Positions 1 through 64,000 of a stretch of DNA of 64,000 nt are shown piece after piece. How positions within the stretch are numbered: position 1 is the stretch's first letter; every line of letters begins with the position of its first letter. The notes beneath the pieces are model-generated. The model was given only the letters and a program-made list of their open reading frames with translations. It did no database searches and was not told the DNA's origin. The DNA is from a virus. The stretch lies in the IMG/VR virus record IMGVR_UViG_3300048672_000152, positions 29,453 through 93,452 of that record. One strand, 5' to 3'. Both the position numbers and the translations under genes were made by a program.

Positions 1-504
1 TAGCAATCCAGTGACATTGAGCTTAAAGAAAGATGTCTCATTATTATAGAATCTACCTTTACCGTATGTCAATGCTGTCTCAATGTAATCACTACCTGTA
101 TCTATAAACTCACCAATCACTCTGTATTCGATTGGGATTAAAACTTCAGGAGTTTCCTCATAAACAGGGGTATATTTATCTAAATCAGCTAGAAGTTTAC
201 GGTGTTGAAACTCTGTTTCTAAGTCTGGGTAGTTATCACCATAATCAAAATCGGCGCGATACTCATTCATAAGTTCACTAGAGATTTCTGAATCACCATT
301 GATGTAATATTTTAGCACCCGTTGTGCCGATGTTACTGTGCTAATAACAGCATCCTTGGCTACTGATACTTGCGTCCCTTTTCCGTAAGATGTTTCGATA
401 CGTTTACCATCAATATCCCATTTACGACCTGATGGTAATTGGATAATCATAACATCACCAGATGTTACAGCTTCAAAATCATTTAACATTGTGATTAGTT
501 GCAT
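1..504 (-). CDS. hypothetical protein, 3' end runs off the window
   Basis: ATG at 504 with GGAGA SD; frame open to position 1 (MQLITMLNDF...). Confidence 0.7.
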   Translation of the reverse strand, partial: MQLITMLNDFEAVTSGDVMIIQLPSGRKWDIDGKRIETSYGKGTQVSVAKDAVISTVTSAQRVLKYYINGDSEISSELMNEYRADFDYGDNYPDLETEFQHRKLLADLDKYTPVYEETPEVLIPIEYRVIGEFIDTGSDYIETALTYGKGRFYNNETSFFKLNVTGLL

Positions 505-515
505 ATTATTTCTCC

Positions 516-755
516 TTAATATTTCTTAGCTTTACCTTCAATGTGTTCATTGGACATAAAATTACCATACGCCCAATAATCTTCATGTCCACATAACTTA
601 CATTTAGTAGTTGCTTCGCAGATGTGATAGTTAATTGTATCTTCCACTGTTATATCATTACTATCCTCAGAACCGCAAGCATTACAACTAGCCATTACAT
701 CGTATGGGTGGTGTTGTGGTATAAAGTTTTCACTGTTGAAATCTAGTTCAATCAT
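516..755 (-). CDS. small Zn-finger protein
   Basis: CxxC...CxxC; overlaps neighbour by 4 nt. Confidence 0.7.
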   Translation of the reverse strand: MIELDFNSENFIPQHHPYDVMASCNACGSEDSNDITVEDTINYHICEATTKCKLCGHEDYWAYGNFMSNEHIEGKAKKY

Positions 756-949
756 CCTAACATACTCTCACTAATAATCAAAGCGTTTTGCCACACAACG
801 GGAGCATCCATGTCTTCTTTAACAACATGAACTCTCATTCCTGTAACTGTGTACCCATCGTAAATCATTGTACCTTCTGGATGGTCATAAGGATCTGTAG
901 ATTTTAATAGAATGTCAAATGTTATTTTATAAGGTTTGTATGCTTCCAT
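752..949 (-). CDS. hypothetical protein
   Basis: SD, tight operon packing. Confidence 0.65.
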   Translation of the reverse strand: MEAYKPYKITFDILLKSTDPYDHPEGTMIYDGYTVTGMRVHVVKEDMDAPVVWQNALIISESMLG

Positions 950-950
950 A

Positions 951-1193
951 TTATTTCTCCCACTGCTTAATCAAAGCATCAGCAAATTCTACACTTGATT
1001 CGCTCCAACACTTCACCATAGCTTCCGAGGATTCGTATTGCAATACTGTATCCAAATACACAGGTAATAATGCTGCCCCAAATCGAGCAGATAATTCTTC
1101 TCGTTTAGAGAAGCCTGCATTATCACAATACAATTCTTTTTGACCGCTTAAATCTGCATATAGTGTTGGTTGTGCTGGTGTATTTGCGTTCAT
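951..1193 (-). CDS. hypothetical protein
   Basis: start moved to ATG 1193 behind GAGGAGAG SD. Confidence 0.65.
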   Translation of the reverse strand: MNANTPAQPTLYADLSGQKELYCDNAGFSKREELSARFGAALLPVYLDTVLQYESSEAMVKCWSESSVEFADALIKQWEK

Positions 1194-1257
1194 AATTTCT
1201 CTCCTCTGTTGAAACACTAACAACAGGATACCCGAAAGCGACCCTGTTGTCAATAGA

Positions 1258-1506
1258 TTATTTAAATACTGCTGCTTTCAATATACCTTCCAAGAGTAAC
1301 ACTCTATTAGTTAGTTCCTGATTAGCTTGACGTTCAGATTCTAGTACATCAGAGTGAACAGATAGAAGTTGTCTTGTTAAATCAGCATTTGCTCCATTCA
1401 ACACTTTAATTTGATTCTGTTTAGATTCTAACAAGCGTTGTAAAGCTTTAAACTGTTTGACTAACGTATCATAATCTTCGCTTGGCTCCACTGTAATGCT
1501 ATTCAC
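1258..1506 (-). CDS. coiled-coil hypothetical protein
   Basis: GTG at 1506 with GGAGG SD; heptad-like Leu pattern. Confidence 0.6.
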   Translation of the reverse strand: MNSITVEPSEDYDTLVKQFKALQRLLESKQNQIKVLNGANADLTRQLLSVHSDVLESERQANQELTNRVLLLEGILKAAVFK

Positions 1507-1999
1507 TCTTAGCCTCCAACCAATACCACTCATTATCTTCAATTTCTAACTTGAAGTGTTGTAAGATGAATTCCTTAGCACTCTCAATAGATGCAAACAT
1601 TACTTTAGGTTCCCATGTTTCAGCATCATACCCAAGTGTCAACTTAACTGGTGTATCCTTTGGTATATAGATTTCACTGTATTTGTGTTCACCTTGAAAT
1701 AGCGTGTATAATTGGTCTGTCAATGTGTCTTCATTTATTCTCCACGCTTCTTTATCATCTAGCAGGAATTCAATTTCTAATAAATCAAAATCATCGTTAG
1801 GATTGAATTGTTTATCTTGAATGAAGTCATGACTTTCGGTAAAGACTAATATTTTCTCACCATTCACTTTAACTCTATTTGTTTCAACTCCATCAACCAG
1901 ATTAACCCATTTTACATCAAACTCTGAATCGTAGTGAACAGTACCTACTTCCATATCTGGAAGACATAATAGCAACTTCGCTAGTTCATGTGATTTCAT
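1499..1999 (-). CDS. hypothetical protein
   Basis: 166 aa ORF, ATGA overlap with upstream gene. Confidence 0.7.
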   Translation of the reverse strand: MKSHELAKLLLCLPDMEVGTVHYDSEFDVKWVNLVDGVETNRVKVNGEKILVFTESHDFIQDKQFNPNDDFDLLEIEFLLDDKEAWRINEDTLTDQLYTLFQGEHKYSEIYIPKDTPVKLTLGYDAETWEPKVMFASIESAKEFILQHFKLEIEDNEWYWLEAKSE

Positions 2000-2550
2000 A
2001 ATCCAAGCTCCTCTAATTTATCTGACCAATCTGGATAAAACATATTGATTGTTGGTACATTAAACTTACGTGCAATATTCACTGCGGTAGCTGTACCACC
2101 TTGTACAACACCATTAACTTCTTTAGCATAGAATAACACAAAGTCTGATGGTAGGAATAAACCATCCCCTAGAATTTGACAAACATTCCTAGCGTGTAGC
2201 TTCTTAGCGCCAGCAGAACACCTACCCCAATGTGGGTGAACACTGGCTGCAATTTCCATACATGCGGTGTTCAGGTGTTGAGGGATTATGTTACTACCTG
2301 TACTTAGGTATTCTTCCATTTTAAAGTTTACCCAAGGAATGTAAATCTCTTGGTTGGTGATTACCGCATTAATATCACTGTAATAATACTCATGTCCCCA
2401 TTGGAAAGCCGAGTCGCTACCTTTAGCACCACCTGAACGTAGTGTATAACCTTTACCCGCTAGGTGATAAGCTTCAGTGGACATAGCTTCAAATACATTT
2501 TCAGGAACTTCCCTGCTCCCAATACCTGTGTAGATTTTATTCACAATCAA
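1996..2550 (-). CDS. SLOG/DprA-like nucleotide-binding protein
   Basis: YTGIGSR, LRSGGAKGSD, ARN and GGT motifs typical of phage SLOG proteins. Confidence 0.75.
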   Translation of the reverse strand: MIVNKIYTGIGSREVPENVFEAMSTEAYHLAGKGYTLRSGGAKGSDSAFQWGHEYYYSDINAVITNQEIYIPWVNFKMEEYLSTGSNIIPQHLNTACMEIAASVHPHWGRCSAGAKKLHARNVCQILGDGLFLPSDFVLFYAKEVNGVVQGGTATAVNIARKFNVPTINMFYPDWSDKLEELGL

Positions 2551-2776
2551 TCCTCACAATTTCTACATCATATCCAAACTCAGCACTGACAGAATTCTTA
2601 TAATACTCAGCCTCATGATAAGTGTCATAGATGTCAACAAACTCTAATTCAGTTGTATAAGCAACTAATTCGGCATACTGTATCTCGTCAATCTCGTATT
2701 CATCGAAATAGCAGTTAAGGTATTCGCCAGATTCTAAATCTCGAAGTACATATTTAATTGTCACATCACACCTCAC
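2537..2776 (-). CDS. acidic hypothetical protein
   Basis: operon packing. Confidence 0.6.
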   Translation of the reverse strand: MRCDVTIKYVLRDLESGEYLNCYFDEYEIDEIQYAELVAYTTELEFVDIYDTYHEAEYYKNSVSAEFGYDVEIVRIDCE

Positions 2777-2954
2777 GCTTCTTTTGGAAAGCTTTCCATT
2801 GTTTATCTGTAGAATAATGTCTGATCACACGAGCTAACGAATTCTGTAATTCAATATCACCTTCATCATGATTATCAAATTGTTCAATCAGGTCATCTAA
2901 GATAATATCATTCAGAGCATCAAACTCAATTTCGATTGTTACACGTTTAGTCAT
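2766..2954 (-). CDS. hypothetical protein
   Basis: operon packing, SD. Confidence 0.6.
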   Translation of the reverse strand: MTKRVTIEIEFDALNDIILDDLIEQFDNHDEGDIELQNSLARVIRHYSTDKQWKAFQKKREV

Positions 2955-3226
2955 ACATTCTCCTTACTTAATGTTTTAGCGATATTCTCTGCTGTACTAC
3001 TTAGTGATACAATAATGTCATCAAGTGTATTACCTTCCAACGCAACCCAAGAAAGCTTATCTGCAATCTGATTGAGATTAGCATAGAACAGAGAAGATTG
3101 TGTCATCTCTTTCTTAGCATCTTCCTTAAGAGTTGGTTTATGATGTGTCAAGTTATAACCAAAGTGGTCTGACTTGGTGATAGTGTAATATTCTTTGCTA
3201 TCTTTTACTTTGAATGTTAATTCCAT
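2951..3226 (-). CDS. hypothetical protein
   Basis: AGGAGAG SD. Confidence 0.65.
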   Translation of the reverse strand: MELTFKVKDSKEYYTITKSDHFGYNLTHHKPTLKEDAKKEMTQSSLFYANLNQIADKLSWVALEGNTLDDIIVSLSSTAENIAKTLSKENV

Positions 3227-3286
3227 ATTCTCTCCTTTGTAATTAAATTTGATTACATCATCATTTGTAAGCTATTTGACTTACAA

Positions 3287-3514
3287 TTAAAACTCTGTGT
3301 AATCGTAGTACTTAGATTGATAGCGTTCATGTGCAAGGACATGAACAGATTCTTCATCTAAATGTGGGTGTGTCATACGAACCATAGATTCAATCCACAA
3401 CATATCGCTCTCAAATTTAAATTCTTCATAAGCTGCACGTTCTTCTTCGGCATCATAGCTTTTCCATTGATCGTATGCAACACCAACATCGTTATTCCAA
3501 CTCTTGTATAACAT
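3287..3514 (-). CDS. hypothetical protein
   Basis: GAGGAG SD. Confidence 0.6.
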   Translation of the reverse strand: MLYKSWNNDVGVAYDQWKSYDAEEERAAYEEFKFESDMLWIESMVRMTHPHLDEESVHVLAHERYQSKYYDYTEF

Positions 3515-3528
3515 AATTATTAACTCCT

Positions 3529-4416
3529 CTAATTGCTCATATCTAATTCATTGCGAAATGCTTTCCAAGTAGGAAATCTAGGTACACCATAACTAGACAA
3601 TTCTTGATACTTGAATGTTACAAGCTTACCTAGACATTTATCTTGGTTATCCCAAATATCTTTGCGCTGTTCATCGGTGAATCCACTACCGATATTGAAT
3701 ACTACACCACCCCATTGCACTTGTAAAGAGCCAAGTGTGTTTGCGGGAAGTAAACCTTCTTTCTTACTTGAGCGTTTGCTATACCCTCGTTCATCCGTTT
3801 CTTTGATGTTTGTGTTGGTCATCTTTTCTTCAAAACCAATAACAGTTGCTTCGTCGTCTAAGAAACTTTTCAACTTCAACAAATAACCTTCTTTGAATGT
3901 AGACCGTCCTTGTTTATACTTGCCATTTAATGATCGTAAAATGCCACCTTCATAACCTTGTGATATGTATTTCCCTAGCAGATTTTCAACTTCTTCTGGA
4001 GTCTCAGCAATATCAGAAATCACGCGCTTAACATACAGTGGTCTATCAATCTCCAACACTTTAATCGTGTAAATATTAGCTCGTTCTTTGAAAGGTAAAT
4101 CACTATCCCAATAATCATAAACAGCCAAATAGAAATCTGGCTCTCCATCTTCTGACATAATTGCTGACTGAACAGAATTGAAGTCCCCATGTACCATTAA
4201 CTCCCCATCCAAACCATGAAGGTTTAATTCTTTAAACACTTCCTGTACAAATCGGTTAGGGATAAGCTTCATTTTGCGACTATAAGCCACCCCGTTAATA
4301 GCTAGACAACGTATTCCGTCGAGCTTTTGTTGAATGAAACACGGATACTTAATATCGGTGTATAAATTTGGTATTTCCGATGCCGCCAGCATACATTGCT
4401 TAATCATACTTCCCAT
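3529..4416 (-). CDS. lig: ATP-dependent DNA ligase
   Basis: KLDGIR adenylation motif, LDGEL, YEGGILR, LLKLK, IGSGF, PRFP. Confidence 0.95.
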   Translation of the reverse strand: MGSMIKQCMLAASEIPNLYTDIKYPCFIQQKLDGIRCLAINGVAYSRKMKLIPNRFVQEVFKELNLHGLDGELMVHGDFNSVQSAIMSEDGEPDFYLAVYDYWDSDLPFKERANIYTIKVLEIDRPLYVKRVISDIAETPEEVENLLGKYISQGYEGGILRSLNGKYKQGRSTFKEGYLLKLKSFLDDEATVIGFEEKMTNTNIKETDERGYSKRSSKKEGLLPANTLGSLQVQWGGVVFNIGSGFTDEQRKDIWDNQDKCLGKLVTFKYQELSSYGVPRFPTWKAFRNELDMSN

Positions 4417-5035
4417 TTAATACCTCCTCTTTAAATAAATTTATTAATTTATCCGCCACCCTTGCGTCTTCTTGTAAGGTAGCGAGTTGTATTGCCAATT
4501 CCTTCTTCCTTTTCTTCCACTGATTATGTGCCTCATCCTCAGAGAAGAAATACCCTAAATGTTCAACCGTATTCGTAAAAGGGTTACTACATCTTGCCCT
4601 AAATTTACCGTTTGGTTTGTAAATGTCAACTCCTAATTTGTATTGACCGCGCCTTTTCTCACAATCTAATAAGAAACAGTTAGTGAGTCTATCAACAAAT
4701 ACACAAGTTTCTGGACTGTAGAGCTTTCCATCACCCAACAAATCTTTATCTAACTCCCTACCTTCCCAGTTTTGTGTTTCCATCCATGTTTTAAAATTAG
4801 AAAAGGTAAGCCACTCAAAACAAACGTTTGTATTATCGTAAGTCGAACTTTTCATTAAGGTCTTCTTATTATAACAGCGTTTCAGCATATTGGACCAAGT
4901 TGTGAAATATGGACATCTGACTCGAAGTCCACCCGATCTCAAGTCTACTTGATAATCCGCATCATTGACCCCAATACCGTATATAAGTGTTTTTGACTTT
5001 TTTCTTCTTGGTGAGATGGTAAAGTTCATTTCCAT
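4400..5035 (-). CDS. free-standing HNH-type homing endonuclease with AP2-like C-terminus
   Basis: IYGIGVND, WSNMLKRCY, LDKDLL..GKLYSPETC, HLGYF..EDEAH. Confidence 0.85.
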   Translation of the reverse strand: MEMNFTISPRRKKSKTLIYGIGVNDADYQVDLRSGGLRVRCPYFTTWSNMLKRCYNKKTLMKSSTYDNTNVCFEWLTFSNFKTWMETQNWEGRELDKDLLGDGKLYSPETCVFVDRLTNCFLLDCEKRRGQYKLGVDIYKPNGKFRARCSNPFTNTVEHLGYFFSEDEAHNQWKKRKKELAIQLATLQEDARVADKLINLFKEEVLNGKYD

Positions 5036-5619
5036 CCTCTAGTTTGTTTAATTTCATCTAAGCTAATTGGTGTGTAATTTACTTGTTCGCATGATACACA
5101 GTAGTATCTATCATCAGTTACATCACCAAGATACATACCCAAGTATTTTTCTTCTCTTGTGACTCGTTTACTATGTAAGTGACCATGAATATTCATACCA
5201 CGATATAATTCATAATCAGGTACAGGAATATGGCTAATCCACAATCCCCATCTGGACTCAACACCCATGATAGTTACATTCTTAAATTGTAGTGCATATT
5301 TAACAACTGATAATTTATCATGATTACCTAATACATAATACACTCGTTGAAACTTACGTGCATATTCCTTCAGTCGCCAGAATTCACTTTCCTTAAAGAA
5401 TATATCACCTAACAACCATAAACAATCGCATTTGTTTCCTGTGTTCATGATGTTTCGATGAATTGTTTCATTGTGTTCTTCGACAGAAGAAAACTCTTTA
5501 CGAAATTTTAAATGTATATTGCTGTGTCCAAAATGGGTATCAGCAATGAAATAATGCTTTGGTGGTTCCGGTGCCGCTTTCCGACTAAAACCACTTTCTA
5601 CTAATGTTATATCGCTCAT
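5026..5619 (-). CDS. calcineurin-like metallophosphoesterase
   Basis: DTHFGH, LGD, GNHD, HGHLH motifs. Confidence 0.9.
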   Translation of the reverse strand: MSDITLVESGFSRKAAPEPPKHYFIADTHFGHSNIHLKFRKEFSSVEEHNETIHRNIMNTGNKCDCLWLLGDIFFKESEFWRLKEYARKFQRVYYVLGNHDKLSVVKYALQFKNVTIMGVESRWGLWISHIPVPDYELYRGMNIHGHLHSKRVTREEKYLGMYLGDVTDDRYYCVSCEQVNYTPISLDEIKQTRGWK

Positions 5620-5628
5620 AGCATTCTC

Positions 5629-5976
5629 CTAATCCCAAAACCCTAATAAATGTTTATTCAGCATAGTTGTGAGCAAACTCAAATTTGCTTTTCTGCGTTT
5701 GACCAGATACTTGTGACTCTCCCACATAACGCGAATATCTTTGTTGTTTCTAGTGATAAACACTTTATTTGTCTGATGATTATCCTCACGTACTCGCTTA
5801 CACAACTCAGCACAAATCTTCATCTTCTTAGCCACTTTGTCAGCATTAAGGTGCATACCTTTCTTCAATGTAACTTTAGCGGCATTATCTAACCAATCTT
5901 CCATAGCCATCAACAAGAAACTGTAGTCATACCATTTGTAAGCCTTTAAGAATTGACGTTTGTGTTTGTTTTTCAT
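5629..5976 (-). CDS. hypothetical protein
   Basis: ATG 5976 after GGAGG; ends ..FWD. Confidence 0.65.
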   Translation of the reverse strand: MKNKHKRQFLKAYKWYDYSFLLMAMEDWLDNAAKVTLKKGMHLNADKVAKKMKICAELCKRVREDNHQTNKVFITRNNKDIRVMWESHKYLVKRRKANLSLLTTMLNKHLLGFWD

Positions 5977-5977
5977 A

Positions 5978-6178
5978 CTACACCTCCCGAACCACATACA
6001 TATTAGACCCATACTCGGCATCAACAGCCTCTTGTGCTAATACTCGTTTGCTTGTTTTATAGAAAATGAATGTCCCATCCCAAATACGAATGCAATATTT
6101 GCTTGGGTAGACAAAAGTATCTTGTGCATATTCTTCATAACTAACAACTACTACTTCAATAGCTTTCTTCTTAGACAT
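5978..6178 (-). CDS. hypothetical protein
   Basis: ATG 6178 after AAGGAGA, downstream of promoter. Confidence 0.65.
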   Translation of the reverse strand: MSKKKAIEVVVVSYEEYAQDTFVYPSKYCIRIWDGTFIFYKTSKRVLAQEAVDAEYGSNMYVVREV

Positions 6179-6208
6179 TATTTTCTCCTTCATGTTTCGA
6201 TGAGATTC

Positions 6209-6236
6209 ATTATACACGAATCAAATATCAATGCAA
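6209..6236 (-). promoter_or_regulatory. sigma70-type promoter
   Basis: TTGCAT-16-TATAAT. Confidence 0.65.
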
Positions 6237-6258
6237 CTATAATTTTCATTATTACAAA

Positions 6259-6285
6259 GAAAAAAGCCCGCTAAGAAGCGGGCTT
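6259..6285 (-). terminator. intrinsic terminator
   Basis: AAGCCCGC-loop-GCGGGCTT followed by U-run on - strand. Confidence 0.8.
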
Positions 6286-6459
6286 ATGTTTATCTAATTC
6301 TTCACGATATAAAGCAATAGCTTTGAGTAGACTATCCACTTGTTTCTCAAGTACACTGTTGTACTCTTGTAACTCATTGTTCCGGCGCTCTAGCTGGCGG
6401 ATTGTTTCTTTGTCGTCTGGAACAGACATATATTCTCTCATTTCTGCATAGTGCGTCAT
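6271..6459 (-). CDS. small coiled-coil protein
   Basis: ATGA overlap with upstream gene. Confidence 0.6.
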   Translation of the reverse strand: MTHYAEMREYMSVPDDKETIRQLERRNNELQEYNSVLEKQVDSLLKAIALYREELDKHKPAS

Positions 6460-6737
6460 TTTGTTTCTCCTTTGTTTGCAAATTTCTCATTAAGGATATC
6501 AGCTAACCAAACACCTGTTACAGCACCAACTGCCGCTCCAATGGAAGTGATTAGAATAGTCCATGTTGCCCCTTGCGTCAACACTGTTCCATAAACAGTC
6601 AGTTCTAGTAAGCAGATAAAATAACTCACAATAGGAATAATTCTCATATTCTTATTTGCGATACTTCTACCTTGCAACGTTTTTAGCCCCACTGCTGTGA
6701 ACATACCTAGCGTTGTTAATATTGTTTGTGCTATCAT
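6456..6737 (-). CDS. small membrane protein (about 3 TM)
   Basis: three hydrophobic segments. Confidence 0.7.
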   Translation of the reverse strand: MIAQTILTTLGMFTAVGLKTLQGRSIANKNMRIIPIVSYFICLLELTVYGTVLTQGATWTILITSIGAAVGAVTGVWLADILNEKFANKGETK

Positions 6738-7114
6738 AAAGATCCCCCGTATTCCGCAATAATCTCATCCATTACACGCAACGTACCATTGTAATCCCCG
6801 ATCCACATACGTAACAATGCTTCACGATATAATTGGTTATCTGTGAATGTATTAATTAACGCTGTGCCACTATCTACAGACACTAAATCAAGATTGTCTA
6901 TATACTGAAAAGCATAAGTTTTTAAATCCATTTCTAATTGCACACAATGTTTAGCTTTGTTTAAGTTAACAAGCTTGTCACCTTTATCTCTGGTTAGGTA
7001 TTTAGCAAGTTTACAGAAACACGGTGTACCGTATAGTTTATATACAAGCTCAATAGGCTGCATCTTCATTGCTGTGTAGTGTGTGCCATCGCATTGGAAT
7101 CCTAAACCATTCAT
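6734..7114 (-). CDS. DUF3310/SaV-like protein (T7 gp1.7 nucleotide-kinase-related)
   Basis: G.HY...MQPIE...KY..R.K....L.KA pattern. Confidence 0.6.
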   Translation of the reverse strand: MNGLGFQCDGTHYTAMKMQPIELVYKLYGTPCFCKLAKYLTRDKGDKLVNLNKAKHCVQLEMDLKTYAFQYIDNLDLVSVDSGTALINTFTDNQLYREALLRMWIGDYNGTLRVMDEIIAEYGGSL

Positions 7115-7169
7115 ATTATTCTCCTCTTAAAATTAAAAAGCCCCAATCTTTCGACTGAGGCTAAGTATA

Positions 7170-7901
7170 TTACTCTGGTACGCTATTGTCAAGCTCAGTG
7201 ATAATTAATTTTCCATTATCATCAACATCAACAGAAATCTCACCTAATACATATTGAGCTAATTGTGATTTAGTTAATTTTAACAGTTGTTCTCTTGTCA
7301 AAGTTTCTTCGTAGAGGTCGTCTAAGTTGAAAGCTTTGGTTTGAGCTTCTTTTTGTTCTTGAATTTGAGCTTTGATAATGTTCTCACGTTTTTCAAGTCG
7401 CTCACAGATTTCATCATACTCTAAATATGAATCCTTACCTTCAAGAATATCTTCAATTTCTTCTGGTGAATAGAAACCAAAGTAAACATCTTGGTACAAG
7501 GCACGTAATTGTTTGTCGCTAGATTGAATCGACCTAATTTTATCGCTTAACTTACCACCATCGTACCCATGAGATGTGTGACTCATAAGTGTGGAGTGTG
7601 GCATCACTTCAACTGAGTGACAAGACAGTAGCAGAATAGATCCACCACTCATTGCTACACCATTCAAAATACCATGTACATGACCGTTACAAGAACGAAT
7701 CATATTACTAAGCATTGTAGTAGTGTGCAGGAATCCTCCAAAACAGTTTATTGTTAGTTCAAGAGAATCATCTTCCGACATAGAAGTCAATACTTGAACT
7801 AATTCTCTATACTTGCTAGGTTCTTCAATATCCCCGTCAATGAAATATGCAAAGTTTTGTGGAGAAGGTTTTACGTAAATTGTATCTAATTCGTTAAGCA
7901 T
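7170..7901 (-). CDS. ClpP-like serine protease
   Basis: INCFGG, AMSGGS (Ser nucleophile), LMSH (His). Confidence 0.85.
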   Translation of the reverse strand: MLNELDTIYVKPSPQNFAYFIDGDIEEPSKYRELVQVLTSMSEDDSLELTINCFGGFLHTTTMLSNMIRSCNGHVHGILNGVAMSGGSILLLSCHSVEVMPHSTLMSHTSHGYDGGKLSDKIRSIQSSDKQLRALYQDVYFGFYSPEEIEDILEGKDSYLEYDEICERLEKRENIIKAQIQEQKEAQTKAFNLDDLYEETLTREQLLKLTKSQLAQYVLGEISVDVDDNGKLIITELDNSVPE

Positions 7902-8437
7902 TGTTCTCTCCTTAAAATATTGTATTGAAATTCAAGCTGTTTCCTCACGGTAGCAGCTTCGATTTCTGTGTTATATCTGCCGAAATACGTAGAAACTCCT
8001 CCTACTGGAAACCAAACTTCCCATTTATTATCTTTTGGTCTGATGCCGTACCAAGCATATGTCGGAGATTTACCTGTATTAAATGTGTTAGCTGAAACCG
8101 TACTTAGTCTCAAATTACATATACGATTATCTAAACTATCTCCATTTATGTGGTCAATAATAGAAGATGTGTCACCATAAACGTAAGCCCAAGCAACTCT
8201 ATGTGCTTTGTATCTTACCTTGTTTACATATAAACTCTTATATTGGTAGCCAGAGGCGTTTTCCTCTAAACTACCCGCTAACATCCCTACATGCTTCTTA
8301 TTAAAACTTTTCCAAACTGTATCAGTCTTGAAATGTTCTCTAGGACGAGTCTTCCAGAGGAATTCTCCTGTGCTTGGGTTATATTCAAGTACAGACTTAA
8401 TGTAATCCACAGGTATCGTCTTGGGTAATAGCAACAT
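7886..8437 (-). CDS. HNH homing endonuclease (HNH + AP2-like)
   Basis: Y.P.TGEF.W, AHRVAW, IDHINGDSLDNRICNLR. Confidence 0.9.
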   Translation of the reverse strand: MLLLPKTIPVDYIKSVLEYNPSTGEFLWKTRPREHFKTDTVWKSFNKKHVGMLAGSLEENASGYQYKSLYVNKVRYKAHRVAWAYVYGDTSSIIDHINGDSLDNRICNLRLSTVSANTFNTGKSPTYAWYGIRPKDNKWEVWFPVGGVSTYFGRYNTEIEAATVRKQLEFQYNILRREQCLTN

Positions 8438-8438
8438 A

Positions 8439-9194
8439 CTACATCAACCCCTTACGTCTCAGAGCAAGAATCACTTTCTTCACTGGTTCAGAACGAACAA
8501 TATCACTTGGACGATTGAAATCTACGAAGCCCCAAGGTAGGTCAGGATTCTCACCATACAACTCAATAGCTAATTGAAGACCGTTACTCTCTTTCAAATC
8601 AGTTTGTAGAATATCACCAGCTAAAACTAAAGTAGAGTTATTGCCGCTTCGAGTGATAATCTTGATAAACTCTTGACGACTGATATCTTCAGCTTCATCA
8701 CAAATGATAAAACAGTTCTTCAGTGAGCGTCCTTTTATCACTTCGAGTGGTATGGGTTCAATATCTCCACGTTCGATAGCTAAATCTACTACAGAACGTC
8801 CTAGCTTCTCGTATAGCGTATCTAAAATAGGCATTAACCAGTTCTTAGACTTCTCTACAAGAGACCCCCCGAAGAAACCTAATGACTTAGAGTTAGATAC
8901 TGCTGGACGCACTAGATAAATCTTATTGATTTCACCTAAATACCACTTTTCTGCTGCAACACAAGTAGGGATGTAACTTTTAGAGCTTCCTGCATACCCA
9001 GTAGCGATCACAACAGGAAGTTCATTGCACATACGAATGTATTCGGCTTGCAAATCATTCATAGGTTTTACGGTGACAAACTTTTCTTTTCGGTCTTCTA
9101 AATGTTTTTCAGAAATCTCACGAGGTTTCCCCGCAGTTTCTTTAGCTTTACGTGTTCTCTGTACACGTTGTTTCGCATTGCTATTGTGTTCCAA
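8439..9194 (-). CDS. phoH: PhoH-like ATPase
   Basis: TTG start with AGGAGG SD; GYAGSSKS, LVRP, LGFFGG, KGRSL, DEAE, GDILQTD, DIVRS. Confidence 0.93.
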   Translation of the reverse strand: MEHNSNAKQRVQRTRKAKETAGKPREISEKHLEDRKEKFVTVKPMNDLQAEYIRMCNELPVVIATGYAGSSKSYIPTCVAAEKWYLGEINKIYLVRPAVSNSKSLGFFGGSLVEKSKNWLMPILDTLYEKLGRSVVDLAIERGDIEPIPLEVIKGRSLKNCFIICDEAEDISRQEFIKIITRSGNNSTLVLAGDILQTDLKESNGLQLAIELYGENPDLPWGFVDFNRPSDIVRSEPVKKVILALRRKGLM

Positions 9195-9207
9195 TTTATT
9201 ATCCTCC

Positions 9208-9603
9208 TTAATCACAACTGCTTGATGAACTACTACTACTACTTGAATAATCTGAACTACTATAATTACTTGACGAGCAAGAATCACTACTAGACATGAT
9301 AATTGCAGTAGCTACATAAGGTGTAACATAGTCAGTGTTATCAACTTTAATAGCATTGCTCTCAGATTGAACAGTAGATTTATACTTACTCTCTGCTGGT
9401 TTGTTATACTTCTCAAACTTTGACTTAGCTGGAGTATTTACTTTCGGCATAGGAGTTTCTGTCTTAGTAGCAGGTAACTTCTGATAATCATTAATATGCT
9501 GTGGCAATTCTTCGACCTTCAGCATAGCAACATTAGGTAACTCTTGCTCAACTTTACTAGATGAAAACAATTTACTAAATTTAGATACTAACCAATTCCA
9601 CAT
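9208..9603 (-). CDS. protein with Ser-rich low-complexity C-terminus
   Basis: SSSDSCSSSNYSSSDYSSSSSSSSSSCD tail. Confidence 0.7.
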   Translation of the reverse strand: MWNWLVSKFSKLFSSSKVEQELPNVAMLKVEELPQHINDYQKLPATKTETPMPKVNTPAKSKFEKYNKPAESKYKSTVQSESNAIKVDNTDYVTPYVATAIIMSSSDSCSSSNYSSSDYSSSSSSSSSSCD

Positions 9604-9619
9604 AACAATCCCCCCTTAT

Positions 9620-9787
9620 TTATCGAAAATAAATATCATCTCTCAGACTAACGTAACCATCTCTAATTTCTTTAACAGTAGGTATACTGCTTTTCCTATC
9701 AGCTAAGAAAGCTAAGGGGTACATTGCTACTAAAACAATAGTAAACAACAACACAGCAAGAGTAAACTTAATATGCAACCACCACAT
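9620..9787 (-). CDS. small membrane protein (55 aa, not in ORF track)
   Basis: MWWLHIKFTLAVLLFTIVLVAMYPLAFLA...; TAATG coupling to upstream gene. Confidence 0.6.
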   Translation of the reverse strand: MWWLHIKFTLAVLLFTIVLVAMYPLAFLADRKSSIPTVKEIRDGYVSLRDDIYFR

Positions 9788-10002
9788 TATAAATACTCCC
9801 CTAATAATTCTAGTTCATATTCAGACAACATAACACTGTAAGGCTGACTTTTAGCTTTCAATGTTGTCTGGTAGTTACGTAAGATATGCTCATAATCTAG
9901 CATATCAGGAACTTCTTCTTGTGATGCTTTATTATTCTCAAAGTTAGTGAGGAATGTATCACAAGCTAATAAGAATACATCTGTTGGGTATGTGAAATAC
10001 AT
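9787..10002 (-). CDS. hypothetical protein
   Basis: GGAGG SD. Confidence 0.6.
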   Translation of the reverse strand: MYFTYPTDVFLLACDTFLTNFENNKASQEEVPDMLDYEHILRNYQTTLKAKSQPYSVMLSEYELELLGEYL

Positions 10003-10005
10003 TAG

Positions 10006-10335
10006 TTAACCTCCTAATAGTTCAATTAGTTTGTCTTTAATCTTTTCTTCAGCATCGTCCACTTTTAACTTAGTACCGACTGATACAGCAATCGCAGCAA
10101 TGCGGTCTTCGTAGTTATCCAAGAAATTACGAATTTCTTTTAGTTGTTTACCTGAGAATTCTTCTAGTAACGCCTCACGATAAGCACCTTTGATGTTAAA
10201 TGTTTCAACAACGAAGTCTTTTAGTTCCGCCAACACTGATGGTTCTAAATCAATTTGCTTCTTAACCTCGTCTTCCATTTGTTGCATAAAAGCGCCGACA
10301 ACTTTCTGGACAATACTCTCTAAATCTGAAGTCAT
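10006..10335 (-). CDS. hypothetical protein
   Basis: AGGAGAG SD. Confidence 0.7.
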   Translation of the reverse strand: MTSDLESIVQKVVGAFMQQMEDEVKKQIDLEPSVLAELKDFVVETFNIKGAYREALLEEFSGKQLKEIRNFLDNYEDRIAAIAVSVGTKLKVDDAEEKIKDKLIELLGG

Positions 10336-10346
10336 TTATTCTCTCC

Positions 10347-10742
10347 TTACATTAATATTTTAATTTCACGTTCAACTGGTTCAATATCGACAACACTGTC
10401 AATATCATCTAAACCATATTTAAACTCATCTAACACAACAGACAGACATTCATATAGCTTTATGTAGTTAGGGCTATTGATGACCCGCAGAAGTTCTTTA
10501 ACTTCGTCTTCTGACATATTCATTAAGATAGTTTCTTCCAATCGTGCAACAATTGGGTATTTAGCAGTATCCATCTTGAATTTATCGTACAATTCACGAC
10601 TATATTCATCCACCAACTCGCGCTGGGTGTCATTAGTACATAACTGCTTTGTACTATCTGTATAGTCTGCCAAGTATTCAGCAATACTTGCAGCACCGTC
10701 TAACTGAAATAATTCAATCAGTTGTTCTTGAATTTCACTCAT
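10347..10742 (-). CDS. hypothetical protein
   Basis: ATG 10742 after GAGGAGG. Confidence 0.7.
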   Translation of the reverse strand: MSEIQEQLIELFQLDGAASIAEYLADYTDSTKQLCTNDTQRELVDEYSRELYDKFKMDTAKYPIVARLEETILMNMSEDEVKELLRVINSPNYIKLYECLSVVLDEFKYGLDDIDSVVDIEPVEREIKILM

Positions 10743-11022
10743 CTTCATCCTCCTCATCATAAATGTCTTTCATACCTTCAGCACCATTCTCAAAAGCATT
10801 GTTTGCTGCTTCATCAAATGCTCTGTGTATCAATGTTGAGCCATCTTCTTCCTCTGACCCTAAACTACATAAGAACTCTTTTAGGAATTTAGATTTATTG
10901 TTAATCTGAAATGGACAGCATGGTGCATTTTCTAAAGCCCATATCAGGGTATCCACACCAATGGTGATTTGGAGTACTTCATTTTTTATTTTAATGTCTA
11001 GTGGTTTATTTGCGTTTTCCAT
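10735..11022 (-). CDS. hypothetical protein
   Basis: AGGAGAG SD. Confidence 0.7.
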   Translation of the reverse strand: MENANKPLDIKIKNEVLQITIGVDTLIWALENAPCCPFQINNKSKFLKEFLCSLGSEEEDGSTLIHRAFDEAANNAFENGAEGMKDIYDEEDEDE

Positions 11023-11049
11023 AATTCTCTCCTTAATTAAACATAGAAA

Positions 11050-11295
11050 TCATTCTATCACTGAAACTGTATTTGTCAATAGCTTAACAGCACCAAAATT
11101 GTCTAAATAGTTAGTAACATTAGTAATTAATAAATCTCTCAATGTTTCAGGGTCAGCACACTCGCCAGATTTGTATACAGGTATTTCATGTAAATCCAAG
11201 TACACAAACCCTCTGTATTTATTTGAGTTTGGAATAGGTTCTACAACAATCTCGTATTTGTAAATCTTATCATAACTGTAAATGTGGTCGTGCAT
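11050..11295 (-). CDS. hypothetical protein
   Basis: AGGAGA SD. Confidence 0.6.
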   Translation of the reverse strand: MHDHIYSYDKIYKYEIVVEPIPNSNKYRGFVYLDLHEIPVYKSGECADPETLRDLLITNVTNYLDNFGAVKLLTNTVSVIE

Positions 11296-11296
11296 A

Positions 11297-11821
11297 TTAT
11301 TCTCCTGTGTAAGAACCGTAACGAACTTTGATAGTACCTAAATCTTTAAATGATTCATAGAACTCATGTACATTCTTACCGAAATATGTAACTACACTCC
11401 CCTTAGTAACCCCTTTCACTTTATTACCGTTCTGGTCATAGTAGTTGGTGCGCCCATGTAAATAACATTGTGGTCGATGTAACAACGGTTTGAACCAAGT
11501 TTCACTTGTAGCAGCAAACGTAATCATTACGATTTCACAGTCATTACTAACGTGTTCTTCTAAAGCTTTCCAAGCAATACGTTTATTATTCTCACGAGAA
11601 AATGGATGATTGCACCACACTTTACCGAACCAATGCTGCTCGAAACCATCATCTTCTTTTGTGAAAATACATTTGGCTTTCACAGTTTTGTTAGCTTGTT
11701 CACAACTAAAAGGATCTAAATCAATACGTCCCATAGTTTTACGGGCAGCTTCAATGATTTCTTTTGGTGAGTACCATTCAGTATTTCCGCTATCTTGGTT
11801 AATCAGTTGATGTTCTTCCAT
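11297..11821 (-). CDS. phage DNA N6-adenine methyltransferase
   Basis: EWYSP, IDLDPFS, DDG...W, WCNHPF (variant of NPPF/Y). Confidence 0.85.
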   Translation of the reverse strand: MEEHQLINQDSGNTEWYSPKEIIEAARKTMGRIDLDPFSCEQANKTVKAKCIFTKEDDGFEQHWFGKVWCNHPFSRENNKRIAWKALEEHVSNDCEIVMITFAATSETWFKPLLHRPQCYLHGRTNYYDQNGNKVKGVTKGSVVTYFGKNVHEFYESFKDLGTIKVRYGSYTGE

Positions 11822-12201
11822 TATAATTTCCCCTCTCGTTTTAAATCTTGGTATCTCATTTCAACTTCCCTGTAGTACACTACCTTGTCGTTACTGTATT
11901 CTCCAATATTCCAACCATGTTTATCATGTAAATAGAAATATCTCTCATAATACCATGTATCACTCCAAACACCATTGAAATTAGTATCTTTAATAAATTG
12001 GTCAATCAATTCCATTGAATGTGAATAAGTAGGTGTGTCTAAGTAGTAAATTACACATTCTTCTTTCTTATTAATTAAATCTTTACGGTGTTCACGTAAA
12101 CTTGCAAGCTGCAACTCTAACTCTTTAATTTGAAAATCAACAACTTCAATGGCTTGTGTATATTTATTGAAACCTTCCTCAAGGATAATTTTCATATCCA
12201 T
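11821..12201 (-). CDS. hypothetical protein
   Basis: TAATG coupling. Confidence 0.65.
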   Translation of the reverse strand: MDMKIILEEGFNKYTQAIEVVDFQIKELELQLASLREHRKDLINKKEECVIYYLDTPTYSHSMELIDQFIKDTNFNGVWSDTWYYERYFYLHDKHGWNIGEYSNDKVVYYREVEMRYQDLKREGKL

Positions 12202-12566
12202 TACTCCATCTCCTTCAACACATCTGTTAATAACTTAATCTGGCGTTTAACTCTAGCTACAGGACACATGAAATCAGTTTGATACCAACTACCTTCAATT
12301 TTGTTATCTTCTTGTTCCGACCACCAATTAGCAATCTCAAACAACTCATTCACTTCTCCTATTGTCAGCTTAAATGTATTCCCAAAGTCAGTAATAATAT
12401 GGAATACTTCAATAGTTTCTGTAAACTCATCGTTTAGTACAGATTTCCTAAGTGTATATGTCTTGGTTTCTTTGCTGATAACAAACCCATTACCACAACG
12501 CTGACCATCTTTAGTAGCTAAAGCCATCCCAACGATAGGTGTAAATGCTCGATTAATTGGTTTCAT
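12201..12566 (-). CDS. hypothetical protein
   Basis: operon packing. Confidence 0.65.
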   Translation of the reverse strand: MKPINRAFTPIVGMALATKDGQRCGNGFVISKETKTYTLRKSVLNDEFTETIEVFHIITDFGNTFKLTIGEVNELFEIANWWSEQEDNKIEGSWYQTDFMCPVARVKRQIKLLTDVLKEME

Positions 12567-12765
12567 TTGTGTTCACCTCGATTAATTCAACATCATAGTT
12601 ATCACCCAAGTAATTTCTACAGTAAGATTCTAACATATCCTTAGCTACTAAAGGGTATTGTGTTGTCCCTACTGTGTAAGCCCATGTCTCATCCCATACT
12701 TCATATAGATTAGTTTGTGGGTCAAACGTAATTTCACCATTTTTAGTTACTTTAATTAAACTCAT
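12553..12765 (-). CDS. hypothetical protein
   Basis: AAGGAGA SD. Confidence 0.65.
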   Translation of the reverse strand: MSLIKVTKNGEITFDPQTNLYEVWDETWAYTVGTTQYPLVAKDMLESYCRNYLGDNYDVELIEVNTNETN

Positions 12766-12786
12766 ATATTTCTCCTTATTTAAACC

Positions 12787-12896
12787 TCAATTTTAAGCTA
12801 TGTACAAGCGTGTACAAGCCACTCTATTCTTACCCAATACGATTTATCATCTTACGTATAATAACACCCTTCTCAACGCTTGTACAGCGTTTAAAT
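12787..12896. repeat. ~110-bp non-coding element A (degenerate inverted copy of element B at 15296-15408)
   Basis: shares TCAATTTT...GTACAAGyCAyTmTA...CCCArTACG...GTTTAAAT with the reverse complement of 15296-15408; internal IR TGTACAAGCGT/ACGCTTGTACA. Confidence 0.6.
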
Positions 12897-12957
12897 GCTA
12901 TATGCGATGTATTATTTCTTTATAGGGTATTTAGAAATTATATTTTCACTTATTCAG

Positions 12958-13185
12958 CTATTCTGAAACGCTAGTTTCTAATTCTTTCTTGATACCATCC
13001 AACACTTCCATCACCCACCAATCATCAGCAAAGGTTTTCTTGGAATTCATTACATCGTATATGTTCTTCTGAAAGAAGTCAAGTGTTCTGTACTCTGGTA
13101 ATGCTACAAATGTGTATATGCTGTTATATGGAATATGCGCGTACATTCTGGTGAGACTTAGTAGCTCTAGGATTAGTTGGTTCAT
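12958..13185 (-). CDS. hypothetical protein, first gene of leftward unit
   Basis: GAGGAGA SD, downstream of leftward promoter. Confidence 0.6.
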   Translation of the reverse strand: MNQLILELLSLTRMYAHIPYNSIYTFVALPEYRTLDFFQKNIYDVMNSKKTFADDWWVMEVLDGIKKELETSVSE

Positions 13186-13214
13186 GTTAATATCTCCTCA
13201 ATTTCAATTTGCAC

Positions 13215-13243
13215 ACTGTACAGGAAGACAATGGGATTGTCAA
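13215..13243 (-). promoter_or_regulatory. leftward sigma70 promoter (divergent pair)
   Basis: TTGACA-17-TACAGT. Confidence 0.75.
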
Positions 13244-13257
13244 TAGGTATTTTGTTG

Positions 13258-13286
13258 TTGACATTTGGAATTTGGTGGTGTAGAGT
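13258..13286 (+). promoter_or_regulatory. rightward sigma70 promoter (divergent pair)
   Basis: TTGACA-17-TAGAGT. Confidence 0.75.
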
Positions 13287-13395
13287 GTGGACTTGTTAAT
13301 TGATGGAGGTGTTTATCTCACATATCTGTGATTTCACCGTATTCGAGTAGACACTTACCTATTAGGTGTTAAAATATAAGCATAAGGAGAACATT

Positions 13396-13557
13396 ATGAC
13401 TAATGAAGAAATTATTGAGAGTATTGCAAACTGGTACGAACTTCCTGTTGAGCAAGTGGCTTTGTTATGGAGTGCATTTCAGTGGGTGTCTGATAGTGAT
13501 TTACAGCAAGTGGTTAGAGCTACTGTTACTCAATTTATTCAAGATAAGTTGGTGTAG
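13396..13557 (+). CDS. hypothetical protein
   Basis: AAGGAGA SD, ATG 13396. Confidence 0.6.
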   Translation: MTNEEIIESIANWYELPVEQVALLWSAFQWVSDSDLQQVVRATVTQFIQDKLV

Positions 13558-13573
13558 TTCGACACACTAAATG

Positions 13574-13616
13574 AAACCTCTGTATCCTTAGTCTCTCTAA
13601 GGCTGTAGAGGTTTTT
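13574..13616 (+). terminator. hairpin/terminator upstream of the polymerase-like gene
   Basis: AAACCTCT..CTTAG-TCTCT-CTAAG..AGAGGTTT followed by T-rich tract. Confidence 0.5.
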
Positions 13617-13668
13617 ATTATATGTTTTATCTCTTATTGGATGTTGGTATGGAGGATAGGTATATTGG

Positions 13669-14973
13669 TTGTATTGGATAGATTATAAGATAAGTAATGA
13701 GATGAAAGAAGTTAGTAGTAAGTATTATACCGAGTACGTAGATTATTTATCTAAGTTTAATGAAGTTAAGTTAACAATTAATAAACTTACTAAGATAAGA
13801 CAAGCTGTAGATTGTCTGTTCTATAACATTCAATACAGCTTAAAAGGTGATACGATCATAGTCACTAGAGATAGGAATGATTTTAGTAGACCACTAATCT
13901 ATAATGGCAGGGTAGTTAATCGTAAGGTAAGCTATGAGTATACTATGTCATTATTCTCTTGGTTACATGCTCAAGGTTATGCTACTAATGAGATTGGTTT
14001 AGTGGATAATTGGGTGATGAAGGGTGGTGAATGGACACCGTTAACCATTAAACAAAGTAAACTGATATTATCTGACCAACTTATGAGGGATGTCAATACT
14101 GTACTTATAGACAAAAAGAATGTACCTCCAGTAGAGAATGTTATTCGTATCCGTGATGAGAGTAAGAATTATGTCACTAAGCGTTTAGGTGAATATCAGC
14201 AACACCTGTGTAAGTTACTTAAAGAATACAACCATTTGTCTAAGAGTTTTATTTTAGAATCATGCGGTAAAGAATTTGACATTCAGGTAGCAAAGGTGTA
14301 CAATCAATCTTCCTTCCAGAAGGGTGGAAGGACTTATGTTATTGGGGGAGGAAGTGAAGTGTTAGAGAGTGAAATCAGAAGTCGATTAACTGTTGATGGT
14401 GAAAAGACTGTTGAATGTGATTATAAGAGTTTACATGCTCGTCTTGTTGCTACTGTAGTTGGTACACATATCCCACTAGACCATGACCCTTATCAACTGA
14501 CTTTGGATGGGTATGACAACAAAGTGCTGCGTAAGATATGTAAGTTGCTTGTCCTGTGTATGTTTAATGCTAGTAGTAAGCAGAGTGCTATTTCAGCAGT
14601 TAACAAAGAAATCAACGAAACATCGTATGTCGATGAGAATGGGAATGATATTCCAATCAGAGATTATTGGTTTAAAGAAGGTTTAGCTCCAAAGTATTTA
14701 GAGTTGAAATACATTGCGGATTTATTGTTAGAACACAACCCTTATATGAAAGGCCATGCTTTTACTGGATGTGGTATGGATCTACAGAATTTAGATTCAC
14801 GTATGATGGATATTGTGGTAGATTATTTCACTAATAATGGGGAGTTCTGTTTACCTGTGCATGATTCTATTGTTGTTCGTGAAACTCTAAAAGACCAAGC
14901 AATCACTGTAATGTATGAAGCATATCTACAAGTTATGGGTAATAACGATAATTGTATTGTGGATGTTAAATAA
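13669..14973 (+). CDS. small family-A (PolA/T7-RNAP fold) polymerase-like protein, no exonuclease domain
   Basis: GGRTY, ECDYKSLH (motif A), RKICK (motif B), LQNLDS, VHDSI (motif C). Confidence 0.7.
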   Translation: MYWIDYKISNEMKEVSSKYYTEYVDYLSKFNEVKLTINKLTKIRQAVDCLFYNIQYSLKGDTIIVTRDRNDFSRPLIYNGRVVNRKVSYEYTMSLFSWLHAQGYATNEIGLVDNWVMKGGEWTPLTIKQSKLILSDQLMRDVNTVLIDKKNVPPVENVIRIRDESKNYVTKRLGEYQQHLCKLLKEYNHLSKSFILESCGKEFDIQVAKVYNQSSFQKGGRTYVIGGGSEVLESEIRSRLTVDGEKTVECDYKSLHARLVATVVGTHIPLDHDPYQLTLDGYDNKVLRKICKLLVLCMFNASSKQSAISAVNKEINETSYVDENGNDIPIRDYWFKEGLAPKYLELKYIADLLLEHNPYMKGHAFTGCGMDLQNLDSRMMDIVVDYFTNNGEFCLPVHDSIVVRETLKDQAITVMYEAYLQVMGNNDNCIVDVK

Positions 14974-14976
14974 CCC

Positions 14977-15005
14977 TTGACAAGTCATCTTGTCTTATGT
15001 ACACT
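14977..15005 (+). promoter_or_regulatory. sigma70 promoter
   Basis: TTGACA-17-TACACT. Confidence 0.75.
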
Positions 15006-15035
15006 ATACAAACAATTTAATTAAGGAGAGAATAA

Positions 15036-15296
15036 ATGAAATTTAATCTTTGGAACATTATTGCTGTTGGGGCACTACTTTATGTGGTTGATGCTATGAT
15101 GCTATCATCGTTTGTTGATGAACTGAAGGCTACAGAAGACTATGAGAAAGTATGTGTTATGGATAAACTAACAGATGGATTGTCTACTAACGCAATTTTA
15201 CGTAAAGTGGAACGAGAGATTACTCTTGAACAGGCTGGATTATTTAAGTACTTATATGGTGAACGTGCTGTACGTAAATCTATTGAGGAGTGTTGA
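15036..15296 (+). CDS. membrane-anchored hypothetical protein
   Basis: N-terminal hydrophobic helix; AGGAGAG SD. Confidence 0.65.
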   Translation: MKFNLWNIIAVGALLYVVDAMMLSSFVDELKATEDYEKVCVMDKLTDGLSTNAILRKVEREITLEQAGLFKYLYGERAVRKSIEEC

Positions 15297-15408
15297 TTTA
15301 AACACTCTCAGAACAACGTAGAAGCGATTAAATAGGTAGAGGTAGGCATACGTACTGGGCATGTGTTATAATGACTTGTACGTTGCTGTATTAGTGATTG
15401 AAAATTGA
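15296..15408. repeat. ~113-bp non-coding element B (inverted partner of element A)
   Basis: see element A; internal IR CAACGTAGAAG/CTTGTACGTTG; contains TGTTATAAT. Confidence 0.6.
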
Positions 15409-15806
15409 TAGGAGAGAATACGAAAGACTTTATTGAACAGTACAAATTGTTAATGCTTAAAGCCAATAGGTATCTGGACGGAATGTATGATCTTCAAGAG
15501 GAGTTTGATACTGAATTAGATTTAGGTTGTATAGAACGTTCTTATTGGGTTGATGCTTTAGTTGTAGACAATAACGAGTTACATATCCAAGTGTATAGGT
15601 CGGGGTATGAATGGGGTAATGCTGATTTACTGATCTCAATGCCCGAATGCGTGGATACTAAACTCTTAGAACTACGTAAACAATGCGAGGCTATTAAAAC
15701 TGAACGAGATATTGTACGTGAAGCTTTAGAAAAACAGCAATTACAGAGACAGGAAGAACTGGAGTACCAGAATTTTCTTAAACTTAAAGCTAAATTTGGA
15801 GGGTAA
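15405..15806 (+). CDS. hypothetical protein (start uncertain)
   Basis: open frame; the SD GGAGAG is followed by ACG at 15420 rather than ATG. Confidence 0.6.
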   Translation: MIGENTKDFIEQYKLLMLKANRYLDGMYDLQEEFDTELDLGCIERSYWVDALVVDNNELHIQVYRSGYEWGNADLLISMPECVDTKLLELRKQCEAIKTERDIVREALEKQQLQRQEELEYQNFLKLKAKFGG

Positions 15807-15807
15807 T

Positions 15808-15990
15808 ATGAAAGTAATTAAGTATTGGCGAACTGAACCGCTAGATAAAAACTGCTCAGGTATGTGGTCTGGTTATCACGAGAGTGAGGAAGATGCTGTT
15901 CAGTATATTGTCAATATGTTAGTTGAGCATGATATGTTTTGCTATGAAGAATTTGAAGTGCTTCCCTATTATGTTATTCAGAATGATTGA
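15808..15990 (+). CDS. hypothetical protein
   Basis: GGAGG SD. Confidence 0.6.
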   Translation: MKVIKYWRTEPLDKNCSGMWSGYHESEEDAVQYIVNMLVEHDMFCYEEFEVLPYYVIQND

Positions 15991-16004
15991 GGGGGGTGAC
16001 AAAT

Positions 16005-16277
16005 ATGTTCGATATGAAATGTGGCTGTGGTAGAGAAGTTAGGTATCAAGTCCTTGACTCTGAAGGTAGACTTACTTATGCTTGTAATAAACACGTTCGT
16101 TGTTTAGATTATGAAGATTTAATATTATTAACAAATCTACAACGTATGGATATTATAAGGTTGAAATCAGCAGCAGAGGATATTCTTGCTTACAGAGAAG
16201 GTACTGCTAAATACCAGATGGCTAAATATTACATTGAGAATTTTACGCCATCTCAAATTGATGAAAATAAAGCTTGA
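16005..16277 (+). CDS. hypothetical Cys-containing protein
   Basis: CxCG...C..H..C. Confidence 0.6.
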   Translation: MFDMKCGCGREVRYQVLDSEGRLTYACNKHVRCLDYEDLILLTNLQRMDIIRLKSAAEDILAYREGTAKYQMAKYYIENFTPSQIDENKA

Positions 16278-16301
16278 CAGATAACAAAGTTGTGTTATTA
16301 T
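16274..16301 (+). promoter_or_regulatory. sigma70 promoter for the tRNA/ncRNA cluster
   Basis: TTGACA-16-TATTAT with extended TG. Confidence 0.7.
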
Positions 16302-16306
16302 CTGTT

Positions 16307-16396
16307 TATATCTTGTAGTTTAAATAAAACGTAAGACTTTTAATCTTAAGATGTTGGGTTCATAAGTTGTCTTATGTAAGTCCTAGCCAAGATGTA
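16307..16396 (+). ncRNA. tRNA-Lys(UUU)-like RNA with a hairpin inserted in the T-loop (pseudo-tRNA)
   Basis: acceptor TATATCTTG/CAAGATGTA, D-arm, anticodon arm TAAGA-CTTTTAA-TCTTA, T-stem GTTGGG/CCTAGC, 16-nt CATAAG-TTGT-CTTATG insert, no CCA. Confidence 0.6.
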
Positions 16397-16400
16397 TTAC

Positions 16401-16528
16401 TTTAGTGTTTGAAGTTGGACGGTTTAGCAAGCTACTTCTGGTAAAGGTTCAACTCCTTATTAAGCACGGCGACTACCAGAAGCCACAGAAGCATAAGTTC
16501 GTAGGTTCAAATCCTACCAAACACTAAA
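16401..16528 (+). ncRNA. tRNA-like structured RNA with two T-arm-like hairpins
   Basis: 11-bp closing stem TTTAGTGTTTG/CAAACACTAAA, GTAGG-TTCAAAT-CCTAC, inner CTTCTGGTA/TACCAGAAG stem holding AAGG-TTCAACT-CCTT. Confidence 0.6.
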
Positions 16529-16584
16529 CTAATATTAACGAGTCTGAGCAATCGTAGTTTGTTTTTAAATTACAATTGTATTGA

Positions 16585-16610
16585 TAGCCCCGCAAGGGGC
16601 TATGTTTATT
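16585..16610 (+). terminator. intrinsic terminator / processing hairpin
   Basis: TAGCCCC-GCAA-GGGGCTA then TGTTTATT. Confidence 0.65.
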
Positions 16611-16612
16611 AA

Positions 16613-16689
16613 AGCCTTGTCAGCTAACAGGATAAGCTACCGACCTCATAAGTCGTGAAATACTGGATCGTACCCAGTCGGGGCTACCA
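16613..16689 (+). tRNA. tRNA with CAT anticodon (Ile2 or Met)
   Basis: full cloverleaf AGCCTTG/CGGGGCT, anticodon loop CTCATAA, T-stem ACTGG/CCAGT, encoded ACCA; acceptor and T-stem resemble tRNA-Ile2; atypical T-loop ATCGTAC. Confidence 0.85.
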
Positions 16690-16694
16690 TTTAC

Positions 16695-16796
16695 TAAATA
16701 TTATCTTGGCTGCTTAGAGGAGCCTAAGACGTACATGCCGATAAAAGCCACTGTATGACCGCGAGTAGGAGAATGCCCTACCCAAGATAATATTTA
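16695..16796 (+). ncRNA. tRNA-like structured RNA
   Basis: 15-bp closing stem TAAATATTATCTTGG/CCAAGATAATATTTA, CTTAG/CTAAG arm, GTACA/TGTAT arm, GTAGG-AGAATGC-CCTAC arm. Confidence 0.55.
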
Positions 16797-16810
16797 TTTT
16801 AATTTACCCA

Positions 16811-16838
16811 TTGACAACACAGTTATGTGTGTTATATT
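16811..16838 (+). promoter_or_regulatory. sigma70 promoter
   Basis: TTGACA-16-TATATT with extended TG. Confidence 0.65.
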
Positions 16839-16877
16839 TCTATTTTACCCCTCCAAAACATATTAGGAAATCTCATC

Positions 16878-17111
16878 ATGTCATCTAATCGCATACTTAC
16901 GGGTATGTGCTTTCATTGTTTAAGTTGTGGACGTTCATTGTCTGGGGCTGAACAAACCCGCACCTTTCCCAAGTCCCCTGAACTAATTGCTCTCTGCAAT
17001 ACTTGCTTACACAAATCTAAAGACCAAAGCTATCAGTATGAGTTTGAGCATCAAGCATTAACAGAGTCAACTTCTATTAACAATTTACCGCAGAATGATG
17101 AGATTCCTTAA
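16878..17111 (+). CDS. small Zn-finger protein
   Basis: CxxC...CxxC; AGGA SD. Confidence 0.65.
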   Translation: MSSNRILTGMCFHCLSCGRSLSGAEQTRTFPKSPELIALCNTCLHKSKDQSYQYEFEHQALTESTSINNLPQNDEIP

Positions 17112-17131
17112 TAATTTCAACACTTCCCCTA

Positions 17132-17160
17132 TTGACAAATATAATACATAGTGATAAACT
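17132..17160 (+). promoter_or_regulatory. sigma70 promoter upstream of terS
   Basis: TTGACA-17-TAAACT with extended TG. Confidence 0.7.
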
Positions 17161-17201
17161 TCATGTAGATTGTATTGTATGTAAAGAATTAAGGACAGAA
17201 T

Positions 17202-17612
17202 ATGTCTGATGTAGAAACTACCTCTAGCGAAATCCGCGATGATAAAGGCAGATTTAAACGTGGAGTTAGCGGCAACGTTAAAGGTCGCCCTCGTAATACT
17301 AAAGGGAACAAACACAAACACGCAAAGCAAACATTAGAAACAATGTTAATGTCTACAGGGCCAGCAGCTTTAAAAGCTATCAAGAAAATGGCTGATGAAG
17401 AATTAGCAAAGGGTAATGTCAATCACGCATTCAAATGTTATGTGTTTATTGCTGATAAATATTATCAACTTGTTATGCACAACGACAAGGTTGAAATCCA
17501 AGCTATCAAAGACGAAGAACAGCGTAAGCTTAAAGCACAGCAACAACAGGATGAAGATTCTGAAGAAGATTCAACATTCCAGAATGTAATTGTTACATTC
17601 GGTAGTGCTTAA
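17202..17612 (+). CDS. terS: probable terminase small subunit
   Basis: RDDKGRFKRGVSGNVKGRP (DUF5681-type motif), position upstream of terL. Confidence 0.65.
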   Translation: MSDVETTSSEIRDDKGRFKRGVSGNVKGRPRNTKGNKHKHAKQTLETMLMSTGPAALKAIKKMADEELAKGNVNHAFKCYVFIADKYYQLVMHNDKVEIQAIKDEEQRKLKAQQQQDEDSEEDSTFQNVIVTFGSA

Positions 17613-17632
17613 CATCAACGAATAACTATAAC

Positions 17633-17733
17633 TCTATGCGTATACTCTTGTATACCTCTCCATCATCCCCCTAGAGGCAGCCTCTCCTCTGCACCTCTCC
17701 ACTCTAGGGAGATTTCTTCCCCCCCCGCATAGA
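17633..17733. ncRNA. structured intergenic RNA with three CCTCTCC motifs
   Basis: nested stems TCTATGCG/CGCATAGA, ATCCCCCTAGAG/CTCTAGGGAGAT, GCAG/CTGC. Confidence 0.55.
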
Positions 17734-17755
17734 AGAATTACACAAGGAATTATAA

Positions 17756-18181
17756 ATGAATTTAGTAAACTTAACATACGGTGGAAGCCGTAGTTATTTC
17801 AAAGGTATTATCGAACAAGGTAGTAATTTGGCAACAGTAGAAGCTGGTTGGTCATCTTATTGTCGATTACTTGTCACTACACGCTTAAATATGAAGCTAA
17901 TGATTGGTGGTGTTGAAGAAGATGTTATTGATGGTAGAACACTACTTGATTTAACATTCAATGCCGCTAAAGCTGGTAAATTCACCCTAGATGAAGCTGA
18001 AGCAATTGCTAGTCAATTAGATAAGATTAGTTTACGTTACACATCTGTACGCACTCCATTCTTTGCAATTGCTTATGAAAAAGATTTGACATCTAAAGAA
18101 GAAGCTAGTAATATTGATTCTGTTGCTGAGGATGTTGTTACAGAAGCTCCGAAGCAACGTGGTCGTAAAGCTGCTAAGTAA
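17756..18181 (+). CDS. hypothetical protein
   Basis: AAGGA SD; basic C-terminal tail. Confidence 0.75.
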   Translation: MNLVNLTYGGSRSYFKGIIEQGSNLATVEAGWSSYCRLLVTTRLNMKLMIGGVEEDVIDGRTLLDLTFNAAKAGKFTLDEAEAIASQLDKISLRYTSVRTPFFAIAYEKDLTSKEEASNIDSVAEDVVTEAPKQRGRKAAK

Positions 18182-18692
18182 AGAATTTCCCCTTCACACA
18201 TAGGATGTGGTTGAGGAATAGTCCTCGAATAAGTTCCCTAGGACTTTAAATACATGATGGAATCCGTGCAAGCGCCATAACACATGGACAACTATAAGAG
18301 TGAATAATGTGTTGGTCTGGAAGCGGCAGACTCCCTAATTTAGCATTCGCTAGACTCCCCTAGGAGTGAATATCGGTGTTAACAAAACAACTAGCCGTCC
18401 CTTAGCCCACTGAATATTAGGTTCAGGTATCCCTAAGGTTGTTGTCCCCACCTGTGATAAGGTGAATGCTGGTGCATTTAATGGGTTTAATTCAGGTTTT
18501 TAATTTTAAGAAAGCTCAACCTCTGATGTTACCATCATGTTGAGTTTCGTTTTACCGCTGATTGGCGTCTGCGGAGACTTAGGTCTGAAGAAATTAATAG
18601 TCGCAAAGATTCCATTAACAGTTATCTTTGCTTAAGAGTAAGCGATTAACTCTGCGCCAATAGGTGAGGGTAACTGATTAATAGGATTTTAA
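18182..18692 (+). ncRNA. ~500-nt non-coding, multi-domain structured region
   Basis: no ORF; long-range stems TAGCATTCGC/GTGAATGCTG, GAAAGCTCAAC/GTTGAGTTTC, ATTGGCG/CGCCAAT and many hairpins. Confidence 0.5.
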
Positions 18693-19409
18693 ATGAACAA
18701 TATTGAGTGGCGAGTTATCCCAGATTTCCCTATGTATAAAATCTCTGAATATGGAGATATTTATAGCTATTACAAATCTGGAAAAATGCTGAAACCTAAA
18801 TTAGATAAAGATGGGTATCTGGCTGTAAATCTTACTGAGAATAAAGTTAGACACGACCTACGAGTACATCGTTTAGTCGCTTCAGCCTTTCTAGATAACC
18901 AAAATAATCTACCAATTATAAATCATAAAGATTTGAACGTAAGTAACAACCATTACTCTAATTTAGAGTGGTGTACTTACACTCACAATACTGTACATTA
19001 CTATGCTAACGGTATTAATAAAAGAACACTATCTTCTTTAACTAAAGAAGAAATGTTGTCTATTGTATCAGACTACAAAGATGGTGCTTCACATAAAGAT
19101 CTTAAAGAAAAATATAACCTAGAGTGTAGGGCTGACGCAATCAGTGAAATTGTAACTGGACGTAGATTTTCTGAAATTACCGGAATCGTAAAATCAGATA
19201 AATTTGAACAACGCACAACAGCCAAACACGATGATGATTTAATCTTAGAGCTTTTAATTAAAGCTCATTGCAATAATATACCTCAGAAAACTTTATGTGA
19301 AGAATATAAGTTATCTGCTGCACAAATTAGTAGGATAGTTAATGGTAGCAGACGGAGAGAAGTATTCGAGAAGTTTATGAAGGAGATATATGAAAAAACC
19401 AAAAGCTAA
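18693..19409 (+). CDS. free-standing NUMOD4-HNH homing endonuclease (I-HmuI-like)
   Basis: EWRVIPDFPMYKISEYG, VHRLVA.AF, INHKD....NNHYSNLEW, C-terminal HTH-like repeats. Confidence 0.92.
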   Translation: MNNIEWRVIPDFPMYKISEYGDIYSYYKSGKMLKPKLDKDGYLAVNLTENKVRHDLRVHRLVASAFLDNQNNLPIINHKDLNVSNNHYSNLEWCTYTHNTVHYYANGINKRTLSSLTKEEMLSIVSDYKDGASHKDLKEKYNLECRADAISEIVTGRRFSEITGIVKSDKFEQRTTAKHDDDLILELLIKAHCNNIPQKTLCEEYKLSAAQISRIVNGSRRREVFEKFMKEIYEKTKS

Positions 19410-21204
19410 GATAACTAACAAAGCTCCAGACCAAGAACCGATAAGAATCGGCCCTTGTTCAGAGATGCAAGAATTAGTGTTTAAAAGAGCCACTGAGGTA
19501 GATTTCCTACTCATTGGCGGCTCTCGTGGTAAATAGACCGCTGCCACGTAACCTTGCTAAGTCGGTGAAACCCTAACGTAAAGTCGAGGGCAATACCGAG
19601 CCGAATGATTTGATTCATGGGTGTAGAGACTAGAGTAGTATCAAGCGATACGAAAACGTAAGGGTGTCGAGAGACATAAGATATAGTCCGACAACACTGG
19701 AAACAGTGGAAGTAGCTAGCGCCTACAAAACTGAGACTTGGGCGGCAAGTCTGAAGTGATGACACAACTACCTTTAATTTGGCGAGATGATCCAAATTTC
19801 ACGGGTATGTTCACACGTACAATGCTAAAACAATTACTAGGTTCTGGTGGTCTTTGGGAAATAGCGGCTAAGTATTACCCTTTACTTGGCGCTAAATCAG
19901 TTAAGATGCCACAACCAATGTATACCTTCCCTAGCGGTGCTAGACTTCGTTATTCTCAAATCTCTGGTATGAGCGATGCGGAAAGTTTGAGGGGCCTCCA
20001 GCTTTCTTACTTGGCCATAGATGAGCTGACACAGTTAGACCAAAAGAGTGTGCAATTCTTATTAACCTGTCTTCGTTCAGAAGCAAACATGAACTCTATC
20101 TGTGTAGCGTCATGTAACCCTCATAAAGATTCATGGGTGTTTGACCTAGTATCTTGGTACTTAGATGATAAAGGTTTTGTTGATAAAGAGAAGAATGGTA
20201 AGACTCGTTATTACGTAGTCAATGAAGGTCAATTTATCTTTGCAGATGAAGAAGAATGGTTTAAGGAAAACTTACCAGACTGTGTAACAAACAGCCAAAC
20301 AGGCGAGTATATTCCACCTAAGAAATTCTGCTTTGTGCAACTAACCATATTTAATAATCCAATATTATTAAAGAAGAACCCAAGGTACTTGTCCGAATTA
20401 CAGAACTTACCTCCACATGAACGTGATGCCCAATTATACGGCAACTGGTTTGCCACTGCCGAAAAACCAGACTACTTCAACAGAGCTATGGTTCAAGGTA
20501 AGCATGGTGAGCGTATAGCACCTTTCGTACCTATCGGGTCTACGAGGGTACGTGCTTGGGACAAGGCAGCCACACAGTTCATACCTAAGATAAATAACAC
20601 TGATGCTGACTTTAGTGCTTGCATAGCAATGGCTAAAGACAGACTTGGGAATTATTATATCTATGCCGACTTCTGCAAAGATAACTATGACGAATATGAA
20701 AAAGTGTATGGAAAGTTCCGTAAGAACTCTGCTCAACGTGACCAGATAATGATGGAGCAAGCCAAACACGATGGTAAGGAAACTTATCTAGTAATCGCCA
20801 AGGATGCTGCTGCTGATGGGAAGACTGTGTATGAGCAATTATCCCGCATGTTCTTATCTGCTGGTTTTAAAGTTAAACCCAGCAAAAGTAGTGCTTCACA
20901 GAGTAAGTGGACAAGGTTTGAACCTTTCCTTTGTGCTTGCCAAGCTGGATTAGTCCATATAGTCGAAAGCTCCTTCCCTGACAAACGTACTCTTGAACTG
21001 TTCTATGCAGAACTCGAAGCGTTTAATCCAGATCCGACAACTGGTAAATGGCGTTCAGGGCGTTATGTGAAAGATGATTGGCTCGATAGTTGTAGTGATG
21101 CGTTTTTATTTCTATCTATGGAAAAAATATACGCAGTCCCCAAACTAGGCTCATTTTCACCCCCACCTATAAGCGTTAAAGCTATCGCTTTAGCTGATAT
21201 GTAA
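19390..21204 (+). CDS. terL: terminase large subunit, spliced: join(19390..19530,19741..21204), 534 aa
   Basis: AGGAGA SD at 19381; splicing restores Walker A IGGSRG|GGKS; Walker B AIDELT, CNP, nuclease RAWDKA...DDWLDS. Confidence 0.93.
19531..19740 (+). mobile_element. group I intron (210 nt, ORF-less) in terL
   Basis: 5' exon ends in U paired to G in P1 (CGTGGT/GCCACG), P10 GCTGCC/GGCGGC, P/Q AAGTCGGTGAAA..AATACCGAG, R GTAGAGACTA, S AAGATATAGTCC, terminal G. Confidence 0.95.
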
Positions 21205-21221
21205 ATTTAATCGGAGAAGAT

Positions 21222-22736
21222 ATGTCCGATAATACGGATCAAATCGAGATCACTAAAGCAGAAGCATCCACATCAGTTGAAGCAAAACGCATTCGTACTG
21301 GTGAAGTTGGCACACCCAACCTTCGTGCTGTAGGCTCTTGGATTCAAAATGAAATGCGTAGGGAACTTCAAGCTCCTTACAATCTTGTAACATACGAAAA
21401 GATGCGACAAGACGCTACAGTAGGTGCTGCATTAGGTACTGCTGAAGCATTCCTTACTAAAGCTCTAGCGAAAGCTAAGTTTACTACTAACTCTAAAAAC
21501 CCACAAGCTAAAGAATTCTGTGAATACCTTAACTGGAATTTAAAGAATCTTAAAGATGTTACATGGTATGAGAGTTGCATTAATGTCCTAAGTTATCTTC
21601 AATATGGTTTCTCATGGCTTGAGAAAGTGTATGAACCAAACTTCAGTAAGAAGTATTCTAAATATCCTTGGAAATTAAAGAAGCTTGCTCCACGTTCTCA
21701 ACACTCTGTTGAGCAATGGAAGTTTGATGATGACAGTAGGACAGTGATTGGCTTACGTCAATATCCAGCACAAACATTGAACATGGGGTATACAAGAACT
21801 ACTCCGGTGTCAATGAATCCTAATGATTACATGAAACGTAATAAGTTTATGTTGTTCTCATGGGACAGTAAGAATAGTTCTCCAATCGGTGTATCTCCAT
21901 TGAATGCTTGTTATAAAGCATGGAAAGAGAAAGTGTTAATAGAGGCTATGGAAGTTACTGGTGTTAGCAAAGGTATTGGCGGCATTCTCACACTTCGTTG
22001 CCCTACAGAACATATTAATAAAGCTGCGGAAGACCCTACATCAAATGAATATTCTTCTTTGATGGCGTTACAGCAACAAGCTGCATTGCTTCATAACGGT
22101 GATCAGACATTCATCATGCTTGGCTCAGACACACAGGGTGAGAACGGTAATGGTAAATATGTCTACGATGTATCTGTAACTGGCATTGAGGGTAATAGTA
22201 ATGCTGTATCAACAGACACTATCATCAACGACCGTAAGAAAGCAATCCTAGATGTATTCGGTGCTGGCTTTATCAACTTAGGTAATGATGCTACAGGTAG
22301 CTATTCTTTAGCAGATGCTAAAACCTCATTACATGCTTTCTTCATGGAAAAACACATGCTGTTTATCCAGTCAGTTATCCAGAATGATTTAGTTAAGCAA
22401 TTAATGGAAATCAATTCTGTCTACTTAGAAGAAGATGATATTCCTACTCTAGTGCTTGCTGCATTAGATGAAGTCAACCCTGACGAATTTGGCAAGTTAG
22501 GTCAGCGGCTTGGGGCAGTGGGCCTAATGCCATTGCAGAAACAGTTCCTAATTGATTTCTGGGGTAAATGTGGATTGAACACTGACTCACTAGAAGACCT
22601 GTCGGAAGATGAGTTGTTGCAAATGCTAACAGCACATACCTCAAGAGCCGGAGACGGTATGAGCGAGGGATTAAACAGTGGCACTGGAAGTTCACTGGGA
22701 AATAATAGTGCAACCAATAGCGACAACGCTGCGTAA
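21222..22736 (+). CDS. portal protein
   Basis: 504 aa after terL; YEKMRQDATV, YGFSWLEK, GSYSLA (DUF935-type). Confidence 0.9.
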   Translation: MSDNTDQIEITKAEASTSVEAKRIRTGEVGTPNLRAVGSWIQNEMRRELQAPYNLVTYEKMRQDATVGAALGTAEAFLTKALAKAKFTTNSKNPQAKEFCEYLNWNLKNLKDVTWYESCINVLSYLQYGFSWLEKVYEPNFSKKYSKYPWKLKKLAPRSQHSVEQWKFDDDSRTVIGLRQYPAQTLNMGYTRTTPVSMNPNDYMKRNKFMLFSWDSKNSSPIGVSPLNACYKAWKEKVLIEAMEVTGVSKGIGGILTLRCPTEHINKAAEDPTSNEYSSLMALQQQAALLHNGDQTFIMLGSDTQGENGNGKYVYDVSVTGIEGNSNAVSTDTIINDRKKAILDVFGAGFINLGNDATGSYSLADAKTSLHAFFMEKHMLFIQSVIQNDLVKQLMEINSVYLEEDDIPTLVLAALDEVNPDEFGKLGQRLGAVGLMPLQKQFLIDFWGKCGLNTDSLEDLSEDELLQMLTAHTSRAGDGMSEGLNSGTGSSLGNNSATNSDNAA

Positions 22737-22748
22737 CAAGGCATAACA

Positions 22749-23228
22749 ATGAATAAAGAACAAATGTTTGAGAAACTACTTGACTTCTTAGATAGTTTAG
22801 TAGGCGATAATTCAAACCCTACCCAAGATACTGCTGAAGTTGTACAAGTAGTCAAATCTGTAGACACTCTAGAACAACGTGCAATGTTCGTTGTGTTAGA
22901 ACCTCAAGATGAAGATGGGCTTACTCGTGACGCTCATGCTGATTGGTATAGTGCTGAGGATGTGGCACAGGCTTGTGCTAGTTTCAACGTAGCTTGCCGT
23001 AAAGCGGGTATTGACCATGCTGGATTACTATCTAACGATGATGTTGTGATTGAACAATCCTATACAGCCCCTTGTGACTTCACTACTGAGTCTGGTGTAT
23101 TCATCAAGAAAGGTACTTGGTTGCAGTGGTGGAAATTTAATAATGAAACTCTTTGGCAAGGTGTATTAGATGGGACATACACAGGTGTCTCTATCGAGTG
23201 TGCTGCTGTAGGGTATGAGGTAGAGTAA
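22749..23228 (+). CDS. prohead protease (XkdF-like)
   Basis: VVLEP, DAHAD, IDH, GTW, G.YTGVSIE motifs. Confidence 0.85.
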   Translation: MNKEQMFEKLLDFLDSLVGDNSNPTQDTAEVVQVVKSVDTLEQRAMFVVLEPQDEDGLTRDAHADWYSAEDVAQACASFNVACRKAGIDHAGLLSNDDVVIEQSYTAPCDFTTESGVFIKKGTWLQWWKFNNETLWQGVLDGTYTGVSIECAAVGYEVE

Positions 23229-24166
23229 TGTCAGAAACAATTAAACAAAAAGCAAAGAGAGTGCTGAAGAAGTTTGACTTCTCTAAAGAAGACCACTGCG
23301 TATCTTTAGTTGGCCCTTCTCTTGGAAATGCCGCAAACGGGTTCCAAACGCTCGTAATCAAAGCAACTGCTCCTGAAGAAACAATCGAAGTTAAGAAAGC
23401 ATTAGAGCAAATTACATTAAAACTTTCAATGGAAGAATTTCTACGTAAGTTTTTTGATATGTGGAGTGACGATGCTGAAGTTCTAACTAAGTTATTAGGT
23501 TTTGAAACAGAACACGAAGCTTACGTTAAAGCAAATAAAGAACGTAAAGATAGTGAAGATAATTACGATTGGGAAGCTGAACATACTAAATGGTTAGAAT
23601 CTCGTTTATCCCAATTCACTATTATGAAATCAATGAATGAGGGGACAGCAACTAACATTGCTAAATCAGCATTCAATGACATTGTTGCATTACAGCAATC
23701 AATTGAACCCGCTCTGATCGAGCATTTTACAACAAAGGAAAAACAAATGGAAGAACTAGAACTTGCTAAATCAGCATTGTCTGCAAAAGAAGCTGAACTA
23801 GCAACTAAGGTTGATCTGGTTAAATCTTTGGAAGCTAAAGTAACAGAGTTGGAATCTCAACTGGCTGTTGTTAAAGCTGCTGAGGAGAAGGCACAGTTTG
23901 ATGAATTCGCTACTCAACTGAAAGGTTTAGTTGCCGATGATAAATTTGAAAGCGTAGCTAAAGCTATGTATGAAATGAGCAAGGTCAATGCTGACGTTGT
24001 TGCTGTACAATTAGACGTACTGAAAGCTGCTAAACAAGCACAAGCTGCTAATGCTTCAGTTGTTGAACAAGAATTGACCGTTGAAAAAGGTCACAATGAA
24101 GTTAAAGATTCAGAAGCCGTAGAGTTAGCTAAGTCTCGCGCTGCAATCTTCAAACACATCAAATAA
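23228..24166 (+). CDS. scaffold protein
   Basis: VSLV...AN N-terminus, long Ala/Glu/Lys coiled-coil, position. Confidence 0.8.
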   Translation: MSETIKQKAKRVLKKFDFSKEDHCVSLVGPSLGNAANGFQTLVIKATAPEETIEVKKALEQITLKLSMEEFLRKFFDMWSDDAEVLTKLLGFETEHEAYVKANKERKDSEDNYDWEAEHTKWLESRLSQFTIMKSMNEGTATNIAKSAFNDIVALQQSIEPALIEHFTTKEKQMEELELAKSALSAKEAELATKVDLVKSLEAKVTELESQLAVVKAAEEKAQFDEFATQLKGLVADDKFESVAKAMYEMSKVNADVVAVQLDVLKAAKQAQAANASVVEQELTVEKGHNEVKDSEAVELAKSRAAIFKHIK

Positions 24167-24181
24167 TAAGGAAAATATATA

Positions 24182-24685
24182 ATGGCTAAAATTGCTACCA
24201 CTCTACCATTTCTGTCATCTGTGTTGATGGCTGATGCTACCTCTTTAGTTCCAGATTTTAACTATGCTGAAGTTGCTTTGAAAGAAGCTGCTGACACCAC
24301 TTTAAAATTAGGTCAAGTAGTTGTTTATAACGGTACTGATGCGTATCGTATTCTGAAAAACACTGACTTCACTTCTGACACAGTGTTAACTGCCCCTGCT
24401 GGTATTCCATCTCTGCCAGATGGCGGTGCTATCGGTATCGTTGTTGGTTTCAACGGTTCTATCGGTGGTGAATACTCTGCTACTGTTGGCACTACTGCTG
24501 TTAAAGCATTCGTTCTGTTCCGTGGCCCAGTTGCTGTTAAAGATACACACGTTGACGGTGGTTTAGTATTCGATGCTGGCGTAGTTGCTGCTCGTAAAGG
24601 TTTAACCAAACGTCTGTTAGAAGGTAAAGGCATTGACATCAAAGCCGTTGCTGCACAGAAAACTTCAAGCTTATACGGTTACTAA
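24182..24685 (+). CDS. head decoration protein
   Basis: LGQVV...RGP motif, directly upstream of MCP. Confidence 0.8.
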   Translation: MAKIATTLPFLSSVLMADATSLVPDFNYAEVALKEAADTTLKLGQVVVYNGTDAYRILKNTDFTSDTVLTAPAGIPSLPDGGAIGIVVGFNGSIGGEYSATVGTTAVKAFVLFRGPVAVKDTHVDGGLVFDAGVVAARKGLTKRLLEGKGIDIKAVAAQKTSSLYGY

Positions 24686-24735
24686 TAGTAGCCGTTTACT
24701 GCATATCTTGACAAGAATAATTAAAGGAAATTTCA

Positions 24736-25815
24736 ATGTCTGTAAAATTTAACGTAGGTCGCGGTCAAACCTTAGAATTGACTAAAGCACTGGTTCGTGA
24801 CTTAGGTAACTTGAACGGTCTGCATGATGTAACTGCTGAAATTGCAGAACGTCCTAATGTACCTGACCTAATTAGCTCGATGGTTAACCCTAGCCAAGTG
24901 TTCTTACAAACTAACGTTTTTGAACATGATTTCACCCACTACAAAAATGCTATGCCTTCTGACAAAGCATACGGTGAACGTGGTGAAGTGATTGATGCTC
25001 GCCCTGTGACTGATACTCACTTCCACAAAGTTCCTTCATTCGGTTTACAAGCACATATCCGTCCAGAAGACGTAATTCGTCGTCGTAAGCCGGGCACTAC
25101 TGATGCACTGTTAGCTGAAGCTGAAGTAGTTGCTGAAGATAAAGCATCTCTGATGCGTGGTTGGGATATGTTACGGGAAGTAGCATTAGCTCACTCAATC
25201 GTCAATGGTACTTCATACGTTCCTAACGCTACTGTACCATCAGTTGACTTCTACCAAGAATACACTGGTACATCTCGTCCTGTAGTTACGTACACTCTGT
25301 CTAACACCACTACTCATCCAAAAGTATATGGTGAAGAAGCTCGTCGTCGTATCTTAGACAACCTGTACGAAGGTCAACGTGTTAGCGGTTTCGTTGTTCT
25401 GTGTGGTAAGAACTTCTGGTCTAGCCTGACTACTCACCCATTGTGGATTCAAGCAATGGTTGATCGCGCTGGTTTAGATGGTCAAGACCCACTGATTAAA
25501 CGCTTTGAGAACTTCAAAGAACAGTACCAAATGGTTCGCTTTGCTGACAACGTAGTGTACGTAGAGTACGCTGGTCAGATTGGCGGTGCTGCATTAATTC
25601 CAGATGACCAAGCATTCATGATCCCATTGGGTGTTGACTTGTTCACTGAAGTATTTGCTCCAGCACAAACTAAGTCATACATCAACACTGTTGCTCAACC
25701 TGAGTATATGTGGGAAGTGAGTGACGAGTTTAAAGGTACTCAGTTGTTCTCTGAATCTAACCGTTTAATGGTTCCATTCAACCCACTGTTGATTCAAAAA
25801 TTAGTTCGTGCCTAA
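24736..25815 (+). CDS. major capsid protein (lambda gpE-like)
   Basis: 359 aa, FAPA....INT, ESN.L...P.L C-terminus. Confidence 0.92.
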   Translation: MSVKFNVGRGQTLELTKALVRDLGNLNGLHDVTAEIAERPNVPDLISSMVNPSQVFLQTNVFEHDFTHYKNAMPSDKAYGERGEVIDARPVTDTHFHKVPSFGLQAHIRPEDVIRRRKPGTTDALLAEAEVVAEDKASLMRGWDMLREVALAHSIVNGTSYVPNATVPSVDFYQEYTGTSRPVVTYTLSNTTTHPKVYGEEARRRILDNLYEGQRVSGFVVLCGKNFWSSLTTHPLWIQAMVDRAGLDGQDPLIKRFENFKEQYQMVRFADNVVYVEYAGQIGGAALIPDDQAFMIPLGVDLFTEVFAPAQTKSYINTVAQPEYMWEVSDEFKGTQLFSESNRLMVPFNPLLIQKLVRA

Positions 25816-25829
25816 TACTAGGTAATATT

Positions 25830-25852
25830 AGGGGAGCTTGTCTCCCCTTTTT
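25830..25852 (+). terminator. intrinsic terminator after MCP
   Basis: AGGGGAG-loop-CTCCCCT plus T-run. Confidence 0.85.
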
Positions 25853-25872
25853 CGATTAGGGGAAAGCTATAA

Positions 25873-26343
25873 ATGATTGACGTTGATTTTCAAAATCCCC
25901 ACGACCAAGTAAGATTGAATATCGGTGATCCTAACACAGAGTTTGTTTCTGACAATTCAATTAACAGTGCTTTAGTTGCTTTTAATGACAATGTTTATAA
26001 TGCCTCTGTAGCGCTCATGGAAGCTATGCTAACAAGGTTTAGTACCTTAGCTGATAGAGAGCGTGAGGGTCAAGTAGAAATCTATTATACCAAGCTCTAC
26101 GAGCGTTATAGTGAACGTCTTAAAGACTTCAAATCTGGTTCTGCTAGTATTACCCCATCTAACAAAGCATTTATGCCTATCATTATTGGTGGTGTATCTC
26201 GTTCACAGAAAGAAGTAATCCGTAACGATTTAGGTTCTTTCAGTATGTACGATTTAGCACACTGGCACAGTGAATCCCTTGGTTACAAATCAGTATACGA
26301 AATTTACATGGAAGATATTGGTGGTTTACCTAATAACGGGTGA
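25873..26343 (+). CDS. head-tail adaptor
   Basis: DQVRLNIGD motif, position. Confidence 0.75.
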   Translation: MIDVDFQNPHDQVRLNIGDPNTEFVSDNSINSALVAFNDNVYNASVALMEAMLTRFSTLADREREGQVEIYYTKLYERYSERLKDFKSGSASITPSNKAFMPIIIGGVSRSQKEVIRNDLGSFSMYDLAHWHSESLGYKSVYEIYMEDIGGLPNNG

Positions 26344-26346
26344 TGT

Positions 26347-26847
26347 ATGACATTTAAAATCTCATCCAAAGTTAGTGTAGACAACAGAGAGTTGAACAAG
26401 TTCTTAAACAGACTTCGAGACTTACATTCACATGAAGTTCAATACGGTTATTTTGAAGGCGATATTCATCAAGATTCAGGAATGGATATTGCTGAGTTAG
26501 CCGAAATGCTCAACTATGGTACTGACAGAATCATTGCTCGTCCATTTATGGATTTAGCGGGTGATATGGTGGAAAGACATTTCCAGATAGCTAGACGTTC
26601 TGGTGCTGAAATATGGCAGTATCTCACTGGTACAGGAACCATACACACCTTACTTAAACAGTTTGGTAGAGTTGGTGAAACCTATGTGCAAGCATCTATT
26701 GATACTGGTGAATGGGCTGACAACGCTGAATGGTGGAAGCAGATTAAGTTTGAGAAGTATGGTACTTCTGCACCTTTAGTTGCATCACAAGAATTGTATG
26801 AAAGTGTTAAATCTAAGGTGGTAAAATCTGATGTCATCCTCCTTTAA
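26347..26847 (+). CDS. neck/tail completion protein
   Basis: GY...A....YGT..I.ARPF...PL motif. Confidence 0.75.
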   Translation: MTFKISSKVSVDNRELNKFLNRLRDLHSHEVQYGYFEGDIHQDSGMDIAELAEMLNYGTDRIIARPFMDLAGDMVERHFQIARRSGAEIWQYLTGTGTIHTLLKQFGRVGETYVQASIDTGEWADNAEWWKQIKFEKYGTSAPLVASQELYESVKSKVVKSDVILL

Positions 26848-27202
26848 ACGTAGAGGTGGTATACCTCGTAAAACATTACCAGCAAGACGTAATGTCGAAG
26901 TTAGAAATGAGTTCAACGAAGTAACTGGTATATCAGAAACAAACTTCCAAGCTCTCTATTGCACTGTACAACCGTATGAGGGCGATATGTTCACTCCTGA
27001 CGTACTGGGATATACAGACAAAGATGTGTTTACTGTATTCACCGAGACTGAATTAAAAGTTGGTCAAGAAGGTACAAACCGTAAACCAGATGAAGTAATG
27101 ATTGATGGTAAGTGGTTTAAAGTTGTCAAAGTAAAACGCTGGCAAACACTATTAAAACATTATGAAGTAGTGGTTATAGAAAAAGATGAGGGTTTAATAT
27201 GA
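26831..27202 (+). CDS. head closure protein
   Basis: VQP...PD....G.W pattern, position. Confidence 0.7.
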   Translation: MSSSFKRRGGIPRKTLPARRNVEVRNEFNEVTGISETNFQALYCTVQPYEGDMFTPDVLGYTDKDVFTVFTETELKVGQEGTNRKPDEVMIDGKWFKVVKVKRWQTLLKHYEVVVIEKDEGLI

Positions 27203-27762
27203 CAGTAGTTGTATATAATCATCAAGAAATCTATGACCAATTAAAATCACGAATCAAAGCATTATGTGATAAAACATTAGTTCCTAATTTACAGTATACA
27301 ATACGTGGTGCAAGTAATCAGAAACTAAACGAACCTTATATTCAATTGTGGATTAAAGATTGGAATAAGATTGGTAAATACGACAAGGTAGATACCAACA
27401 CTTACGCAGTGAAGTATGAAGTCATTGTAGATATATCAATACATCGTCCACCAACAGCAACATCTACTGTAGGTACGACCTCAGTTGCTTTAAACAGAAT
27501 TATTAATGCTTTTGAGGCTTCAGCAGGAACATACTTTGGTTCATTTGCTGACAACAATATTTCATACCTCAGAAGTAGTAGTGTAACGCAAAGACATTTC
27601 CCTATAGATAGGACTCAATTAGAAGAACGCAGTTCTGTCAGTTGTATCTTTGAAGTAGTGGTAGTAGAAACAGACAGTACAGATGTAGGTTATATTGAAA
27701 CAATAGAACTATCACTATCTGCAAATAATATCCAATCCTCAGAAACAATAACTTACCCATAA
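27199..27762 (+). CDS. tail terminator / neck protein
   Basis: position before sheath; GYIETI C-terminus. Confidence 0.65.
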   Translation: MTVVVYNHQEIYDQLKSRIKALCDKTLVPNLQYTIRGASNQKLNEPYIQLWIKDWNKIGKYDKVDTNTYAVKYEVIVDISIHRPPTATSTVGTTSVALNRIINAFEASAGTYFGSFADNNISYLRSSSVTQRHFPIDRTQLEERSSVSCIFEVVVVETDSTDVGYIETIELSLSANNIQSSETITYP

Positions 27763-27774
27763 CAGGAGTTAACA

Positions 27775-28845
27775 ATGGCTGACGTTCCTATCGAAAGTCG
27801 TATTGATGTTGTTGTGTCATTAGGCACACAACCTCTAACCACAGCATCATTTGACAGCGCAGTATTTGCTGCTGAATTGACAGATGCTGCATTTGCACAA
27901 GATTATAAAATCTATACCTCAGTGAAAGAAATGGTAACTGATGGTTTCCTCACTACTTCAGCAGCATATAAGTATGCTAGTTTAGTATTCGGCGGTAACT
28001 TCCGAGCTAATAAACTGTATGTAGTTAAATTTGGTAGCACTGGTGTTGCTGTAACTAAAACTCCAGTACAAGCTCTTACTGATTTATTCAATGTAGACGA
28101 CACCGCTTACTATATTGGTTGTAGTTCACACTCTGATGTGAATGTAACTGCATTAGCTGCATTTGCTGAATCATTAGATAAGATGTATGTTCATGCTACA
28201 CAACAAGCTGGTGTATTAGTTCCAGCAACTACTACTGACATCGGTAGTGTGTTACAGGATGCTTCATACAACCATGCTTTCACTATCTACAATGCTGCGG
28301 CTGATTCTAGCTATGCTGAAGGTGGTGTTGTGGGTGCAATGGCTGCTATCGCTGCTGGCACATCTACGTTAGAAGATAAGACAATGGTGGGTGTTACTGT
28401 TGACAGTTTAAATGCTACTCAACGTAGTTCATGTGAAGCTAAAAACGTAGCTTACTATATGCCTATTGCTGGTGTCAATTCAGTGTTCAATTCTAAAGTA
28501 GCTTCTGGTCAATTCTTCGATACTATCGTATTCGCAGATTGGTTGAAAGCTCGCGTATCTGAAGAACTATATGGTTTACTGAAACGTGAATCTGATTTAG
28601 GTCGTAAGGTATCATACGATGAGGCAGGTTTCTCTAAGATCCGTCAAGCTTGTCGTCGTGTAATTGAAGTTGGTCGTGCTAATGGAGCTATCTCTTTAGA
28701 TAGTGAAGCTATTGTACGTACACCAGAACGTAGTGAGATTTTAGAAGCAGATCGTATGAATCGTGTTCTTCCAAATCTTGTTGTTGAAGTTCCATATTCT
28801 AGTGCTGTACATAAAGTTATTGTACGTGCTTACGTTACAGTATAA
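27775..28845 (+). CDS. tail sheath protein (DUF3383-type)
   Basis: GQFFD....DWL, KVSYDEAG, DR..R.L, AVH.V. Confidence 0.9.
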   Translation: MADVPIESRIDVVVSLGTQPLTTASFDSAVFAAELTDAAFAQDYKIYTSVKEMVTDGFLTTSAAYKYASLVFGGNFRANKLYVVKFGSTGVAVTKTPVQALTDLFNVDDTAYYIGCSSHSDVNVTALAAFAESLDKMYVHATQQAGVLVPATTTDIGSVLQDASYNHAFTIYNAAADSSYAEGGVVGAMAAIAAGTSTLEDKTMVGVTVDSLNATQRSSCEAKNVAYYMPIAGVNSVFNSKVASGQFFDTIVFADWLKARVSEELYGLLKRESDLGRKVSYDEAGFSKIRQACRRVIEVGRANGAISLDSEAIVRTPERSEILEADRMNRVLPNLVVEVPYSSAVHKVIVRAYVTV

Positions 28846-28856
28846 GGAGATAATTA

Positions 28857-29351
28857 ATGGCTTCTAATCATACTTGGGTATACGACCCACGTAAAACTAC
28901 CACTACAATTGGTGGTGAAGAAGTATACGGTTGGGCTGAAGGCTCAATGATTGAGTTCAGCAAAGCAGACCAAACAACTAGCACCACTCGTGGTTTAGAT
29001 GGTCGTGATATGACTGTTAACATCAATCCAATGCGTGACGGTACTGCTACAATCACTCTGCAACATACTAGCCCATTTAATAAAGTGTTATACACTTGGG
29101 CTGAAAGTTATCAGAATGGTTTTAGTTCTACTGTGTTACCAATTGCACCATTTAGTTTCCGTGACCCTTCTGGTCTATCTATTGAAACTACATGCTGGTT
29201 AGAGCAAGTACCTAGTGTATCTATTGCTCAAGAAACTGGTGAACTGCAATGGGTTCTACACTTAGCTGATGTATTACCTAAGACTAATGAATCTTGGGCT
29301 GCTGCTAAGAACCTCGGTAACATTCTTGGTATTAATTTACCATCATTCTAA
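28857..29351 (+). CDS. tail tube protein
   Basis: YDPR...IGG, G.DG, G..TITLQ.TS motifs. Confidence 0.85.
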   Translation: MASNHTWVYDPRKTTTTIGGEEVYGWAEGSMIEFSKADQTTSTTRGLDGRDMTVNINPMRDGTATITLQHTSPFNKVLYTWAESYQNGFSSTVLPIAPFSFRDPSGLSIETTCWLEQVPSVSIAQETGELQWVLHLADVLPKTNESWAAAKNLGNILGINLPSF

Positions 29352-29367
29352 CATAAAGTTTGTCATG

Positions 29368-29394
29368 TATGCCACAAGGATGTGGCATAGTTTT
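29368..29394 (+). terminator. hairpin terminator with AGGA loop
   Basis: TATGCCACA-AGGA-TGTGGCATA followed by GTTTT. Confidence 0.6.
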
Positions 29395-29432
29395 AGTATA
29401 AACAGCATGGCACATAAACAGAGTAAGTAAAC

Positions 29433-29861
29433 ATGACAACAAATTTAGAACGTAAAAAAGAAATCTTCAATGTAGGCGGTAAAGCCTATATCTCTGTTTC
29501 TTGGTCGCCTATGAAAGCTGCTAAGAACCTCCCTAAGATTGGTAAAGCATTCGCCGTACCTATCTCTTTCCTTATCGCTGGTGGTGAAAATATCCAATCA
29601 GCTATCCCTACAGCTATGATGATGTTGTTCGAGCAGTTAGAAGAACAAGACATTACAGAGTTGTTCTCTTTAATTCTAGCAGATGTTTGGTCTAAGAGTA
29701 CAGATAAAGCGTTAAATATTGATACTGATCTTGAGAACATTGATGAGTTACTTCAGCTAACAGCTAACGTATTGAAGCAACATTATGGGGTACTGATTAA
29801 CGGTACGGGTTTTACATCCCTGTTCCAAACGATGGTTCCTCTACATCAAATGGCGGTATAA
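29433..29861 (+). CDS. tail assembly chaperone (gpG-like)
   Basis: between tube and TMP; slippery G GGT TTT at 29807-29813. Confidence 0.85.
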   Translation: MTTNLERKKEIFNVGGKAYISVSWSPMKAAKNLPKIGKAFAVPISFLIAGGENIQSAIPTAMMMLFEQLEEQDITELFSLILADVWSKSTDKALNIDTDLENIDELLQLTANVLKQHYGVLINGTGFTSLFQTMVPLHQMAV

Positions 29862-30073
29862 AACCGACAAAACAGGCTCTCCAACACATAGAGAGAACAT
29901 CTAGTTTAACGCCAATCGAAGTTTTATTTCTAAGGGCTGTGAAGGAAGGTGGTGAAACCGCTATGTCCCTAGAGTCCCAAGATTTGGAATACTTGCTGAA
30001 AGTAAATGAGTACCTTGATATTCAATCTTTCTTAGAACAAGATATGCAAAAACAAATCAACAAAACGAGATAA
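29433..30073 (+). CDS. tail assembly chaperone gpGT-like, -1 frameshift product (~213 aa)
   Basis: -1 frame open from the slippery site to TAA 30071-30073, 3 nt before the TMP ATG. Confidence 0.8.
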
Positions 30074-30076
30074 TCT

Positions 30077-33000
30077 ATGGCAGATAATGTAGTAGGCTCA
30101 GTTGTTGGTCGTGTTAGGTTTAGTATTGATAAAAGGTCGTGGGATAATCTCGATTTATTTCAAAAGAAACTTACCTCAATTAAACGACAAATGACTAACA
30201 TGGACAAGAGTATTAAAGTTAATGCTGTTGTCCAACAAATAAATAAAGTAGCTAATACGGTCGTGAACGCTGAAAAGAAAGTAGCTAAAGCGAAAGAAGA
30301 AGCGGCTAAGAAGAATCATAAACTAATGACTTTCGGTAGTGTTGGTGGTGATCCTAAAGGTTATACGAAGTTCTGGCAAGAGGAACTAAAGACTCGTGAC
30401 CAGCTAACTAAAGCCAGAGAAAAGCAAGATGCTATTTACGCTAAACGTCAACAAGCTGCTCTAGCTAACAATAACAAACGTGCTGGTATGTCTGATAGAC
30501 TAGCTTGGTTATTCCCTGCATCATCTGTAAGTAATCCAGCCAATCGCGGTTTGTTAGCTCAAATGCTTCGTGATGAAGCCACTGCGAGTGTTAAGCTCCA
30601 GAGAGAACAAGACAAAGCATACGAAGCTCGTCGTAAAGATGTGATGGGTAGGCGCAATGCTTCTTTAAAATCTCGTGCTGCTCGTGACAGAGCTAAAGAA
30701 AAACAAACAGCCAAAGCCAATAGAAATAGAACAGCATTTGAAGCTGGCGTTGAAAACTTCATGCTCATTAAAGAATCTCAGCTTAATCAATATGCTGATA
30801 GGGTGAGAATGAGTCAGCAACAACGTGCTGAGATGATGGGTCGTCTAGGTAAAGCAAAGGAAGATGCTTTAAAAGGTATTGACCCCACTCAGGCTAGAGC
30901 TATTGAATCTTTTAGAGCGCAAGTAAATAAAACTAAGAATGAAATGGTTAACACTGACCGTATTACTAGGTCTAATGCTGTTTCATTTAGGTCACTACGT
31001 AATGAAATTGTGCAACTAACTGCTGCTTATACGGCGTTTAGTGTTGTGCAGAATGTTGCTCAGACTGGTATGGATCTCGAAGGAATTCGTGCTGCTGCTA
31101 AAGTATTTACAGGTAGCGACGCAGGGACTACTGCTCACATGGAATACCTTGTAGAAATGTCTGATAGACTTGGCGTTAACTTCATGACAGCAGCTAAAGA
31201 GTTTAATAAATTCTCTATTGCTGTAGGTAGTAAAGCAGATCAAGGTACACAAAGACATATCTTTGAAGGTTTGTCAGAGTATGCAACAGTATTACAAGTA
31301 GACCAACAACAATATGAACGAGCTATTCGTTCAGTAGTTCAAATGTTCTCAAAGGAACAAGTATACGCTTAAATTCAGGTGCTTCATATAGTAATATATG
31401 TCGAAGAATCTCTCTAATTCGGTGGAACTCTTACCATGTAATGATGGAGACAATGCCGAGCGAAGCTCAATGTATAATATTGAGAACGTGTGACGGTCAG
31501 AACGATAGTTCGTACCCTATAAGCTATTGATAGGGGAAACGGGAGATACCGTATTATTAAATTAACGGTAAAGAGATGACCTAATCTGTATAGAAATATA
31601 CAGCAGCATGTAAAGATGCGAATAACTTAGTAGCGTAAGTTATTGAATTATATGGAAGAATTACGTGGGCAGTGGACTGACTAGCTGCCATAACATAGTA
31701 ATATGTTATAAGAAAACTTATTGAATTGCTGGAAACTCCTAAAAATCATACACTACAAAGTAATCGGTGACGGTAAGCTTGACAGTTTGAAAAGTTATGA
31801 TATGATCTTTCTTTTAATAAGAGGAAGTGAAATGGACAATCAGCAGGTAAGTTCCTGTGAAGAAGTTTGGAAATTATATGAAGATGAACCTCGTTATGAA
31901 GTATCTACTTTTGGTAGAGTTCGGCACGTTAAGGATTTATCTATCAAATATAGTAAGCCAGATAAAATAGGGTATGTATGCATCCAATGTAAAACAAAAG
32001 GTAAAATCAAAAACCTTAAAGTACACAGGATGGTGGCACAGACGTTCTTAGAAAACCCAAACTCTTTGAGAGAAGTAAATCACAAAGACGGGGTTAAAAC
32101 TAACAATAACGTAGATAATCTTGAGTGGTGTACGCGCAGGGATAACATACTGCATGGTCACGATATAGGTCTTTACGATTTAAAAGGTTCTAAGAATGGT
32201 AGGTCTGTATTAACAGAAGATTTAGTACATAAACTTTGTGCTTGGTACGAGAGTTGTCCAAACAACACTCCAAAACTCGCAGTTAAAATGTTTAGTATTA
32301 GTATACAGCAAGCATCTAAAATCAGGTGCGGTATTGCATGGAAACATATATCTTCTCAGTACAACATACTTCCCTTAGTAAACAGGAAAAACTCCAGAGA
32401 CTAGGCGTAAGCCGTACACCTAAGCAGGTGGAAGTGGTAAGCTCCTCTAACGAGGATGAAGATATAGTCCGACCTCATACGAAAGTATGAGCAGCTTGAA
32501 TAAAGCGGGGATGATGTAGCGAATCATCTTGAACATTTTGTAGCCGAAGCCCTCCCCGGATCTGTATCAGCAATGATGCGAGCAGCAGGGTATGATAACG
32601 AAAAAGATTTCTTTAAAGCTGTAGAAGCTGGTAAGATTATGGCATCAGAAGTTATGCCAAAGTTTGCCGATGAATTGAAGAAAGTAGCAAGAACAAATGG
32701 TGCGTTAGAAGCAACTACTAAAAAGACTCGTGCAGAAATGCAACGGTTCTTTAACCAACTAACATACGCCAAAGATAATATATTCCAAGGTGGAATGAAT
32801 GAAGGTTTATCTTATATGTTCGGCTCTTTTGCTGACTTACTTAAAGAGATGGAACCAGTTGCGAAAGCTTTAGGTGCTATGTTCAGAGGTGCGGTTGTAA
32901 CACTTACAGGTGCTATTAAAGTAGCACTTGTCCCGTTCAGAGGTTTAGTAGCGCTGTTTGATTCATTAGGTGATAACTTAGAACGATTAGGTATTCTTGA

Positions 33001-33421
33001 TGGTAGTGGTGGTATGTGGTCTGTAGTAGGTGGCGCTGGTGTATTGGTATTAATGGCAACACGATTCAATTGGCTGAGTAAAGCAGTGTGGTCTGTCAAT
33101 AGCGCATTGTTGACAATGGCTGCGAGGTTCGCACCTATCATTGCCGCTTATGCTGTGCTAGAAGATTTAGCTCTATACGCAACGTATGGTGATAAAGCTG
33201 ATACTGCAGTAGGTAGGGCAATCAAGTATACGCAAACAAACCCATTAGCTGACACCACAAGCAAATTGTCAAGCTTCACCCCAACAGGGTGGATAGCCAA
33301 TCAAGCTAAGACCTTAGTTGAAGTAACAATGAAAGGTGATGCTGATAATTGGTTGAGTGCAAAAATAGACCAATTTTCACATATTACATCAGCCGTAACT
33401 CAAACGGAGACAAGTCAATAA
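30077..33421 (+). CDS. tape measure protein, spliced: join(30077..31369,31655..31673,32541..33421), 730 aa
   Basis: splicing restores the conserved QMFSKEQVYA|EELRGQ(L)AEALPG tape-measure motif; frame continues into ORF 32573..33421. Confidence 0.92.
31370..31654 (+). mobile_element. group I intron 1 in TMP (285 nt, ORF-less)
   Basis: exon ends in U with U.G in P1; P/Q AATTCGGTGGAA..AATGCCGAG; P7 GGTCA/TGACC; terminal G. Confidence 0.9.
31779..31806 (+). promoter_or_regulatory. intron-internal sigma70 promoter for the HNH gene
   Basis: TTGACA-16-TATGAT with extended TG; GAGGA SD 25 nt downstream region. Confidence 0.65.
31832..32404 (+). CDS. intron-encoded NUMOD4-HNH homing endonuclease (190 aa)
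   Basis: EVWK....YEVSTFGRVR, VHRMVAQTF, VNHKDGVKTNNNVDNLEW; ATG 31832 after GAGGA. Confidence 0.9.
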   Translation: MDNQQVSSCEEVWKLYEDEPRYEVSTFGRVRHVKDLSIKYSKPDKIGYVCIQCKTKGKIKNLKVHRMVAQTFLENPNSLREVNHKDGVKTNNNVDNLEWCTRRDNILHGHDIGLYDLKGSKNGRSVLTEDLVHKLCAWYESCPNNTPKLAVKMFSISIQQASKIRCGIAWKHISSQYNILPLVNRKNSRD

Positions 33422-34068
33422 TGATTACATTCATCGTCGCTAATAAATTTAAAGCTGGCGTGAGTGAGATTGCTGGTGAGAAATACTTTGCGGATTGTAC
33501 TGTGAGTATTTCTCATGACTTCTCCAACACAGTTACTGAACATCCTGTTGAAACTGGCGTATCATTCTCTGACCATGTACAGTTGAAGAATAATCGCTTC
33601 ACTGTATCTGGCATATTTGGTCAATATGGCATTAACGACTTCCAATCTGACACCCTTACACGTACAGCAGATCGCATACCAGATGCTTATAAGTTTTTAC
33701 GCAAACTTCGTGATGAACGTCTTACATTCACTTTAGTTAGTAAGTACGATACGTATTACGACTGTGTTATAGAAAGCTTATCAATTCCGGCTAATCCAGA
33801 ATCGTCTAATAGTTTGTATTTCGACATAACTGTTGTACAGATACGAAAAGCAACTACTGAAACAGTTAACCTTATTTCTGCTACTAAAGTAGTTGATGGC
33901 AAAAAGGACGCTGCTAGTGGTACAGTAAGTGGTGGTAAACAGATAAAGAGTTTTGCTGCATCTGGTATTGATGCCGCAGGTGGTATACCCCAAGCTTTAA
34001 CTGAATTTAATTCAGCAGCTTTCGGGACTGATCCAACACCAGATAAGAAGGAGGGCGGCACATCATGA
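33421..34068 (+). CDS. tail tube initiator / Dit-like baseplate protein
   Basis: TAATG coupling to TMP; VTEHPVETG...SDH motif. Confidence 0.8.
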   Translation: MITFIVANKFKAGVSEIAGEKYFADCTVSISHDFSNTVTEHPVETGVSFSDHVQLKNNRFTVSGIFGQYGINDFQSDTLTRTADRIPDAYKFLRKLRDERLTFTLVSKYDTYYDCVIESLSIPANPESSNSLYFDITVVQIRKATTETVNLISATKVVDGKKDAASGTVSGGKQIKSFAASGIDAAGGIPQALTEFNSAAFGTDPTPDKKEGGTS

Positions 34069-34487
34069 CAATCTCTGTATTATCTATTCCAGACAGTCCT
34101 AACGTGCTGTTCACGACAATCCTAGACAATATAGCTTATGATATGTTGTTACAATGGAACCCTCGTGATGAAGCATGGTATCTTTCTTTAGGTAAACAAA
34201 ACCAAGACTTTCTATTTAAAACTAAAATCACCACAATGACTGACTTACTCAAAGCACATAGATCTTTAGAAGTTTCACCAAAAGGTGCTTTAGTTGCTAT
34301 TGACACAATGAAAAGTTATGGTAGAATTACTAGAAATGGTTGGTCATCTGGAAGATGGCAACTGTATTATATCAGTGAAGACACTTACAATTCCGCAATA
34401 GCTAACACTTTTACATCGGGTGATTTGAATATCACTATTGATGTGGAAGATGATGTTAGATTCACAAAATCCTCAACAAGATTATAA
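34065..34487 (+). CDS. baseplate protein
   Basis: WN.R...WY motif, position. Confidence 0.7.
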   Translation: MTISVLSIPDSPNVLFTTILDNIAYDMLLQWNPRDEAWYLSLGKQNQDFLFKTKITTMTDLLKAHRSLEVSPKGALVAIDTMKSYGRITRNGWSSGRWQLYYISEDTYNSAIANTFTSGDLNITIDVEDDVRFTKSSTRL

Positions 34488-34496
34488 GATACTTTT

Positions 34497-35474
34497 ATGG
34501 CTGAACAATTTATTCATAAATATGTATTAGAGTTTGGTCAACCAGTATCTTTCTATGAAGTAAACCCTATTGTTCCTGTCACCGATGAGTTAGCTGGTAG
34601 TCCAGATTATCGTACAGGAACCAATAGGTACTTAGAACAGAATACTAATGGTATTGTCAAACTAGCTAATCACAATATGTCCTTCAGTGTTACTAAAGGT
34701 AAAGATGCTTCGAGTGACACTAACATAACAATTTACAATATTTCAGATACAGTAAGAAAGTTCTTAGAACAGAACAACGGTAAGAAACCAAATATCTTAC
34801 TGAAAGCTGGATATGAAACAGATGCAGAACTCCCTATCATATTTGCTGGTGAAGTTATCTTAGTAGTAGACACCTTTGATGGTAATACGAGAAAGACTTC
34901 GCTCACTTGTGCCTCTGGTACTAACGCTATTCAAGAAGCGTATTCAGCTAAAGCATATCGTTCGGGTACTAAACTATCTGAAGTGTTTATGAACTTTGTA
35001 AAAGATATGAAGTTACCAGAAGGTACAATATCGTTCCCTACACCAATGACTGAAGTTAATAAGAAGCCTATTGTATACACAGGCCCAACTATTGAGTTTC
35101 TTAGAAAGTTTGCTAAGGAAAACGATATGAAAGTTTGGATAGAAGATGGGTTAATTAATGCTGCACCAAATGACTTAATAAATGTGTCTTACGCCAAAGC
35201 ATTTGAAATTAACTCAGATATGAATATGATTGGTGCGCCGAGTGTTGAGACTGCTGATAGTGGTCAGACAGAGCAATCCTCCGGTAATAGACAGAATGTT
35301 ACGGTATCGACAACATTGAACGGTGCTTACACTATAGGTGCTAAAGTTAAACTAAAAAGTAAATACCATAATGGTGTTTATGAAATTGAATCTGTCACAC
35401 ATCGAGGGACTTATGAAGGAAGTGATTGGAGTTCTTCATTAGGATTAAAACCTGTAGATGGATGGGAGAAATAA
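34497..35474 (+). CDS. baseplate hub protein
   Basis: ITIYN, L.AGY, IF.G, MIG.P, H.G...G.DW. Confidence 0.8.
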   Translation: MAEQFIHKYVLEFGQPVSFYEVNPIVPVTDELAGSPDYRTGTNRYLEQNTNGIVKLANHNMSFSVTKGKDASSDTNITIYNISDTVRKFLEQNNGKKPNILLKAGYETDAELPIIFAGEVILVVDTFDGNTRKTSLTCASGTNAIQEAYSAKAYRSGTKLSEVFMNFVKDMKLPEGTISFPTPMTEVNKKPIVYTGPTIEFLRKFAKENDMKVWIEDGLINAAPNDLINVSYAKAFEINSDMNMIGAPSVETADSGQTEQSSGNRQNVTVSTTLNGAYTIGAKVKLKSKYHNGVYEIESVTHRGTYEGSDWSSSLGLKPVDGWEK

Positions 35475-36151
35475 TGTCTACTGCAACAATAACACAAAAA
35501 GATTTAATGGATGCACATTTTGATAAACGTCTAAGAGACTTTGTGCATACATCCTTCCCTGCTGTAATCACTCGCGTTGTACGTTCAGGTGTAGTAGATA
35601 TACAACCCCTCGTATCCACTCGCAGACCTACTGGTCAAATCATTCCATATCCAGAAATCCCTGAAGTTAGGATACAACATATCTCTGTAAACGCTGGAGG
35701 CGTGTTTATAAGCCTTCCATATAAAGTTGGTGATAAGGTATGGGCTATAGTATCTGAACGTGATGTAGCCTCTCTCATGAGCTTAGGAACGGTAGATATT
35801 AGTACCACAGTTACTCATGATCTATCTGACTGCTTTTGTATTCCTTCCTTTGCTACAGATGCTGAAGGTTTAGAGACAGACCCAGATAATATCGTAATAG
35901 CTAATAAATCTACTAAGATTGTTGTGAAAGAAGATGGTGTATACATTGATACTCAAGAGTACCAATTAAACGCTTCCAGCGCAACGATAGACGCTCCAAA
36001 TACTAAAGTAATGGGTAAGGTAGGGTTTAATGGTAAAGAGCCTGTAGAGCTTCCTACAGTGTCTGGTAGCAGAGCAGGGAATGCAGCATTAGCCCTACTC
36101 CTCACACAACTTCAGAATTATGGCTTAATCGTAGACGCAACAACTCCATAG
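35474..36151 (+). CDS. baseplate spike (Gp138-N type)
   Basis: P...GD.V....ERD, HDLSD. Confidence 0.8.
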   Translation: MSTATITQKDLMDAHFDKRLRDFVHTSFPAVITRVVRSGVVDIQPLVSTRRPTGQIIPYPEIPEVRIQHISVNAGGVFISLPYKVGDKVWAIVSERDVASLMSLGTVDISTTVTHDLSDCFCIPSFATDAEGLETDPDNIVIANKSTKIVVKEDGVYIDTQEYQLNASSATIDAPNTKVMGKVGFNGKEPVELPTVSGSRAGNAALALLLTQLQNYGLIVDATTP

Positions 36152-36159
36152 GAACTATC

Positions 36160-36684
36160 ATGGCTGGATTTAAGCTAAATGATTTCGATGATATTGATGT
36201 TGACAGTAGCGGTAAGATGTTACGTCTAGTCACATATCAAGAACTCGTCAAACAAAGAATACAAATTAAACTAAAAGCCTACAAAGGTGAATGGTTTTTA
36301 GATACATCATTTGGTATACCGTATCGTGATACAGGTGATGGTAAAGCGATTATCGGTAAAGGTTTTACGCAAAGAGATATTGATGCTGTATATATTGCTG
36401 CAATCAAAGAAGACCCTGACGTATTAAGTATTGAATACTTTAAGAGTACGCTGGATAGAACAGCGAGAGGGTATGGTGTCTCCTTTGAAGTTAAATCACG
36501 TAAAGGTAATTTACCACTAAACAACCCATCTACCTACGCTTGGGAAGATGAGAGCTACGAATACATAGCAAACAATATTACACCTCTATATGATATAGGT
36601 CAATGGGCTTTAGACATTCATCCTATTGTTCATGAGGATATGCCAGAGGCTTTACAACCTCCATATGAATGGTTGCCAACATAG
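36160..36684 (+). CDS. baseplate wedge / sheath initiator
   Basis: L....GEWFLD..FGIPY motif. Confidence 0.8.
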   Translation: MAGFKLNDFDDIDVDSSGKMLRLVTYQELVKQRIQIKLKAYKGEWFLDTSFGIPYRDTGDGKAIIGKGFTQRDIDAVYIAAIKEDPDVLSIEYFKSTLDRTARGYGVSFEVKSRKGNLPLNNPSTYAWEDESYEYIANNITPLYDIGQWALDIHPIVHEDMPEALQPPYEWLPT

Positions 36685-36696
36685 AAAGGTAAATAA

Positions 36697-38202
36697 ATGG
36701 CAGGAATTACTGAGTTTGGTTTTGTTAGAAAAACATTACCTGAAATCATTGCTTCAATGAAGAACAACATTAAAACTAAACTAGGTGCTGACTGGAATAC
36801 AGATACAGGTTCTATTGAAGACCAATTCATTTCTGTGTTTGCTGAAGAGGCAGATGAAATTTGGCAAGGTATCGAAGGCGTAGTATCTTCCCAAACATTA
36901 GCTGGTGCTGAATTTGTTTACTTAGATGATGTATTGAATAAGCAAGGTGTTTATCGTCAAGATAAAACGAAAGGTGGTGGTGAAGCCATCATTCAATCTA
37001 ATCTAGCAACTGTTACGTTAGGTACTAACGTATTAGCTGGTGCTACACTATCAGCTAAAAACAATATTACTTACACCACTTTAAGTGACACAGTGATTGA
37101 CAATTATGCAAGTTGTTATAAAATAACAGCATCGGATATTGCAATTGGTGTAACACATACATTCACTATTTACAATAGTAATGCACCAACCACAAAGATA
37201 TTTACTAGAACTGCTATTTCAGGTACTGACCGTATCTTAATGTTAAATGAATTAGCATCATTTATTAATGAAGTGATTGTTGATACTCCAGCTAAAGCTT
37301 TTGTTACATCAGATAACACATTGTTTGTTGGTTATAACCCTTCCACTTTACTTCCACAACCGTTTCCTAATAAACGTTTGTATGTGAATGTATTTCCTAA
37401 GACTGGCGTTATTGGTCACAGCGTAGATATTGAAGCAAGTGTAGCTGGCTATAAGCCTCTACCTTCTAATGGATTATTAGGTTTATCACCCACGTACACT
37501 GGGTATAATTCAGTAATCAACTACGTTGATTTGAATAGTGGTAGTGAAGTTCAGACAGATGCTCAATATCGTTTATCTGCAATGTCAATTCAAGACAACT
37601 CAATTGCTGGTACACCGGATTCGTTGAAATCTGCATTATTGAAACTGGAAGGTGTATCTTCTGTTGAAGTGTTTGAGAACCCTACAGAAGACTTCATTTA
37701 CGATGTGAGTAGCAATCTAGTCTGTGAACCTTATACATACAATGTAATTGTCATGGGTGGTAAGGATTCAGAAGTGGCTGATACAATCTATCGTAAAGGA
37801 TATGGTAATACTAAACGCTACGGCACATATAGTACAACAATAACAAATGGTTTAGGTAACTCGACAGTAGTTAAATATACAAGAGCTTCATTCTTTGATG
37901 TAGCTGTAGAAGTTGGCTATGTAACTAAAGATGGTAGTGTGTTAAGTGATGCTGAAAAGCAACAAATAATTAATTCCCTAATTTCAGTTGTTGATCAGAC
38001 AAGTATTGGTGATTACTTAAATAACAATTTAATGAATGCTATTGTGTACCAATCGGTATCATTTAGTAGATTGAAATCTGTTAGTCTTAAAATGAAAGAC
38101 TTGACACAAGTTTCACCATCATTTGTTACTACTGATTTACTTGCCGATCATGATGAGAAACCAAGATTACTGATTGATAATATTACATTCAGGAGAATTT
38201 AA
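36697..38202 (+). CDS. baseplate J-like wedge protein
   Basis: GIT..GF..K, LD....G..R, G...TDAQYR, V.EN.T. Confidence 0.88.
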   Translation: MAGITEFGFVRKTLPEIIASMKNNIKTKLGADWNTDTGSIEDQFISVFAEEADEIWQGIEGVVSSQTLAGAEFVYLDDVLNKQGVYRQDKTKGGGEAIIQSNLATVTLGTNVLAGATLSAKNNITYTTLSDTVIDNYASCYKITASDIAIGVTHTFTIYNSNAPTTKIFTRTAISGTDRILMLNELASFINEVIVDTPAKAFVTSDNTLFVGYNPSTLLPQPFPNKRLYVNVFPKTGVIGHSVDIEASVAGYKPLPSNGLLGLSPTYTGYNSVINYVDLNSGSEVQTDAQYRLSAMSIQDNSIAGTPDSLKSALLKLEGVSSVEVFENPTEDFIYDVSSNLVCEPYTYNVIVMGGKDSEVADTIYRKGYGNTKRYGTYSTTITNGLGNSTVVKYTRASFFDVAVEVGYVTKDGSVLSDAEKQQIINSLISVVDQTSIGDYLNNNLMNAIVYQSVSFSRLKSVSLKMKDLTQVSPSFVTTDLLADHDEKPRLLIDNITFRRI

Positions 38203-39521
38203 TGACTAACAAAATCCAGTTAGTCGATAATAGAGTGGAGATAGCTAAATCCTATCTCCTTTCTCAGTTTAAAGACAAACCTAACATTAATGCTTTAGTT
38301 GATGTATTGGTTACTGAACTACAAGAGATAGAGAATACTATTATCGAACTACAAGAAGTTCGTACACTAGCTGGTGCTAAAGGTTGGTGGTTAGATAGAA
38401 TTGGTGAAGAATTAGATACTCAGCGTTATGGTTTTAGTGATGCTGATTATAAAACAATATTACGTATTGCAATGTTGAAGAAAACAGCTTCAGCAACAAT
38501 AGAAGATATAATTAAAGTTCTGTCATATATTACAAATGATGATGAACTTCGTGTAGATAACCCAAACAAATATTTAATTGAAGCTGTAGGTTATTTGTTT
38601 GGTGTTAAAGATTCAATGTTGACAGAAGTAGCAGAGTTATTTCCAATCAACACAAGAAAGCTTATTGTACAACGAGACACTACCCCATTCAAATTGAATA
38701 CGGCGGGTAAGGGTTTCGGTAATGGTAGTTTAAATAGTATCTTATTATATGATGTAGGTATTGCTACAGACCCAAGATTCGTCCCATTACCTACAGAAAA
38801 ATATATTCCACCAGTTGTTAACAGTCCTACTGTTAAAACTACTCCATACATTTATGGTGTTGGTGAAGTAGGTCAAACATTAACTTATGTGAATGGTGAA
38901 TTTAATGGTGTTACGCCACTCACTGTAACTAAACAATGGCAACGTGACGGTGTAGACATCGGTGGCGCTACAAGCAACACTTATGTATTAGTGTCTGGTG
39001 ATGCTGGTAAAACAATCACTGTTAAAACAACTGCAACGAACGTAGACGGTACTTTGGTTATATATAGTAATAACGTATCAGTATCATCTGTTATACCTCC
39101 TGTTGACCCTCTGGCAGCGAATTTAGGTCTATACGACATTAACTCAGATAGATTCCAACTCTATGATGGTACGTTAGCTACTGCAACACATAGTATTACA
39201 TTTGAATACAACGGTTCTATCACATTAACTGATGCTAATGGTGCAGTAAGTTCTTCAGCGTACTTGACTGATGTTGGTGATCATCATGGTAATGCTTATG
39301 CTGTGCGTTACACAACACTAAGCGGTAATGATTTAATTGGTCTAGCACCTAACGTAAGTCACACATTATCAACAGCACTTACCTTATCACAATCTGTTAC
39401 ATCCAAAACTACAAAAGCTACAATGGGTACATACAGATTTACAATATTCAAGTTATCAGATATTACTGTCACTCGTAGTGTTGACATATATATGTCTGTA
39501 ACAATAGAGAGAGATTTATAA
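38202..39521 (+). CDS. baseplate wedge protein (DUF2612-like) with Ig-like extension
   Basis: LLSQF, A.G.WLDRIG; YIYG..VGQTLT...QWQRDG.DI.GAT..TY Ig-like domain. Confidence 0.8.
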   Translation: MTNKIQLVDNRVEIAKSYLLSQFKDKPNINALVDVLVTELQEIENTIIELQEVRTLAGAKGWWLDRIGEELDTQRYGFSDADYKTILRIAMLKKTASATIEDIIKVLSYITNDDELRVDNPNKYLIEAVGYLFGVKDSMLTEVAELFPINTRKLIVQRDTTPFKLNTAGKGFGNGSLNSILLYDVGIATDPRFVPLPTEKYIPPVVNSPTVKTTPYIYGVGEVGQTLTYVNGEFNGVTPLTVTKQWQRDGVDIGGATSNTYVLVSGDAGKTITVKTTATNVDGTLVIYSNNVSVSSVIPPVDPLAANLGLYDINSDRFQLYDGTLATATHSITFEYNGSITLTDANGAVSSSAYLTDVGDHHGNAYAVRYTTLSGNDLIGLAPNVSHTLSTALTLSQSVTSKTTKATMGTYRFTIFKLSDITVTRSVDIYMSVTIERDL

Positions 39522-40138
39522 TGGCTTATCCTACATACAATCCTGAATGGGCTGTAGAGAATACATACGACGATGGTATTACCCCTAACAAGATTAGACC
39601 AGATGAAGCGTTGCGTGATTATGGTTATACACCTTTCGCTGAACCAACTGCTCAGAATCTTAACTGGCAATTCAATAACCTTTACCAACAAATCACTGAA
39701 TTAAAAGCTCAGTTAGCTTCTCCATCACAAACACCTATCAATGAATTAAAATATATTGTTGGTGATGACCGTAACCCTGCTGTTATTTACGGTTACGGTA
39801 CTTGGGTGAAGTTTGCTGAAGGTAGAACTGTTATTGGTAGTGGTGAGGGTACTGATGTCAATGCTGTTACTCGTACCTTTGCTGCGGGTGAAACTGGTGG
39901 TGAATATCAACACAAACTCACTACTGCTGAATTACCTAGCCATGCTCACCAATTAAAACTTGAATATCAAGGTAACAATAAAGCCAGTGAAGGTAATGCT
40001 TATGCTAGTGCTGGTGAAGTTGCACAGAATGATTTTGTTGGTACAGATACTCGTACTACAGAAGCTTTTGGTGGTAATCAAGCATTCAACTTGATGAACC
40101 CATATCAGGTTGTAAATATTTGGCTAAGAACCGCCTAA
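39521..40138 (+). CDS. baseplate/short tail fibre protein
   Basis: EPTAQNLNWQFN, NP..IYG.GTW...GR, GGE..H.LT..ELP.H.H, PY..V..W.RTA. Confidence 0.8.
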   Translation: MAYPTYNPEWAVENTYDDGITPNKIRPDEALRDYGYTPFAEPTAQNLNWQFNNLYQQITELKAQLASPSQTPINELKYIVGDDRNPAVIYGYGTWVKFAEGRTVIGSGEGTDVNAVTRTFAAGETGGEYQHKLTTAELPSHAHQLKLEYQGNNKASEGNAYASAGEVAQNDFVGTDTRTTEAFGGNQAFNLMNPYQVVNIWLRTA

Positions 40139-40152
40139 CATAAGGATATATT

Positions 40153-41742
40153 ATGCCATTTTTACCATACCCACCTAACGGAACTACTGAAGCTGTTAAT
40201 GTGTTAAATCAAGATGTTCAGATATTACATAATATTGTTCATGGGTCTGAGTTAGTAGATATTCCAACAGAGAATGGTGATGTACCTACTATTGCTAAGT
40301 TAATTAAAGAAGTGGAAGATGCTACGGGAGTAGATGTTAGTTTACGTAGTGATTTGGCTGCTACTAACTCCACTGTATTAGTTGGTGGTGTTCAGGCTAA
40401 GAATCTAGTAAGTAAGGTAGACAACCTTGAGTACAGTTACTCCGATGACTTGCGAACTATTACAATAAACCCGAACTACAATACAACAAACCCACAGTGT
40501 AAGTCCTCAATAAACACAGCAGGAACTTTTGACTTTCCTAACAGGCTTGGTCATAGTGTCGTTTTTGGTAGGGATGAAGCTCCATTATTGGCAACATATA
40601 ACATCCCTGTGACCTTTGACGTAAGTAGTGGTCAACCATACAGAAATGTATTTTTCTTATCAAAGAAAAACGGGTTCTTGCAGACATTTACTCCGGCAGA
40701 ATTATCTGTTTCCGGTTATGGCACATCAACAATTTCAATTACCCCTGACGCTGCAAAGCTATCAGGAAGTGAGGAAGTGACTTATTGGGTTGTTGGTGAC
40801 GCAGATCAATTCAATGACAATGCAACTCAGAATAACTTGCAAAACAATATTGGCGGTTATGACAATATTACAAACCGACAAATGAGCTACAATTTAGGCG
40901 CACACAATCTAATTGATGGTACAGGCGACCACAATACAATATTTGGTGCCACTTATAGTGTTATTTATAGTTCCGGCTCTTACAACACAATTCTAAGCGG
41001 TCAGAACAACCAACATGGTGGGATTTCAGGTTATTCATTCCTTGGTGGTGAAGGTAATAGAAATTTCGGATCATACAATTTTATGTCCGGCGCTTTTTCT
41101 GTAAACAACGCAGCAACTAAGTTCACTTTCTCATTTGGTAGAACGATAGACACTAAAACTTGCGAAAACTCAGTAGCTTTTGGGCGCGATAACGTGCTAA
41201 ATGCGAACAGTAGTTTCATGTGGGGTCAAAACCATTTTAACTACTCAAGTCATTATTCTTCTGTTGGCGGCTATGGTGCAAACTGTAGAAACGCAGGCGG
41301 TCAAACTTTTGCATCTTCACCGGATACTGTTGGAGCCAACCAGAAAACAGAGATACTTTCCAAAAGATTAACAATCGCAAGTGGTGGTGCTTGGCAGAAG
41401 TTCAACAAGTTGGATGACAGTCCAAACTTAAAACTAAGAGCAAGCGCAACGGCCTTACTTACTGCTGATGTTGTCGTTAACTTAACAGGATTGAATGGCT
41501 TATCTCAACCAATAAACCATGCAGCAGTGAGATGTACCGCATTATATAACGCATCATTAGGAATTATTAGTTCTACTTTCACAATTCTTCATAGCACAGG
41601 TACAGGTGGTAACGTAGAAGTGAAGTTCACACAAACCCCTTTAGGTACTGATTATGTTGCACTAGAAATAAGGGACGCTGTTACTAACAATTCAGGAAGT
41701 GCAATAGCTGATATATCAATTGTTGAATTTTTAAGAGTTTAA
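40153..41742 (+). CDS. tail fibre / receptor-binding protein
   Basis: N-terminal anchor, SLRSDLA linker, Gly/Asn-rich beta-helix-like repeats. Confidence 0.75.
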   Translation: MPFLPYPPNGTTEAVNVLNQDVQILHNIVHGSELVDIPTENGDVPTIAKLIKEVEDATGVDVSLRSDLAATNSTVLVGGVQAKNLVSKVDNLEYSYSDDLRTITINPNYNTTNPQCKSSINTAGTFDFPNRLGHSVVFGRDEAPLLATYNIPVTFDVSSGQPYRNVFFLSKKNGFLQTFTPAELSVSGYGTSTISITPDAAKLSGSEEVTYWVVGDADQFNDNATQNNLQNNIGGYDNITNRQMSYNLGAHNLIDGTGDHNTIFGATYSVIYSSGSYNTILSGQNNQHGGISGYSFLGGEGNRNFGSYNFMSGAFSVNNAATKFTFSFGRTIDTKTCENSVAFGRDNVLNANSSFMWGQNHFNYSSHYSSVGGYGANCRNAGGQTFASSPDTVGANQKTEILSKRLTIASGGAWQKFNKLDDSPNLKLRASATALLTADVVVNLTGLNGLSQPINHAAVRCTALYNASLGIISSTFTILHSTGTGGNVEVKFTQTPLGTDYVALEIRDAVTNNSGSAIADISIVEFLRV

Positions 41743-41762
41743 CAAAAACTAAGGAATAAACC

Positions 41763-42272
41763 ATGTCTTTTCTTCCTTATCCTCCATCGAACACTACAGA
41801 TGCTATCTCTGTATTGAAGCAAGATATAAATCTTGCACACGAGATAGTTCATGGTGATGATGATCAGGATGTTTTAACTGAAAATGGTTTAGTACCTTCT
41901 TTCAGTAAAGTAATAAAGACGCTGAATACTGGAAGTCTTATTGTTTCCACTATGAATATAGTGACTACATCTAATACAGCTTTCAGTGTTTCAGCCGATA
42001 ATCATATAACACATTATTGTTGTACAGCTAATATGGACGTTGACGTAATAGTCAACGCTCCAATCCTTACTGAAACTGGCGAACCAGTAACAGGTGCTTT
42101 AATATTCTTCACTCAAGTTGGGGAAGGTGTTGTTAGGTTAGTACCATCATCAGGTATTAGTTTTATATATCCCGAAGATGCAAGCCCTACTACATTCAGT
42201 AAAGGTGCTACAATAGCGATAGAAAGTATGTCTCCAACACAATGGATCGTGACAGGTAACATGGGGTATTAA
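41763..42272 (+). CDS. tail fibre-associated protein sharing the N-terminal anchor of 40153..41742
   Basis: FLPYPP..T.A..VL.QD....H.IVHG...D..TENG.VP; C-terminal W.V.G.M. Confidence 0.7.
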   Translation: MSFLPYPPSNTTDAISVLKQDINLAHEIVHGDDDQDVLTENGLVPSFSKVIKTLNTGSLIVSTMNIVTTSNTAFSVSADNHITHYCCTANMDVDVIVNAPILTETGEPVTGALIFFTQVGEGVVRLVPSSGISFIYPEDASPTTFSKGATIAIESMSPTQWIVTGNMGY

Positions 42273-42274
42273 CC

Positions 42275-42961
42275 ATGAACCAAAGAAAGCTATTCCCTAT
42301 CATAGCAGGCGGTTACAGAACTAGAGTAAAGAAAGTTCTATTGTCTAAGATGTATCCACGATATATAGATGAAAAGTTGGTCGTGAATGAATATGAAATA
42401 CTTAGTGGTAATCACTATACTGCTGGACATCCTTACGAAGAAAGATTATTCACACTAGAGTTTGAATTTGTAGACAACACAGAAAATAGTGATATAATTA
42501 TAGTATTACATCGTACAGGTTTCGACGGTGGTTATTATTTAACTAAACAGATAAATAATTTTAGATTCACTAACGGTGAGTACATTCTGCGGTTTACGCA
42601 AGCATCTCCTGTAGAGTCAGAACCAATGAAACGTATTGAGTTGATTAAAGATTCAATCACCATTATTGATGAAGTAGTTGCAGACTTACCAAGCCCTTTC
42701 GGACAAACAGTATCATCACTGAGGAATCGCCTACGATTAGGTGCATCTACTGAAGAAAATACAGATTCATTAACGCTCTATAAAAATCTATTCCCTGCTG
42801 TATACACCAACATTTATACAATAGTAAATAGTACGCGCACTGACTGGTTCAAAGCATTCAGTGACCAGTACATCCAATCTACTCCGTCAGGCAATCCATT
42901 AACATTGCGCAAGAATGGTGAAACATCTTATGTATTCAGAGGTGGCAGTAGTGCTACATAA
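42275..42961 (+). CDS. putative virion/fibre protein
   Basis: position, beta-rich composition. Confidence 0.55.
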   Translation: MNQRKLFPIIAGGYRTRVKKVLLSKMYPRYIDEKLVVNEYEILSGNHYTAGHPYEERLFTLEFEFVDNTENSDIIIVLHRTGFDGGYYLTKQINNFRFTNGEYILRFTQASPVESEPMKRIELIKDSITIIDEVVADLPSPFGQTVSSLRNRLRLGASTEENTDSLTLYKNLFPAVYTNIYTIVNSTRTDWFKAFSDQYIQSTPSGNPLTLRKNGETSYVFRGGSSAT

Positions 42962-42974
42962 CTAAGGAACTTAA

Positions 42975-43274
42975 ATGAACATAGAAATATTTGCACTACT
43001 AAAGTACGGTTGGGTTGCACTAGGTACTTGGTTTTGGTATGACAAACAGAAGAATGATAAAATCATAGAGTCTGTGGTGGCTAAATTATCAAACTCTCCA
43101 ACCTTTGATGACATGGAAAAAGAGATAAATAAGTCCGTGTCGAGTATCAAGGATGACCAACGAGAAATGATTATAATGACTCGTGAAATGTCAATCACAC
43201 TGAACCAGCTTGTAAGGGATTTAGCTGTTCTTAATGCTAAGTGGAGCATGAAGAATGACAGCGATAAATCCTAA
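42975..43274 (+). CDS. single-TM coiled-coil protein (holin/antiholin-like candidate)
   Basis: N-terminal hydrophobic segment, first gene of lysis region. Confidence 0.5.
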   Translation: MNIEIFALLKYGWVALGTWFWYDKQKNDKIIESVVAKLSNSPTFDDMEKEINKSVSSIKDDQREMIIMTREMSITLNQLVRDLAVLNAKWSMKNDSDKS

Positions 43275-43686
43275 GATAATGCTTGTGGAGGATGATAGTT
43301 TTATGCTATTATTCCTCACGCAGTTGTTTGAGAAGCATGGTTATGAGGTGTGCCCTGTGTATGGACATTATGCTGCATTAGCTAGTGCTATAGAATTTAA
43401 ACCTGATGTAATTGTGCTTGACATATCTTTAGATGACGGATATACTGGTTATGATGTATCTGAAGAATTGAAACTCAATACAATTACAAAAGATATACCA
43501 ACTGTATTCCTCACTGCGGAAGTGGATGAGAAATCACGTTGTAAAGCATTTATGTGTGGTGGAGTTGATTTTCTAACTAAACCCTTCAATAAAGAAGATT
43601 TACTCAGTCGTGTCAAACCTTTGGCAATGATTGGTAAGATGTCAAAAATGTTAAGTAATATGACTAATTTTAATAAGGAAGCATGA
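43255..43686 (+). CDS. stand-alone response-regulator receiver (REC) protein
   Basis: E12-D13-D14, phospho-acceptor D56, T87, K109-P110. Confidence 0.92.
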   Translation: MTAINPKIMLVEDDSFMLLFLTQLFEKHGYEVCPVYGHYAALASAIEFKPDVIVLDISLDDGYTGYDVSEELKLNTITKDIPTVFLTAEVDEKSRCKAFMCGGVDFLTKPFNKEDLLSRVKPLAMIGKMSKMLSNMTNFNKEA

Positions 43687-43687
43687 T

Positions 43688-43795
43688 ATGCCAACGGAAA
43701 CCCCGCAGCCTGAGAAGCCCAAGAAACCCCCTGTTGAAACTAATGTACCAACAGACCCAACTGAATCTGGCGATCCTGTAAAGGAAACTAAGTAA
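43688..43795 (+). CDS. 35-aa Pro-rich peptide (not in ORF track)
   Basis: AAGGA SD, MPTETPQPEKPKKPPVETNVPTDPTESGDPVKETK, TAATG coupling to next gene. Confidence 0.7.
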   Translation: MPTETPQPEKPKKPPVETNVPTDPTESGDPVKETK

Positions 43796-44211
43796 TGATG
43801 TACCTGCTCATCACACCTATCACTCTAATGATTATTTCATTTCTGATAAGAGACAAAGATATTGTTGAGGTGAGCAGGTATCTTTCTGTTGTTCTTATTC
43901 TCGACATATTAACTTGGTTACTATTTCAGACAGATTTTTATTATATACGTTCCGCATTGATAGACATACTAATGTTTGTAGTGGTATTCAAATTAGACGA
44001 TACCAAGAAATCCTTAATCATAGGATTACCCTGCATGATAAGTTTTGTATTAAACATCATCGAACAGTTCAGTTACTATCAAACAATATTTTATGACTTT
44101 CGCCCATACATCCAATTCATTCTTATTCAGATTATGTTATGGGGGTTAGTATTCAACTGCAAGTGGAGAAAATATGCAAAACAAATTCGCAGAAATGATT
44201 CTGAAGATTGA
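43795..44211 (+). CDS. multi-pass membrane protein (4-5 TM)
   Basis: several hydrophobic helices, basic C-terminus. Confidence 0.75.
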   Translation: MMYLLITPITLMIISFLIRDKDIVEVSRYLSVVLILDILTWLLFQTDFYYIRSALIDILMFVVVFKLDDTKKSLIIGLPCMISFVLNIIEQFSYYQTIFYDFRPYIQFILIQIMLWGLVFNCKWRKYAKQIRRNDSED

Positions 44212-44650
44212 AGAAGGGAGATCATTAAAGCCATACTACTGTACTGAACATTTTCCGACAATAGGGTATGGACGGAAGTTATCAGATATTAAATATGCAC
44301 CTCTCCCTAACATTGTTGCAAACGAAAAAGAAGAATTAGAATTCTTACGTAAACGAATTCAAGAATCCATCAATAAACTATCTACACAAAAACCTTTAGC
44401 TTGGTCGAAATGTAACGAACAAAGACAAGCTATCCTCGTGTCGATGGTGTATCAACTTGGGTTCAACGGTACGTTGGTCTTCAAAAAGATGTGGGCTGCT
44501 ATTGAAGTTGGTAACTTTGAAGAAGCATCTAAACAAATGTTAGATAGTCTGTGGGCTAAACAAACCCCCAAACGAGCATTACGTCATGCTAAAACAATGA
44601 AAGACGGCAGCTTAGATATGTATTATGTTTCAGCCGGAGTATTCAAGTAA
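44174..44650 (+). CDS. endolysin, T4-lysozyme-like (GH24)
   Basis: EEG....Y......TIGYG, MVYQLG..G...F..M, MLDSLWAKQTP.RA. Confidence 0.92.
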   Translation: MQNKFAEMILKIEEGRSLKPYYCTEHFPTIGYGRKLSDIKYAPLPNIVANEKEELEFLRKRIQESINKLSTQKPLAWSKCNEQRQAILVSMVYQLGFNGTLVFKKMWAAIEVGNFEEASKQMLDSLWAKQTPKRALRHAKTMKDGSLDMYYVSAGVFK

Positions 44651-45018
44651 TGTACACCCCACTTTTAAAGCTCTTAGGAGCGTTGCTGATAGGCTTATCT
44701 ATCTACGGGTATATCTACGTACTACAAGCGGATAAAGATGCCTTAGAAGCTTCTGTAGAGCTTTATAAACAGCAATCAGAACAAGCTGTAGCTCTAGCTA
44801 ACCAGAATACACAGAAATACTTAGAATTGCAGGAAAGAAATAAGTTACAGCTTGAAAAACTTATTGCATTACAGAATTCTATTGATAAAATAAAAGAAGA
44901 ACAACATTCTTCTGAGAAAGAGACCATCAAGTATGTTGCATCACTCCCTGAAGGCTTTGAAAAGTCTTGTCTTAATATGTCTGTTAGTCCCTCTATTAGT
45001 GGCGTGTCAGAACACTAA
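44650..45018 (+). CDS. i-spanin (Rz-like)
   Basis: N-terminal TM plus periplasmic coiled-coil with C-terminal Cys. Confidence 0.8.
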   Translation: MYTPLLKLLGALLIGLSIYGYIYVLQADKDALEASVELYKQQSEQAVALANQNTQKYLELQERNKLQLEKLIALQNSIDKIKEEQHSSEKETIKYVASLPEGFEKSCLNMSVSPSISGVSEH

Positions 45019-45226
45019 AACAGTCTATGTTGATCGCATTGTAGAAGTTCCAGTTAACACTCCCCCTCAATTGATGCAAGAATGCCCTGTCAGTGTACGC
45101 TCTGGTGAAAAGGTTATTGACTACATCACTTCAGAGAAACGTCTCCGCAATGATTTAGCTATTTGCAATTTAACAATAAAAGCAAGGAATGAAAATGAAT
45201 TGGCTAAAGAACATCCACAAAAGTAA
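44933..45226 (+). CDS. o-spanin lipoprotein (Rz1-like)
   Basis: lipobox LVAC, PP...C.....CN, overlaps i-spanin. Confidence 0.8.
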   Translation: MLHHSLKALKSLVLICLLVPLLVACQNTKTVYVDRIVEVPVNTPPQLMQECPVSVRSGEKVIDYITSEKRLRNDLAICNLTIKARNENELAKEHPQK

Positions 45227-45392
45227 GACAATGATATTTAATATCCTTGTAGGTATATTAGGTATTGTAGAGTTAAATATGGGTTTATTCCAAGCAGCAT
45301 TAGGTGATTACTACGGTATCATCTTTATGTTAGTTGCCATGATTAACGTAGTGCTTAGAATTGTAACTACTACACCTATGAGTGATAAATAA
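45189..45392 (+). CDS. holin-like 2-TM protein
   Basis: KSKT..FN...N..LR..TT.P pattern. Confidence 0.6.
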   Translation: MKMNWLKNIHKSKTMIFNILVGILGIVELNMGLFQAALGDYYGIIFMLVAMINVVLRIVTTTPMSDK

Positions 45393-45814
45393 TGTCACCG
45401 ACAATTAAAGTAATCTTTGGTAAAAACCATTTACCGTTTTCTTGGCTCATTCGTATCTTCACATGGAGCAGATGGAGTCACTGTGGTATTGTAGTTGGTG
45501 ATATGGTGTTTGAAGCCACAGCTACTAAAGGTGTTGTCATAACCCCCATCAATGACTTCATTAAGAGATACAATGACCATGCTTTTGCTAATGTTATCGT
45601 TAGAGATAGTGTTGCTGATGCTTACGATAGATTGGCTGGAGAAGTAGGTAAGAAATACGATTTCTCTGCTATCTTCGGAATATTGTTCCGCACCGGATGG
45701 AACGCAAATAATAAATGGTTCTGCTCTGAGCTTGTAGCTTATGTAGTAGGAACATATAGAGATAACAATCTTGGGAGAATTACTCCTGAGATGATATGGA
45801 GTAATAGTAAATGA
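45392..45814 (+). CDS. permuted papain-like amidase (YaeF/YiiX, C92)
   Basis: WSHCGI, GKKYD, WFCSELV. Confidence 0.85.
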   Translation: MSPTIKVIFGKNHLPFSWLIRIFTWSRWSHCGIVVGDMVFEATATKGVVITPINDFIKRYNDHAFANVIVRDSVADAYDRLAGEVGKKYDFSAIFGILFRTGWNANNKWFCSELVAYVVGTYRDNNLGRITPEMIWSNSK

Positions 45815-46686
45815 GTGCAAATAACATTGCAGAGACAAGCACAAGTACAGGCACTGGCAACATTACGCTTGATGGAGCTTGGTCGCAGGTGGGAACTTTC
45901 AACACAGGCAACCTAACCTTCAACAGCTTTTACGGCACTAATCATGTTTTTCCTTACATGATCCGCGATACTTCCGGCAATTGGGAAAGCGGAGAAGGGT
46001 ACTTAAGTGCATCGACTACGCTTGTGCGTCAAAACGTGTTTAACAACTCACTAGGTACAACAGCAAAGATTAACTTTCCATCGGGAGACAAGATTGTCTT
46101 TGTACCAACTGATGCGCGGTCTTTCGGCAGTCGAATGCTTAACCAAGTGAACTACGTGCTATCGTCAAATTTCTTCGGTATTCGTGGGCAGATAACAATG
46201 ACCGCCAACAGGTTATACATCACTCCACACATCATACAAGCTCCGGTGCATCTGACTACGCTGGCACACGTAATACGCACAGCAGCAGCAGCAGGTGGCA
46301 GCACAATGCGCGTCGGCATTTACAACTTGGTCAGGCAGCCACTAAACGGCAACACTTACGACTCAAATTTTACTTTACTTGCTGACCTTGGCACTGTCGC
46401 AGTTGATACCACAGGCACTAAGGCAATCACTTGTGACTTAAAACTCGGTCAAGGCGTATACGGCATTGCCACCATTTCAAACGGCGCTCCGGCTATCATG
46501 GCTACAGGGACAACGGCGGCGGATATGTGGCTGTCAGCAAACACGTATGAAGGACATCCAATCACGCATTGGTACAATGACAGCGCACCATCATTCACAG
46601 CGCTTCCGGCAAACACTCGCGTTGATATGCCAGTTGTCATGAACAACAGCGCACCGCAGGCAATGTTCAGAGGTAACATTCTATGA
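45811..46686 (+). CDS. fibre-like virion protein
   Basis: ETSTSTGTG.ITL.GA...WE.G.G N-terminus. Confidence 0.65.
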   Translation: MSANNIAETSTSTGTGNITLDGAWSQVGTFNTGNLTFNSFYGTNHVFPYMIRDTSGNWESGEGYLSASTTLVRQNVFNNSLGTTAKINFPSGDKIVFVPTDARSFGSRMLNQVNYVLSSNFFGIRGQITMTANRLYITPHIIQAPVHLTTLAHVIRTAAAAGGSTMRVGIYNLVRQPLNGNTYDSNFTLLADLGTVAVDTTGTKAITCDLKLGQGVYGIATISNGAPAIMATGTTAADMWLSANTYEGHPITHWYNDSAPSFTALPANTRVDMPVVMNNSAPQAMFRGNIL

Positions 46687-47189
46687 TTAACTTTCAGGAT
46701 AAAGGTTTTGGTTTGTTTTTGTTTCTAGAAAAGCAAGGGGTTTTTCTAGAAGAGCTTGATGGTAAATGGTCTGCAAATGCGCCGGATGATTTAGTTAGTC
46801 AGTTGATAGATGAGTACAATCCTTGGCCTAAAGAAAAAGCTGCAAAGTTTTCTGAAATTGATGTTGATTTTCAACATCACATTGATTCTCTCACAGCCGG
46901 ATGGCCTGAAGGTGAAATTAAGACTTGGGAAAGACAAGAGAAGGAAGCCATTGCTTTGCAGTCCAATTCAGCAGCACCCACCCCATTCTTAGCTACAGTA
47001 GCAAACCAACGAGGTATTACTGTTGCTGAACTTGCTACAAGGGTAATAAGAGACTCGATTGCTTTCAGTAACGCGAGTGCATACTATGTAGGTTTGAGAC
47101 ATAAAGCTAGACAACGTGTACAAGCACTTCCAGATAACGGGGATTATCATAGATTACCTGAGTTATGGAGCATTAAGTTTAAGGAGTAA
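46683..47189 (+). CDS. tail fibre assembly chaperone-like protein
   Basis: P..E..TW..Q..EA....TP.L..A..RG motif. Confidence 0.75.
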   Translation: MINFQDKGFGLFLFLEKQGVFLEELDGKWSANAPDDLVSQLIDEYNPWPKEKAAKFSEIDVDFQHHIDSLTAGWPEGEIKTWERQEKEAIALQSNSAAPTPFLATVANQRGITVAELATRVIRDSIAFSNASAYYVGLRHKARQRVQALPDNGDYHRLPELWSIKFKE

Positions 47190-47192
47190 TCT

Positions 47193-48206
47193 ATGTATGG
47201 TATGATGCCTAATGGCTTACTTCCTTACGGTGTTGTGTTTGTACCTGAGTCTGGGGGTGGAGGGGGTGGGACACCGTTCACTGGTGTATTGAATAAAACT
47301 ACATTAACACTAACCACTAAACAACAAAGTGTTGTTATTGGTAATAATACCAGTGCTAATAAATCTACACTATTGTTATCCCAAGACCAGTTAAGCGTAT
47401 CTACTGGTGCGAACACTGTACCTAATAGACAAGCATTGTCGGTAACTGTTAAACAACACTCGGTTAGTGCGGGATTTAGTTTATCAACGGGTAAATCTAC
47501 GCTAATTACTGCCGGAGAACAGTTAATTGTTCAACTAGGTACTGTATTAGGTGTAGGTAAAAGAACTCTAACCCTTACACCTAAGAATCCAAATAATGTC
47601 TTAGGTTTTGTAAATACCTCTAATAAAACTACTATACCTCTAACCGTTAAACAATTAGAGATTGTTACAGGAAGTAATTTACCATTCATCGGAAGCATTG
47701 GTAAACAATCTTTATCCTTGACAAGTAAGCAGTTAGGTAGTAAAATTGGATGGAATAGCAATGTTTCTAAAACCACACTCAATCTTACTAACGAGCAATT
47801 ATCTAATGCGTTAGGTTTTGTCTCTAGTATCAATAAACAATCGGTATCATTATCTACTAAACCTCTCACTGTTGTTACTGGTACAAGTATTCCAGTTAAC
47901 GCATTATTGAATAAAACTTCATTACCTCTGAGTAATAAACAACTAGAAGTTACTGTTGGTACTGATGTGTCGTTCTCTGGCGCTATCAATAAAACAACAT
48001 TGGATTTGACACATAAACAATTGTTTATTGTATCTGGTTTTAATCAAGACATACACCCTCTTTCAATGAACGTGTCTTACAAACTATTACAGTGGGTAGA
48101 CTACATTCAACCTCTAGTGTTTGAATCTGATAGAACATTCATTATGAAAGATAAGAATACAATCTACATAATGAAACCAATAAACACACAATTTTATTTA
48201 AATTAA
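47193..48206 (+). CDS. repeat-rich virion protein
   Basis: tandem ~23-aa (N/G)K..L.LT.KQL repeats. Confidence 0.7.
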   Translation: MYGMMPNGLLPYGVVFVPESGGGGGGTPFTGVLNKTTLTLTTKQQSVVIGNNTSANKSTLLLSQDQLSVSTGANTVPNRQALSVTVKQHSVSAGFSLSTGKSTLITAGEQLIVQLGTVLGVGKRTLTLTPKNPNNVLGFVNTSNKTTIPLTVKQLEIVTGSNLPFIGSIGKQSLSLTSKQLGSKIGWNSNVSKTTLNLTNEQLSNALGFVSSINKQSVSLSTKPLTVVTGTSIPVNALLNKTSLPLSNKQLEVTVGTDVSFSGAINKTTLDLTHKQLFIVSGFNQDIHPLSMNVSYKLLQWVDYIQPLVFESDRTFIMKDKNTIYIMKPINTQFYLN

Positions 48207-48222
48207 TCTAAGGAACTAAGAA

Positions 48223-48666
48223 ATGGCTGTAGGCAATTTCACTTTATACAACACTGGTAAAGAATCTTTACTGACTGACAACACTAACCAAATTGATTGG
48301 GCTAACGATACAATCGTAGCTGTATTACTTGGCACTGGTTATACTCCAGCTTTGACACACACTGTTTATTCAGATATGTCTGCCAACGTAATTGCCGATG
48401 TTGGGTATGCTCCTGTAGTTCTTACTGGTAAAACATCAACAATGACTTCTGGTACTATCTTATGGGATTGTGCTGATATTAGCTTTGGTACTAACGTATC
48501 ACTTACTGCTAAGTATGTAGCTATTGTTAAACGTGCTGCTGGTGCTTTAGCTGGTACTGACCGTTTAATTGGTTACTGTGACTTGAACGTAGGTGGTGGT
48601 TTGACTGTTAGCTCTACTAACTCTACATTCCAAGTTAGCACTACAAGTGGGCTTTTTGAAATCTAA
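48223..48666 (+). CDS. putative virion structural protein
   Basis: IDW..DT....L, GY....L, LIGY.D, G.F C-terminus. Confidence 0.65.
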   Translation: MAVGNFTLYNTGKESLLTDNTNQIDWANDTIVAVLLGTGYTPALTHTVYSDMSANVIADVGYAPVVLTGKTSTMTSGTILWDCADISFGTNVSLTAKYVAIVKRAAGALAGTDRLIGYCDLNVGGGLTVSSTNSTFQVSTTSGLFEI

Positions 48667-48683
48667 TTATAAGGCGTTACGTT

Positions 48684-48992
48684 ATGATCTATGTAACTAA
48701 GGATGTCAATGAAACACTGGATTATGTTTTCATTCGTAACGTCGAAGATAACATTGTTAGTGTTAATTATACACAAGATAATCTGGGTGGATTAGTCGTT
48801 GATAATTGTACAACTAACTCCGGTGATGTGGTGTTGGATGATGGTACTATTTATCCGGCAGGTAGAGCAATCGTTCTGTGGGTGAGTGGGGGTACAGTTG
48901 GTGGTAAAGAGAAAGTAATTCTTACCTATACAACCGCCGCTGGTAGAGTCAGAGATGAAGCTATCGTGTTCACATTAGTACAAGAAAATTAG
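48684..48992 (+). CDS. putative fibre adaptor protein
   Basis: KD..E.LDY...W.SGG..G.....T..GR motif. Confidence 0.6.
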   Translation: MIYVTKDVNETLDYVFIRNVEDNIVSVNYTQDNLGGLVVDNCTTNSGDVVLDDGTIYPAGRAIVLWVSGGTVGGKEKVILTYTTAAGRVRDEAIVFTLVQEN

Positions 48993-49003
48993 TGTATAAA
49001 GAT

Positions 49004-49030
49004 GAAAGCCCGCTAAATGCGGGCTTTTTT
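49004..49030. terminator. bidirectional terminator at the convergence of late and - strand units
   Basis: AAAGCCCGC-TAAAT-GCGGGCTTTTTT. Confidence 0.85.
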
Positions 49031-49075
49031 GTGTCCATTATTTGAGTTTTTAGTGTGAAATAGATATATATGTAT

Positions 49076-49276
49076 CTATTGTGGATTGCACACTGTAACT
49101 TTCTTCTTAGTTTTAGTGTCAAGAACAATCTGACATTTTTGTTTCTGTCCTTTGTTACGCACCACCACTTGTTTCACTACTTTACCCTTTACTTCCACTT
49201 TATCACCTTTGTTAGCTGAATAAGCATCTGTTGGGATTAAAGCTAACAGAACTAAAAATTGCAGAATTAGTCTCAT
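49076..49276 (-). CDS. small exported basic protein
   Basis: signal-peptide-like N-terminus. Confidence 0.6.
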   Translation of the reverse strand: MRLILQFLVLLALIPTDAYSANKGDKVEVKGKVVKQVVVRNKGQKQKCQIVLDTKTKKKVTVCNPQ

Positions 49277-49277
49277 T

Positions 49278-49487
49278 TCACTCTCCTAATAAAGTTAATT
49301 GTTGTTCCGCATTTTCATTGTAATGTTGTTTAAAGTATTGAATAGCAACCTCACCGTCCATATTACTCAGACAACGATGCTCTTTCACAAGGAACTGAGA
49401 ACACACCACTCTAATACATTGCCCTAATCTTACATTAGGTTGGTGTTCTCTATACACTTCCCAAGCTTCAGCTAGAATTTCATCCAT
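49278..49487 (-). CDS. hypothetical protein
   Basis: GAGGAGA SD. Confidence 0.6.
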   Translation of the reverse strand: MDEILAEAWEVYREHQPNVRLGQCIRVVCSQFLVKEHRCLSNMDGEVAIQYFKQHYNENAEQQLTLLGE

Positions 49488-49516
49488 TTGGTTTCTCCTC
49501 TTGTTTAATTATGCTC

Positions 49517-49545
49517 ATTGTATAGGACGTGAATAATGAAGTCAA
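49517..49545 (-). promoter_or_regulatory. sigma70 promoter
   Basis: TTGACT-17-TACAAT. Confidence 0.7.
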
Positions 49546-49570
49546 TAGGGAATTGATAAATTTTAGGTAA

Positions 49571-49595
49571 TAAAAAGCCCCGCAAAGCGGGGCTA
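49571..49595 (-). terminator. terminator after nrdA
   Basis: AGCCCCGC-loop-GCGGGGCT plus U-run on - strand. Confidence 0.8.
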
Positions 49596-49599
49596 GTTG

Positions 49600-52320
49600 T
49601 TATTGACACATTTCACAAGATTCCAAGTCTCTCACTAACCCATCAGCACCACGTACTGAGTAGATGTAATATAGAGATAAAATGTCCTCATTGTCAAATG
49701 CCATACGATGTATTTTACTAATATATTCTTCACTGTCATTTGATGTGAAGTACAGATTTAAACTCTGTCCTTGGTCAATGTATTTCTGTCTTTGTGCAGC
49801 TAAGTTGATTACCCATTCCATTGGGATTTCAAAAGCTGTCAAGAATACTTTCTTCTCGTGTTCGGTGAGCCAACTTACTTGCTGTACACTACCTTTAGAC
49901 CTAGCGAGTAAATTAATATTCTCGTCATTATATACACCACGTTCTTTCATCAACTTCAACAAAACTTTGTTGATTCGGAAGAATTCACCACCAGCAGATT
50001 GTTTTGTAAACACCATAGCTACGTCTAAACCGATACCTTCACTAGCACCAGCCATGATCTCAGCAGTAGACTTAGTGGGTGGCATCATTAATCTGGTGGC
50101 ATTACGAATACCTAAACCTTTACAACCTTCAGGTTCACCCACTACACCAGCTAACCATCTAGTAGCTTCCTTACTATCTCTATCTAATCTACTAAAGATT
50201 TCTTCATTTAGTAACATAGCATCCATACTAGCTACGGGAATACTTTTCATCTGCATTAGTGTATGCCAACCAAGAACACCACTACCTAGACTACGGAACT
50301 CTTTAGTAAACTTGTAGATTTTACGCATAGCAATTTTGTCTACATCAGTCATCTCATCCATAGTTTCTAAGTATTCAGAAATATTACAATCTGACATCAC
50401 TTGACCAATTTGTACTAGATGTTCAGGCCAACTATCCCACAACTCTAAGTTATAACAAAGGATAACACAACTAAAAGTGTATTCCTCATTAGATGGTAGA
50501 TTTGTTTCCTGACACTGACCAGTCAATATACCATTGAACATCCCCATACCACGAAGTTTTTCAGTGAAACAGTAAGTGTCATCAGTGCGTCCCTCGTCAT
50601 CTACACTAACAATTTTTACAAATTGCTTTGCGTCACGTTGAGGTAGGCGTTTCACCACACTCAATCTGTGTAGGTAATTACCAAGACCCAATTCCATCAG
50701 ACGATAGACATCATAACTAGTAATCAGTAATCTCTCAGCAGGTTGACATAAATACTCTTTATGCTCCCCTGTACCATTATTAGCTGGTAATGTTTTATAA
50801 CCGCCTTCACTCATTAGGGTTACTTTAGCACTCACCCCTAATGTTTGCAACATACGTTGAATTTCTCTTAAGAATTCAGGCTCTACGCTACAAGCTACTA
50901 ATTGCTGATTACCGCCATTCCGATAAACACAACCATCACCATCTAAGTAACCAGCTAACCATTCCAACCTTGATTCAATAGTATAAGTGGCATCCGGTAC
51001 GAAGAATTTGGGTTTTAATCCATCCACTCGACCAATTTCTCTATCCATAGATTCATTTGTGCTGTGAGTGACTAAATCAAATAAATGAGTAAGTTTACGT
51101 TTTTCTCCGTAAAAATACACGTTTGCTTTCCCACGTACAACACAACCATCTGCGCTAAAGAACCCGTTCTGGTATGCTTTAGTTAATACCTTATCACCCT
51201 CTATCACAGGTAAGTCGAACTTAATTAACTTATCACCAGCTACTAGTTCATTGGTACGTTTCTCAATAACATTGCCTGTGTAGCCATCAGCTACATAAAA
51301 CTTATGGTATGGGGTACAATTTAAAACTTGACCACCAGAAGTAGTAACTTTTAACAGTTTTTGGTCAACACCAGTTTTTACAATAGTTGTTGCACTAAAT
51401 TGCTCACCGTTCCACACATTTACTTGTTGACCTTCTAAGTCAGCAATAGGGAAGTACCCGTAATCTGTTAGGATCTGAGTTTCTGGTGCAACACATAAAT
51501 TACTTGCGTTAGTTTTCAAACCTTTCAATTTAAACGCTTCAGCGAGGTGTCTATTACACTTGTCAATGAAGGTATAGTAACCTCTACCTCGTGGTAATTT
51601 AACCTCTAGCGTCCTTTGGAAGCGTTTTAAAGTCTCTTTATCTTTATTACGCATCTTATTAACATCACTATCCTTAATCAACCACCCAACATTGTTAGAT
51701 TCTGGATTAAGATACAGGTTGTCAGCAACAGCATAAAAATCACCATGAGATAAACCTATACTGTAAGCTAAACTACCTCTACGGGCTGCTTGCGTTACTT
51801 CATCCATACAGTTAATGAAATCCCGTACAATAGGCATCACACCTAAACTGTAACCACCTCTCCGAAGGGGTTCACCCTCAGCAGGCCAATCATCAATGCT
51901 GTAACTTGTGCCATGACTATGTTTAGTCAGTATAGCAGCTTCTGTGATAGCGTTATAGCGGTCAAATAAATTATTACCTACATTACCACCAGCACAAGAT
52001 ACTGTAGTACCCCGCTTACGTAAACCACCGTTAGCTAATAGTGGGGTAGATGGGCTAATGAAGCCATCCCACAATGCTTTAAAGAATACTTCTTCCCAAG
52101 ATAATCCTTGGGTATATGTATCACTCTCCCACCACTCCGGTTTGACTGATGGCGCGTGTTGCGCCATAGTCTTAGCGATTGCTTCATACCGAGATTTAGG
52201 AGTTTCTTCTTCAAAAGAATATTTCTCGTAAAACAACTGAATACCTGAAGTCGTGTACCATGATGGTGCTTCACCAATCTCCTGTAGTCGTTTACGTAAT
52301 GTTGAATAATCTACCTTCAT
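49600..52320 (-). CDS. nrdA: class I ribonucleotide reductase alpha subunit (no ATP-cone) with intein
   Basis: SPSTP, VSC, SNL|C QE, PPT.ST, YIDQGQSLN, LYY, C-terminal CEMCQ; TAATG coupling to nrdB. Confidence 0.95.
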   Translation of the reverse strand: MKVDYSTLRKRLQEIGEAPSWYTTSGIQLFYEKYSFEEETPKSRYEAIAKTMAQHAPSVKPEWWESDTYTQGLSWEEVFFKALWDGFISPSTPLLANGGLRKRGTTVSCAGGNVGNNLFDRYNAITEAAILTKHSHGTSYSIDDWPAEGEPLRRGGYSLGVMPIVRDFINCMDEVTQAARRGSLAYSIGLSHGDFYAVADNLYLNPESNNVGWLIKDSDVNKMRNKDKETLKRFQRTLEVKLPRGRGYYTFIDKCNRHLAEAFKLKGLKTNASNLCVAPETQILTDYGYFPIADLEGQQVNVWNGEQFSATTIVKTGVDQKLLKVTTSGGQVLNCTPYHKFYVADGYTGNVIEKRTNELVAGDKLIKFDLPVIEGDKVLTKAYQNGFFSADGCVVRGKANVYFYGEKRKLTHLFDLVTHSTNESMDREIGRVDGLKPKFFVPDATYTIESRLEWLAGYLDGDGCVYRNGGNQQLVACSVEPEFLREIQRMLQTLGVSAKVTLMSEGGYKTLPANNGTGEHKEYLCQPAERLLITSYDVYRLMELGLGNYLHRLSVVKRLPQRDAKQFVKIVSVDDEGRTDDTYCFTEKLRGMGMFNGILTGQCQETNLPSNEEYTFSCVILCYNLELWDSWPEHLVQIGQVMSDCNISEYLETMDEMTDVDKIAMRKIYKFTKEFRSLGSGVLGWHTLMQMKSIPVASMDAMLLNEEIFSRLDRDSKEATRWLAGVVGEPEGCKGLGIRNATRLMMPPTKSTAEIMAGASEGIGLDVAMVFTKQSAGGEFFRINKVLLKLMKERGVYNDENINLLARSKGSVQQVSWLTEHEKKVFLTAFEIPMEWVINLAAQRQKYIDQGQSLNLYFTSNDSEEYISKIHRMAFDNEDILSLYYIYSVRGADGLVRDLESCEMCQ
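50515..51495 (-). mobile_element. intein (327 aa) with LAGLIDADG endonuclease and C-terminal Gln
   Basis: CVAPET start, TPYHKF block B, GFFSADG and AGYLDGDG, ends NGILTGQ before Cys. Confidence 0.93.
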
Positions 52321-53309
52321 TAATCCCTCCAAGCCGCAATAAAACCTTCACTATCCCATTTACTCTCATACTCGCTACCCTGACCTTTAGTGAAGAAGTC
52401 AACAGATTTATAGGAGTATGTATTCTTTTCAAACCAACCAACAATTGTACAGTCTGTTACGTCAAACATTTTAGGTAATTGAATACGCTCTAAATAAATA
52501 TTTAAGCGGTATTTAACGAATTCCTTCATATCTTGTTTAGTAACACCATTCAAGGTATCTTGTAAGAAAGCCATCTCGATAATACGACACTCATGTTCAT
52601 AAGCGTGTAGAACAGCAGCTTTTACCGCTTCATACCGAGGAGTATCATCTACTAACTTAGTACCTAATTCACGATAATAAGTGTTGATAATTTCAGCACT
52701 AATAATACCATGTTGGTCTTCGTCAATAGCACTCTGATTAGTACCTCGTACAATTACAGGTAATAGATTATAACCATTAGATTGAAAGCTTTTCAATACC
52801 GCAAAAGAACTAAATAGTAAGGCTGTTTCAGTCATTGAGAAAATGATAGTAGCGAGTATCTTATCTTCTTGACCCAACATCTGTCCTAGCCATGTAACAC
52901 GTTCATTCAGTTCTGGGTCATTAACATAAGCAAGGTAGTCTTCATCCTCATCCATACCTAGTTCAATATTGATTTGATTGTAAAACTCCGCATGTACCGC
53001 ACGTTCTACCATAGATACAATAGACGCAGCTAATTGCACTTCTGGTCGAGGAAAAGTTTTAGCTACCACATCTTCCCAGAACCTACCAACAATTAATTCA
53101 TAACGTAAGAACAGGTGTAATACGGTTTTTACCGCATGAAATTGTTCTTCATTCAATTCATATAATAATTGCATACGGTCTAAATGAACTTTCATTTCTG
53201 AACTAAACCACAACTGCTCCTCTAACTGTTTATTAGCTAAAGTAACAATGTCTGGGTAATGTCTTGTGTAACTATCAGTTGGTGTGCAAATACGAGGCAA
53301 CTTAGACAT
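52320..53309 (-). CDS. nrdB: ribonucleotide reductase beta subunit
   Basis: W...E, ERAVHAEFY, E...LFSSF, DEDQH, DFF...EY. Confidence 0.93.
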   Translation of the reverse strand: MSKLPRICTPTDSYTRHYPDIVTLANKQLEEQLWFSSEMKVHLDRMQLLYELNEEQFHAVKTVLHLFLRYELIVGRFWEDVVAKTFPRPEVQLAASIVSMVERAVHAEFYNQINIELGMDEDEDYLAYVNDPELNERVTWLGQMLGQEDKILATIIFSMTETALLFSSFAVLKSFQSNGYNLLPVIVRGTNQSAIDEDQHGIISAEIINTYYRELGTKLVDDTPRYEAVKAAVLHAYEHECRIIEMAFLQDTLNGVTKQDMKEFVKYRLNIYLERIQLPKMFDVTDCTIVGWFEKNTYSYKSVDFFTKGQGSEYESKWDSEGFIAAWRD

Positions 53310-53511
53310 CTTCAATACCTACCTTAACACCATCTTTAAACAATTGAGGAATGCCACGTAAACCTTTAGACATAATGAAACGTAAAGCTTCAGCGTTACT
53401 CCAAATGTCATATTCCTTGTATTCAATACCTTTAACATTTAATGTTGATTTTAAGGTTTCACAAGCTTTGCAATCTTTACCACTAAATACAATCAAACCT
53501 TCTTCAAACAT
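53302..53511 (-). CDS. glutaredoxin/NrdH-like redoxin
   Basis: CKAC, RGIPQLF.DG. Confidence 0.9.
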   Translation of the reverse strand: MFEEGLIVFSGKDCKACETLKSTLNVKGIEYKEYDIWSNAEALRFIMSKGLRGIPQLFKDGVKVGIEDV

Positions 53512-53514
53512 CTA

Positions 53515-53880
53515 TCATTCCTTTTCTAATAATTTAATAACTTCATTCAATTTATTACCAAATAAATAGTCTCTGGTAATCTTAAAGCCTTGTTTTTTCC
53601 AAGCAGGGTCAGTACGCTCATACCCTGTAAAGATATTACCACCAGTTTGTACTTGATTAGTGAAGGGGCTTCTAAATGAAGCATCCCCTAAACTAGATTC
53701 AGAATATCCACGATTTACATCGACACCAAATAAGTAAAGCACGGCTTTCAATACTTTGTCATCCATTGTGGTACAGTAACCCTCTTTGCAGAAAGTAGTT
53801 TGTGCAATATCCGACATAGATACAATGTAGTCTGGGTCATAGTATTTTTTATCAATAGTGGGTAAATTGTCATATTTCAT
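53515..53880 (-). CDS. hypothetical protein
   Basis: operon packing. Confidence 0.65.
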   Translation of the reverse strand: MKYDNLPTIDKKYYDPDYIVSMSDIAQTTFCKEGYCTTMDDKVLKAVLYLFGVDVNRGYSESSLGDASFRSPFTNQVQTGGNIFTGYERTDPAWKKQGFKITRDYLFGNKLNEVIKLLEKE

Positions 53881-54806
53881 TTTGTGTTCTCCAAGAATTT
53901 ATCTTCAATGCCATATTCCAAAGCCTTACGATATTGGAAGAATGTATTACTGTGAAAGTTACCACTTAATTCTTTATCCACAGCCTGAATCTTAACCACA
54001 TGCTCTGTTGGAGAATAGTGTGGCGGATCATCTGGATAAACACCATTAATAGGTAAATTCAACATATCATACACTTTCAAAGCTTTCTCTAAGCTGTCAT
54101 CTAGACGACGATAACTCACTTGTGCTGCGCAGCTACACGATACCTTCACCTTAGCTGCAATCAAATCTTTCTTCAAACCAAACTCTGATGGTGGGAAGTC
54201 AGAATGATTCACATAAGGTAAATGATATTCACCATACTTCAATTCATTAGGGACACTTTGTAACATTGCAGCTTGCATACGTTCAGCTAACACTCGGATT
54301 TCAGCTTGAGCATCTGGGTGACAACGTAACTTAAAGAATGCTTCAAAAGTTTTACGAGTACCTGTAATGACAGCTTTGGTTTTCATCCAAGGTTCTAGTA
54401 AACGGTTAATCACTTCTTTAGAATAACCACTATACTCAAAACTACTAGCAATTGTCGCCATCAACTCAGCAGCAACTTTCCAAGCTTTTTCTCGTGCGTA
54501 TTCACCTTCGTATTGACCACCAACACTATGAATGTATATAGGAGTATTACATTCAACCTCTGCAACCATCCCCCGTTGATTTTTACCCCAATGAATTGGC
54601 ATTGCGGGATCATTCAATACTTGTTCAATCATTTTAGAGATAGGTATAGCACGACTAGATTGTACGTTTTTACTAATACCTCGATGTGTATTTAATTGAC
54701 TTAGAATAAAACGATGTAGCTCTACTTCATACGTCAATACTTCTTCACCGTTAGGTGCTTTACTGTGCGCTACAATTAATGCAGATGGGAAATTTAAATC
54801 AATCAA
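53877..54806 (-). CDS. thyX: FAD-dependent thymidylate synthase
   Basis: THR.....SSRAIP, NRLLEPW, LR....AQ.EI, A.VSY, H.SP.EH. Confidence 0.92.
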   Translation of the reverse strand: MIDLNFPSALIVAHSKAPNGEEVLTYEVELHRFILSQLNTHRGISKNVQSSRAIPISKMIEQVLNDPAMPIHWGKNQRGMVAEVECNTPIYIHSVGGQYEGEYAREKAWKVAAELMATIASSFEYSGYSKEVINRLLEPWMKTKAVITGTRKTFEAFFKLRCHPDAQAEIRVLAERMQAAMLQSVPNELKYGEYHLPYVNHSDFPPSEFGLKKDLIAAKVKVSCSCAAQVSYRRLDDSLEKALKVYDMLNLPINGVYPDDPPHYSPTEHVVKIQAVDKELSGNFHSNTFFQYRKALEYGIEDKFLENTK

Positions 54807-54817
54807 ACTACTACTCC

Positions 54818-55000
54818 TTATACTACTTCCTCAAACACAACACCATCTAACGTCAAATGTCTACGGTAATGTCCGTAAAGTAAACTTAACATCTGGGTCT
54901 CTAAATTCTTAATACTTGTAGCTTTAATAACACCTTTAAACACAGAGTGATTCTGGTGGCGGTATGTAAATTTATATTCTGTTACTACTTGTTCAATCAT
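54818..55000 (-). CDS. hypothetical protein
   Basis: ATGA overlap. Confidence 0.55.
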   Translation of the reverse strand: MIEQVVTEYKFTYRHQNHSVFKGVIKATSIKNLETQMLSLLYGHYRRHLTLDGVVFEEVV

Positions 55001-55353
55001 TGCTCTAATACCTCACGTTCAGAAGTTAAATCACGATTAAAAGCATCTTGTTCTGAAAACTTATCAGGGAAACGAGTTTTAAGTTTATTAATAACTCGAT
55101 TTGATTCTGTCTCAAAGTCTGTATCTAGCTCATCAAACAGAATAGCTAGATACCAAAGCAAATCCCCTGCTTCTTCTTTCACGTTAGTTAAGTCTAATTC
55201 CCGACCATAGAACATTTGCTTCTTAAGTGCATCTAATAATTCACCTGATTCTGTTACACAACCAATTGCAGCATGTAAGATTCGTGTGTTTGGTGCAAAG
55301 AAGTTTGGTGACTCTGTACGAATTGCATCTTGAATAAATTGTTTATCTTTCAT
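54997..55353 (-). CDS. MazG-like NTP pyrophosphohydrolase
   Basis: G...ESGELLD..KK, EE.GD..WY, N..KL..RFP; start at MKDKQ. Confidence 0.88.
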   Translation of the reverse strand: MKDKQFIQDAIRTESPNFFAPNTRILHAAIGCVTESGELLDALKKQMFYGRELDLTNVKEEAGDLLWYLAILFDELDTDFETESNRVINKLKTRFPDKFSEQDAFNRDLTSEREVLEQ

Positions 55354-55363
55354 CTTTCTCTCC

Positions 55364-55906
55364 TTAACTAATACGTTCAATAATATCTTCTGGTACTTCA
55401 TACGTTCGCTGGAATGTGCCATCCAATTGATGCCAACCTTCTATAGTACGTACAGGCCAAATCGTACCTTCATCATCCATCTCAATTACAGTAACGATTT
55501 CACCGCCACGAGTCTTAAACTCTTGACCTTCTCTACAGGCTACAACCCAATCATTATATGTCATATCTTTAATTGGCTTAAACTTAGACTTAGCTTCCAA
55601 CTCAACAATACGATTGTTAGCTTCTGCAAGCAAGTCTTGAAGTAAGTTAATTTCCTCGATGAGATTGGTATACTCATCTTGAGTAATCTCTACGATTGGT
55701 GATGTTGTTTCTTCAGCAATGACAAACCATTCCCCAGTATCAATAAGATTTAATACTTCAAGAAGGTCATAAGTAACCCAATGCTCCACTCCCGACGAAT
55801 CATTCCACGTGATATCAATAACCTTGTCGCTGTCGCCACTACCACTTGCTGTAAACACATAGCTATGTGAACTATGTTTAAATTTAAATGGAAACTTTAA
55901 ACTCAT
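55364..55906 (-). CDS. hypothetical protein
   Basis: GAGGAGAG SD. Confidence 0.7.
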   Translation of the reverse strand: MSLKFPFKFKHSSHSYVFTASGSGDSDKVIDITWNDSSGVEHWVTYDLLEVLNLIDTGEWFVIAEETTSPIVEITQDEYTNLIEEINLLQDLLAEANNRIVELEAKSKFKPIKDMTYNDWVVACREGQEFKTRGGEIVTVIEMDDEGTIWPVRTIEGWHQLDGTFQRTYEVPEDIIERIS

Positions 55907-55951
55907 TTTCTCTCTCCTCAATTAAAGACATTCTACGCTGCATGGACGATT

Positions 55952-55980
55952 ATTTTACCGATACACACGTAGAATGTCAA
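55952..55980 (-). promoter_or_regulatory. sigma70 promoter overlapped by an inverted repeat
   Basis: TTGACA-17-TAAAAT. Confidence 0.7.
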
Positions 55981-55991
55981 TAGTTATTTAG

Positions 55992-56936
55992 TTATTTAAT
56001 TGCATGACGTAATAACAGTTTCCGTTCAGCAGAAGAATTCAATGCTTGTCCTGCACGTTTAACCGTACCGCAACACTTACAGCGGTAAGAATCAAAGGTA
56101 CTAAGATTGGTGTAAGCCTTTGTATCTAACTTCTCTAAATCTTCACTACCACATACCATACAGCGCATCACATCTTGATTACCGAAGTATAGTGCAACAT
56201 TCGGATGATTAGGAATGTATGCTCGAATCTTCAAGTACAACTCTCGCAGTGTTGGAATATCACCAATGTTATATTCTTTCATCTTACCGAAAGCTTCTCT
56301 GTCACCTTGCATACACTTAATCCACAAACTAATACCTTCATGGTGTAGCTTGTTATGACCTAAGTTGAAATACTTTGTACTGTACCCTAAACTATTACTT
56401 GGTAACGCCATAGCTTTCTTCATACCTTTCAATGTACAGATACAACGGTATGGACTTGGTTCTGGTAAACCATGATATGCACAACGCTGTGTAAACCACC
56501 CTGAATCAAAGGGTGAATTTTGAATCACCACTAAATCCGCTTTATCAAGCAAAGCCCATAAACGTACAACAAGTTCATAGTCGTCTGTAGGGTCTTCATC
56601 AAAGCCTTCAAAGTCGTCCAAACCTTTACACTCAATCTTTTCAGCATCTTCATGTAACCAGTTAGCCGCATACGTCAGAATATAAGGAAACTGAATAATA
56701 TGGTCTGGTGTACTGAAGTGCTTAAACATACTGAATGCTGCAACAATAGATGCGCTCACTTCCAAATCTAGGAACAGCACCTTAGCACCAATATCTGTTT
56801 TAACTTCTAACTGTTGTGAATCGTACCGCTTGTAGAAATCGTTAATCGAACTTTTACCTTTACCTAACAACTTCCCGATTGCACGACTACCCATAGTACC
56901 ACGTAACTCTAAAGCCTTACTCTGCCAATCTAACAT
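55992..56936 (-). CDS. DEDDy 3'-5' exonuclease (RNase H-like) with C-terminal Zn finger
   Basis: LFLDLE, N...FD, YN..D, CxxC...CxxC. Confidence 0.85.
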   Translation of the reverse strand: MLDWQSKALELRGTMGSRAIGKLLGKGKSSINDFYKRYDSQQLEVKTDIGAKVLFLDLEVSASIVAAFSMFKHFSTPDHIIQFPYILTYAANWLHEDAEKIECKGLDDFEGFDEDPTDDYELVVRLWALLDKADLVVIQNSPFDSGWFTQRCAYHGLPEPSPYRCICTLKGMKKAMALPSNSLGYSTKYFNLGHNKLHHEGISLWIKCMQGDREAFGKMKEYNIGDIPTLRELYLKIRAYIPNHPNVALYFGNQDVMRCMVCGSEDLEKLDTKAYTNLSTFDSYRCKCCGTVKRAGQALNSSAERKLLLRHAIK

Positions 56937-56966
56937 TCAATTCTCCTCAATTAATTAATTTATTAA

Positions 56967-57164
56967 TTACTCAATACTATCTAATTCAGTTTGTAAATCA
57001 CGAATCGCTTGACGTAATTCAGATTTCTCATCTTCTAAATCACTAATCTTAGATTCATACTCATCCGTAATCTCTTGTACTGCAATATCTACAGCTTGAC
57101 TAATCAATGCTTCAACTGCACGTTCAATATCACTTAAATCTCTTACGATTGCACATACACTCAT
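56967..57164 (-). CDS. small coiled-coil protein
   Basis: ATGA overlap. Confidence 0.6.
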   Translation of the reverse strand: MSVCAIVRDLSDIERAVEALISQAVDIAVQEITDEYESKISDLEDEKSELRQAIRDLQTELDSIE

Positions 57165-57508
57165 TGTTCAATACCATCCTCTCTAATTGCATTGAAAATA
57201 TCTTCTAAATCTAAATCTTCTACTTCTAACATGAAAATAATGTTCTCACTATGTTCCTCTAATAATTCGTAAATGTCTGCTGGATCTTGACCAGTGAAAT
57301 TACAAATACTTGATAGAAAATCATAAGCACCTTGTTGTGCTTTAATCTTATTTTCATATTGTTCTTTAGCTTGATTGAATTGACCTACGTTAAATAACCC
57401 CCCTTTTAATTCAGGGTATAGTTTGTACAGGCTACCAGTTTCTAATAATTCAATAAATGATGCTTCGTCTAAAGCTAATAGACGTTTTGATAATGTAATA
57501 TTACCCAA
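57161..57508 (-). CDS. hypothetical protein
   Basis: operon packing. Confidence 0.6.
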   Translation of the reverse strand: MGNITLSKRLLALDEASFIELLETGSLYKLYPELKGGLFNVGQFNQAKEQYENKIKAQQGAYDFLSSICNFTGQDPADIYELLEEHSENIIFMLEVEDLDLEDIFNAIREDGIEQ

Positions 57509-58043
57509 TTTTGTTCTCCTTTAATAATTGTTCTAATTGCTCTCTACGTTTCTTTGCGTTGCTGGCTGGAGTAATTCCCGCTTCAATAAGAACATCACGT
57601 TCCTTCTTCGATTTGATAATTGCAATGACCTTTTTTTCACGCATCGCCTCACTGTAGGTTATTCCTTGTTTTTCTGCATAACTCTTAATCTTATGAGCAT
57701 CTGCTTTTACCAATTGTAAGCTGTTCGGTGGTGGTATTAAGTGCTGGATAAATCCAAGTATATCTTCTTCTTCATTCAATGGTACGTTACCTAAAACGTG
57801 ATCAACCTGAAGCTTACTTTTACCTTCCCATTCTCCCGATAAAGCGCAATAGTTGCCAGATTTAGCTCTACCGTCATACCCATCTGGCGGAGCAAAGCAA
57901 TTCTGGTTCTTAAATGTAATCTTTATCGGAGATGTATTCCAAACAGCTTTACGTAAGGAACCTCGTAACCAAGTGTAGAACTTAGACTTAGTAGGCCAAA
58001 TATCTGGATACCACAACCAAGGTTCAAATGGGATATTACTCAT
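57501..58043 (-). CDS. HNH-like endonuclease, likely a core recombination nuclease
   Basis: WLRG.LR..W...P.K, QVDH..G, LQ......H.IK. Confidence 0.7.
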   Translation of the reverse strand: MSNIPFEPWLWYPDIWPTKSKFYTWLRGSLRKAVWNTSPIKITFKNQNCFAPPDGYDGRAKSGNYCALSGEWEGKSKLQVDHVLGNVPLNEEEDILGFIQHLIPPPNSLQLVKADAHKIKSYAEKQGITYSEAMREKKVIAIIKSKKERDVLIEAGITPASNAKKRREQLEQLLKENKIG

Positions 58044-58974
58044 GTAAGTACTCCTTGTGACTATATTCCCCAGAATAATACTTAGTGAATTTACTTGCAA
58101 CTACTGGTAGCTTGAAAGTGAACTCCGACAAGTCTAGACTGACTTTTTCAAAAACCACCCTATTTTTATTCACAAGACCTTCTACCTTCACATTATCACC
58201 GAACACGTAGTATATCAATTGCTCTGTGGAAGTCTTAATTCTCGTTCTAAGATTTATAAAGTGGCATATATTAGTAAATACCTCTTTCAATGAATACTCA
58301 TTACCGTCAAATACTAAGAAATACTGCCTCGTCTTGACTGGTAAAGAAAGGGCTTCTTGCACAGACATACCCAACTTCCCTACGCGGTCTTGTAGTAATC
58401 GCTCATTCAACCCATGTTTACGCGCCATTGCCGCCAGATGAAGAACATCTTCACCATCATCTAAGTATCTTGGATTAACCACTTTGGAACCGAGATACCT
58501 AGAATTTAGTACTTGTTCAGACCTTGTAGACCACTTACAGTTTTCTTTACAGTAGTTCCCATCATTATCTATGCGGTCGATTTCCAATTTAGGTTTATAA
58601 GTACTTTCCATATCTTTTAAAAAGTTTTGGAAACCTTCAGGGTTATCTTTGTGCCATTCTTCACAAACCTCTATTCCTCTACCACCATAGTGTTTATAAT
58701 CTTTTCTTCGCGTGTCATAACAACGTCTGTTCAAATCATACCAACGTTGGTGTAGCGGATGTTTTGATTCACCACCTTTTGTTGACATTCTTTCTCTAGC
58801 AGTTTCTTTTGCAAAACATCTACAAGAAGTGCTGTCTCCAGAAAGCAAAGAACTGACTCTTACCGATTTTCTAGTACCACAGTCACAAACAACATTAGCC
58901 CTTTTATTCTTGCCTTCTATAGCATATGGTTCAGATAAAACTAACCACCTACCATATCTGTCCCCTATTCTCAT
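58036..58974 (-). CDS. HNH-like homing endonuclease
   Basis: G.RYGRW.V, CDCG, SC.C, W....RRCY, YGGRGI.VC, IDRIDNDGNY..ENC.W. Confidence 0.88.
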   Translation of the reverse strand: MRIGDRYGRWLVLSEPYAIEGKNKRANVVCDCGTRKSVRVSSLLSGDSTSCRCFAKETARERMSTKGGESKHPLHQRWYDLNRRCYDTRRKDYKHYGGRGIEVCEEWHKDNPEGFQNFLKDMESTYKPKLEIDRIDNDGNYCKENCKWSTRSEQVLNSRYLGSKVVNPRYLDDGEDVLHLAAMARKHGLNERLLQDRVGKLGMSVQEALSLPVKTRQYFLVFDGNEYSLKEVFTNICHFINLRTRIKTSTEQLIYYVFGDNVKVEGLVNKNRVVFEKVSLDLSEFTFKLPVVASKFTKYYSGEYSHKEYLHE

Positions 58975-60014
58975 ATTAACCCCTTACTCCGTAATAAAGT
59001 AGACACGTCTATAAAATCATTATCAAACCTTAACATGTGTGCCATAGTAAAACATTCCTGAAGTACATACAACCAATCTATAAGTATTTCACCCCCTCGC
59101 CAACCGATAATCGTTTTAGGTTCGGGGTATAGGATTTTAAATGAGTCTCTAAGGGCTTCTAAAGCTTCGGTATCATTGGTACAATCTTTCAACGCTTTAT
59201 ATGCAGATTTATCAGCCCATTTCTTATCAGAAAAGCAATTAGCAGCATAGTTGTCCGAGGTGTCTTGTGACAGTACTTGGAAGTACTTAAACATTCTACC
59301 TACGCCTCGAATTTTCTTACCGTCTTCTTTTAAGTAACCAAATCCTGAACAATCTACAATACCTTCCTCTGGTCTGTTGGTGTTGTAAAATCGAGTCCCT
59401 GCACCATAGTAGTCCTTATCTACTCCTAGGATAAAAGAGTTTTTGTCCTTGTGAGTTACCATAGTGACGACATCATCCACTTCTAGATTAGTTATAATCT
59501 CAGCATTGTATTTCATATTCAAATATAAGGTCACTTCGTCTAGTTGTAAAGGCTTCAACATATCAGACCTGTTGCCTTTATACTCCAACAAAGTACTCTT
59601 ATCAACCCTGAAGCTATTACCTTTCCCTGAGAATGCAACGTAACTTGATGCACCTGATTCTTTGAGAGCAGTCTCTACCATTGTTTTAGCAGAGTGCATA
59701 AGATTTTCAATAGGCTCACTTACAGTTTGCTTATCTTCTATCGCAAATTCTTCCACTAAAAAAGGTTTCTTATTTGACTCTAACCGACTCTTATTTAGTT
59801 CACCAAGCCATCCAGCATTTTTCTTGCTGTGGTGTCCGTAGAATTCTGTCCTTGTTTTAAAAGATTTAACTTTACCTGACGGCAAGTGAGTAACCTCAAT
59901 AGTCCTGTTCTCGCCTACACTCGCAATTGCATATTTCACGAAATCTAGGTCAATCACCGCCTTGCCATTTTCTCCATCACAAACTGTTTCTTGGACTCTA
60001 GGTTTAAAGCTCAT
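58971..60014 (-). CDS. 5'-3' exonuclease (T7 gp6/FEN-like)
   Basis: ID.D..Y, FR......YKGNR, EVDD, DKD, D.SDNY. Confidence 0.88.
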   Translation of the reverse strand: MSFKPRVQETVCDGENGKAVIDLDFVKYAIASVGENRTIEVTHLPSGKVKSFKTRTEFYGHHSKKNAGWLGELNKSRLESNKKPFLVEEFAIEDKQTVSEPIENLMHSAKTMVETALKESGASSYVAFSGKGNSFRVDKSTLLEYKGNRSDMLKPLQLDEVTLYLNMKYNAEIITNLEVDDVVTMVTHKDKNSFILGVDKDYYGAGTRFYNTNRPEEGIVDCSGFGYLKEDGKKIRGVGRMFKYFQVLSQDTSDNYAANCFSDKKWADKSAYKALKDCTNDTEALEALRDSFKILYPEPKTIIGWRGGEILIDWLYVLQECFTMAHMLRFDNDFIDVSTLLRSKGLI

Positions 60015-60146
60015 CCTATTTATCTCCCTTCAAACAATCATCATACACCATCAAACTAAAGAAGCATAAAAACATACCAGCTAAACCATGACCTAGTAGA
60101 ATGCAAGCAATACCACCAGTTAACGCAACAGCAGGAAAAATATATT

Positions 60147-60344
60147 TCATTCTTTAGCTCCTATAATTAAAAACATACCACTTTCTCTAAGACTACCTTT
60201 AGGGTGAATAATTACACCATCAACTCCAACATAGAATATCTCACCTAAACATAGTTGCATATCTGCATAATTACCGCTGACAAAAACAACTTCATCACCA
60301 ACTTTAGCAACTCTACCTACTTTATCTACGATTACGGGAGTCAT
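60147..60344 (-). CDS. hypothetical protein
   Basis: D..GR...VGD.V motif; operon packing. Confidence 0.6.
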   Translation of the reverse strand: MTPVIVDKVGRVAKVGDEVVFVSGNYADMQLCLGEIFYVGVDGVIIHPKGSLRESGMFLIIGAKE

Positions 60345-60523
60345 TCTTTCACCCCTTTAACCTTCTCTAATTTAGACAATACAGGTTTAGCTAGGAATCG
60401 TAATTCCACTAAGAACCTGCGTAACTCAAAATTCTTCACACGTTCAACTTCCAGTAGCTGTTCAAGTTGGTGTGCTTTGTTCTTGTAATGTAACAAATCT
60501 AATTCTTCTTTACTCATAATCAT
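60341..60523 (-). CDS. hypothetical protein
   Basis: operon packing. Confidence 0.55.
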   Translation of the reverse strand: MIMSKEELDLLHYKNKAHQLEQLLEVERVKNFELRRFLVELRFLAKPVLSKLEKVKGVKE

Positions 60524-60713
60524 CTCCTAGTTTAAATACATTAATAATTGTAGCTGGTTTACGTACAGACTCACCATAAGCCGACCTATTAGGATTTAAT
60601 ACATACATTGAATGTTCATCTTCTAACGCACGAATGTATCTCTCTGTTGGTAAAAAGTCTATGAATTCTCGATCATAACTACCATCAGCTAATAACAATA
60701 CTGCACAATACAT
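60510..60713 (-). CDS. hypothetical protein
   Basis: AGGAGAG SD. Confidence 0.6.
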   Translation of the reverse strand: MYCAVLLLADGSYDREFIDFLPTERYIRALEDEHSMYVLNPNRSAYGESVRKPATIINVFKLGDDYE

Positions 60714-60722
60714 AATCTCTCC

Positions 60723-61049
60723 TTAATAAACATGCTGAAAACTGTCTAACTTTGTATCTACACCTTCACCAAGAATACTATTCAGTTTATCTTGCGCTTC
60801 GTGTAATGCTTCAAACCAACTAGATTCATGGTCAATCAAATCTTCGTATGTCGGTGTTGGCATTGAAATACCAATGTCCCAAGAATCCCTATCAGCATCG
60901 TACCAAGGACTAGCGTAATCTAAACCTAAATCATCCAGCACATCATAGAAATCATTACCTTCTTCGTCAGCTATTAAATCAATTGCTGAATGTAATAATT
61001 CTTGGTCTGTTGGAACTAACATCAATTTATTACCAATATCAATACCCAT
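60723..61049 (-). CDS. acidic hypothetical protein
   Basis: GGAGAGG SD; ASPWYD motif. Confidence 0.65.
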   Translation of the reverse strand: MGIDIGNKLMLVPTDQELLHSAIDLIADEEGNDFYDVLDDLGLDYASPWYDADRDSWDIGISMPTPTYEDLIDHESSWFEALHEAQDKLNSILGEGVDTKLDSFQHVY

Positions 61050-61061
61050 AATTCCTCTCCT

Positions 61062-61292
61062 TTATTTAACTGTCACTATATCTTTCAGGTTTGGCGGTAA
61101 GCTACATTCCAATTCCAACCAATCTTCATCTACTTCGAGATACTTAAACGAAAGTACAGTCTTATTAGTTAGTTTCTCCATAATAGTTAACCAATTAACT
61201 GAGTGACCTTCATCTTGCAATACACCATTGAAATAGATACCTGTCCAATCATTAGCATAAACCAATACAACATCTACAAGGTTATAAATCAT
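61062..61292 (-). CDS. hypothetical protein
   Basis: DW.G.Y.NG.L..EGH motif. Confidence 0.65.
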   Translation of the reverse strand: MIYNLVDVVLVYANDWTGIYFNGVLQDEGHSVNWLTIMEKLTNKTVLSFKYLEVDEDWLELECSLPPNLKDIVTVK

Positions 61293-61351
61293 TTCTCCAT
61301 CCCTCTACAAAACAAAAAGGCCACTACCCTTTCGGATAGCAGCCTCTATAA

Positions 61352-61621
61352 TTATTTAATTTTAGCTAGAATGTCAACGGCTGCTAAGCTATCTTTGACA
61401 TCTGCCACTTTCTCTTGAGCTTTCCGAAGTAACAACTGACCTTCATACTTAGCAGCAAGTAGTTTCTTAAAGTCTTTAGCTTTCATTACTTCAGTGTCTT
61501 GTAGTGTAGTTCCTAGGTCTAAAACGTCCGATTCCAGCATTGAAATTTCATTCAACAATGCAACACCACGCTCTAATACGTCTACTACTTTCTTACGTTT
61601 CTCTATGTCATTTGGTAACAT
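61352..61621 (-). CDS. helical protein, possibly phage DsbA-like dsDNA-binding protein
   Basis: size, helical pattern and K.F.KL...Y segment; weak similarity only. Confidence 0.4.
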   Translation of the reverse strand: MLPNDIEKRKKVVDVLERGVALLNEISMLESDVLDLGTTLQDTEVMKAKDFKKLLAAKYEGQLLLRKAQEKVADVKDSLAAVDILAKIK

Positions 61622-61635
61622 TATTTATTCTCCTA

Positions 61636-61860
61636 TTAAAATGTTGTTGGTTGTGCAATACTTCGGATTGCAGCCATAATACCTTGCTGAAGATGGGTCT
61701 CTGCAATACTAATCCAGCGTTGGTCTAATGAAGTATTATCGCGCAATTCCTCAATCAATAAACCGAGTCGTTCACCTTCTGATTTAACGGCATTCATTGC
61801 GTTAATTTCAGCTTGAGATAAGTCACGATAACCCTTAATTAGTTTGTGTTGGTTGTCCAT
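61636..61860 (-). CDS. acb2: anti-CBASS cyclic-nucleotide sponge Acb2
   Basis: MDNQHK.IKGYRDLSQ.EI..MN.VK ... RW..I..T..Q.G.MA.IR.IAQP..F, the Acb2/T4 Vs.4 signature. Confidence 0.92.
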   Translation of the reverse strand: MDNQHKLIKGYRDLSQAEINAMNAVKSEGERLGLLIEELRDNTSLDQRWISIAETHLQQGIMAAIRSIAQPTTF

Positions 61861-61912
61861 TATTTCTCCTATTAAATTTAAAACAAGGGCTGCATTACAC
61901 AGCCCTAATACA

Positions 61913-62401
61913 TTACTCTATGTTATTACCATTAGCTCGTAGTAGTTTGTGTTCTTCGGAATGACAAGAAGTACACAACCATATTACATCTAACCAATGT
62001 TCTTCTAAATAAGACCAATGGTGTCCTTGTATGTTTGTTGTACTTTCGCACCTCTCACATTTACAAGGTTTAACTAGAACACCATCCCTGATTGCATTAT
62101 TTACAGCACAGTTAGCTCGATATTTTTCTGGATTTTTACTTCTGTACTTCCTAGTCCGAAGTCTTTCGTTTTCGATGAAAACTAAATCTCCAGATTTGCG
62201 TTTTGTTTTAGACCTCTCCCTACACTCGCCAACACGTTGCTCATGGTTCGGTCTGTTTCTATCGTATTCCTTTACTTTTTCAAGGTTTTCCTCTCTGTAT
62301 TTTCTAGAAGACCTTTTTGTACACTCTTTACATTTAGTTCTATTTGACTTGTAAAAGTCGGAGAGCAGTTTAAGCTCTCCACAGAAATTACAAACACACA
62401 T
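61913..62401 (-). CDS. HNH endonuclease
   Basis: CxxC..K....F....CKEC, CERC....GHH..Y......WLC..CH...H. Confidence 0.85.
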   Translation of the reverse strand: MCVCNFCGELKLLSDFYKSNRTKCKECTKRSSRKYREENLEKVKEYDRNRPNHEQRVGECRERSKTKRKSGDLVFIENERLRTRKYRSKNPEKYRANCAVNNAIRDGVLVKPCKCERCESTTNIQGHHWSYLEEHWLDVIWLCTSCHSEEHKLLRANGNNIE

Positions 62402-62403
62402 AA

Positions 62404-63405
62404 TTAGAATGGGACATCCGTATCCATCCCATCTTCTACAACCGCTTCAGCAGCCTTTGGAGCAGCTTTAGCTTTAGGAGCTACTGGTGCATTCTCCTGA
62501 GCTTTTGATGGCTCTGACGGTACTGTAGAGGCTTTAGAATTAGTGAACAGCTTGTTCAACTGAGCTTCTAATTTACTACCCGCATAATCACTAGCCATTG
62601 CCATTGTATTACGAACAGAAAGACGTAATTGTTTCAAATCTGCTTCAGTATTATCTGCATCGAATTGTACGATATGTAATAATGATTCGTCAAACTCCGG
62701 TACAGCTTGTGAACGACCTAAGCCAGCAACAAACGCACACTTCTCAGTGTAATAACCATCAGCATTAAAATACACACGTACTTTAAACTGTAACGCCTTA
62801 CCTAACAACTTGTCAATGTCTTGTGGTAAGAAAGCATCATCTTTACTGATAATCTTTGCACCAACAGCCATCTTATGCATTGTACTGTTTGGGGTGAATG
62901 ACCACTTATTACCTGTCTTATCATTCTTACGAATAGTAAGAGCTAAAGGTTTAGCGGCAATCTTAACACCACCAGTTTTAGTAAACTCACCACCTAACAA
63001 CAACCGTAAAGGTTTAGGGTCTGCTTTCTCAATACCGAAGAACTGAGATTTATCTAACATGATTTCTGGGAAATCAATAGCATACACTACTTGTTGTACA
63101 GGACGTTGAGGCCAACGCTTGTAACGCTTTATCTTCTTGTCTTCGTAATCATACAAATCTTCAAAGTAAGTGTTAGAAGATTTAGCAATTTCTGCCGCTT
63201 CTTCTTCGGGAGTACCTTTCCACTCCATCTTAGCGTCTTCTTGCTCTTGCACACCCACATCGTAAAGACCACTAATGATACCTACCATAGTTTCTTCTTG
63301 TTGTAAACCAGCAGTAGTTACTACGTATTCATTAAGAGCTTTCCAATCCACCGCTACTTTATTTGTATTTTCTGCTTGTGTGTTTCCACGAACGCCAAAG
63401 GCCAT
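62404..63405 (-). CDS. single-stranded DNA-binding protein
   Basis: 333 aa with acidic C-terminal tail EDGMDTDVPF. Confidence 0.7.
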   Translation of the reverse strand: MAFGVRGNTQAENTNKVAVDWKALNEYVVTTAGLQQEETMVGIISGLYDVGVQEQEDAKMEWKGTPEEEAAEIAKSSNTYFEDLYDYEDKKIKRYKRWPQRPVQQVVYAIDFPEIMLDKSQFFGIEKADPKPLRLLLGGEFTKTGGVKIAAKPLALTIRKNDKTGNKWSFTPNSTMHKMAVGAKIISKDDAFLPQDIDKLLGKALQFKVRVYFNADGYYTEKCAFVAGLGRSQAVPEFDESLLHIVQFDADNTEADLKQLRLSVRNTMAMASDYAGSKLEAQLNKLFTNSKASTVPSEPSKAQENAPVAPKAKAAPKAAEAVVEDGMDTDVPF

Positions 63406-63487
63406 ATTAAGTTTCCTTATATTAAGTTTTGCAATATTGCATTATATCAGTTTTTAAGAATTGTACAATCTCTTGTACAAGAAGGTT

Positions 63488-63721
63488 CTACGCTTTAAAT
63501 CGTACTAACAACGTCATTACTTTGTTCAACCCACCGTATGATACGCCCATACACTGTAATTGCTTTTGGTAATCTCGATTATTAGCAAACCGATTATTCG
63601 ATAATGCGTTGTAGTTGTTGTATAATTCCTCTACACGCAATGTGTGGTTATTGAAATTCTGAGCGTTATCTGCTAATGAGATAGCAGCATCAGAAATCAT
63701 AGATTTAATTTTATTAAACAT
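63488..63721 (-). CDS. hypothetical protein
   Basis: AGGAGAG SD. Confidence 0.5.
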   Translation of the reverse strand: MFNKIKSMISDAAISLADNAQNFNNHTLRVEELYNNYNALSNNRFANNRDYQKQLQCMGVSYGGLNKVMTLLVRFKA

Positions 63722-64000
63722 TTTACTCTCCTTTATTAAGTTTTGACAACCTCATACGATAAAGGTCAGACCTGTCTACTCTTTCTACTTTACCCGAACC
63801 TAGATGAATAATTCTTAGGTAATCAGTTCCTATGAGGTCATTATCAAGTTCCCCTACGTGTGTAACCCAATCAGGTAAATGTTCACTTTTTGAATTATTC
63901 ATTGTGGTTTTTCCTTTGATTAATATTTCACTTTATTACTACGACCAATACTTGCTACAGCAAATCCGTACATCACTACAGCTATGAACACTTGACTAAC

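Follow-up and report, generated by a model that had tools for sequence, protein, structure and literature searches.

[quoted passage not shown] The locus raises the question of what kind of enzyme this protein is, and what a phage with a full replisome would use it for.

Identification of the gene and its family

The ORF was judged to be a genuine gene rather than a chance reading frame, as its product matched PHROG 4756 with an E-value of 4e-84; no function is assigned to this PHROG. The TTG start was supported by the YWxDYK sequence at the N-terminus, which is kept in homologues that start with ATG, and by GGAGGA located 12 nt 5' of the TTG. Met12 is given as an alternative start by some gene callers and in the ESM Atlas. 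A megablast search of the locus against phage records produced no match. At the protein level, tblastn matched 115 Rheinheimera phage records (barbavirus gp035, E 1e-47 over 96% of the query), and a Barba31A protein was matched in BFVD at E 2e-33. The homologues in all matching phage records were annotated as hypothetical. When searched with a family profile, 8,995 cluster representatives (50%-identity clusters) matched at E <= 1e-3, and a plasmid search for relatives gave two hits only, both weak and partial.

The family was named divPolA2 by Yutin et al. 2024 (Virol J 21:200, PMC11348598), who encountered it in 110 barbaviruses before extending it to other Caudoviricetes. In their description the palm is active, a homologous thumb and an exonuclease are both lacking, and the N-terminus forms a globular domain of unassigned fold. 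Genomes were reported to carry up to three paralogues, in variable neighbourhoods, and the proposed role was 'repair DNAP or RNA polymerase' (PMC11348598). In the literature, no later paper using the name divPolA2 and no experimental work on the family were found. Based on sequence and on the predicted structure, the 434-aa protein is a member of the divPolA2 family and is predicted to be catalytically competent. The original prediction had called it an uncharacterised nucleotidyltransferase, and the roles that it put forward, an origin-specific primase/initiator or a minimal RNA polymerase, coincide with the two candidate roles in the literature. This holds biochemically; from sequence, the family had already been described in 2024 as divPolA2, with a probable overlap with TV-Pol.

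Predicted fold

Sequence comparison did not connect the protein to a polymerase family. No match to PF00476 (DNA_pol_A) was obtained at E <= 10 in a Pfam search of the 434-aa protein and 22 relatives, Pfam and NCBI-style sequence searches of the 434-aa protein returned no polymerase family, and PDB sequences, searched with phmmer and with narrow profiles, yielded no useful match. The AlphaFold2 model, for which 23 homologues were supplied, was confident, with a pLDDT of 93 and a pTM of 0.86. When this model was searched with Foldseek, family A DNA polymerases were matched at an E-value of about 1e-5 and a probability of 1.0. The 14 best structural matches were all PolA or T7-like RNA polymerase chains, with the DNA polymerases on top and the RNA polymerases scoring close behind. 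The predicted fold is that of a family A palm with fingers, in line with the right-hand palm expected at the outset. In these comparisons, the kinship of the protein to canonical family A DNA polymerases is detectable by structure alone, that is, through the predicted model.

The structural matches started at residues about 78-170 and ran onward, leaving an N-terminal domain ahead of the catalytic core (Table 1). Based on secondary structure and the aligned ranges, the model has neither a canonical thumb nor a 3'-5' exonuclease. The N-terminal domain searched alone gave no exonuclease or thumb match and no fold match above the noise level, and the absence of an exonuclease domain, claimed from the sequence earlier, was borne out by both the model and this search. 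Weak, convergent, sub-threshold hits suggest that the N-terminal domain is possibly a winged helix replacing the thumb.

Table 1. Features of the locus and of the encoded protein. Positions are those of the window unless marked as genome.
Feature	Position	Strand	Details
Divergent sigma70-like promoter pair	13215..13286	both	Consensus matches only; 13215-13243 (-), 13258-13286 (+)
Small upstream ORF	13397..13557	+	No family match; 53 aa from ATG (63 aa in the ORF listing, from GTG 13366)
Terminator-like hairpin with T-run	13574..13614	+	18-bp arms; between small upstream ORF and divPolA2 gene; inverted repeat and fold
divPolA2-family gene	13669..14973	+	434 aa, TTG start, stop codon counted; ORF list and translation
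N-terminal domain, residues 1-170	13669..14178	+	Helices 10-27 and 37-57, then beta-rich module with helix 89-102
Palm and fingers catalytic core, residues about 171-434	14179..14970	+	
GGR (G219-R221), beta-hairpin Arg	14323..14331	+	Counterpart of Pol I TGR and T7 RNAP RGR
Motif A, E249-x-D251-YKSL-H256	14413..14436	+	D251, catalytic Asp; H256 at Pol I steric-gate position
Motif B / O-helix, R288-xxx-K292 ... L296 ... N300	14530..14568	+	Asn replaces Tyr of Pol I and T7 RNAP
LQNLDS (L372-S377)	14782..14799	+	Helix directly N-terminal to motif C
Motif C, V397-H-D399-S400	14857..14868	+	D399, second catalytic Asp
Second divPolA2 paralogue, 435 aa	genome 11614-12921, outside window	-	30% identity, full length

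Catalytic motifs and their conservation

All of the motifs that had first drawn attention to the ORF were present, namely GGRTY (219-223), ECDYKSLH (249-256), RKICK (288-292), LQNLDS (372-377) and VHDSI (397-401). Conservation was counted in 160 diverse homologues and in a broader alignment of 52 sequences with phage and bacterial members. For the beta-hairpin, R221 was found in 159/160 and G220 in 157/160. Both catalytic Asp residues, whose presence had been predicted, are conserved in the homologues (D251 in 159/160, D399 in 160/160). The expected motif B with RxxxK and without the usual aromatic residue was also seen: R288 (156/160) and K292 (159/160) are kept, and Asn replaces Tyr at position 300 (N300 in 151/160, Y in five). 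The LQNLDS helix, which resembles QGTAAD in Pol I and HSQDGS in T7 RNA polymerase, had Q373 in 128/160 and S377 in 143/160. R237 was present in 160/160 and Y275 in 159/160, and the fingers Asp, D273, was conserved in the family alignments. R237, D251, K292 and D399 were invariant in all 52 sequences of the phage and bacterial alignment. A weak HH alignment (E 0.08) to the phage's own PolA fell on motif A only, where R237...D251 paired with 'IRQ...GID' of PolA.

The mixed character of the motifs was confirmed, with motif A being Pol I-like (DYxxxH, and DYSQLW in the paralogue) and motif C having the HDS of T7-type RNA polymerases. At position 256, His was found in 124 and Glu in 29 of the 160 homologues; at position 400, Ser in 123 and Glu in 23. 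Two subfamilies were apparent. The first exhibits DY..LH(P) together with (P)VHDS and takes in both copies of the present genome, with Trp at the gate in the second paralogue. The second exhibits DY..FEP and VFDE, with a Pol I-type Glu at the steric gate and the Asp of motif C followed by an acidic residue, and some of its members retain the motif B Tyr. In T7 RNA polymerase, the motif B Tyr reads the 2'-OH, and the gate residue of T7-type RNA polymerases is Gly. This combination of a motif B Tyr and a small gate residue is absent here, as Asn prevails at position 300 and position 256 is His, Glu or Trp, the equivalence of positions being taken from motif spacing.

Upstream region and promoters

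The gene had been described as adjoining back-to-back sigma70 promoters and lying behind a hairpin, and both features were recovered as sequence patterns (Table 1). The promoter pair reads TTGACA-17-TACAGT on the minus strand and TTGACA-17-TAGAGT on the plus strand (10/12 each). Similar hairpins were found 5' of the homologues in Barba10S and 249E41-1 and 5' of the second paralogue. The ~100-nt spacers 5' of the gene contained terminator-like hairpins in several cases, with modest z-scores, and no fold was shared among these upstream spacers of the homologues. Several phages also have a small ORF 5' of the gene; these ORFs are mutually non-homologous. The repeat search recovered a local hairpin at 12792-12895 with 27-nt arms; inverted elements of ~110 bp at 12787-12896 and 15296-15408 were not found. 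The word 'TTATTGG', considered as a recurring upstream element, was present at only 3 of 16 loci and was discarded.

Intergenic k-mer counts gave only sigma70-like and terminator words, plus one 15-mer present three times, and no repeated phage-specific promoter, a count that a single-copy promoter would escape. The main operons, among them the operon that runs into the terminase and structural genes, have sigma70-like TTGACA-17-TAnnnT sites.

An extended -35 word, CC(C)TATTGAC(A), was seen at four operon starts (window 13239, 17128 and 49541; genome 10968). One of these sites precedes a small terminase-like gene, and the word may mark a shared host-type promoter class. The 15-mer AATTGATAAATTTTA was found in three intergenic regions only, genome-wide (window 49551; genome 20114 and 22962), and may be an operator or protein-binding site.

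The genome and the second paralogue

The same genome encodes a regular PolA of 823 aa (PF00476) and a Toprim-DnaB primase-helicase. Because the phage has this PolA and primase-helicase of its own, the 434-aa divPolA2 is an accessory enzyme. The second paralogue (Table 1), with DYSQLW as motif A and HDS as motif C, heads an operon whose last genes encode the primase-helicase and PolA, and is preceded by a 68-aa HTH_37/HTH_3 gene. The earlier placement of the gene away from the replication block is correct for the present copy, which lies ~38 kb from PolA and the primase-helicase, and does not extend to the second paralogue, which stands at the head of the replication operon. The terminase of this uncultivated phage is only about 40% identical to that of the nearest isolates.

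Two other features of the genome were recorded. A polynucleotide kinase/phosphatase and a T4-type RNA ligase lie side by side (genome 8374-10157, minus strand, outside the window), forming a tRNA-repair pair such as is used against anticodon nucleases. The large subunit of ribonucleotide reductase (window 49600-52332, minus strand) contains an intein with a LAGLIDADG endonuclease (Pfam Intein_splicing, LAGLIDADG_3).

Homologues in phages and bacteria

The gene came first or second behind a strand switch with a divergent promoter region in about 14 of 19 viral loci, and the layout in Barba10S is identical to that of the present locus. Beyond closely related phages, no conserved neighbour family or small partner gene was found beside it. 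In the infection transcriptome of Barba18A (PMC9305737, Table S2), expression of the homologue was highest at the earliest sampled time, as was that of the cluster for replication and nucleotide metabolism; the homologue was taken as gp034 owing to the numbering offset relative to Barba10S. In ICP1, one locus (after GP97.1) was occupied by a divPolA2 allele of 434 aa in some isolates and of 495 aa in others. The 495-aa allele matched in the catalytic half only, the N-terminal halves being wholly different, and the N-terminal half is therefore replaceable.

Most of the bacterial relatives came from Alphaproteobacteria, and Reinekea, Marinobacter and Desulfovibrio supplied others. A tyrosine integrase was located a few genes away in eight loci, a small serine resolvase adjoined the gene in Marinobacter and Reinekea, and the scanned neighbours included neither a helicase nor a primase. 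Reinekea MED297 had exactly one match (E 6e-88), adjoining a resolvase and an integrase. The distribution was patchy and multi-copy, with 10 of 201 sampled genomes of one class carrying 1-3 copies. In one bacterial genome, two equal-scoring copies were present ~9 kb apart (C14:8251-9231 and 17200-18180), which recalls the duplicated TV-Pol elements of Brucella. In a Desulfovibrio MAG (positions 5269-6621 and 7104-10280), a Cas9-Cas1 locus immediately adjoined a divPolA2/TV-Pol-like island, which also held a DUF6538 integrase-type gene.

Proposed function

The reading that we favour, tentatively and with slightly less than even confidence, is that divPolA2 serves as an accessory DNA primase-polymerase (prim-pol) of low processivity, by which phage replication is initiated or restarted at particular sites. 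The protein would be made early from host-type promoters, and its N-terminal, possibly winged-helix, domain of ~170 aa would bind DNA in place of the thumb and exonuclease domains. The enzyme would then make short stretches of DNA at low processivity, and this prim-pol activity would initiate or restart replication at particular phage sites, a role predicted for TV-Pols and shown for CcPol-MP (both compared below). For divPolA2 itself, we infer dNTP use, de novo initiation and site specificity. The top structural matches, being DNA polymerases, favour DNA as the product. The expression peak of the Barba18A homologue and the place of the gene behind strand switches speak for early synthesis. 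The bacterial relatives favour a prim-pol, as they are patchy, multi-copy and located on small integrase/resolvase islands, the context behind the prediction of Iyer et al. 2008 (PMC2579912). Several findings count against it: the phage has a canonical primase-helicase, so that a second primase is not obviously needed; no conserved MP-like ssDNA-binding partner adjoins the gene; motif C has the HDS of T7-type RNA polymerases, which nearly equal the DNA polymerases as structural matches; the family profiles did not detect the TV-Pol of phage Ma-LMM01; the winged-helix hits are sub-threshold; and no candidate origin or cognate site was found.

The main rival, which we consider rather unlikely, is a minimal single-subunit DNA-dependent RNA polymerase, acting early, whose N-terminal domain recognises one or a few promoters and which transcribes a subset of genes or makes RNA primers. 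The HDS of motif C (S400 in 123/160), early expression and the position at the head of operons are consistent with such an enzyme, promoter specificity could come from the variable N-terminal domain, and the possibility was also raised by Yutin et al. 2024 (PMC11348598). DNA is nevertheless preferred over RNA because the gate residue is bulky (His, Trp or Glu) and not the Gly of T7-type RNA polymerases, because Asn occupies the place of the Tyr that reads the 2'-OH in T7 RNA polymerase, and because the sister subfamily is plainly DNA polymerase-like (Glu gate, FDE, sometimes the motif B Tyr). The promoters argue in the same direction, since the main operons, that of the terminase and structural genes included, carry sigma70-like sites and the intergenic regions hold no repeated phage-specific promoter word. 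An RNA polymerase would also have no obvious use on the tiny bacterial islands, and the differing alleles and copy number among isolates speak against it as well.

An accessory DNA polymerase that needs a primer and serves in repair, gap filling or lesion bypass, with neither priming nor site specificity, appears decidedly unlikely. It would suit a full catalytic core without proofreading or thumb, implying short, error-tolerant synthesis, and a genome that also encodes a ligase, PNK, RNA ligase and 5'-3' exonuclease; 'repair' was moreover the role named first by Yutin et al. 2024 (PMC11348598). It leaves unexplained the promoter-proximal position at divergent regions, the replaceable N-terminal domain, the multiple diverged paralogues, and the integrase/resolvase islands that lack other DNA-metabolism genes. 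The patchy presence of the family, the replaced allele at one ICP1 locus, the 1-3 paralogues per genome, the mobile element-like behaviour in bacteria with equal-scoring duplicates in one genome, and the terminal transferase activity of CcPol-MP would instead fit a non-replicative nucleotidyltransferase (template-independent synthesis, a counter-defence product) or the replicase of a selfish cassette residing in the phage genome. This is regarded as very improbable: PADLOC assigned the 434-aa protein to no defence family, the repeat search at the present locus found no flanking repeats bounding a cassette, and R221, R237 and Q373, which contact the template, are conserved.

Significance

The boldest reading is that divPolA2 is, of all single-subunit polymerases that can start chains unaided, the smallest. 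It would be either an RNA polymerase of 434 aa, about half of T7 RNA polymerase, with winged-helix-like promoter recognition, or an origin-specific prim-pol in one polypeptide, a third class of primase. This is an unlikely outcome; if true, a compact polymerase that starts chains de novo would have practical use as a tool. With its 8,995 cluster representatives the family is very large; it is widespread in phages and in small integrative islands, lies outside Pfam, and is present in the well-studied ICP1 and Rheinheimera Barba phages. Its activity would show what a minimal family A polymerase core can do, and bears on whether a fused DNA-binding domain substitutes for both a thumb and a primase partner, and on why full-replisome phages keep 1-3 such genes at the head of early operons. 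The family itself was already known, in silico, as divPolA2 (Yutin et al. 2024, PMC11348598). New here are the second paralogue alongside PolA, the promoter-proximal position, the early homologue, the two subfamilies, the winged-helix hints and the bacterial island context. A suitable annotation for 13669-14973 is 'divPolA2 / TV-Pol-like minimal family A polymerase', replacing 'hypothetical protein'.

Comparison with known systems

The protein resembles the described divPolA2 proteins in its length of ~430 aa, active palm, lack of a canonical thumb or exonuclease, N-terminal globular domain, and the presence of a regular DNA polymerase and a paralogue in the genome. It differs from the barbavirus members in that the regular polymerase here is PolA, whereas barbaviruses carry PolB.

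The TV-Pol family of Iyer, Abhiman and Aravind 2008 (Biol Direct 3:39, PMC2579912) comprises minimal polymerases of 400-600 aa related to PolA and T7-like RNA polymerases, for which prim-pol activity was predicted from gene context. [quoted passage not shown] Likewise, in divPolA2 the hairpin Arg (R221/R237), D251, D399, the fingers Asp D273 and R288-K292 are all conserved, and the bacterial loci show the same taxa and the same resolvase/integrase neighbours. Unlike in TV-Pol, no D5-like helicase is fused or adjacent to the present gene, and whereas a two-helix thumb and an all-helical N-terminal domain were described in the TV-Pol paper, the present model has two N-terminal helices and a beta-rich module. 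The TV-Pol element of phage Ma-LMM01 was undetected with either of two family profiles. Taken together, divPolA2 probably overlaps the TV-Pol family, a connection that Yutin et al. 2024 (PMC11348598) draw neither to TV-Pol nor to CcPol.

CcPol of SCCmec was assigned to TV-Pol by Iyer et al. 2008 (PMC2579912). Together with MP, a small ssDNA-binding partner, it is a dNTP-using primase capable of de novo DNA synthesis (Bebel et al. 2020, PMC7581432; Rice 2023, PMC10061031), and CcPol-MP, which belongs to the PolA-SSB primases, also has terminal transferase activity (PMC7581432, PMC10061031). Both CcPol, in SCCmec and other Bacillota elements, and divPolA2 are PolA proteins with truncated N-terminal accessory domains on mobile DNA, a comparison that covers the family A core only. 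CcPol requires the separate OB-fold MP and is in an operon with a helicase, whereas divPolA2 has no conserved partner gene nearby; its fused N-terminal domain may take the part of MP.

With T7-like RNA polymerases, including N4 RNAPII and N4 mini-vRNAP, divPolA2 shares the HDS of motif C, the GR hairpin motif and the status of an early phage gene. It differs from them in being at most half their size and in having no motif B Tyr, no small gate residue, no recognised promoter-specificity elements and no repeated phage promoter. The piPolB of pipolins (PMC10061031) offers a further parallel as a self-priming polymerase of a replicative family on integrase-bearing islands, by analogy only, since piPolB is of family B and divPolA2 of family A.

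Follow-up and report, generated by a model that had tools for sequence, protein, structure and literature searches.

A covarying structured RNA with C/U-rich anti-Shine-Dalgarno loops upstream of the packaging genes in uncultured phages

A 143-nt spacer in the window, the 64,000-nt stretch of viral DNA analyzed here, encodes a structured RNA of about 100 nt whose stems, judged from the related sequences, are kept by compensatory change. The RNA founds a new structured family, absent from Rfam 15 and from the literature searched, and the family is of a known kind, that of the regulatory RNAs with C/U-rich anti-Shine-Dalgarno (anti-SD) loops. Our leading reading of its function, held tentatively, is an anti-SD regulatory RNA, possibly 3' UTR-derived, that would also act as a partial terminator. 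As far as the sequence can tell, this RNA probably damps translation of the phage's non-structural genes.

The window covers bases 29453-93452 of an IMG/VR virus record that is 93,452 bp long, rated complete, and 37% G+C. Aquatic gammaproteobacteria are the likely hosts, judged from related phages. The spacer, at 17613-17755, separates an ORF of 136 aa from one of 141 aa, and the genes around the element are all on the + strand. In the 3' direction the 141-aa ORF is followed by about 500 nt without an ORF, an HNH gene at 18693-19409, and then the large terminase, which is about 40% identical to terminases of Pseudoalteromonas, Vibrio and rV5-type myophages. Among the relatives used below, the genome of G001 has direct terminal repeats.

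The upstream gene (17202-17612, + strand) codes for a 136-aa protein with a basic N-terminus and a long helix, modeled at low confidence as such (pLDDT 67). The first-pass annotation had named this gene terS, a label we do not retain: a PHROGs search with the neighboring proteins returned no match, and the only Pfam match of the 136-aa protein, to DUF5681, is sub-threshold (25.0 bits versus a cut-off of 27.5). The 141-aa gene downstream (17756-18181, + strand), which starts from a weak SD (AAGGAA) and an ATG at 17744-17758 on the same strand, is better placed. Its product combines an alpha/beta domain with a basic, disordered tail that ends in KRGRK, and belongs to an unnamed family of 28 clusters in which the KRGRK tail is conserved and distant homologs are 33-56% identical. 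The fold is predicted confidently for residues 1-111. Foldseek returned no PDB structure at E <= 0.001 and a wide VIA-align search gave a best Z of 4.2, to TetR-like helices, which is not meaningful. The sole structural relative is ORF157 of Alteromonas phage PT11-V22, the gene for which lies directly 5' of the terminase with no spacer before ORF157. As ORF157 directly precedes the terminase, the 141-aa gene is the better candidate for the terS position, which it likely occupies. The alternative that the 141-aa ORF is the first exon of terL was rejected since the TerL of phage H101 aligns with the 488-aa ORF from about residue 38, making the 141-aa ORF a separate gene and no terminase exon. 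Two short reading frames at the element were likewise discarded: a 12-codon + strand frame from 17636, for which L003 has ATT in place of ATG, and a 47-codon - strand ORF at 17634-17777, the frame of which is broken in all relatives by a 2-nt length difference.

For the + strand of the spacer the predicted folding energy is -31.2 kcal/mol (z = -3.8), matched by 0 of 200 shuffles, in agreement with the earlier description of a C-rich island folding into stems. The region is C-rich and G-poor with a GC skew of about -0.44. At 17633-17733 of the + strand the predicted fold is a three-way junction made of a closing stem (P1), a first hairpin (H1), and a long arm (P2-P3) with a U-rich tract after it. 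P1 pairs 17633-17639 with 17727-17733. H1 (17640-17655) reads GTATAC-TCTT-GTATAC, with 17640-17645 paired to 17650-17655. In P2 the 12-nt 5' arm at 17665-17676 pairs with 17702-17713, and contains the single C.A mismatch (C17668/A17710) that had also been seen on first reading. The P3 hairpin (17677-17692) consists of GCAG, a loop, and CUGC, with 17677-17680 paired to 17689-17692. The P3 loop, CCUCUCCU, has 8 nt (17681-17688) and is followed on the 3' side of the arm by a 9-nt bulge, ACCUCUCCA (17693-17701). The three CCTCTCC motifs that the first-pass annotation had placed in this region and called largely unpaired are found on the + strand at 17655, 17681 and 17694, within 46 nt, with unpaired probabilities of 0.88, 1.00 and 0.99, respectively. 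Motif 1 lies in the linker between H1 and P2 (17655-17661) and is kept in clade A only, motif 2 in the P3 loop, and motif 3 in the bulge. The U-rich tract, UUUCUU and then a C run (17713-17726), makes P2-P3 terminator-like. Part of it, UUCUUC at 17714-17719, has an alternative partner in GAAGAA at 17732-17737, and the tract can also pair weakly with the downstream SD. On the 5' side of P1 the + strand carries an A/U-rich flank, AACGAATAACTATAAC (17617-17632), which is single-stranded and the columns of which are invariant in the alignment. This flank may be a processing site of the RNase E type; it is not a repeated motif in the genome, nor is it enriched in Barba19A, a Rheinheimera phage considered below.

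To assess conservation, homologous spacers were found through the flanking proteins together with the core pattern. The set comprises the IMG/VR contigs L002, L003, L004, L018 and L034 and the metagenome contigs L027, L028, L029 (partial) and L030. It yields 8 distinct full-length sequences, and the uncultured phages that carry them fall into three sub-lineages: clade A, clade B, and the L034 type. The proteins flanking the homologous spacers are 57-87% identical to those of the window. Each homolog, folded individually, gives H1, P2 and P3, and the loop and bulge are the same throughout. In alignment A4, built with MAFFT with the structure set from the window and not biased to structure, 96.0% of cells pair and both sides have changed in nine of the 12 P2 pairs, one of the four P3 pairs, and one of the six H1 pairs. 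Alignment A5, which is model-fitted and leans toward the structure, has 97.5% of cells pairing and 12 doubly changed pairs. Neither the covariation score nor the paired fraction of A4 was reached in any of 500 shuffles, and sliding the 3' partners by 1-3 columns lowers pairing in A4 to 24-53%. P2 pairs in 99% of cells, the closing pair of H1 switches from C-G to G-C with additional G.U variants, and P3 includes a switch from A-U to U-A. Covariation across related phages, suggested as a check in the first-pass annotation, is thus seen as compensatory changes in all three core helices. P1 is more varied. It is a 7-bp helix of mixed sequence in the window and L027 and an unrelated 10-11-bp A-rich/U-rich helix in clade B, while in most of clade A the U tract is instead part of a 3' hairpin (UUCUUCU/AGAAGAA).

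The unpaired segments do not vary in this way. The 3' half of P3 together with the bulge, GCACCUCUCC, is identical in every homolog, with ACCUCUCC as the invariant bulge segment. The apical loop is YUCUCCUY throughout with one variant, UUUUCCUC, in L030. Both apical loop and bulge are unpaired in all homologs (P 0.99-1.00). A conserved, unpaired C/U-rich motif held by variable stems is a feature of the class of anti-SD sRNAs with C-rich loops. As there is no purine in the invariant segments to pair within the element, they must meet an RNA or protein partner in trans. This pattern bears on the possibility that the element is passive in the mRNA, a 3' stabilizer or processing hairpin that would shield the message 5' of it or keep two cistrons apart, with loops conserved for recognition by a nuclease or chaperone only. 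The intercistronic position and the stable arm are consistent with such a role, and the conserved A/U-rich 5' single strand could be an RNase E-type site. We consider it improbable, though, since stabilizers normally do not keep 10 invariant unpaired nucleotides while nine of 12 stem pairs vary, and in three lineages unrelated sequences form the same three-way-junction topology.

The element is a single-copy feature, with covariance model R1 finding one copy per genome and no second in the window. About 120 IMG/VR stretches with relaxed core patterns were scored with R1, which accepted none beyond the known contigs. Further scans with alignments A3 and A7 yielded only one new lineage, L034, and a scan of genome contigs for the element found none. 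Near and distant searches of a cultured-phage DNA collection gave no match, nor did Rfam cmscan, either with the window at the gathering threshold or with 17400-18000 at E <= 10.

Which strand encodes the RNA can be read from the wobble pairs. On the + strand, A5 contains 13 G.U cells (five at column pair 31-81, five at pair 41-71, and three in H1) and one C.A cell only, the window's 17668/17710, which is U-A in relatives. The counts are reversed on the - strand, and the RNA therefore, on this sequence evidence, lies on the + strand. The first-pass annotation had raised the alternative of a - strand RNA, with GGAGAGG loops serving as a CsrA/RsmA or ribosome decoy, and two observations fit it: the window's lone C.A mismatch becomes G.U on that strand, and a promoter-like site matching at 10 of 12 positions (17834-17807) points leftward. 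Yet the 13 G.U cells would all turn into C.A against one change in the opposite direction, the window mismatch is the one repaired in relatives, and the - strand folds less well than the + strand (z = -2.3 versus -3.8). The promoter-like site, the sole one on the - strand, lies in coding sequence and by eye is not conserved in clade B. GGA loop motifs like those of the CsrA/RsmA-sequestering RNAs (CsrB, RsmY, RsmZ) are found only on the - strand, and there is no Rfam match to this class. A decoy encoded on the - strand is accordingly hard to credit.

Covariation that includes G.U pairs also favors a constraint at the level of RNA over a pac or cos site in the DNA. CCTCTCC is over-represented in the window, with seven copies versus 2.66 expected, all on the + strand, a number reached in one of 100 shuffles. 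The 7-mer and the inverted repeats could in principle form a binding site for the terminase (pac) or another protein; the terS-position gene and terL lie just downstream of the element, and the 7-mer is present in two or three direct copies. However, the many G.U pairs of the compensatory stems would be G.T mismatches in DNA, the repeat spacings of 26 and 13 bp show no helical phasing, and the number of repeats is not conserved in clade B and Barba19A, though the fold is. A DNA-level site is in our view very improbable.

To determine which transcripts the loops could pair with, a simple census of gene starts was made for the whole genome. The 5-mers most enriched upstream of starts are AGGAG, GGAGA and GAGAG, and AGGAGAG is the perfect complement of CUCUCCU. 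The frequent use of AGGAGAG as an SD, reported earlier for this phage, is borne out by 18 predicted gene starts. All 18 are among the 119 non-late starts and none among the 41 late ones (Fisher p = 0.007), with late starts defined as those of the + strand structural block from 17202 onward. The late block favors AAGGA/UAAGG sites, and in the census no gene downstream of the element carries an AGGAGAG SD. Apart from one for a ClpP-like protease, the genes that carry AGGAGAG are mostly small and of unknown function. At the level of single sites, CTCTCCTCTG (17682-17691) is complementary over 10 nt to the ribosome-binding region at 1199-1208 of the - strand, as had been noted before; the alignment of CUCUCCUCUG with 1199-1208 is correct over all 10 nt. 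A genome-wide duplex scan for a single extended target found none except the element's own antisense.

A similar distribution is seen in the relatives. In G001, a complete genome of 99.6 kb, the AGGAGAG-N3-9-ATG pattern occurs 14 times on the strand opposite to that of the element and three times on the element's own strand. The fragmentary contigs G002 and G003, which include clade B, have ratios of 4:1 and 3:1 with the same geometry. Every AGGAGAG site on the element's strand in these relatives lies upstream of the element, and a control with the reversed pattern gave 0. RNAs of the anti-SD sRNA class have complementary sites within the ribosome-binding regions of several mRNAs; such sites number 18 here and 17 in G001. 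The energetics are less specific. Duplexes between the loops and gene starts are no better than those with the canonical ribosomal anti-SD, and the non-late genes pair better with either (p = 0.0013 for the canonical anti-SD versus p = 0.0009 for the loops). As the canonical anti-SD shows an equal early-late difference, the early genes may simply have stronger SDs. The match is also partly expected by composition since any loop of C and U only that has CUCC complements the SD core.

The likeness of the loops to the ribosomal anti-SD could also fit a different role, as a decoy of the 16S rRNA 3' tail that soaks up a factor binding or cutting the tail, for example a defense toxin RNase or a ribosome-maturation factor. 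The loops, CACCUCUCC here and CCCUCCUUU in Barba19A, resemble CACCUCCUU, the 3' end of 16S rRNA (the anti-SD). Phage RNA mimics of host RNAs that defeat abortive infection do exist, as is reported for the pseudo-ToxI of phiTE (PMC3475682). Against a decoy, the extra U (CCUCUCC versus CCUCC) makes the loops a poorer mimic than a decoy needs. We regard this role as quite improbable.

Two of the closest known systems act, or are proposed to act, by pairing with the SDs themselves. In the alpha-r14/cuckoo sRNAs (NfeR1, CcsR1-4) an identical, ultraconserved anti-SD motif is found in unpaired regions while the stems vary, and base-pairing of the motifs with ribosome-binding sites across many mRNAs has been proposed (PMC10746234). 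Like the alpha-r14 RNAs, the element has several unpaired, conserved pyrimidine anti-SD motifs on sequence-variable stems. Their motif, in contrast, is CCUCCUCCC and is found in three hairpins, whereas here CCUCUCC is in a loop, a bulge, and the clade A linker. The alpha-r14 RNAs are also alphaproteobacterial chromosomal genes with their own promoter, unlike the element. Membership in alpha-r14 was rejected given that the element matches no Rfam model and lacks CCUCCUCCC, its motifs being CCUCUCCU and ACCUCUCCA. A second comparison is with RNAIII of Staphylococcus aureus, a 514-nt quorum-sensing effector of a Gram-positive host. The conserved C-rich loops 7, 13 and 14 of RNAIII, the last of which is in the 3' terminal hairpin, bind to SDs that are strong and unpaired in several mRNAs, blocking the 30S subunit (PMC2837412). 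RNAIII, like the RsaE-type RNAs, differs from the element in using a UCCC motif and has no sequence or Rfam relation to it.

A cultured but distantly related phage provides an analogue of the element. Homologs of the 136-aa protein with 33-34% identity are encoded in 115 records of Rheinheimera 'Barba' phages. Barba19A has the same arrangement, in which gp100, the homolog, is followed by a spacer of 172 nt, a small gene, an ORF-free stretch of about 600 nt, terL, and portal. The spacer folds to the same topology (z = -2.6), with an A-rich/U-rich closing stem, a first hairpin, a linker containing UCUCC, and a terminator-like hairpin that has a 10-nt loop, UCCCUCCUUU, and is followed by UUUAUUUUUUGUUGU, a strong U tract. 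Model R1 matches it weakly (12.4 bits, E = 0.13) and we therefore call the Barba19A spacer an analogue, possibly a remote homolog. With 99% identity to the spacer of another Barba species, it gives no evidence of covariation. The gene starts of Barba19A differ from those of the window phage, with a GGAGAG to GGAGG ratio of 4:17 compared to 19:8 (p = 5e-4). The loop and the preferred SD thus differ in the same direction between the two phages, which, as one contrast between two lineages, is at most suggestive of a link between loop and SD. The corresponding contrast in duplex energy, window loop versus Barba loop, is not significant (p = 0.32).

We also examined how the element could be transcribed. 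A sigma70-like promoter on the + strand at 17132-17160 (TTGACA-17-TAAACT with an upstream TG) is predicted to drive the 136-aa gene and, by read-on, the element, and a similar TTGACA promoter was seen in the sequence of clade B 5' of the homologous 136-aa gene. No sigma70-type promoter was predicted directly upstream of the element. The apparent unit is thus the promoter at 17132, the 136-aa gene, and the element. TTGACA-type promoters are found on both strands, also inside the structural block, and 'early' and 'late' are for that reason assigned here from gene content and strand. The stretch from the element to the 141-aa gene has no predicted promoter, and any termination must therefore be partial.

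At the end of this unit the G+C-rich P2 stem of 12 pairs stands directly before the U-rich tract (UUCUU in the window). The U-rich tract after the arm is conserved in all lineages, as UUUUUCUU in L034, UUUUCUUUUUGUUGUU in clade B, and UUUAUUUUUU in Barba19A, all stronger than the UUCUU of the window. In these respects the element is like intrinsic terminators and 3' UTR-derived sRNAs, with a G+C-rich stem and U-rich tract closing a gene, and the 3' end of the mRNA could give rise to a free sRNA. The likeness ends at the top of the arm. Instead of a short simple loop of about 3-8 nt, P2 encloses P3, an 8-10-nt loop, and the 9-nt bulge, 25-27 nt in all; this branched, invariant top (25 nt in the window), seeds that are inside the hairpin rather than 5' of it, and the weak U tract of the window set the element apart from both. 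Typical Hfq-dependent 3' UTR-derived sRNAs of proteobacteria have their seed in a 5' single strand. In the element the seeds sit inside the terminator-like arm.

These features could also describe a regulated terminator acting in cis, an attenuator placed where the upstream unit meets the packaging and late genes, with no SD pairing. P2 and the U tract would stop transcription, and a protein docked on the loop and bulge would set read-through or stability. The protein could be the product of a neighboring gene with a basic N- or C-terminal peptide, or a host protein such as S1, NusA, or one of the KH or cold-shock type. Conservation of the stem and U-rich tract in all lineages, Barba19A included, is consistent with an attenuator, as is the lack of a predicted promoter before the 141-aa gene, which would then rely on read-through. 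Both flanking proteins have conserved disordered segments rich in Arg and Lys. In every case the U tract is paired, within P1 in clade B and the window and within the 3' hairpin in clade A, and the weak pairing it could form with the downstream SD hints at switching in cis. However, the 'loop' of the terminator is a 25-nt branched insert, UUCUU followed by C makes a weak U tract in the window, we found no alternative anti-terminator pairing that is conserved, and the fold of the 141-aa protein offers no clue to RNA binding. An attenuator would also leave it a coincidence that the loops are the complement of the phage's own extended SD, and the joint difference of loop and SD in Barba19A unexplained. 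We consider an attenuator, the main rival to the anti-SD reading, possible but on the unlikely side.

An anti-SD regulatory RNA, the reading we favor, would work as follows. The promoter at 17132 would drive a transcript of the 136-aa gene whose 3' end is the RNA. A share of these transcripts would stop at the U-rich tract after P2, or the RNA would be cut from the mRNA at the A/U-rich flank, and the remaining transcripts would read on into the packaging genes. In the RNA, released or still embedded, the pyrimidine loops would act as anti-SD seeds and pair with AGGAGAG(G) ribosome-binding sites, which are predicted to be carried only by non-structural genes of the early or middle type. Pairing would lower translation of the non-structural genes and spare the late structural genes with their AAGGA/UAAGG sites. 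T4 offers a precedent for such an effect in its RegB endoribonuclease, which cuts GGAG SDs and so inactivates early mRNAs (PMC3014915). Unlike RegB, a protein nuclease helped by S1, the agent here would be a pairing RNA. The effect would be an RNA counterpart of that of RegB, reached on the C-rich-loop principle of the alpha-r14/cuckoo sRNAs and RNAIII.

In a bolder form, the phage would have a private SD code. The non-structural genes would carry AGGAGAG(G), and one RNA encoded at the door to the packaging and late genes would display two to three CCUCUCC complements, accumulate, titrate the sites, and so switch ribosomes from early to late genes; in the Barba phages the loop (CCCUCC) and the SD (GGAGG) would have moved together. 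Such a code is a possibility that we hold with considerable doubt.

Among the features that set the element apart are a CCUCUCC variant matched to a class of gene starts with AGGAGAG, and motifs placed in a three-way junction within its terminator-like arm. What is known of post-transcriptional timing in lytic phages comes mostly from proteins such as RegB and RegA of T4. If the anti-SD reading is true, these phages would have a simple RNA-based switch from early to late translation, an RNA-only equivalent of RegB. Barba19A, with its Rheinheimera host strain BAL341, is a cultured analogue that makes the idea testable at the bench. Whatever its function, the element represents a new structured RNA family with strong support from covariation.

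Upstream of terL, the large terminase gene, both the window phage and the cultured Rheinheimera phage Barba19A have a long stretch free of ORFs (window 18188-18674) that holds a conserved block of 31 nt. Window positions 18404-18434 match positions 4590-4620 of L158, the Barba19A stretch, at 29 of 31 nucleotides, while the proteins of the two phages share only about 33% identity. Both differences are compensatory within a hairpin (CTGAA/TTCAG to CTCAA/TTGAG) with the loop UAUUAGG. Barba19A also carries a partial second copy of the block within its spacer hairpin (L158 3910-3926). From these sequence comparisons, the block is probably a second conserved RNA. Further into the structural gene block, a group I intron (RF00028) was matched in Rfam on the + strand at window 31360-31603 (57.1 bits, E = 7.6e-12).

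The 141-aa protein (window 17756-18181) is modeled with a confident alpha/beta fold, with pLDDT above 90 over residues 1-111, and its disordered tail closes with a conserved KRGRK. The fold had no match when compared with solved structures. The protein has a single relative by structure, ORF157 from Alteromonas phage PT11-V22 (MN877442.1 92183-92752), which sits directly upstream of that phage's terminase. The 141-aa protein may be an undescribed type of small terminase.

Across the whole genome, including the - strand genes of the window and the + strand genes at 17202-48684, ribosome-binding sites fall into two classes. Non-structural genes use AGGAGA(G/A), frequently as ..AGGAGAGAATAAATG, and structural genes use AAGGA or UAAGG. 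By our own inference, the common UAAGG fits a proteobacterial host with 16S rRNA ending in CCUUA. An identical 16-nt leader, aacagAGGAGAGaaatt, precedes the ATG of two small genes of 97 and 80 aa, at genome positions 16397 (+) and 30645 (-; window 1193). These may be duplicated genes or may have a translation-initiation cassette in common.

On the reverse strand of L018, an IMG/VR contig of the clade B sub-lineage, the leader of the next small ORF, AGGAGAGGTTATG, lies about 12 nt past the stop codon of the gene for the 141-aa homolog. The 9 nt that open this leader are perfectly complementary to the clade B version of the bulge, the unpaired pyrimidine segment of the spacer RNA (ACCUCUCCU), found on that strand about 470 nt farther upstream. 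Because the motif is so common, the complementarity may be due to chance.

Predicted promoters near the consensus TTGACA-N16-18-TAnnnT, several of which also carry the TG of an extended -10 element, are spread over both strands (window 16274, 16811, 17132, 18086, and many other sites). They are also found within the structural block, at 27877, 31779, 34300, 37097, 42471, 43418, and 47718. This scattered distribution suggests that the host sigma70 polymerase serves throughout.

Follow-up and report, generated by a model that had tools for sequence, protein, structure and literature searches.

Two group I introns 19 nt apart interrupt the tape-measure gene of an uncultured phage

How does a tail gene that is broken by stop codons and a stray endonuclease gene encode its product, and does the interruption itself serve as a control? 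The locus lies in a 64,000-nt stretch of DNA (the window; positions 29,453 to 93,452 of IMG/VR record IMGVR_UViG_3300048672_000152) from an uncultured aquatic myovirus-like phage of about 93 kb, and it was analyzed at the DNA level. Gene finders give this essential tail gene, whose product is the tape-measure protein (TMP), as two unrelated open reading frames (ORFs), one of 431 codons and one of 282 aa beginning at ATG 32573, with the endonuclease ORF between them; recognition of two introns restores a 730-aa TMP. A sequence-only reading had proposed these introns and the 19-nt exon between them, and had further suggested that two consecutive self-splicing events impose an order or act as a condition-sensitive checkpoint on tail assembly. 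The parts of the locus, in window coordinates, are as follows.

30077..31369, + strand: TMP exon 1, 431 codons (ORF list; positions 1-423 of 800 in profile PHROG 5255)
31370..31654, + strand: intron 1, a 285-nt group I intron with no ORF (RF00028 match, helices, and a DNA contig of run X2)
31655..31673, + strand: small exon, encoding EELRGQ and base 1 of the split Leu codon (19 nt and the same peptide in contigs L004 and L005)
31674..32540, + strand: intron 2, a group I intron of 867 nt with an endonuclease gene (RF00028 pieces and helices)
31807..31827, + strand: 9-bp hairpin over the endonuclease Shine-Dalgarno sequence (GAGGA, 31821-31825; local fold)
31832..32404, + strand: predicted homing endonuclease gene, 190 aa, NUMOD4 and HNH_3 (Pfam, PHROG)
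32541..33421, + strand: TMP exon 3, with the stop codon (positions 431-576 of PHROG 5255; colinear with homologues)

Joining 30077-31369, 31655-31673 and 32541-33421 gave a single open frame of 730 aa, which reads QVYA/EELRGQ/LAEALPG across the two junctions (marked by slashes); exon 3 opens with the final two bases of the split Leu codon. Three PHROGs (5255, 25927 and 28779) match both large exons. PHROG 5255 is annotated as "tail length tape measure protein"; both large exons fit this same profile, and the small exon falls in its 7-position gap (424-430). The gene is downstream of genes for the sheath, the tube and the tail assembly chaperone, with neighbors matching PHROG 205, 280 and 3840. 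Hence, profile match and gene position both identify it as a TMP gene. A Pfam search recognized neither large exon as any TMP family, and a megablast search of GenBank phages with the locus as query returned no match. The uninterrupted TMPs of the Rheinheimera Barba phages and of Vibrio phage 1.121.O are colinear with the joined protein and gap-free at both junctions; the region of the small exon reads EEVKGQF in the Barba phages and EELKGQL in the 1.121.O homologue. Exact excision thus restores the host gene, as expected of group I introns, with the 730-aa frame colinear with both intron-less alleles and homologues. All of the exon and intron coordinates first proposed, and the 730-aa product, hold, and the junction peptide is the same in intron-less relatives.

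The proposal had named a U.G pair at the 5′ splice site, a P4/P7 core and a terminal G for each intron. We found all of these, together with helices P1 to P10. For intron 1, a covariance-model search matched Rfam RF00028 at 31360-31603 with 57.1 bits, above the gathering threshold of 50 bits. P1 pairs 31366-31370 with 31377-31381 and is short (4+1 bp), with the U.G at 31369; P10 pairs 31655-31657 with 31374-31376 and is weak (3 bp). P3 has 7 bp, P7 pairs 31495-31499 with 31577-31581, and the terminal G is at 31654. P2, P4, P5, P6, P7.1/P7.2, P8, P9, P9.1 and P9.2 are also present. All core helices of intron 1 are fully paired except the long form of P6, of which a shorter version pairs at 6 of 7 positions.

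Intron 2 gave no single RF00028 match at the gathering threshold, because its ORF splits the core. In E-value mode the model matched two pieces that flank the 573-nt ORF, namely, P4-P6 at 31727-31892 (21.4 bits) and P7-P9 at 32180-32491 (39.0 bits). The intron that Aeromonas phage PhAER-3 carries at this site has no ORF and reaches 88.9 bits. P1 of intron 2 pairs 31668-31673 with 31684-31689 (6 bp, with the U.G at 31673), and P10, again a weak 3 bp, pairs 32541-32543 with 31681-31683. P3 pairs 31717-31722 with 32436-32441, P7 pairs 32399-32403 with 32465-32469, and the terminal G is at 32540. The same further helices were found as in intron 1 (P2, P4, P5, P6, P7.1/P7.2, P8, P9, P9.1 and P9.2), and the core is fully paired except for P5 (3 of 4 pairs). 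Each intron carries P7.1/P7.2 and P9.1/P9.2, and both look like members of subgroup IA. We concluded that two group I introns split the TMP gene; this is well supported and far beyond chance. Two other sets of boundaries were considered and rejected. A single large intron at 31370-32540 would join 31369 to 32541 and give an immediate TAG, and a one-base shift of the intron 2 boundaries would break the rule of U at position -1 and terminal G and would change a conserved Leu to Val.

The product of the ORF in intron 2 has both domains of an HNH-3/NUMOD4 intron endonuclease above their Pfam cut-offs (HNH_3, 29.8 bits against 24.8; NUMOD4, 25.7 bits against 23.4), matches PHROG 59 at 149 bits and is 46.8% identical to an intron ORF in the TMP locus of Vibrio phage ICP1 isolate M4. 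Its start codon is in the P5′/P4′ strands and its stop codon, TAG, is in the 5′ strand of P7, such that the gene effectively fills the P6 loop. The hairpin at 31807-31827 may control translation of the endonuclease, as judged from the predicted fold over its ribosome-binding site. This arrangement recalls the translational control of T4 intron endonucleases.

Could one or both introns have ceased to splice, leaving either a broken TMP in a defective phage or two polypeptides that start at 30077 and 32573? The weak P1 of intron 1, the sub-threshold score of intron 2 and the 282-aa ORF opened by ATG 32573 would each fit such a locus. However, all core helices are intact, the exon frames, like the small exon, are conserved in protein sequence, and the metagenome depth of the contig is even, as in a live population. 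Moreover, we saw no Shine-Dalgarno-like sequence before 32573, and a split would destroy the most conserved motif of the TMP. We therefore regard loss of splicing as highly improbable. By analogy, the homologous TMP gene of ICP1, which is spliced into a message of four exons with removal of three introns according to RNA-seq, RT-PCR and Sanger sequencing (PMC10448857), suggests that the TMP message in the window would be spliced too.

We compared the locus with related IMG/VR contigs and with contigs of four public sequencing runs. Two IMG/VR contigs (L004 and L005) have an uninterrupted TMP gene with about 76-79% nucleotide identity over exon 1. In both, exactly 19 nt separate the bases matching 31369 and 32541, and these encode a peptide identical to that of the window. 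The contigs of the four runs are all DNA (one run is labeled RNA-Seq, is probably DNA and contributed scraps only, and no RNA run appeared among the public runs listed for the locus); they therefore represent alleles rather than spliced RNA. The window's own form occurs in run X1, a freshwater metagenome that is its probable source, with a longest record of 93,051 nt. Two other forms were found in run X2. One contig runs from 31369 to 32541 with 19 other letters between and is an intron-less allele. In another, 31369 is joined exactly to 31655 and the sequence continues into intron 2; this allele lacks intron 1 only. These contigs fix the boundaries of intron 1. The one-intron contig has 3 differences in 197 nt of the intron 2 flank versus 40 in 470 nt of exon 1, and in it 661 other letters replace the 537-nt endonuclease region (window 31851-32389) between nearly identical intron 2 flanks. 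This contig shows that the ORF inside intron 2 can be exchanged within the same intron. Together, the one-intron and intron-less contigs of run X2 show that the two introns move separately and recently.

The same short motif is interrupted in the TMP genes of other phages. Counting those of the window, there are nine related introns at five sites (lettered a to e by their order in the motif), within about 45 nt of the motif, in ICP1, PhAER-3, two IMG/VR phage contigs (L009 and L015) and the window. The loci outside the window, in the coordinates of their own records, are as follows.

Aeromonas phage PhAER-3 (PQ495740, L002), 268-3532: TMP gene with introns at 1135-2140 (HNH endonuclease) and 2178-2498 (ORF-less)
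Vibrio phage ICP1 isolate 1992_Ind_M4 (MW794141, L006), 2364-6680: TMP gene with three introns
Contig L009, 2310-3186: single, endonuclease-bearing TMP intron at the site of the window's intron 1 (site b)
Contig L015, 2251-3278: single, endonuclease-bearing TMP intron at the first site of PhAER-3 (site a)

The second intron of PhAER-3 sits exactly at the site of the window's intron 2 (site d). In contrast, its first intron, which carries the endonuclease, lies at site a, 18 nt upstream of the site of the window's intron 1. PhAER-3 has an internal exon of 37 nt, and joining its exons yields a frame of 645 aa. The annotation of that TMP gene gives separate hypothetical proteins, and the same correction applies to it. 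For ICP1 M4 we read internal exons of 8 nt (4311-4318) and 16 nt (4691-4706), sizes that are absent from the published text, and a frame of 677 aa. ICP1 shares with the window the gene, the motif and the intron family (its introns and those of the window are 40-59% identical when roughly aligned), and its first intron is at site b. It differs in having three introns rather than two and in leaving the window's second site unused, and the two TMPs are distantly related.

All nine introns end in a terminal G, have a preceding U that pairs with a G of a guide sequence located 9-27 nt into the intron, and are built on a common architecture. P1 with its U.G pair is present in both introns of the window, and the pairing is maintained by compensatory change. 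At site d, GGCAGU/GCUGCC in the window corresponds to GUCAGU/GCUGAC in PhAER-3; at site b, a C-G pair and a G-C pair are exchanged between the window and ICP1. Judged by these shared features, the nine introns are one intron family. The natural series of alleles (no intron, intron 2 only, both introns) adds to the evidence that this short TMP motif is a recurrent landing pad, one that serves a single intron family across distant phages.

The small exon had been described as acting both as the 3′ exon of intron 1 and as the P1 strand of intron 2. It does take part in the pairing of both introns, through separate, non-overlapping ends: the 3 nt at its 5′ end enter P10 of intron 1, and the 6 nt at its 3′ end enter P1 of intron 2. 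Since the two introns use different ends, their pairing needs no fixed order, and the suggestion of a forced splicing order was not borne out. Relative to intron-less relatives, the small exon carries synonymous changes exactly where the guide sequence of intron 2 must pair, a local adaptation of the exon. Skipping of the 19-nt exon looks disfavored on pairing grounds, because exon 1 would be left unpaired with the guide sequence of intron 2 and exon 3 unpaired with P10 of intron 1.

Translation of the possible messages reproduced the earlier claim that unspliced and exon-skipped RNA yield an identical 431-aa truncation. In the unspliced frame, a TAA at 31370-31372 directly follows exon 1; computed messages with intron 2 alone removed, or with the 19-nt exon skipped, likewise end after 431 aa, and removal of intron 1 alone gives 440 aa. 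That every splicing failure truncates the TMP, at 431 or 440 aa, and that the stops are located at the splice sites could be taken as signs of a selected checkpoint, in which two splicing events gate full-length TMP and hence tail assembly by conditions or by a forced order; ideas of introns as sensors are found in the literature (PMC3073962, PMC11878797). However, close relatives get by without any intron or with just intron 2, and the number and positions of introns at the hot spot vary in other phages. Such stops are, moreover, common to phage group I introns in general (PMC2504315), and the P10 of the first intron and the P1 of the second occupy different ends of the small exon and impose no order. 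The checkpoint proposed by the sequence-only reading is unsupported, weakened by the intron-less and intron-2-only relatives, and we consider it unlikely.

The presence/absence polymorphism points instead to selfish mobile elements at a conserved homing hot spot. Very probably, two mobile group I introns invaded the TMP gene 19 nt apart, self-splice independently and represent a pile-up of selfish elements at that hot spot; self-splicing, endonuclease activity and homing are here predicted from sequence. Under this pile-up model, related mobile introns would have entered the gene twice, both times in codons of the conserved motif, and the HNH-3/NUMOD4 endonuclease of intron 2 presumably cuts or nicks intron-less alleles, leading to homing. 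Each ribozyme would be expected to excise itself on its own from the late mRNA, intron 1 by means of its 4+1-bp P1 and a P10 of 3 bp formed with the start of the small exon, and intron 2 by means of a 6-bp P1 on the final six bases. The ligated message would then encode the 730-aa TMP, and the in-frame stops, which lie at each 5′ splice site or directly behind it, would keep ribosomes off the ribozyme cores. The endonuclease of contig L009 is 60% identical to that of the window, though it rides an intron at the site of the window's intron 1. Because this endonuclease rides a site-b intron, and because the ORF of intron 2 differs in one allele, we tentatively raise the idea that the ORF-less intron 1 might spread by collaborative homing, hitch-hiking on the endonuclease that intron 2 carries at a distance of 19 nt, with the endonuclease lineage tied to the TMP motif and not to a single intron; we think this possible rather than probable.

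The premise that phage introns reside mostly in DNA metabolism genes was incomplete, as the TMP gene is a published and frequent target (PMC2504315, PMC10448857). Barth, Dunham and Seed (2023) described it as frequently interrupted and found that the ORF content of the ICP1 TMP introns differs among isolates (PMC10448857). In prophages of the Bacillus cereus group, Tourasse and Kolsto (2008) described group I introns TMP-IVS1, TMP-IVS2 and TMP-IVS3 at three sites of the TMP gene (PMC2504315). As in the window and its relatives, there are several group I introns per gene, related introns adapted to their sites through P1 and the internal guide sequence, different introns at one site, endonuclease genes that are present or lost, and stop codons at the beginning of the intron or close to it. 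The Bacillus systems differ in that the prophages are Gram-positive, the sites are distant from one another, the TMP exceeds 1200 aa and a micro-exon is not described (PMC2504315). A search of the literature for micro-exons in connection with phage group I introns turned up no relevant paper.

A very short exon between tandem introns is nevertheless on record in another tail gene. According to two papers that cite Landthaler and Shub (1999) (PMC10136302, PMC11878797), orf142 of Staphylococcus phage Twort contains three group I introns, the second and third of which are separated by a 23-nt exon, and shows exon skipping. The likeness to the window lies in tandem IA-type introns in a tail gene with a very short exon between them; the difference is that orf142 is a tail tube gene whose second and third introns closely resemble each other and whose short exon is skipped. 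In the window, by contrast, the two guide sequences and the 5′ exon ends differ from each other, so that skipping would be disfavored. Elsewhere, spliced introns are known in capsid and tail genes of Cluster J mycobacteriophages (PMC3706429), and papers on Basilisk-like phages, Moonbeam and KASIA report introns in genes other than that for the TMP. Multi-intron TMP genes with tiny exons are thus already published and experimentally confirmed elsewhere, and the window is one more example. For this reason, the locus opens no new question and reveals no new regulatory device.

A third group I intron was seen in the large terminase gene of the window, at 19471-19710 on the + strand (RF00028, 48.7 bits, slightly short of the 50-bit threshold; E = 7.7e-11 when 2 kb were searched). 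In ICP1, too, terL is interrupted by an intron, next to which lies a free-standing endonuclease gene (PMC10448857), and introns in both terL and the TMP gene are thus common to the window phage and ICP1.
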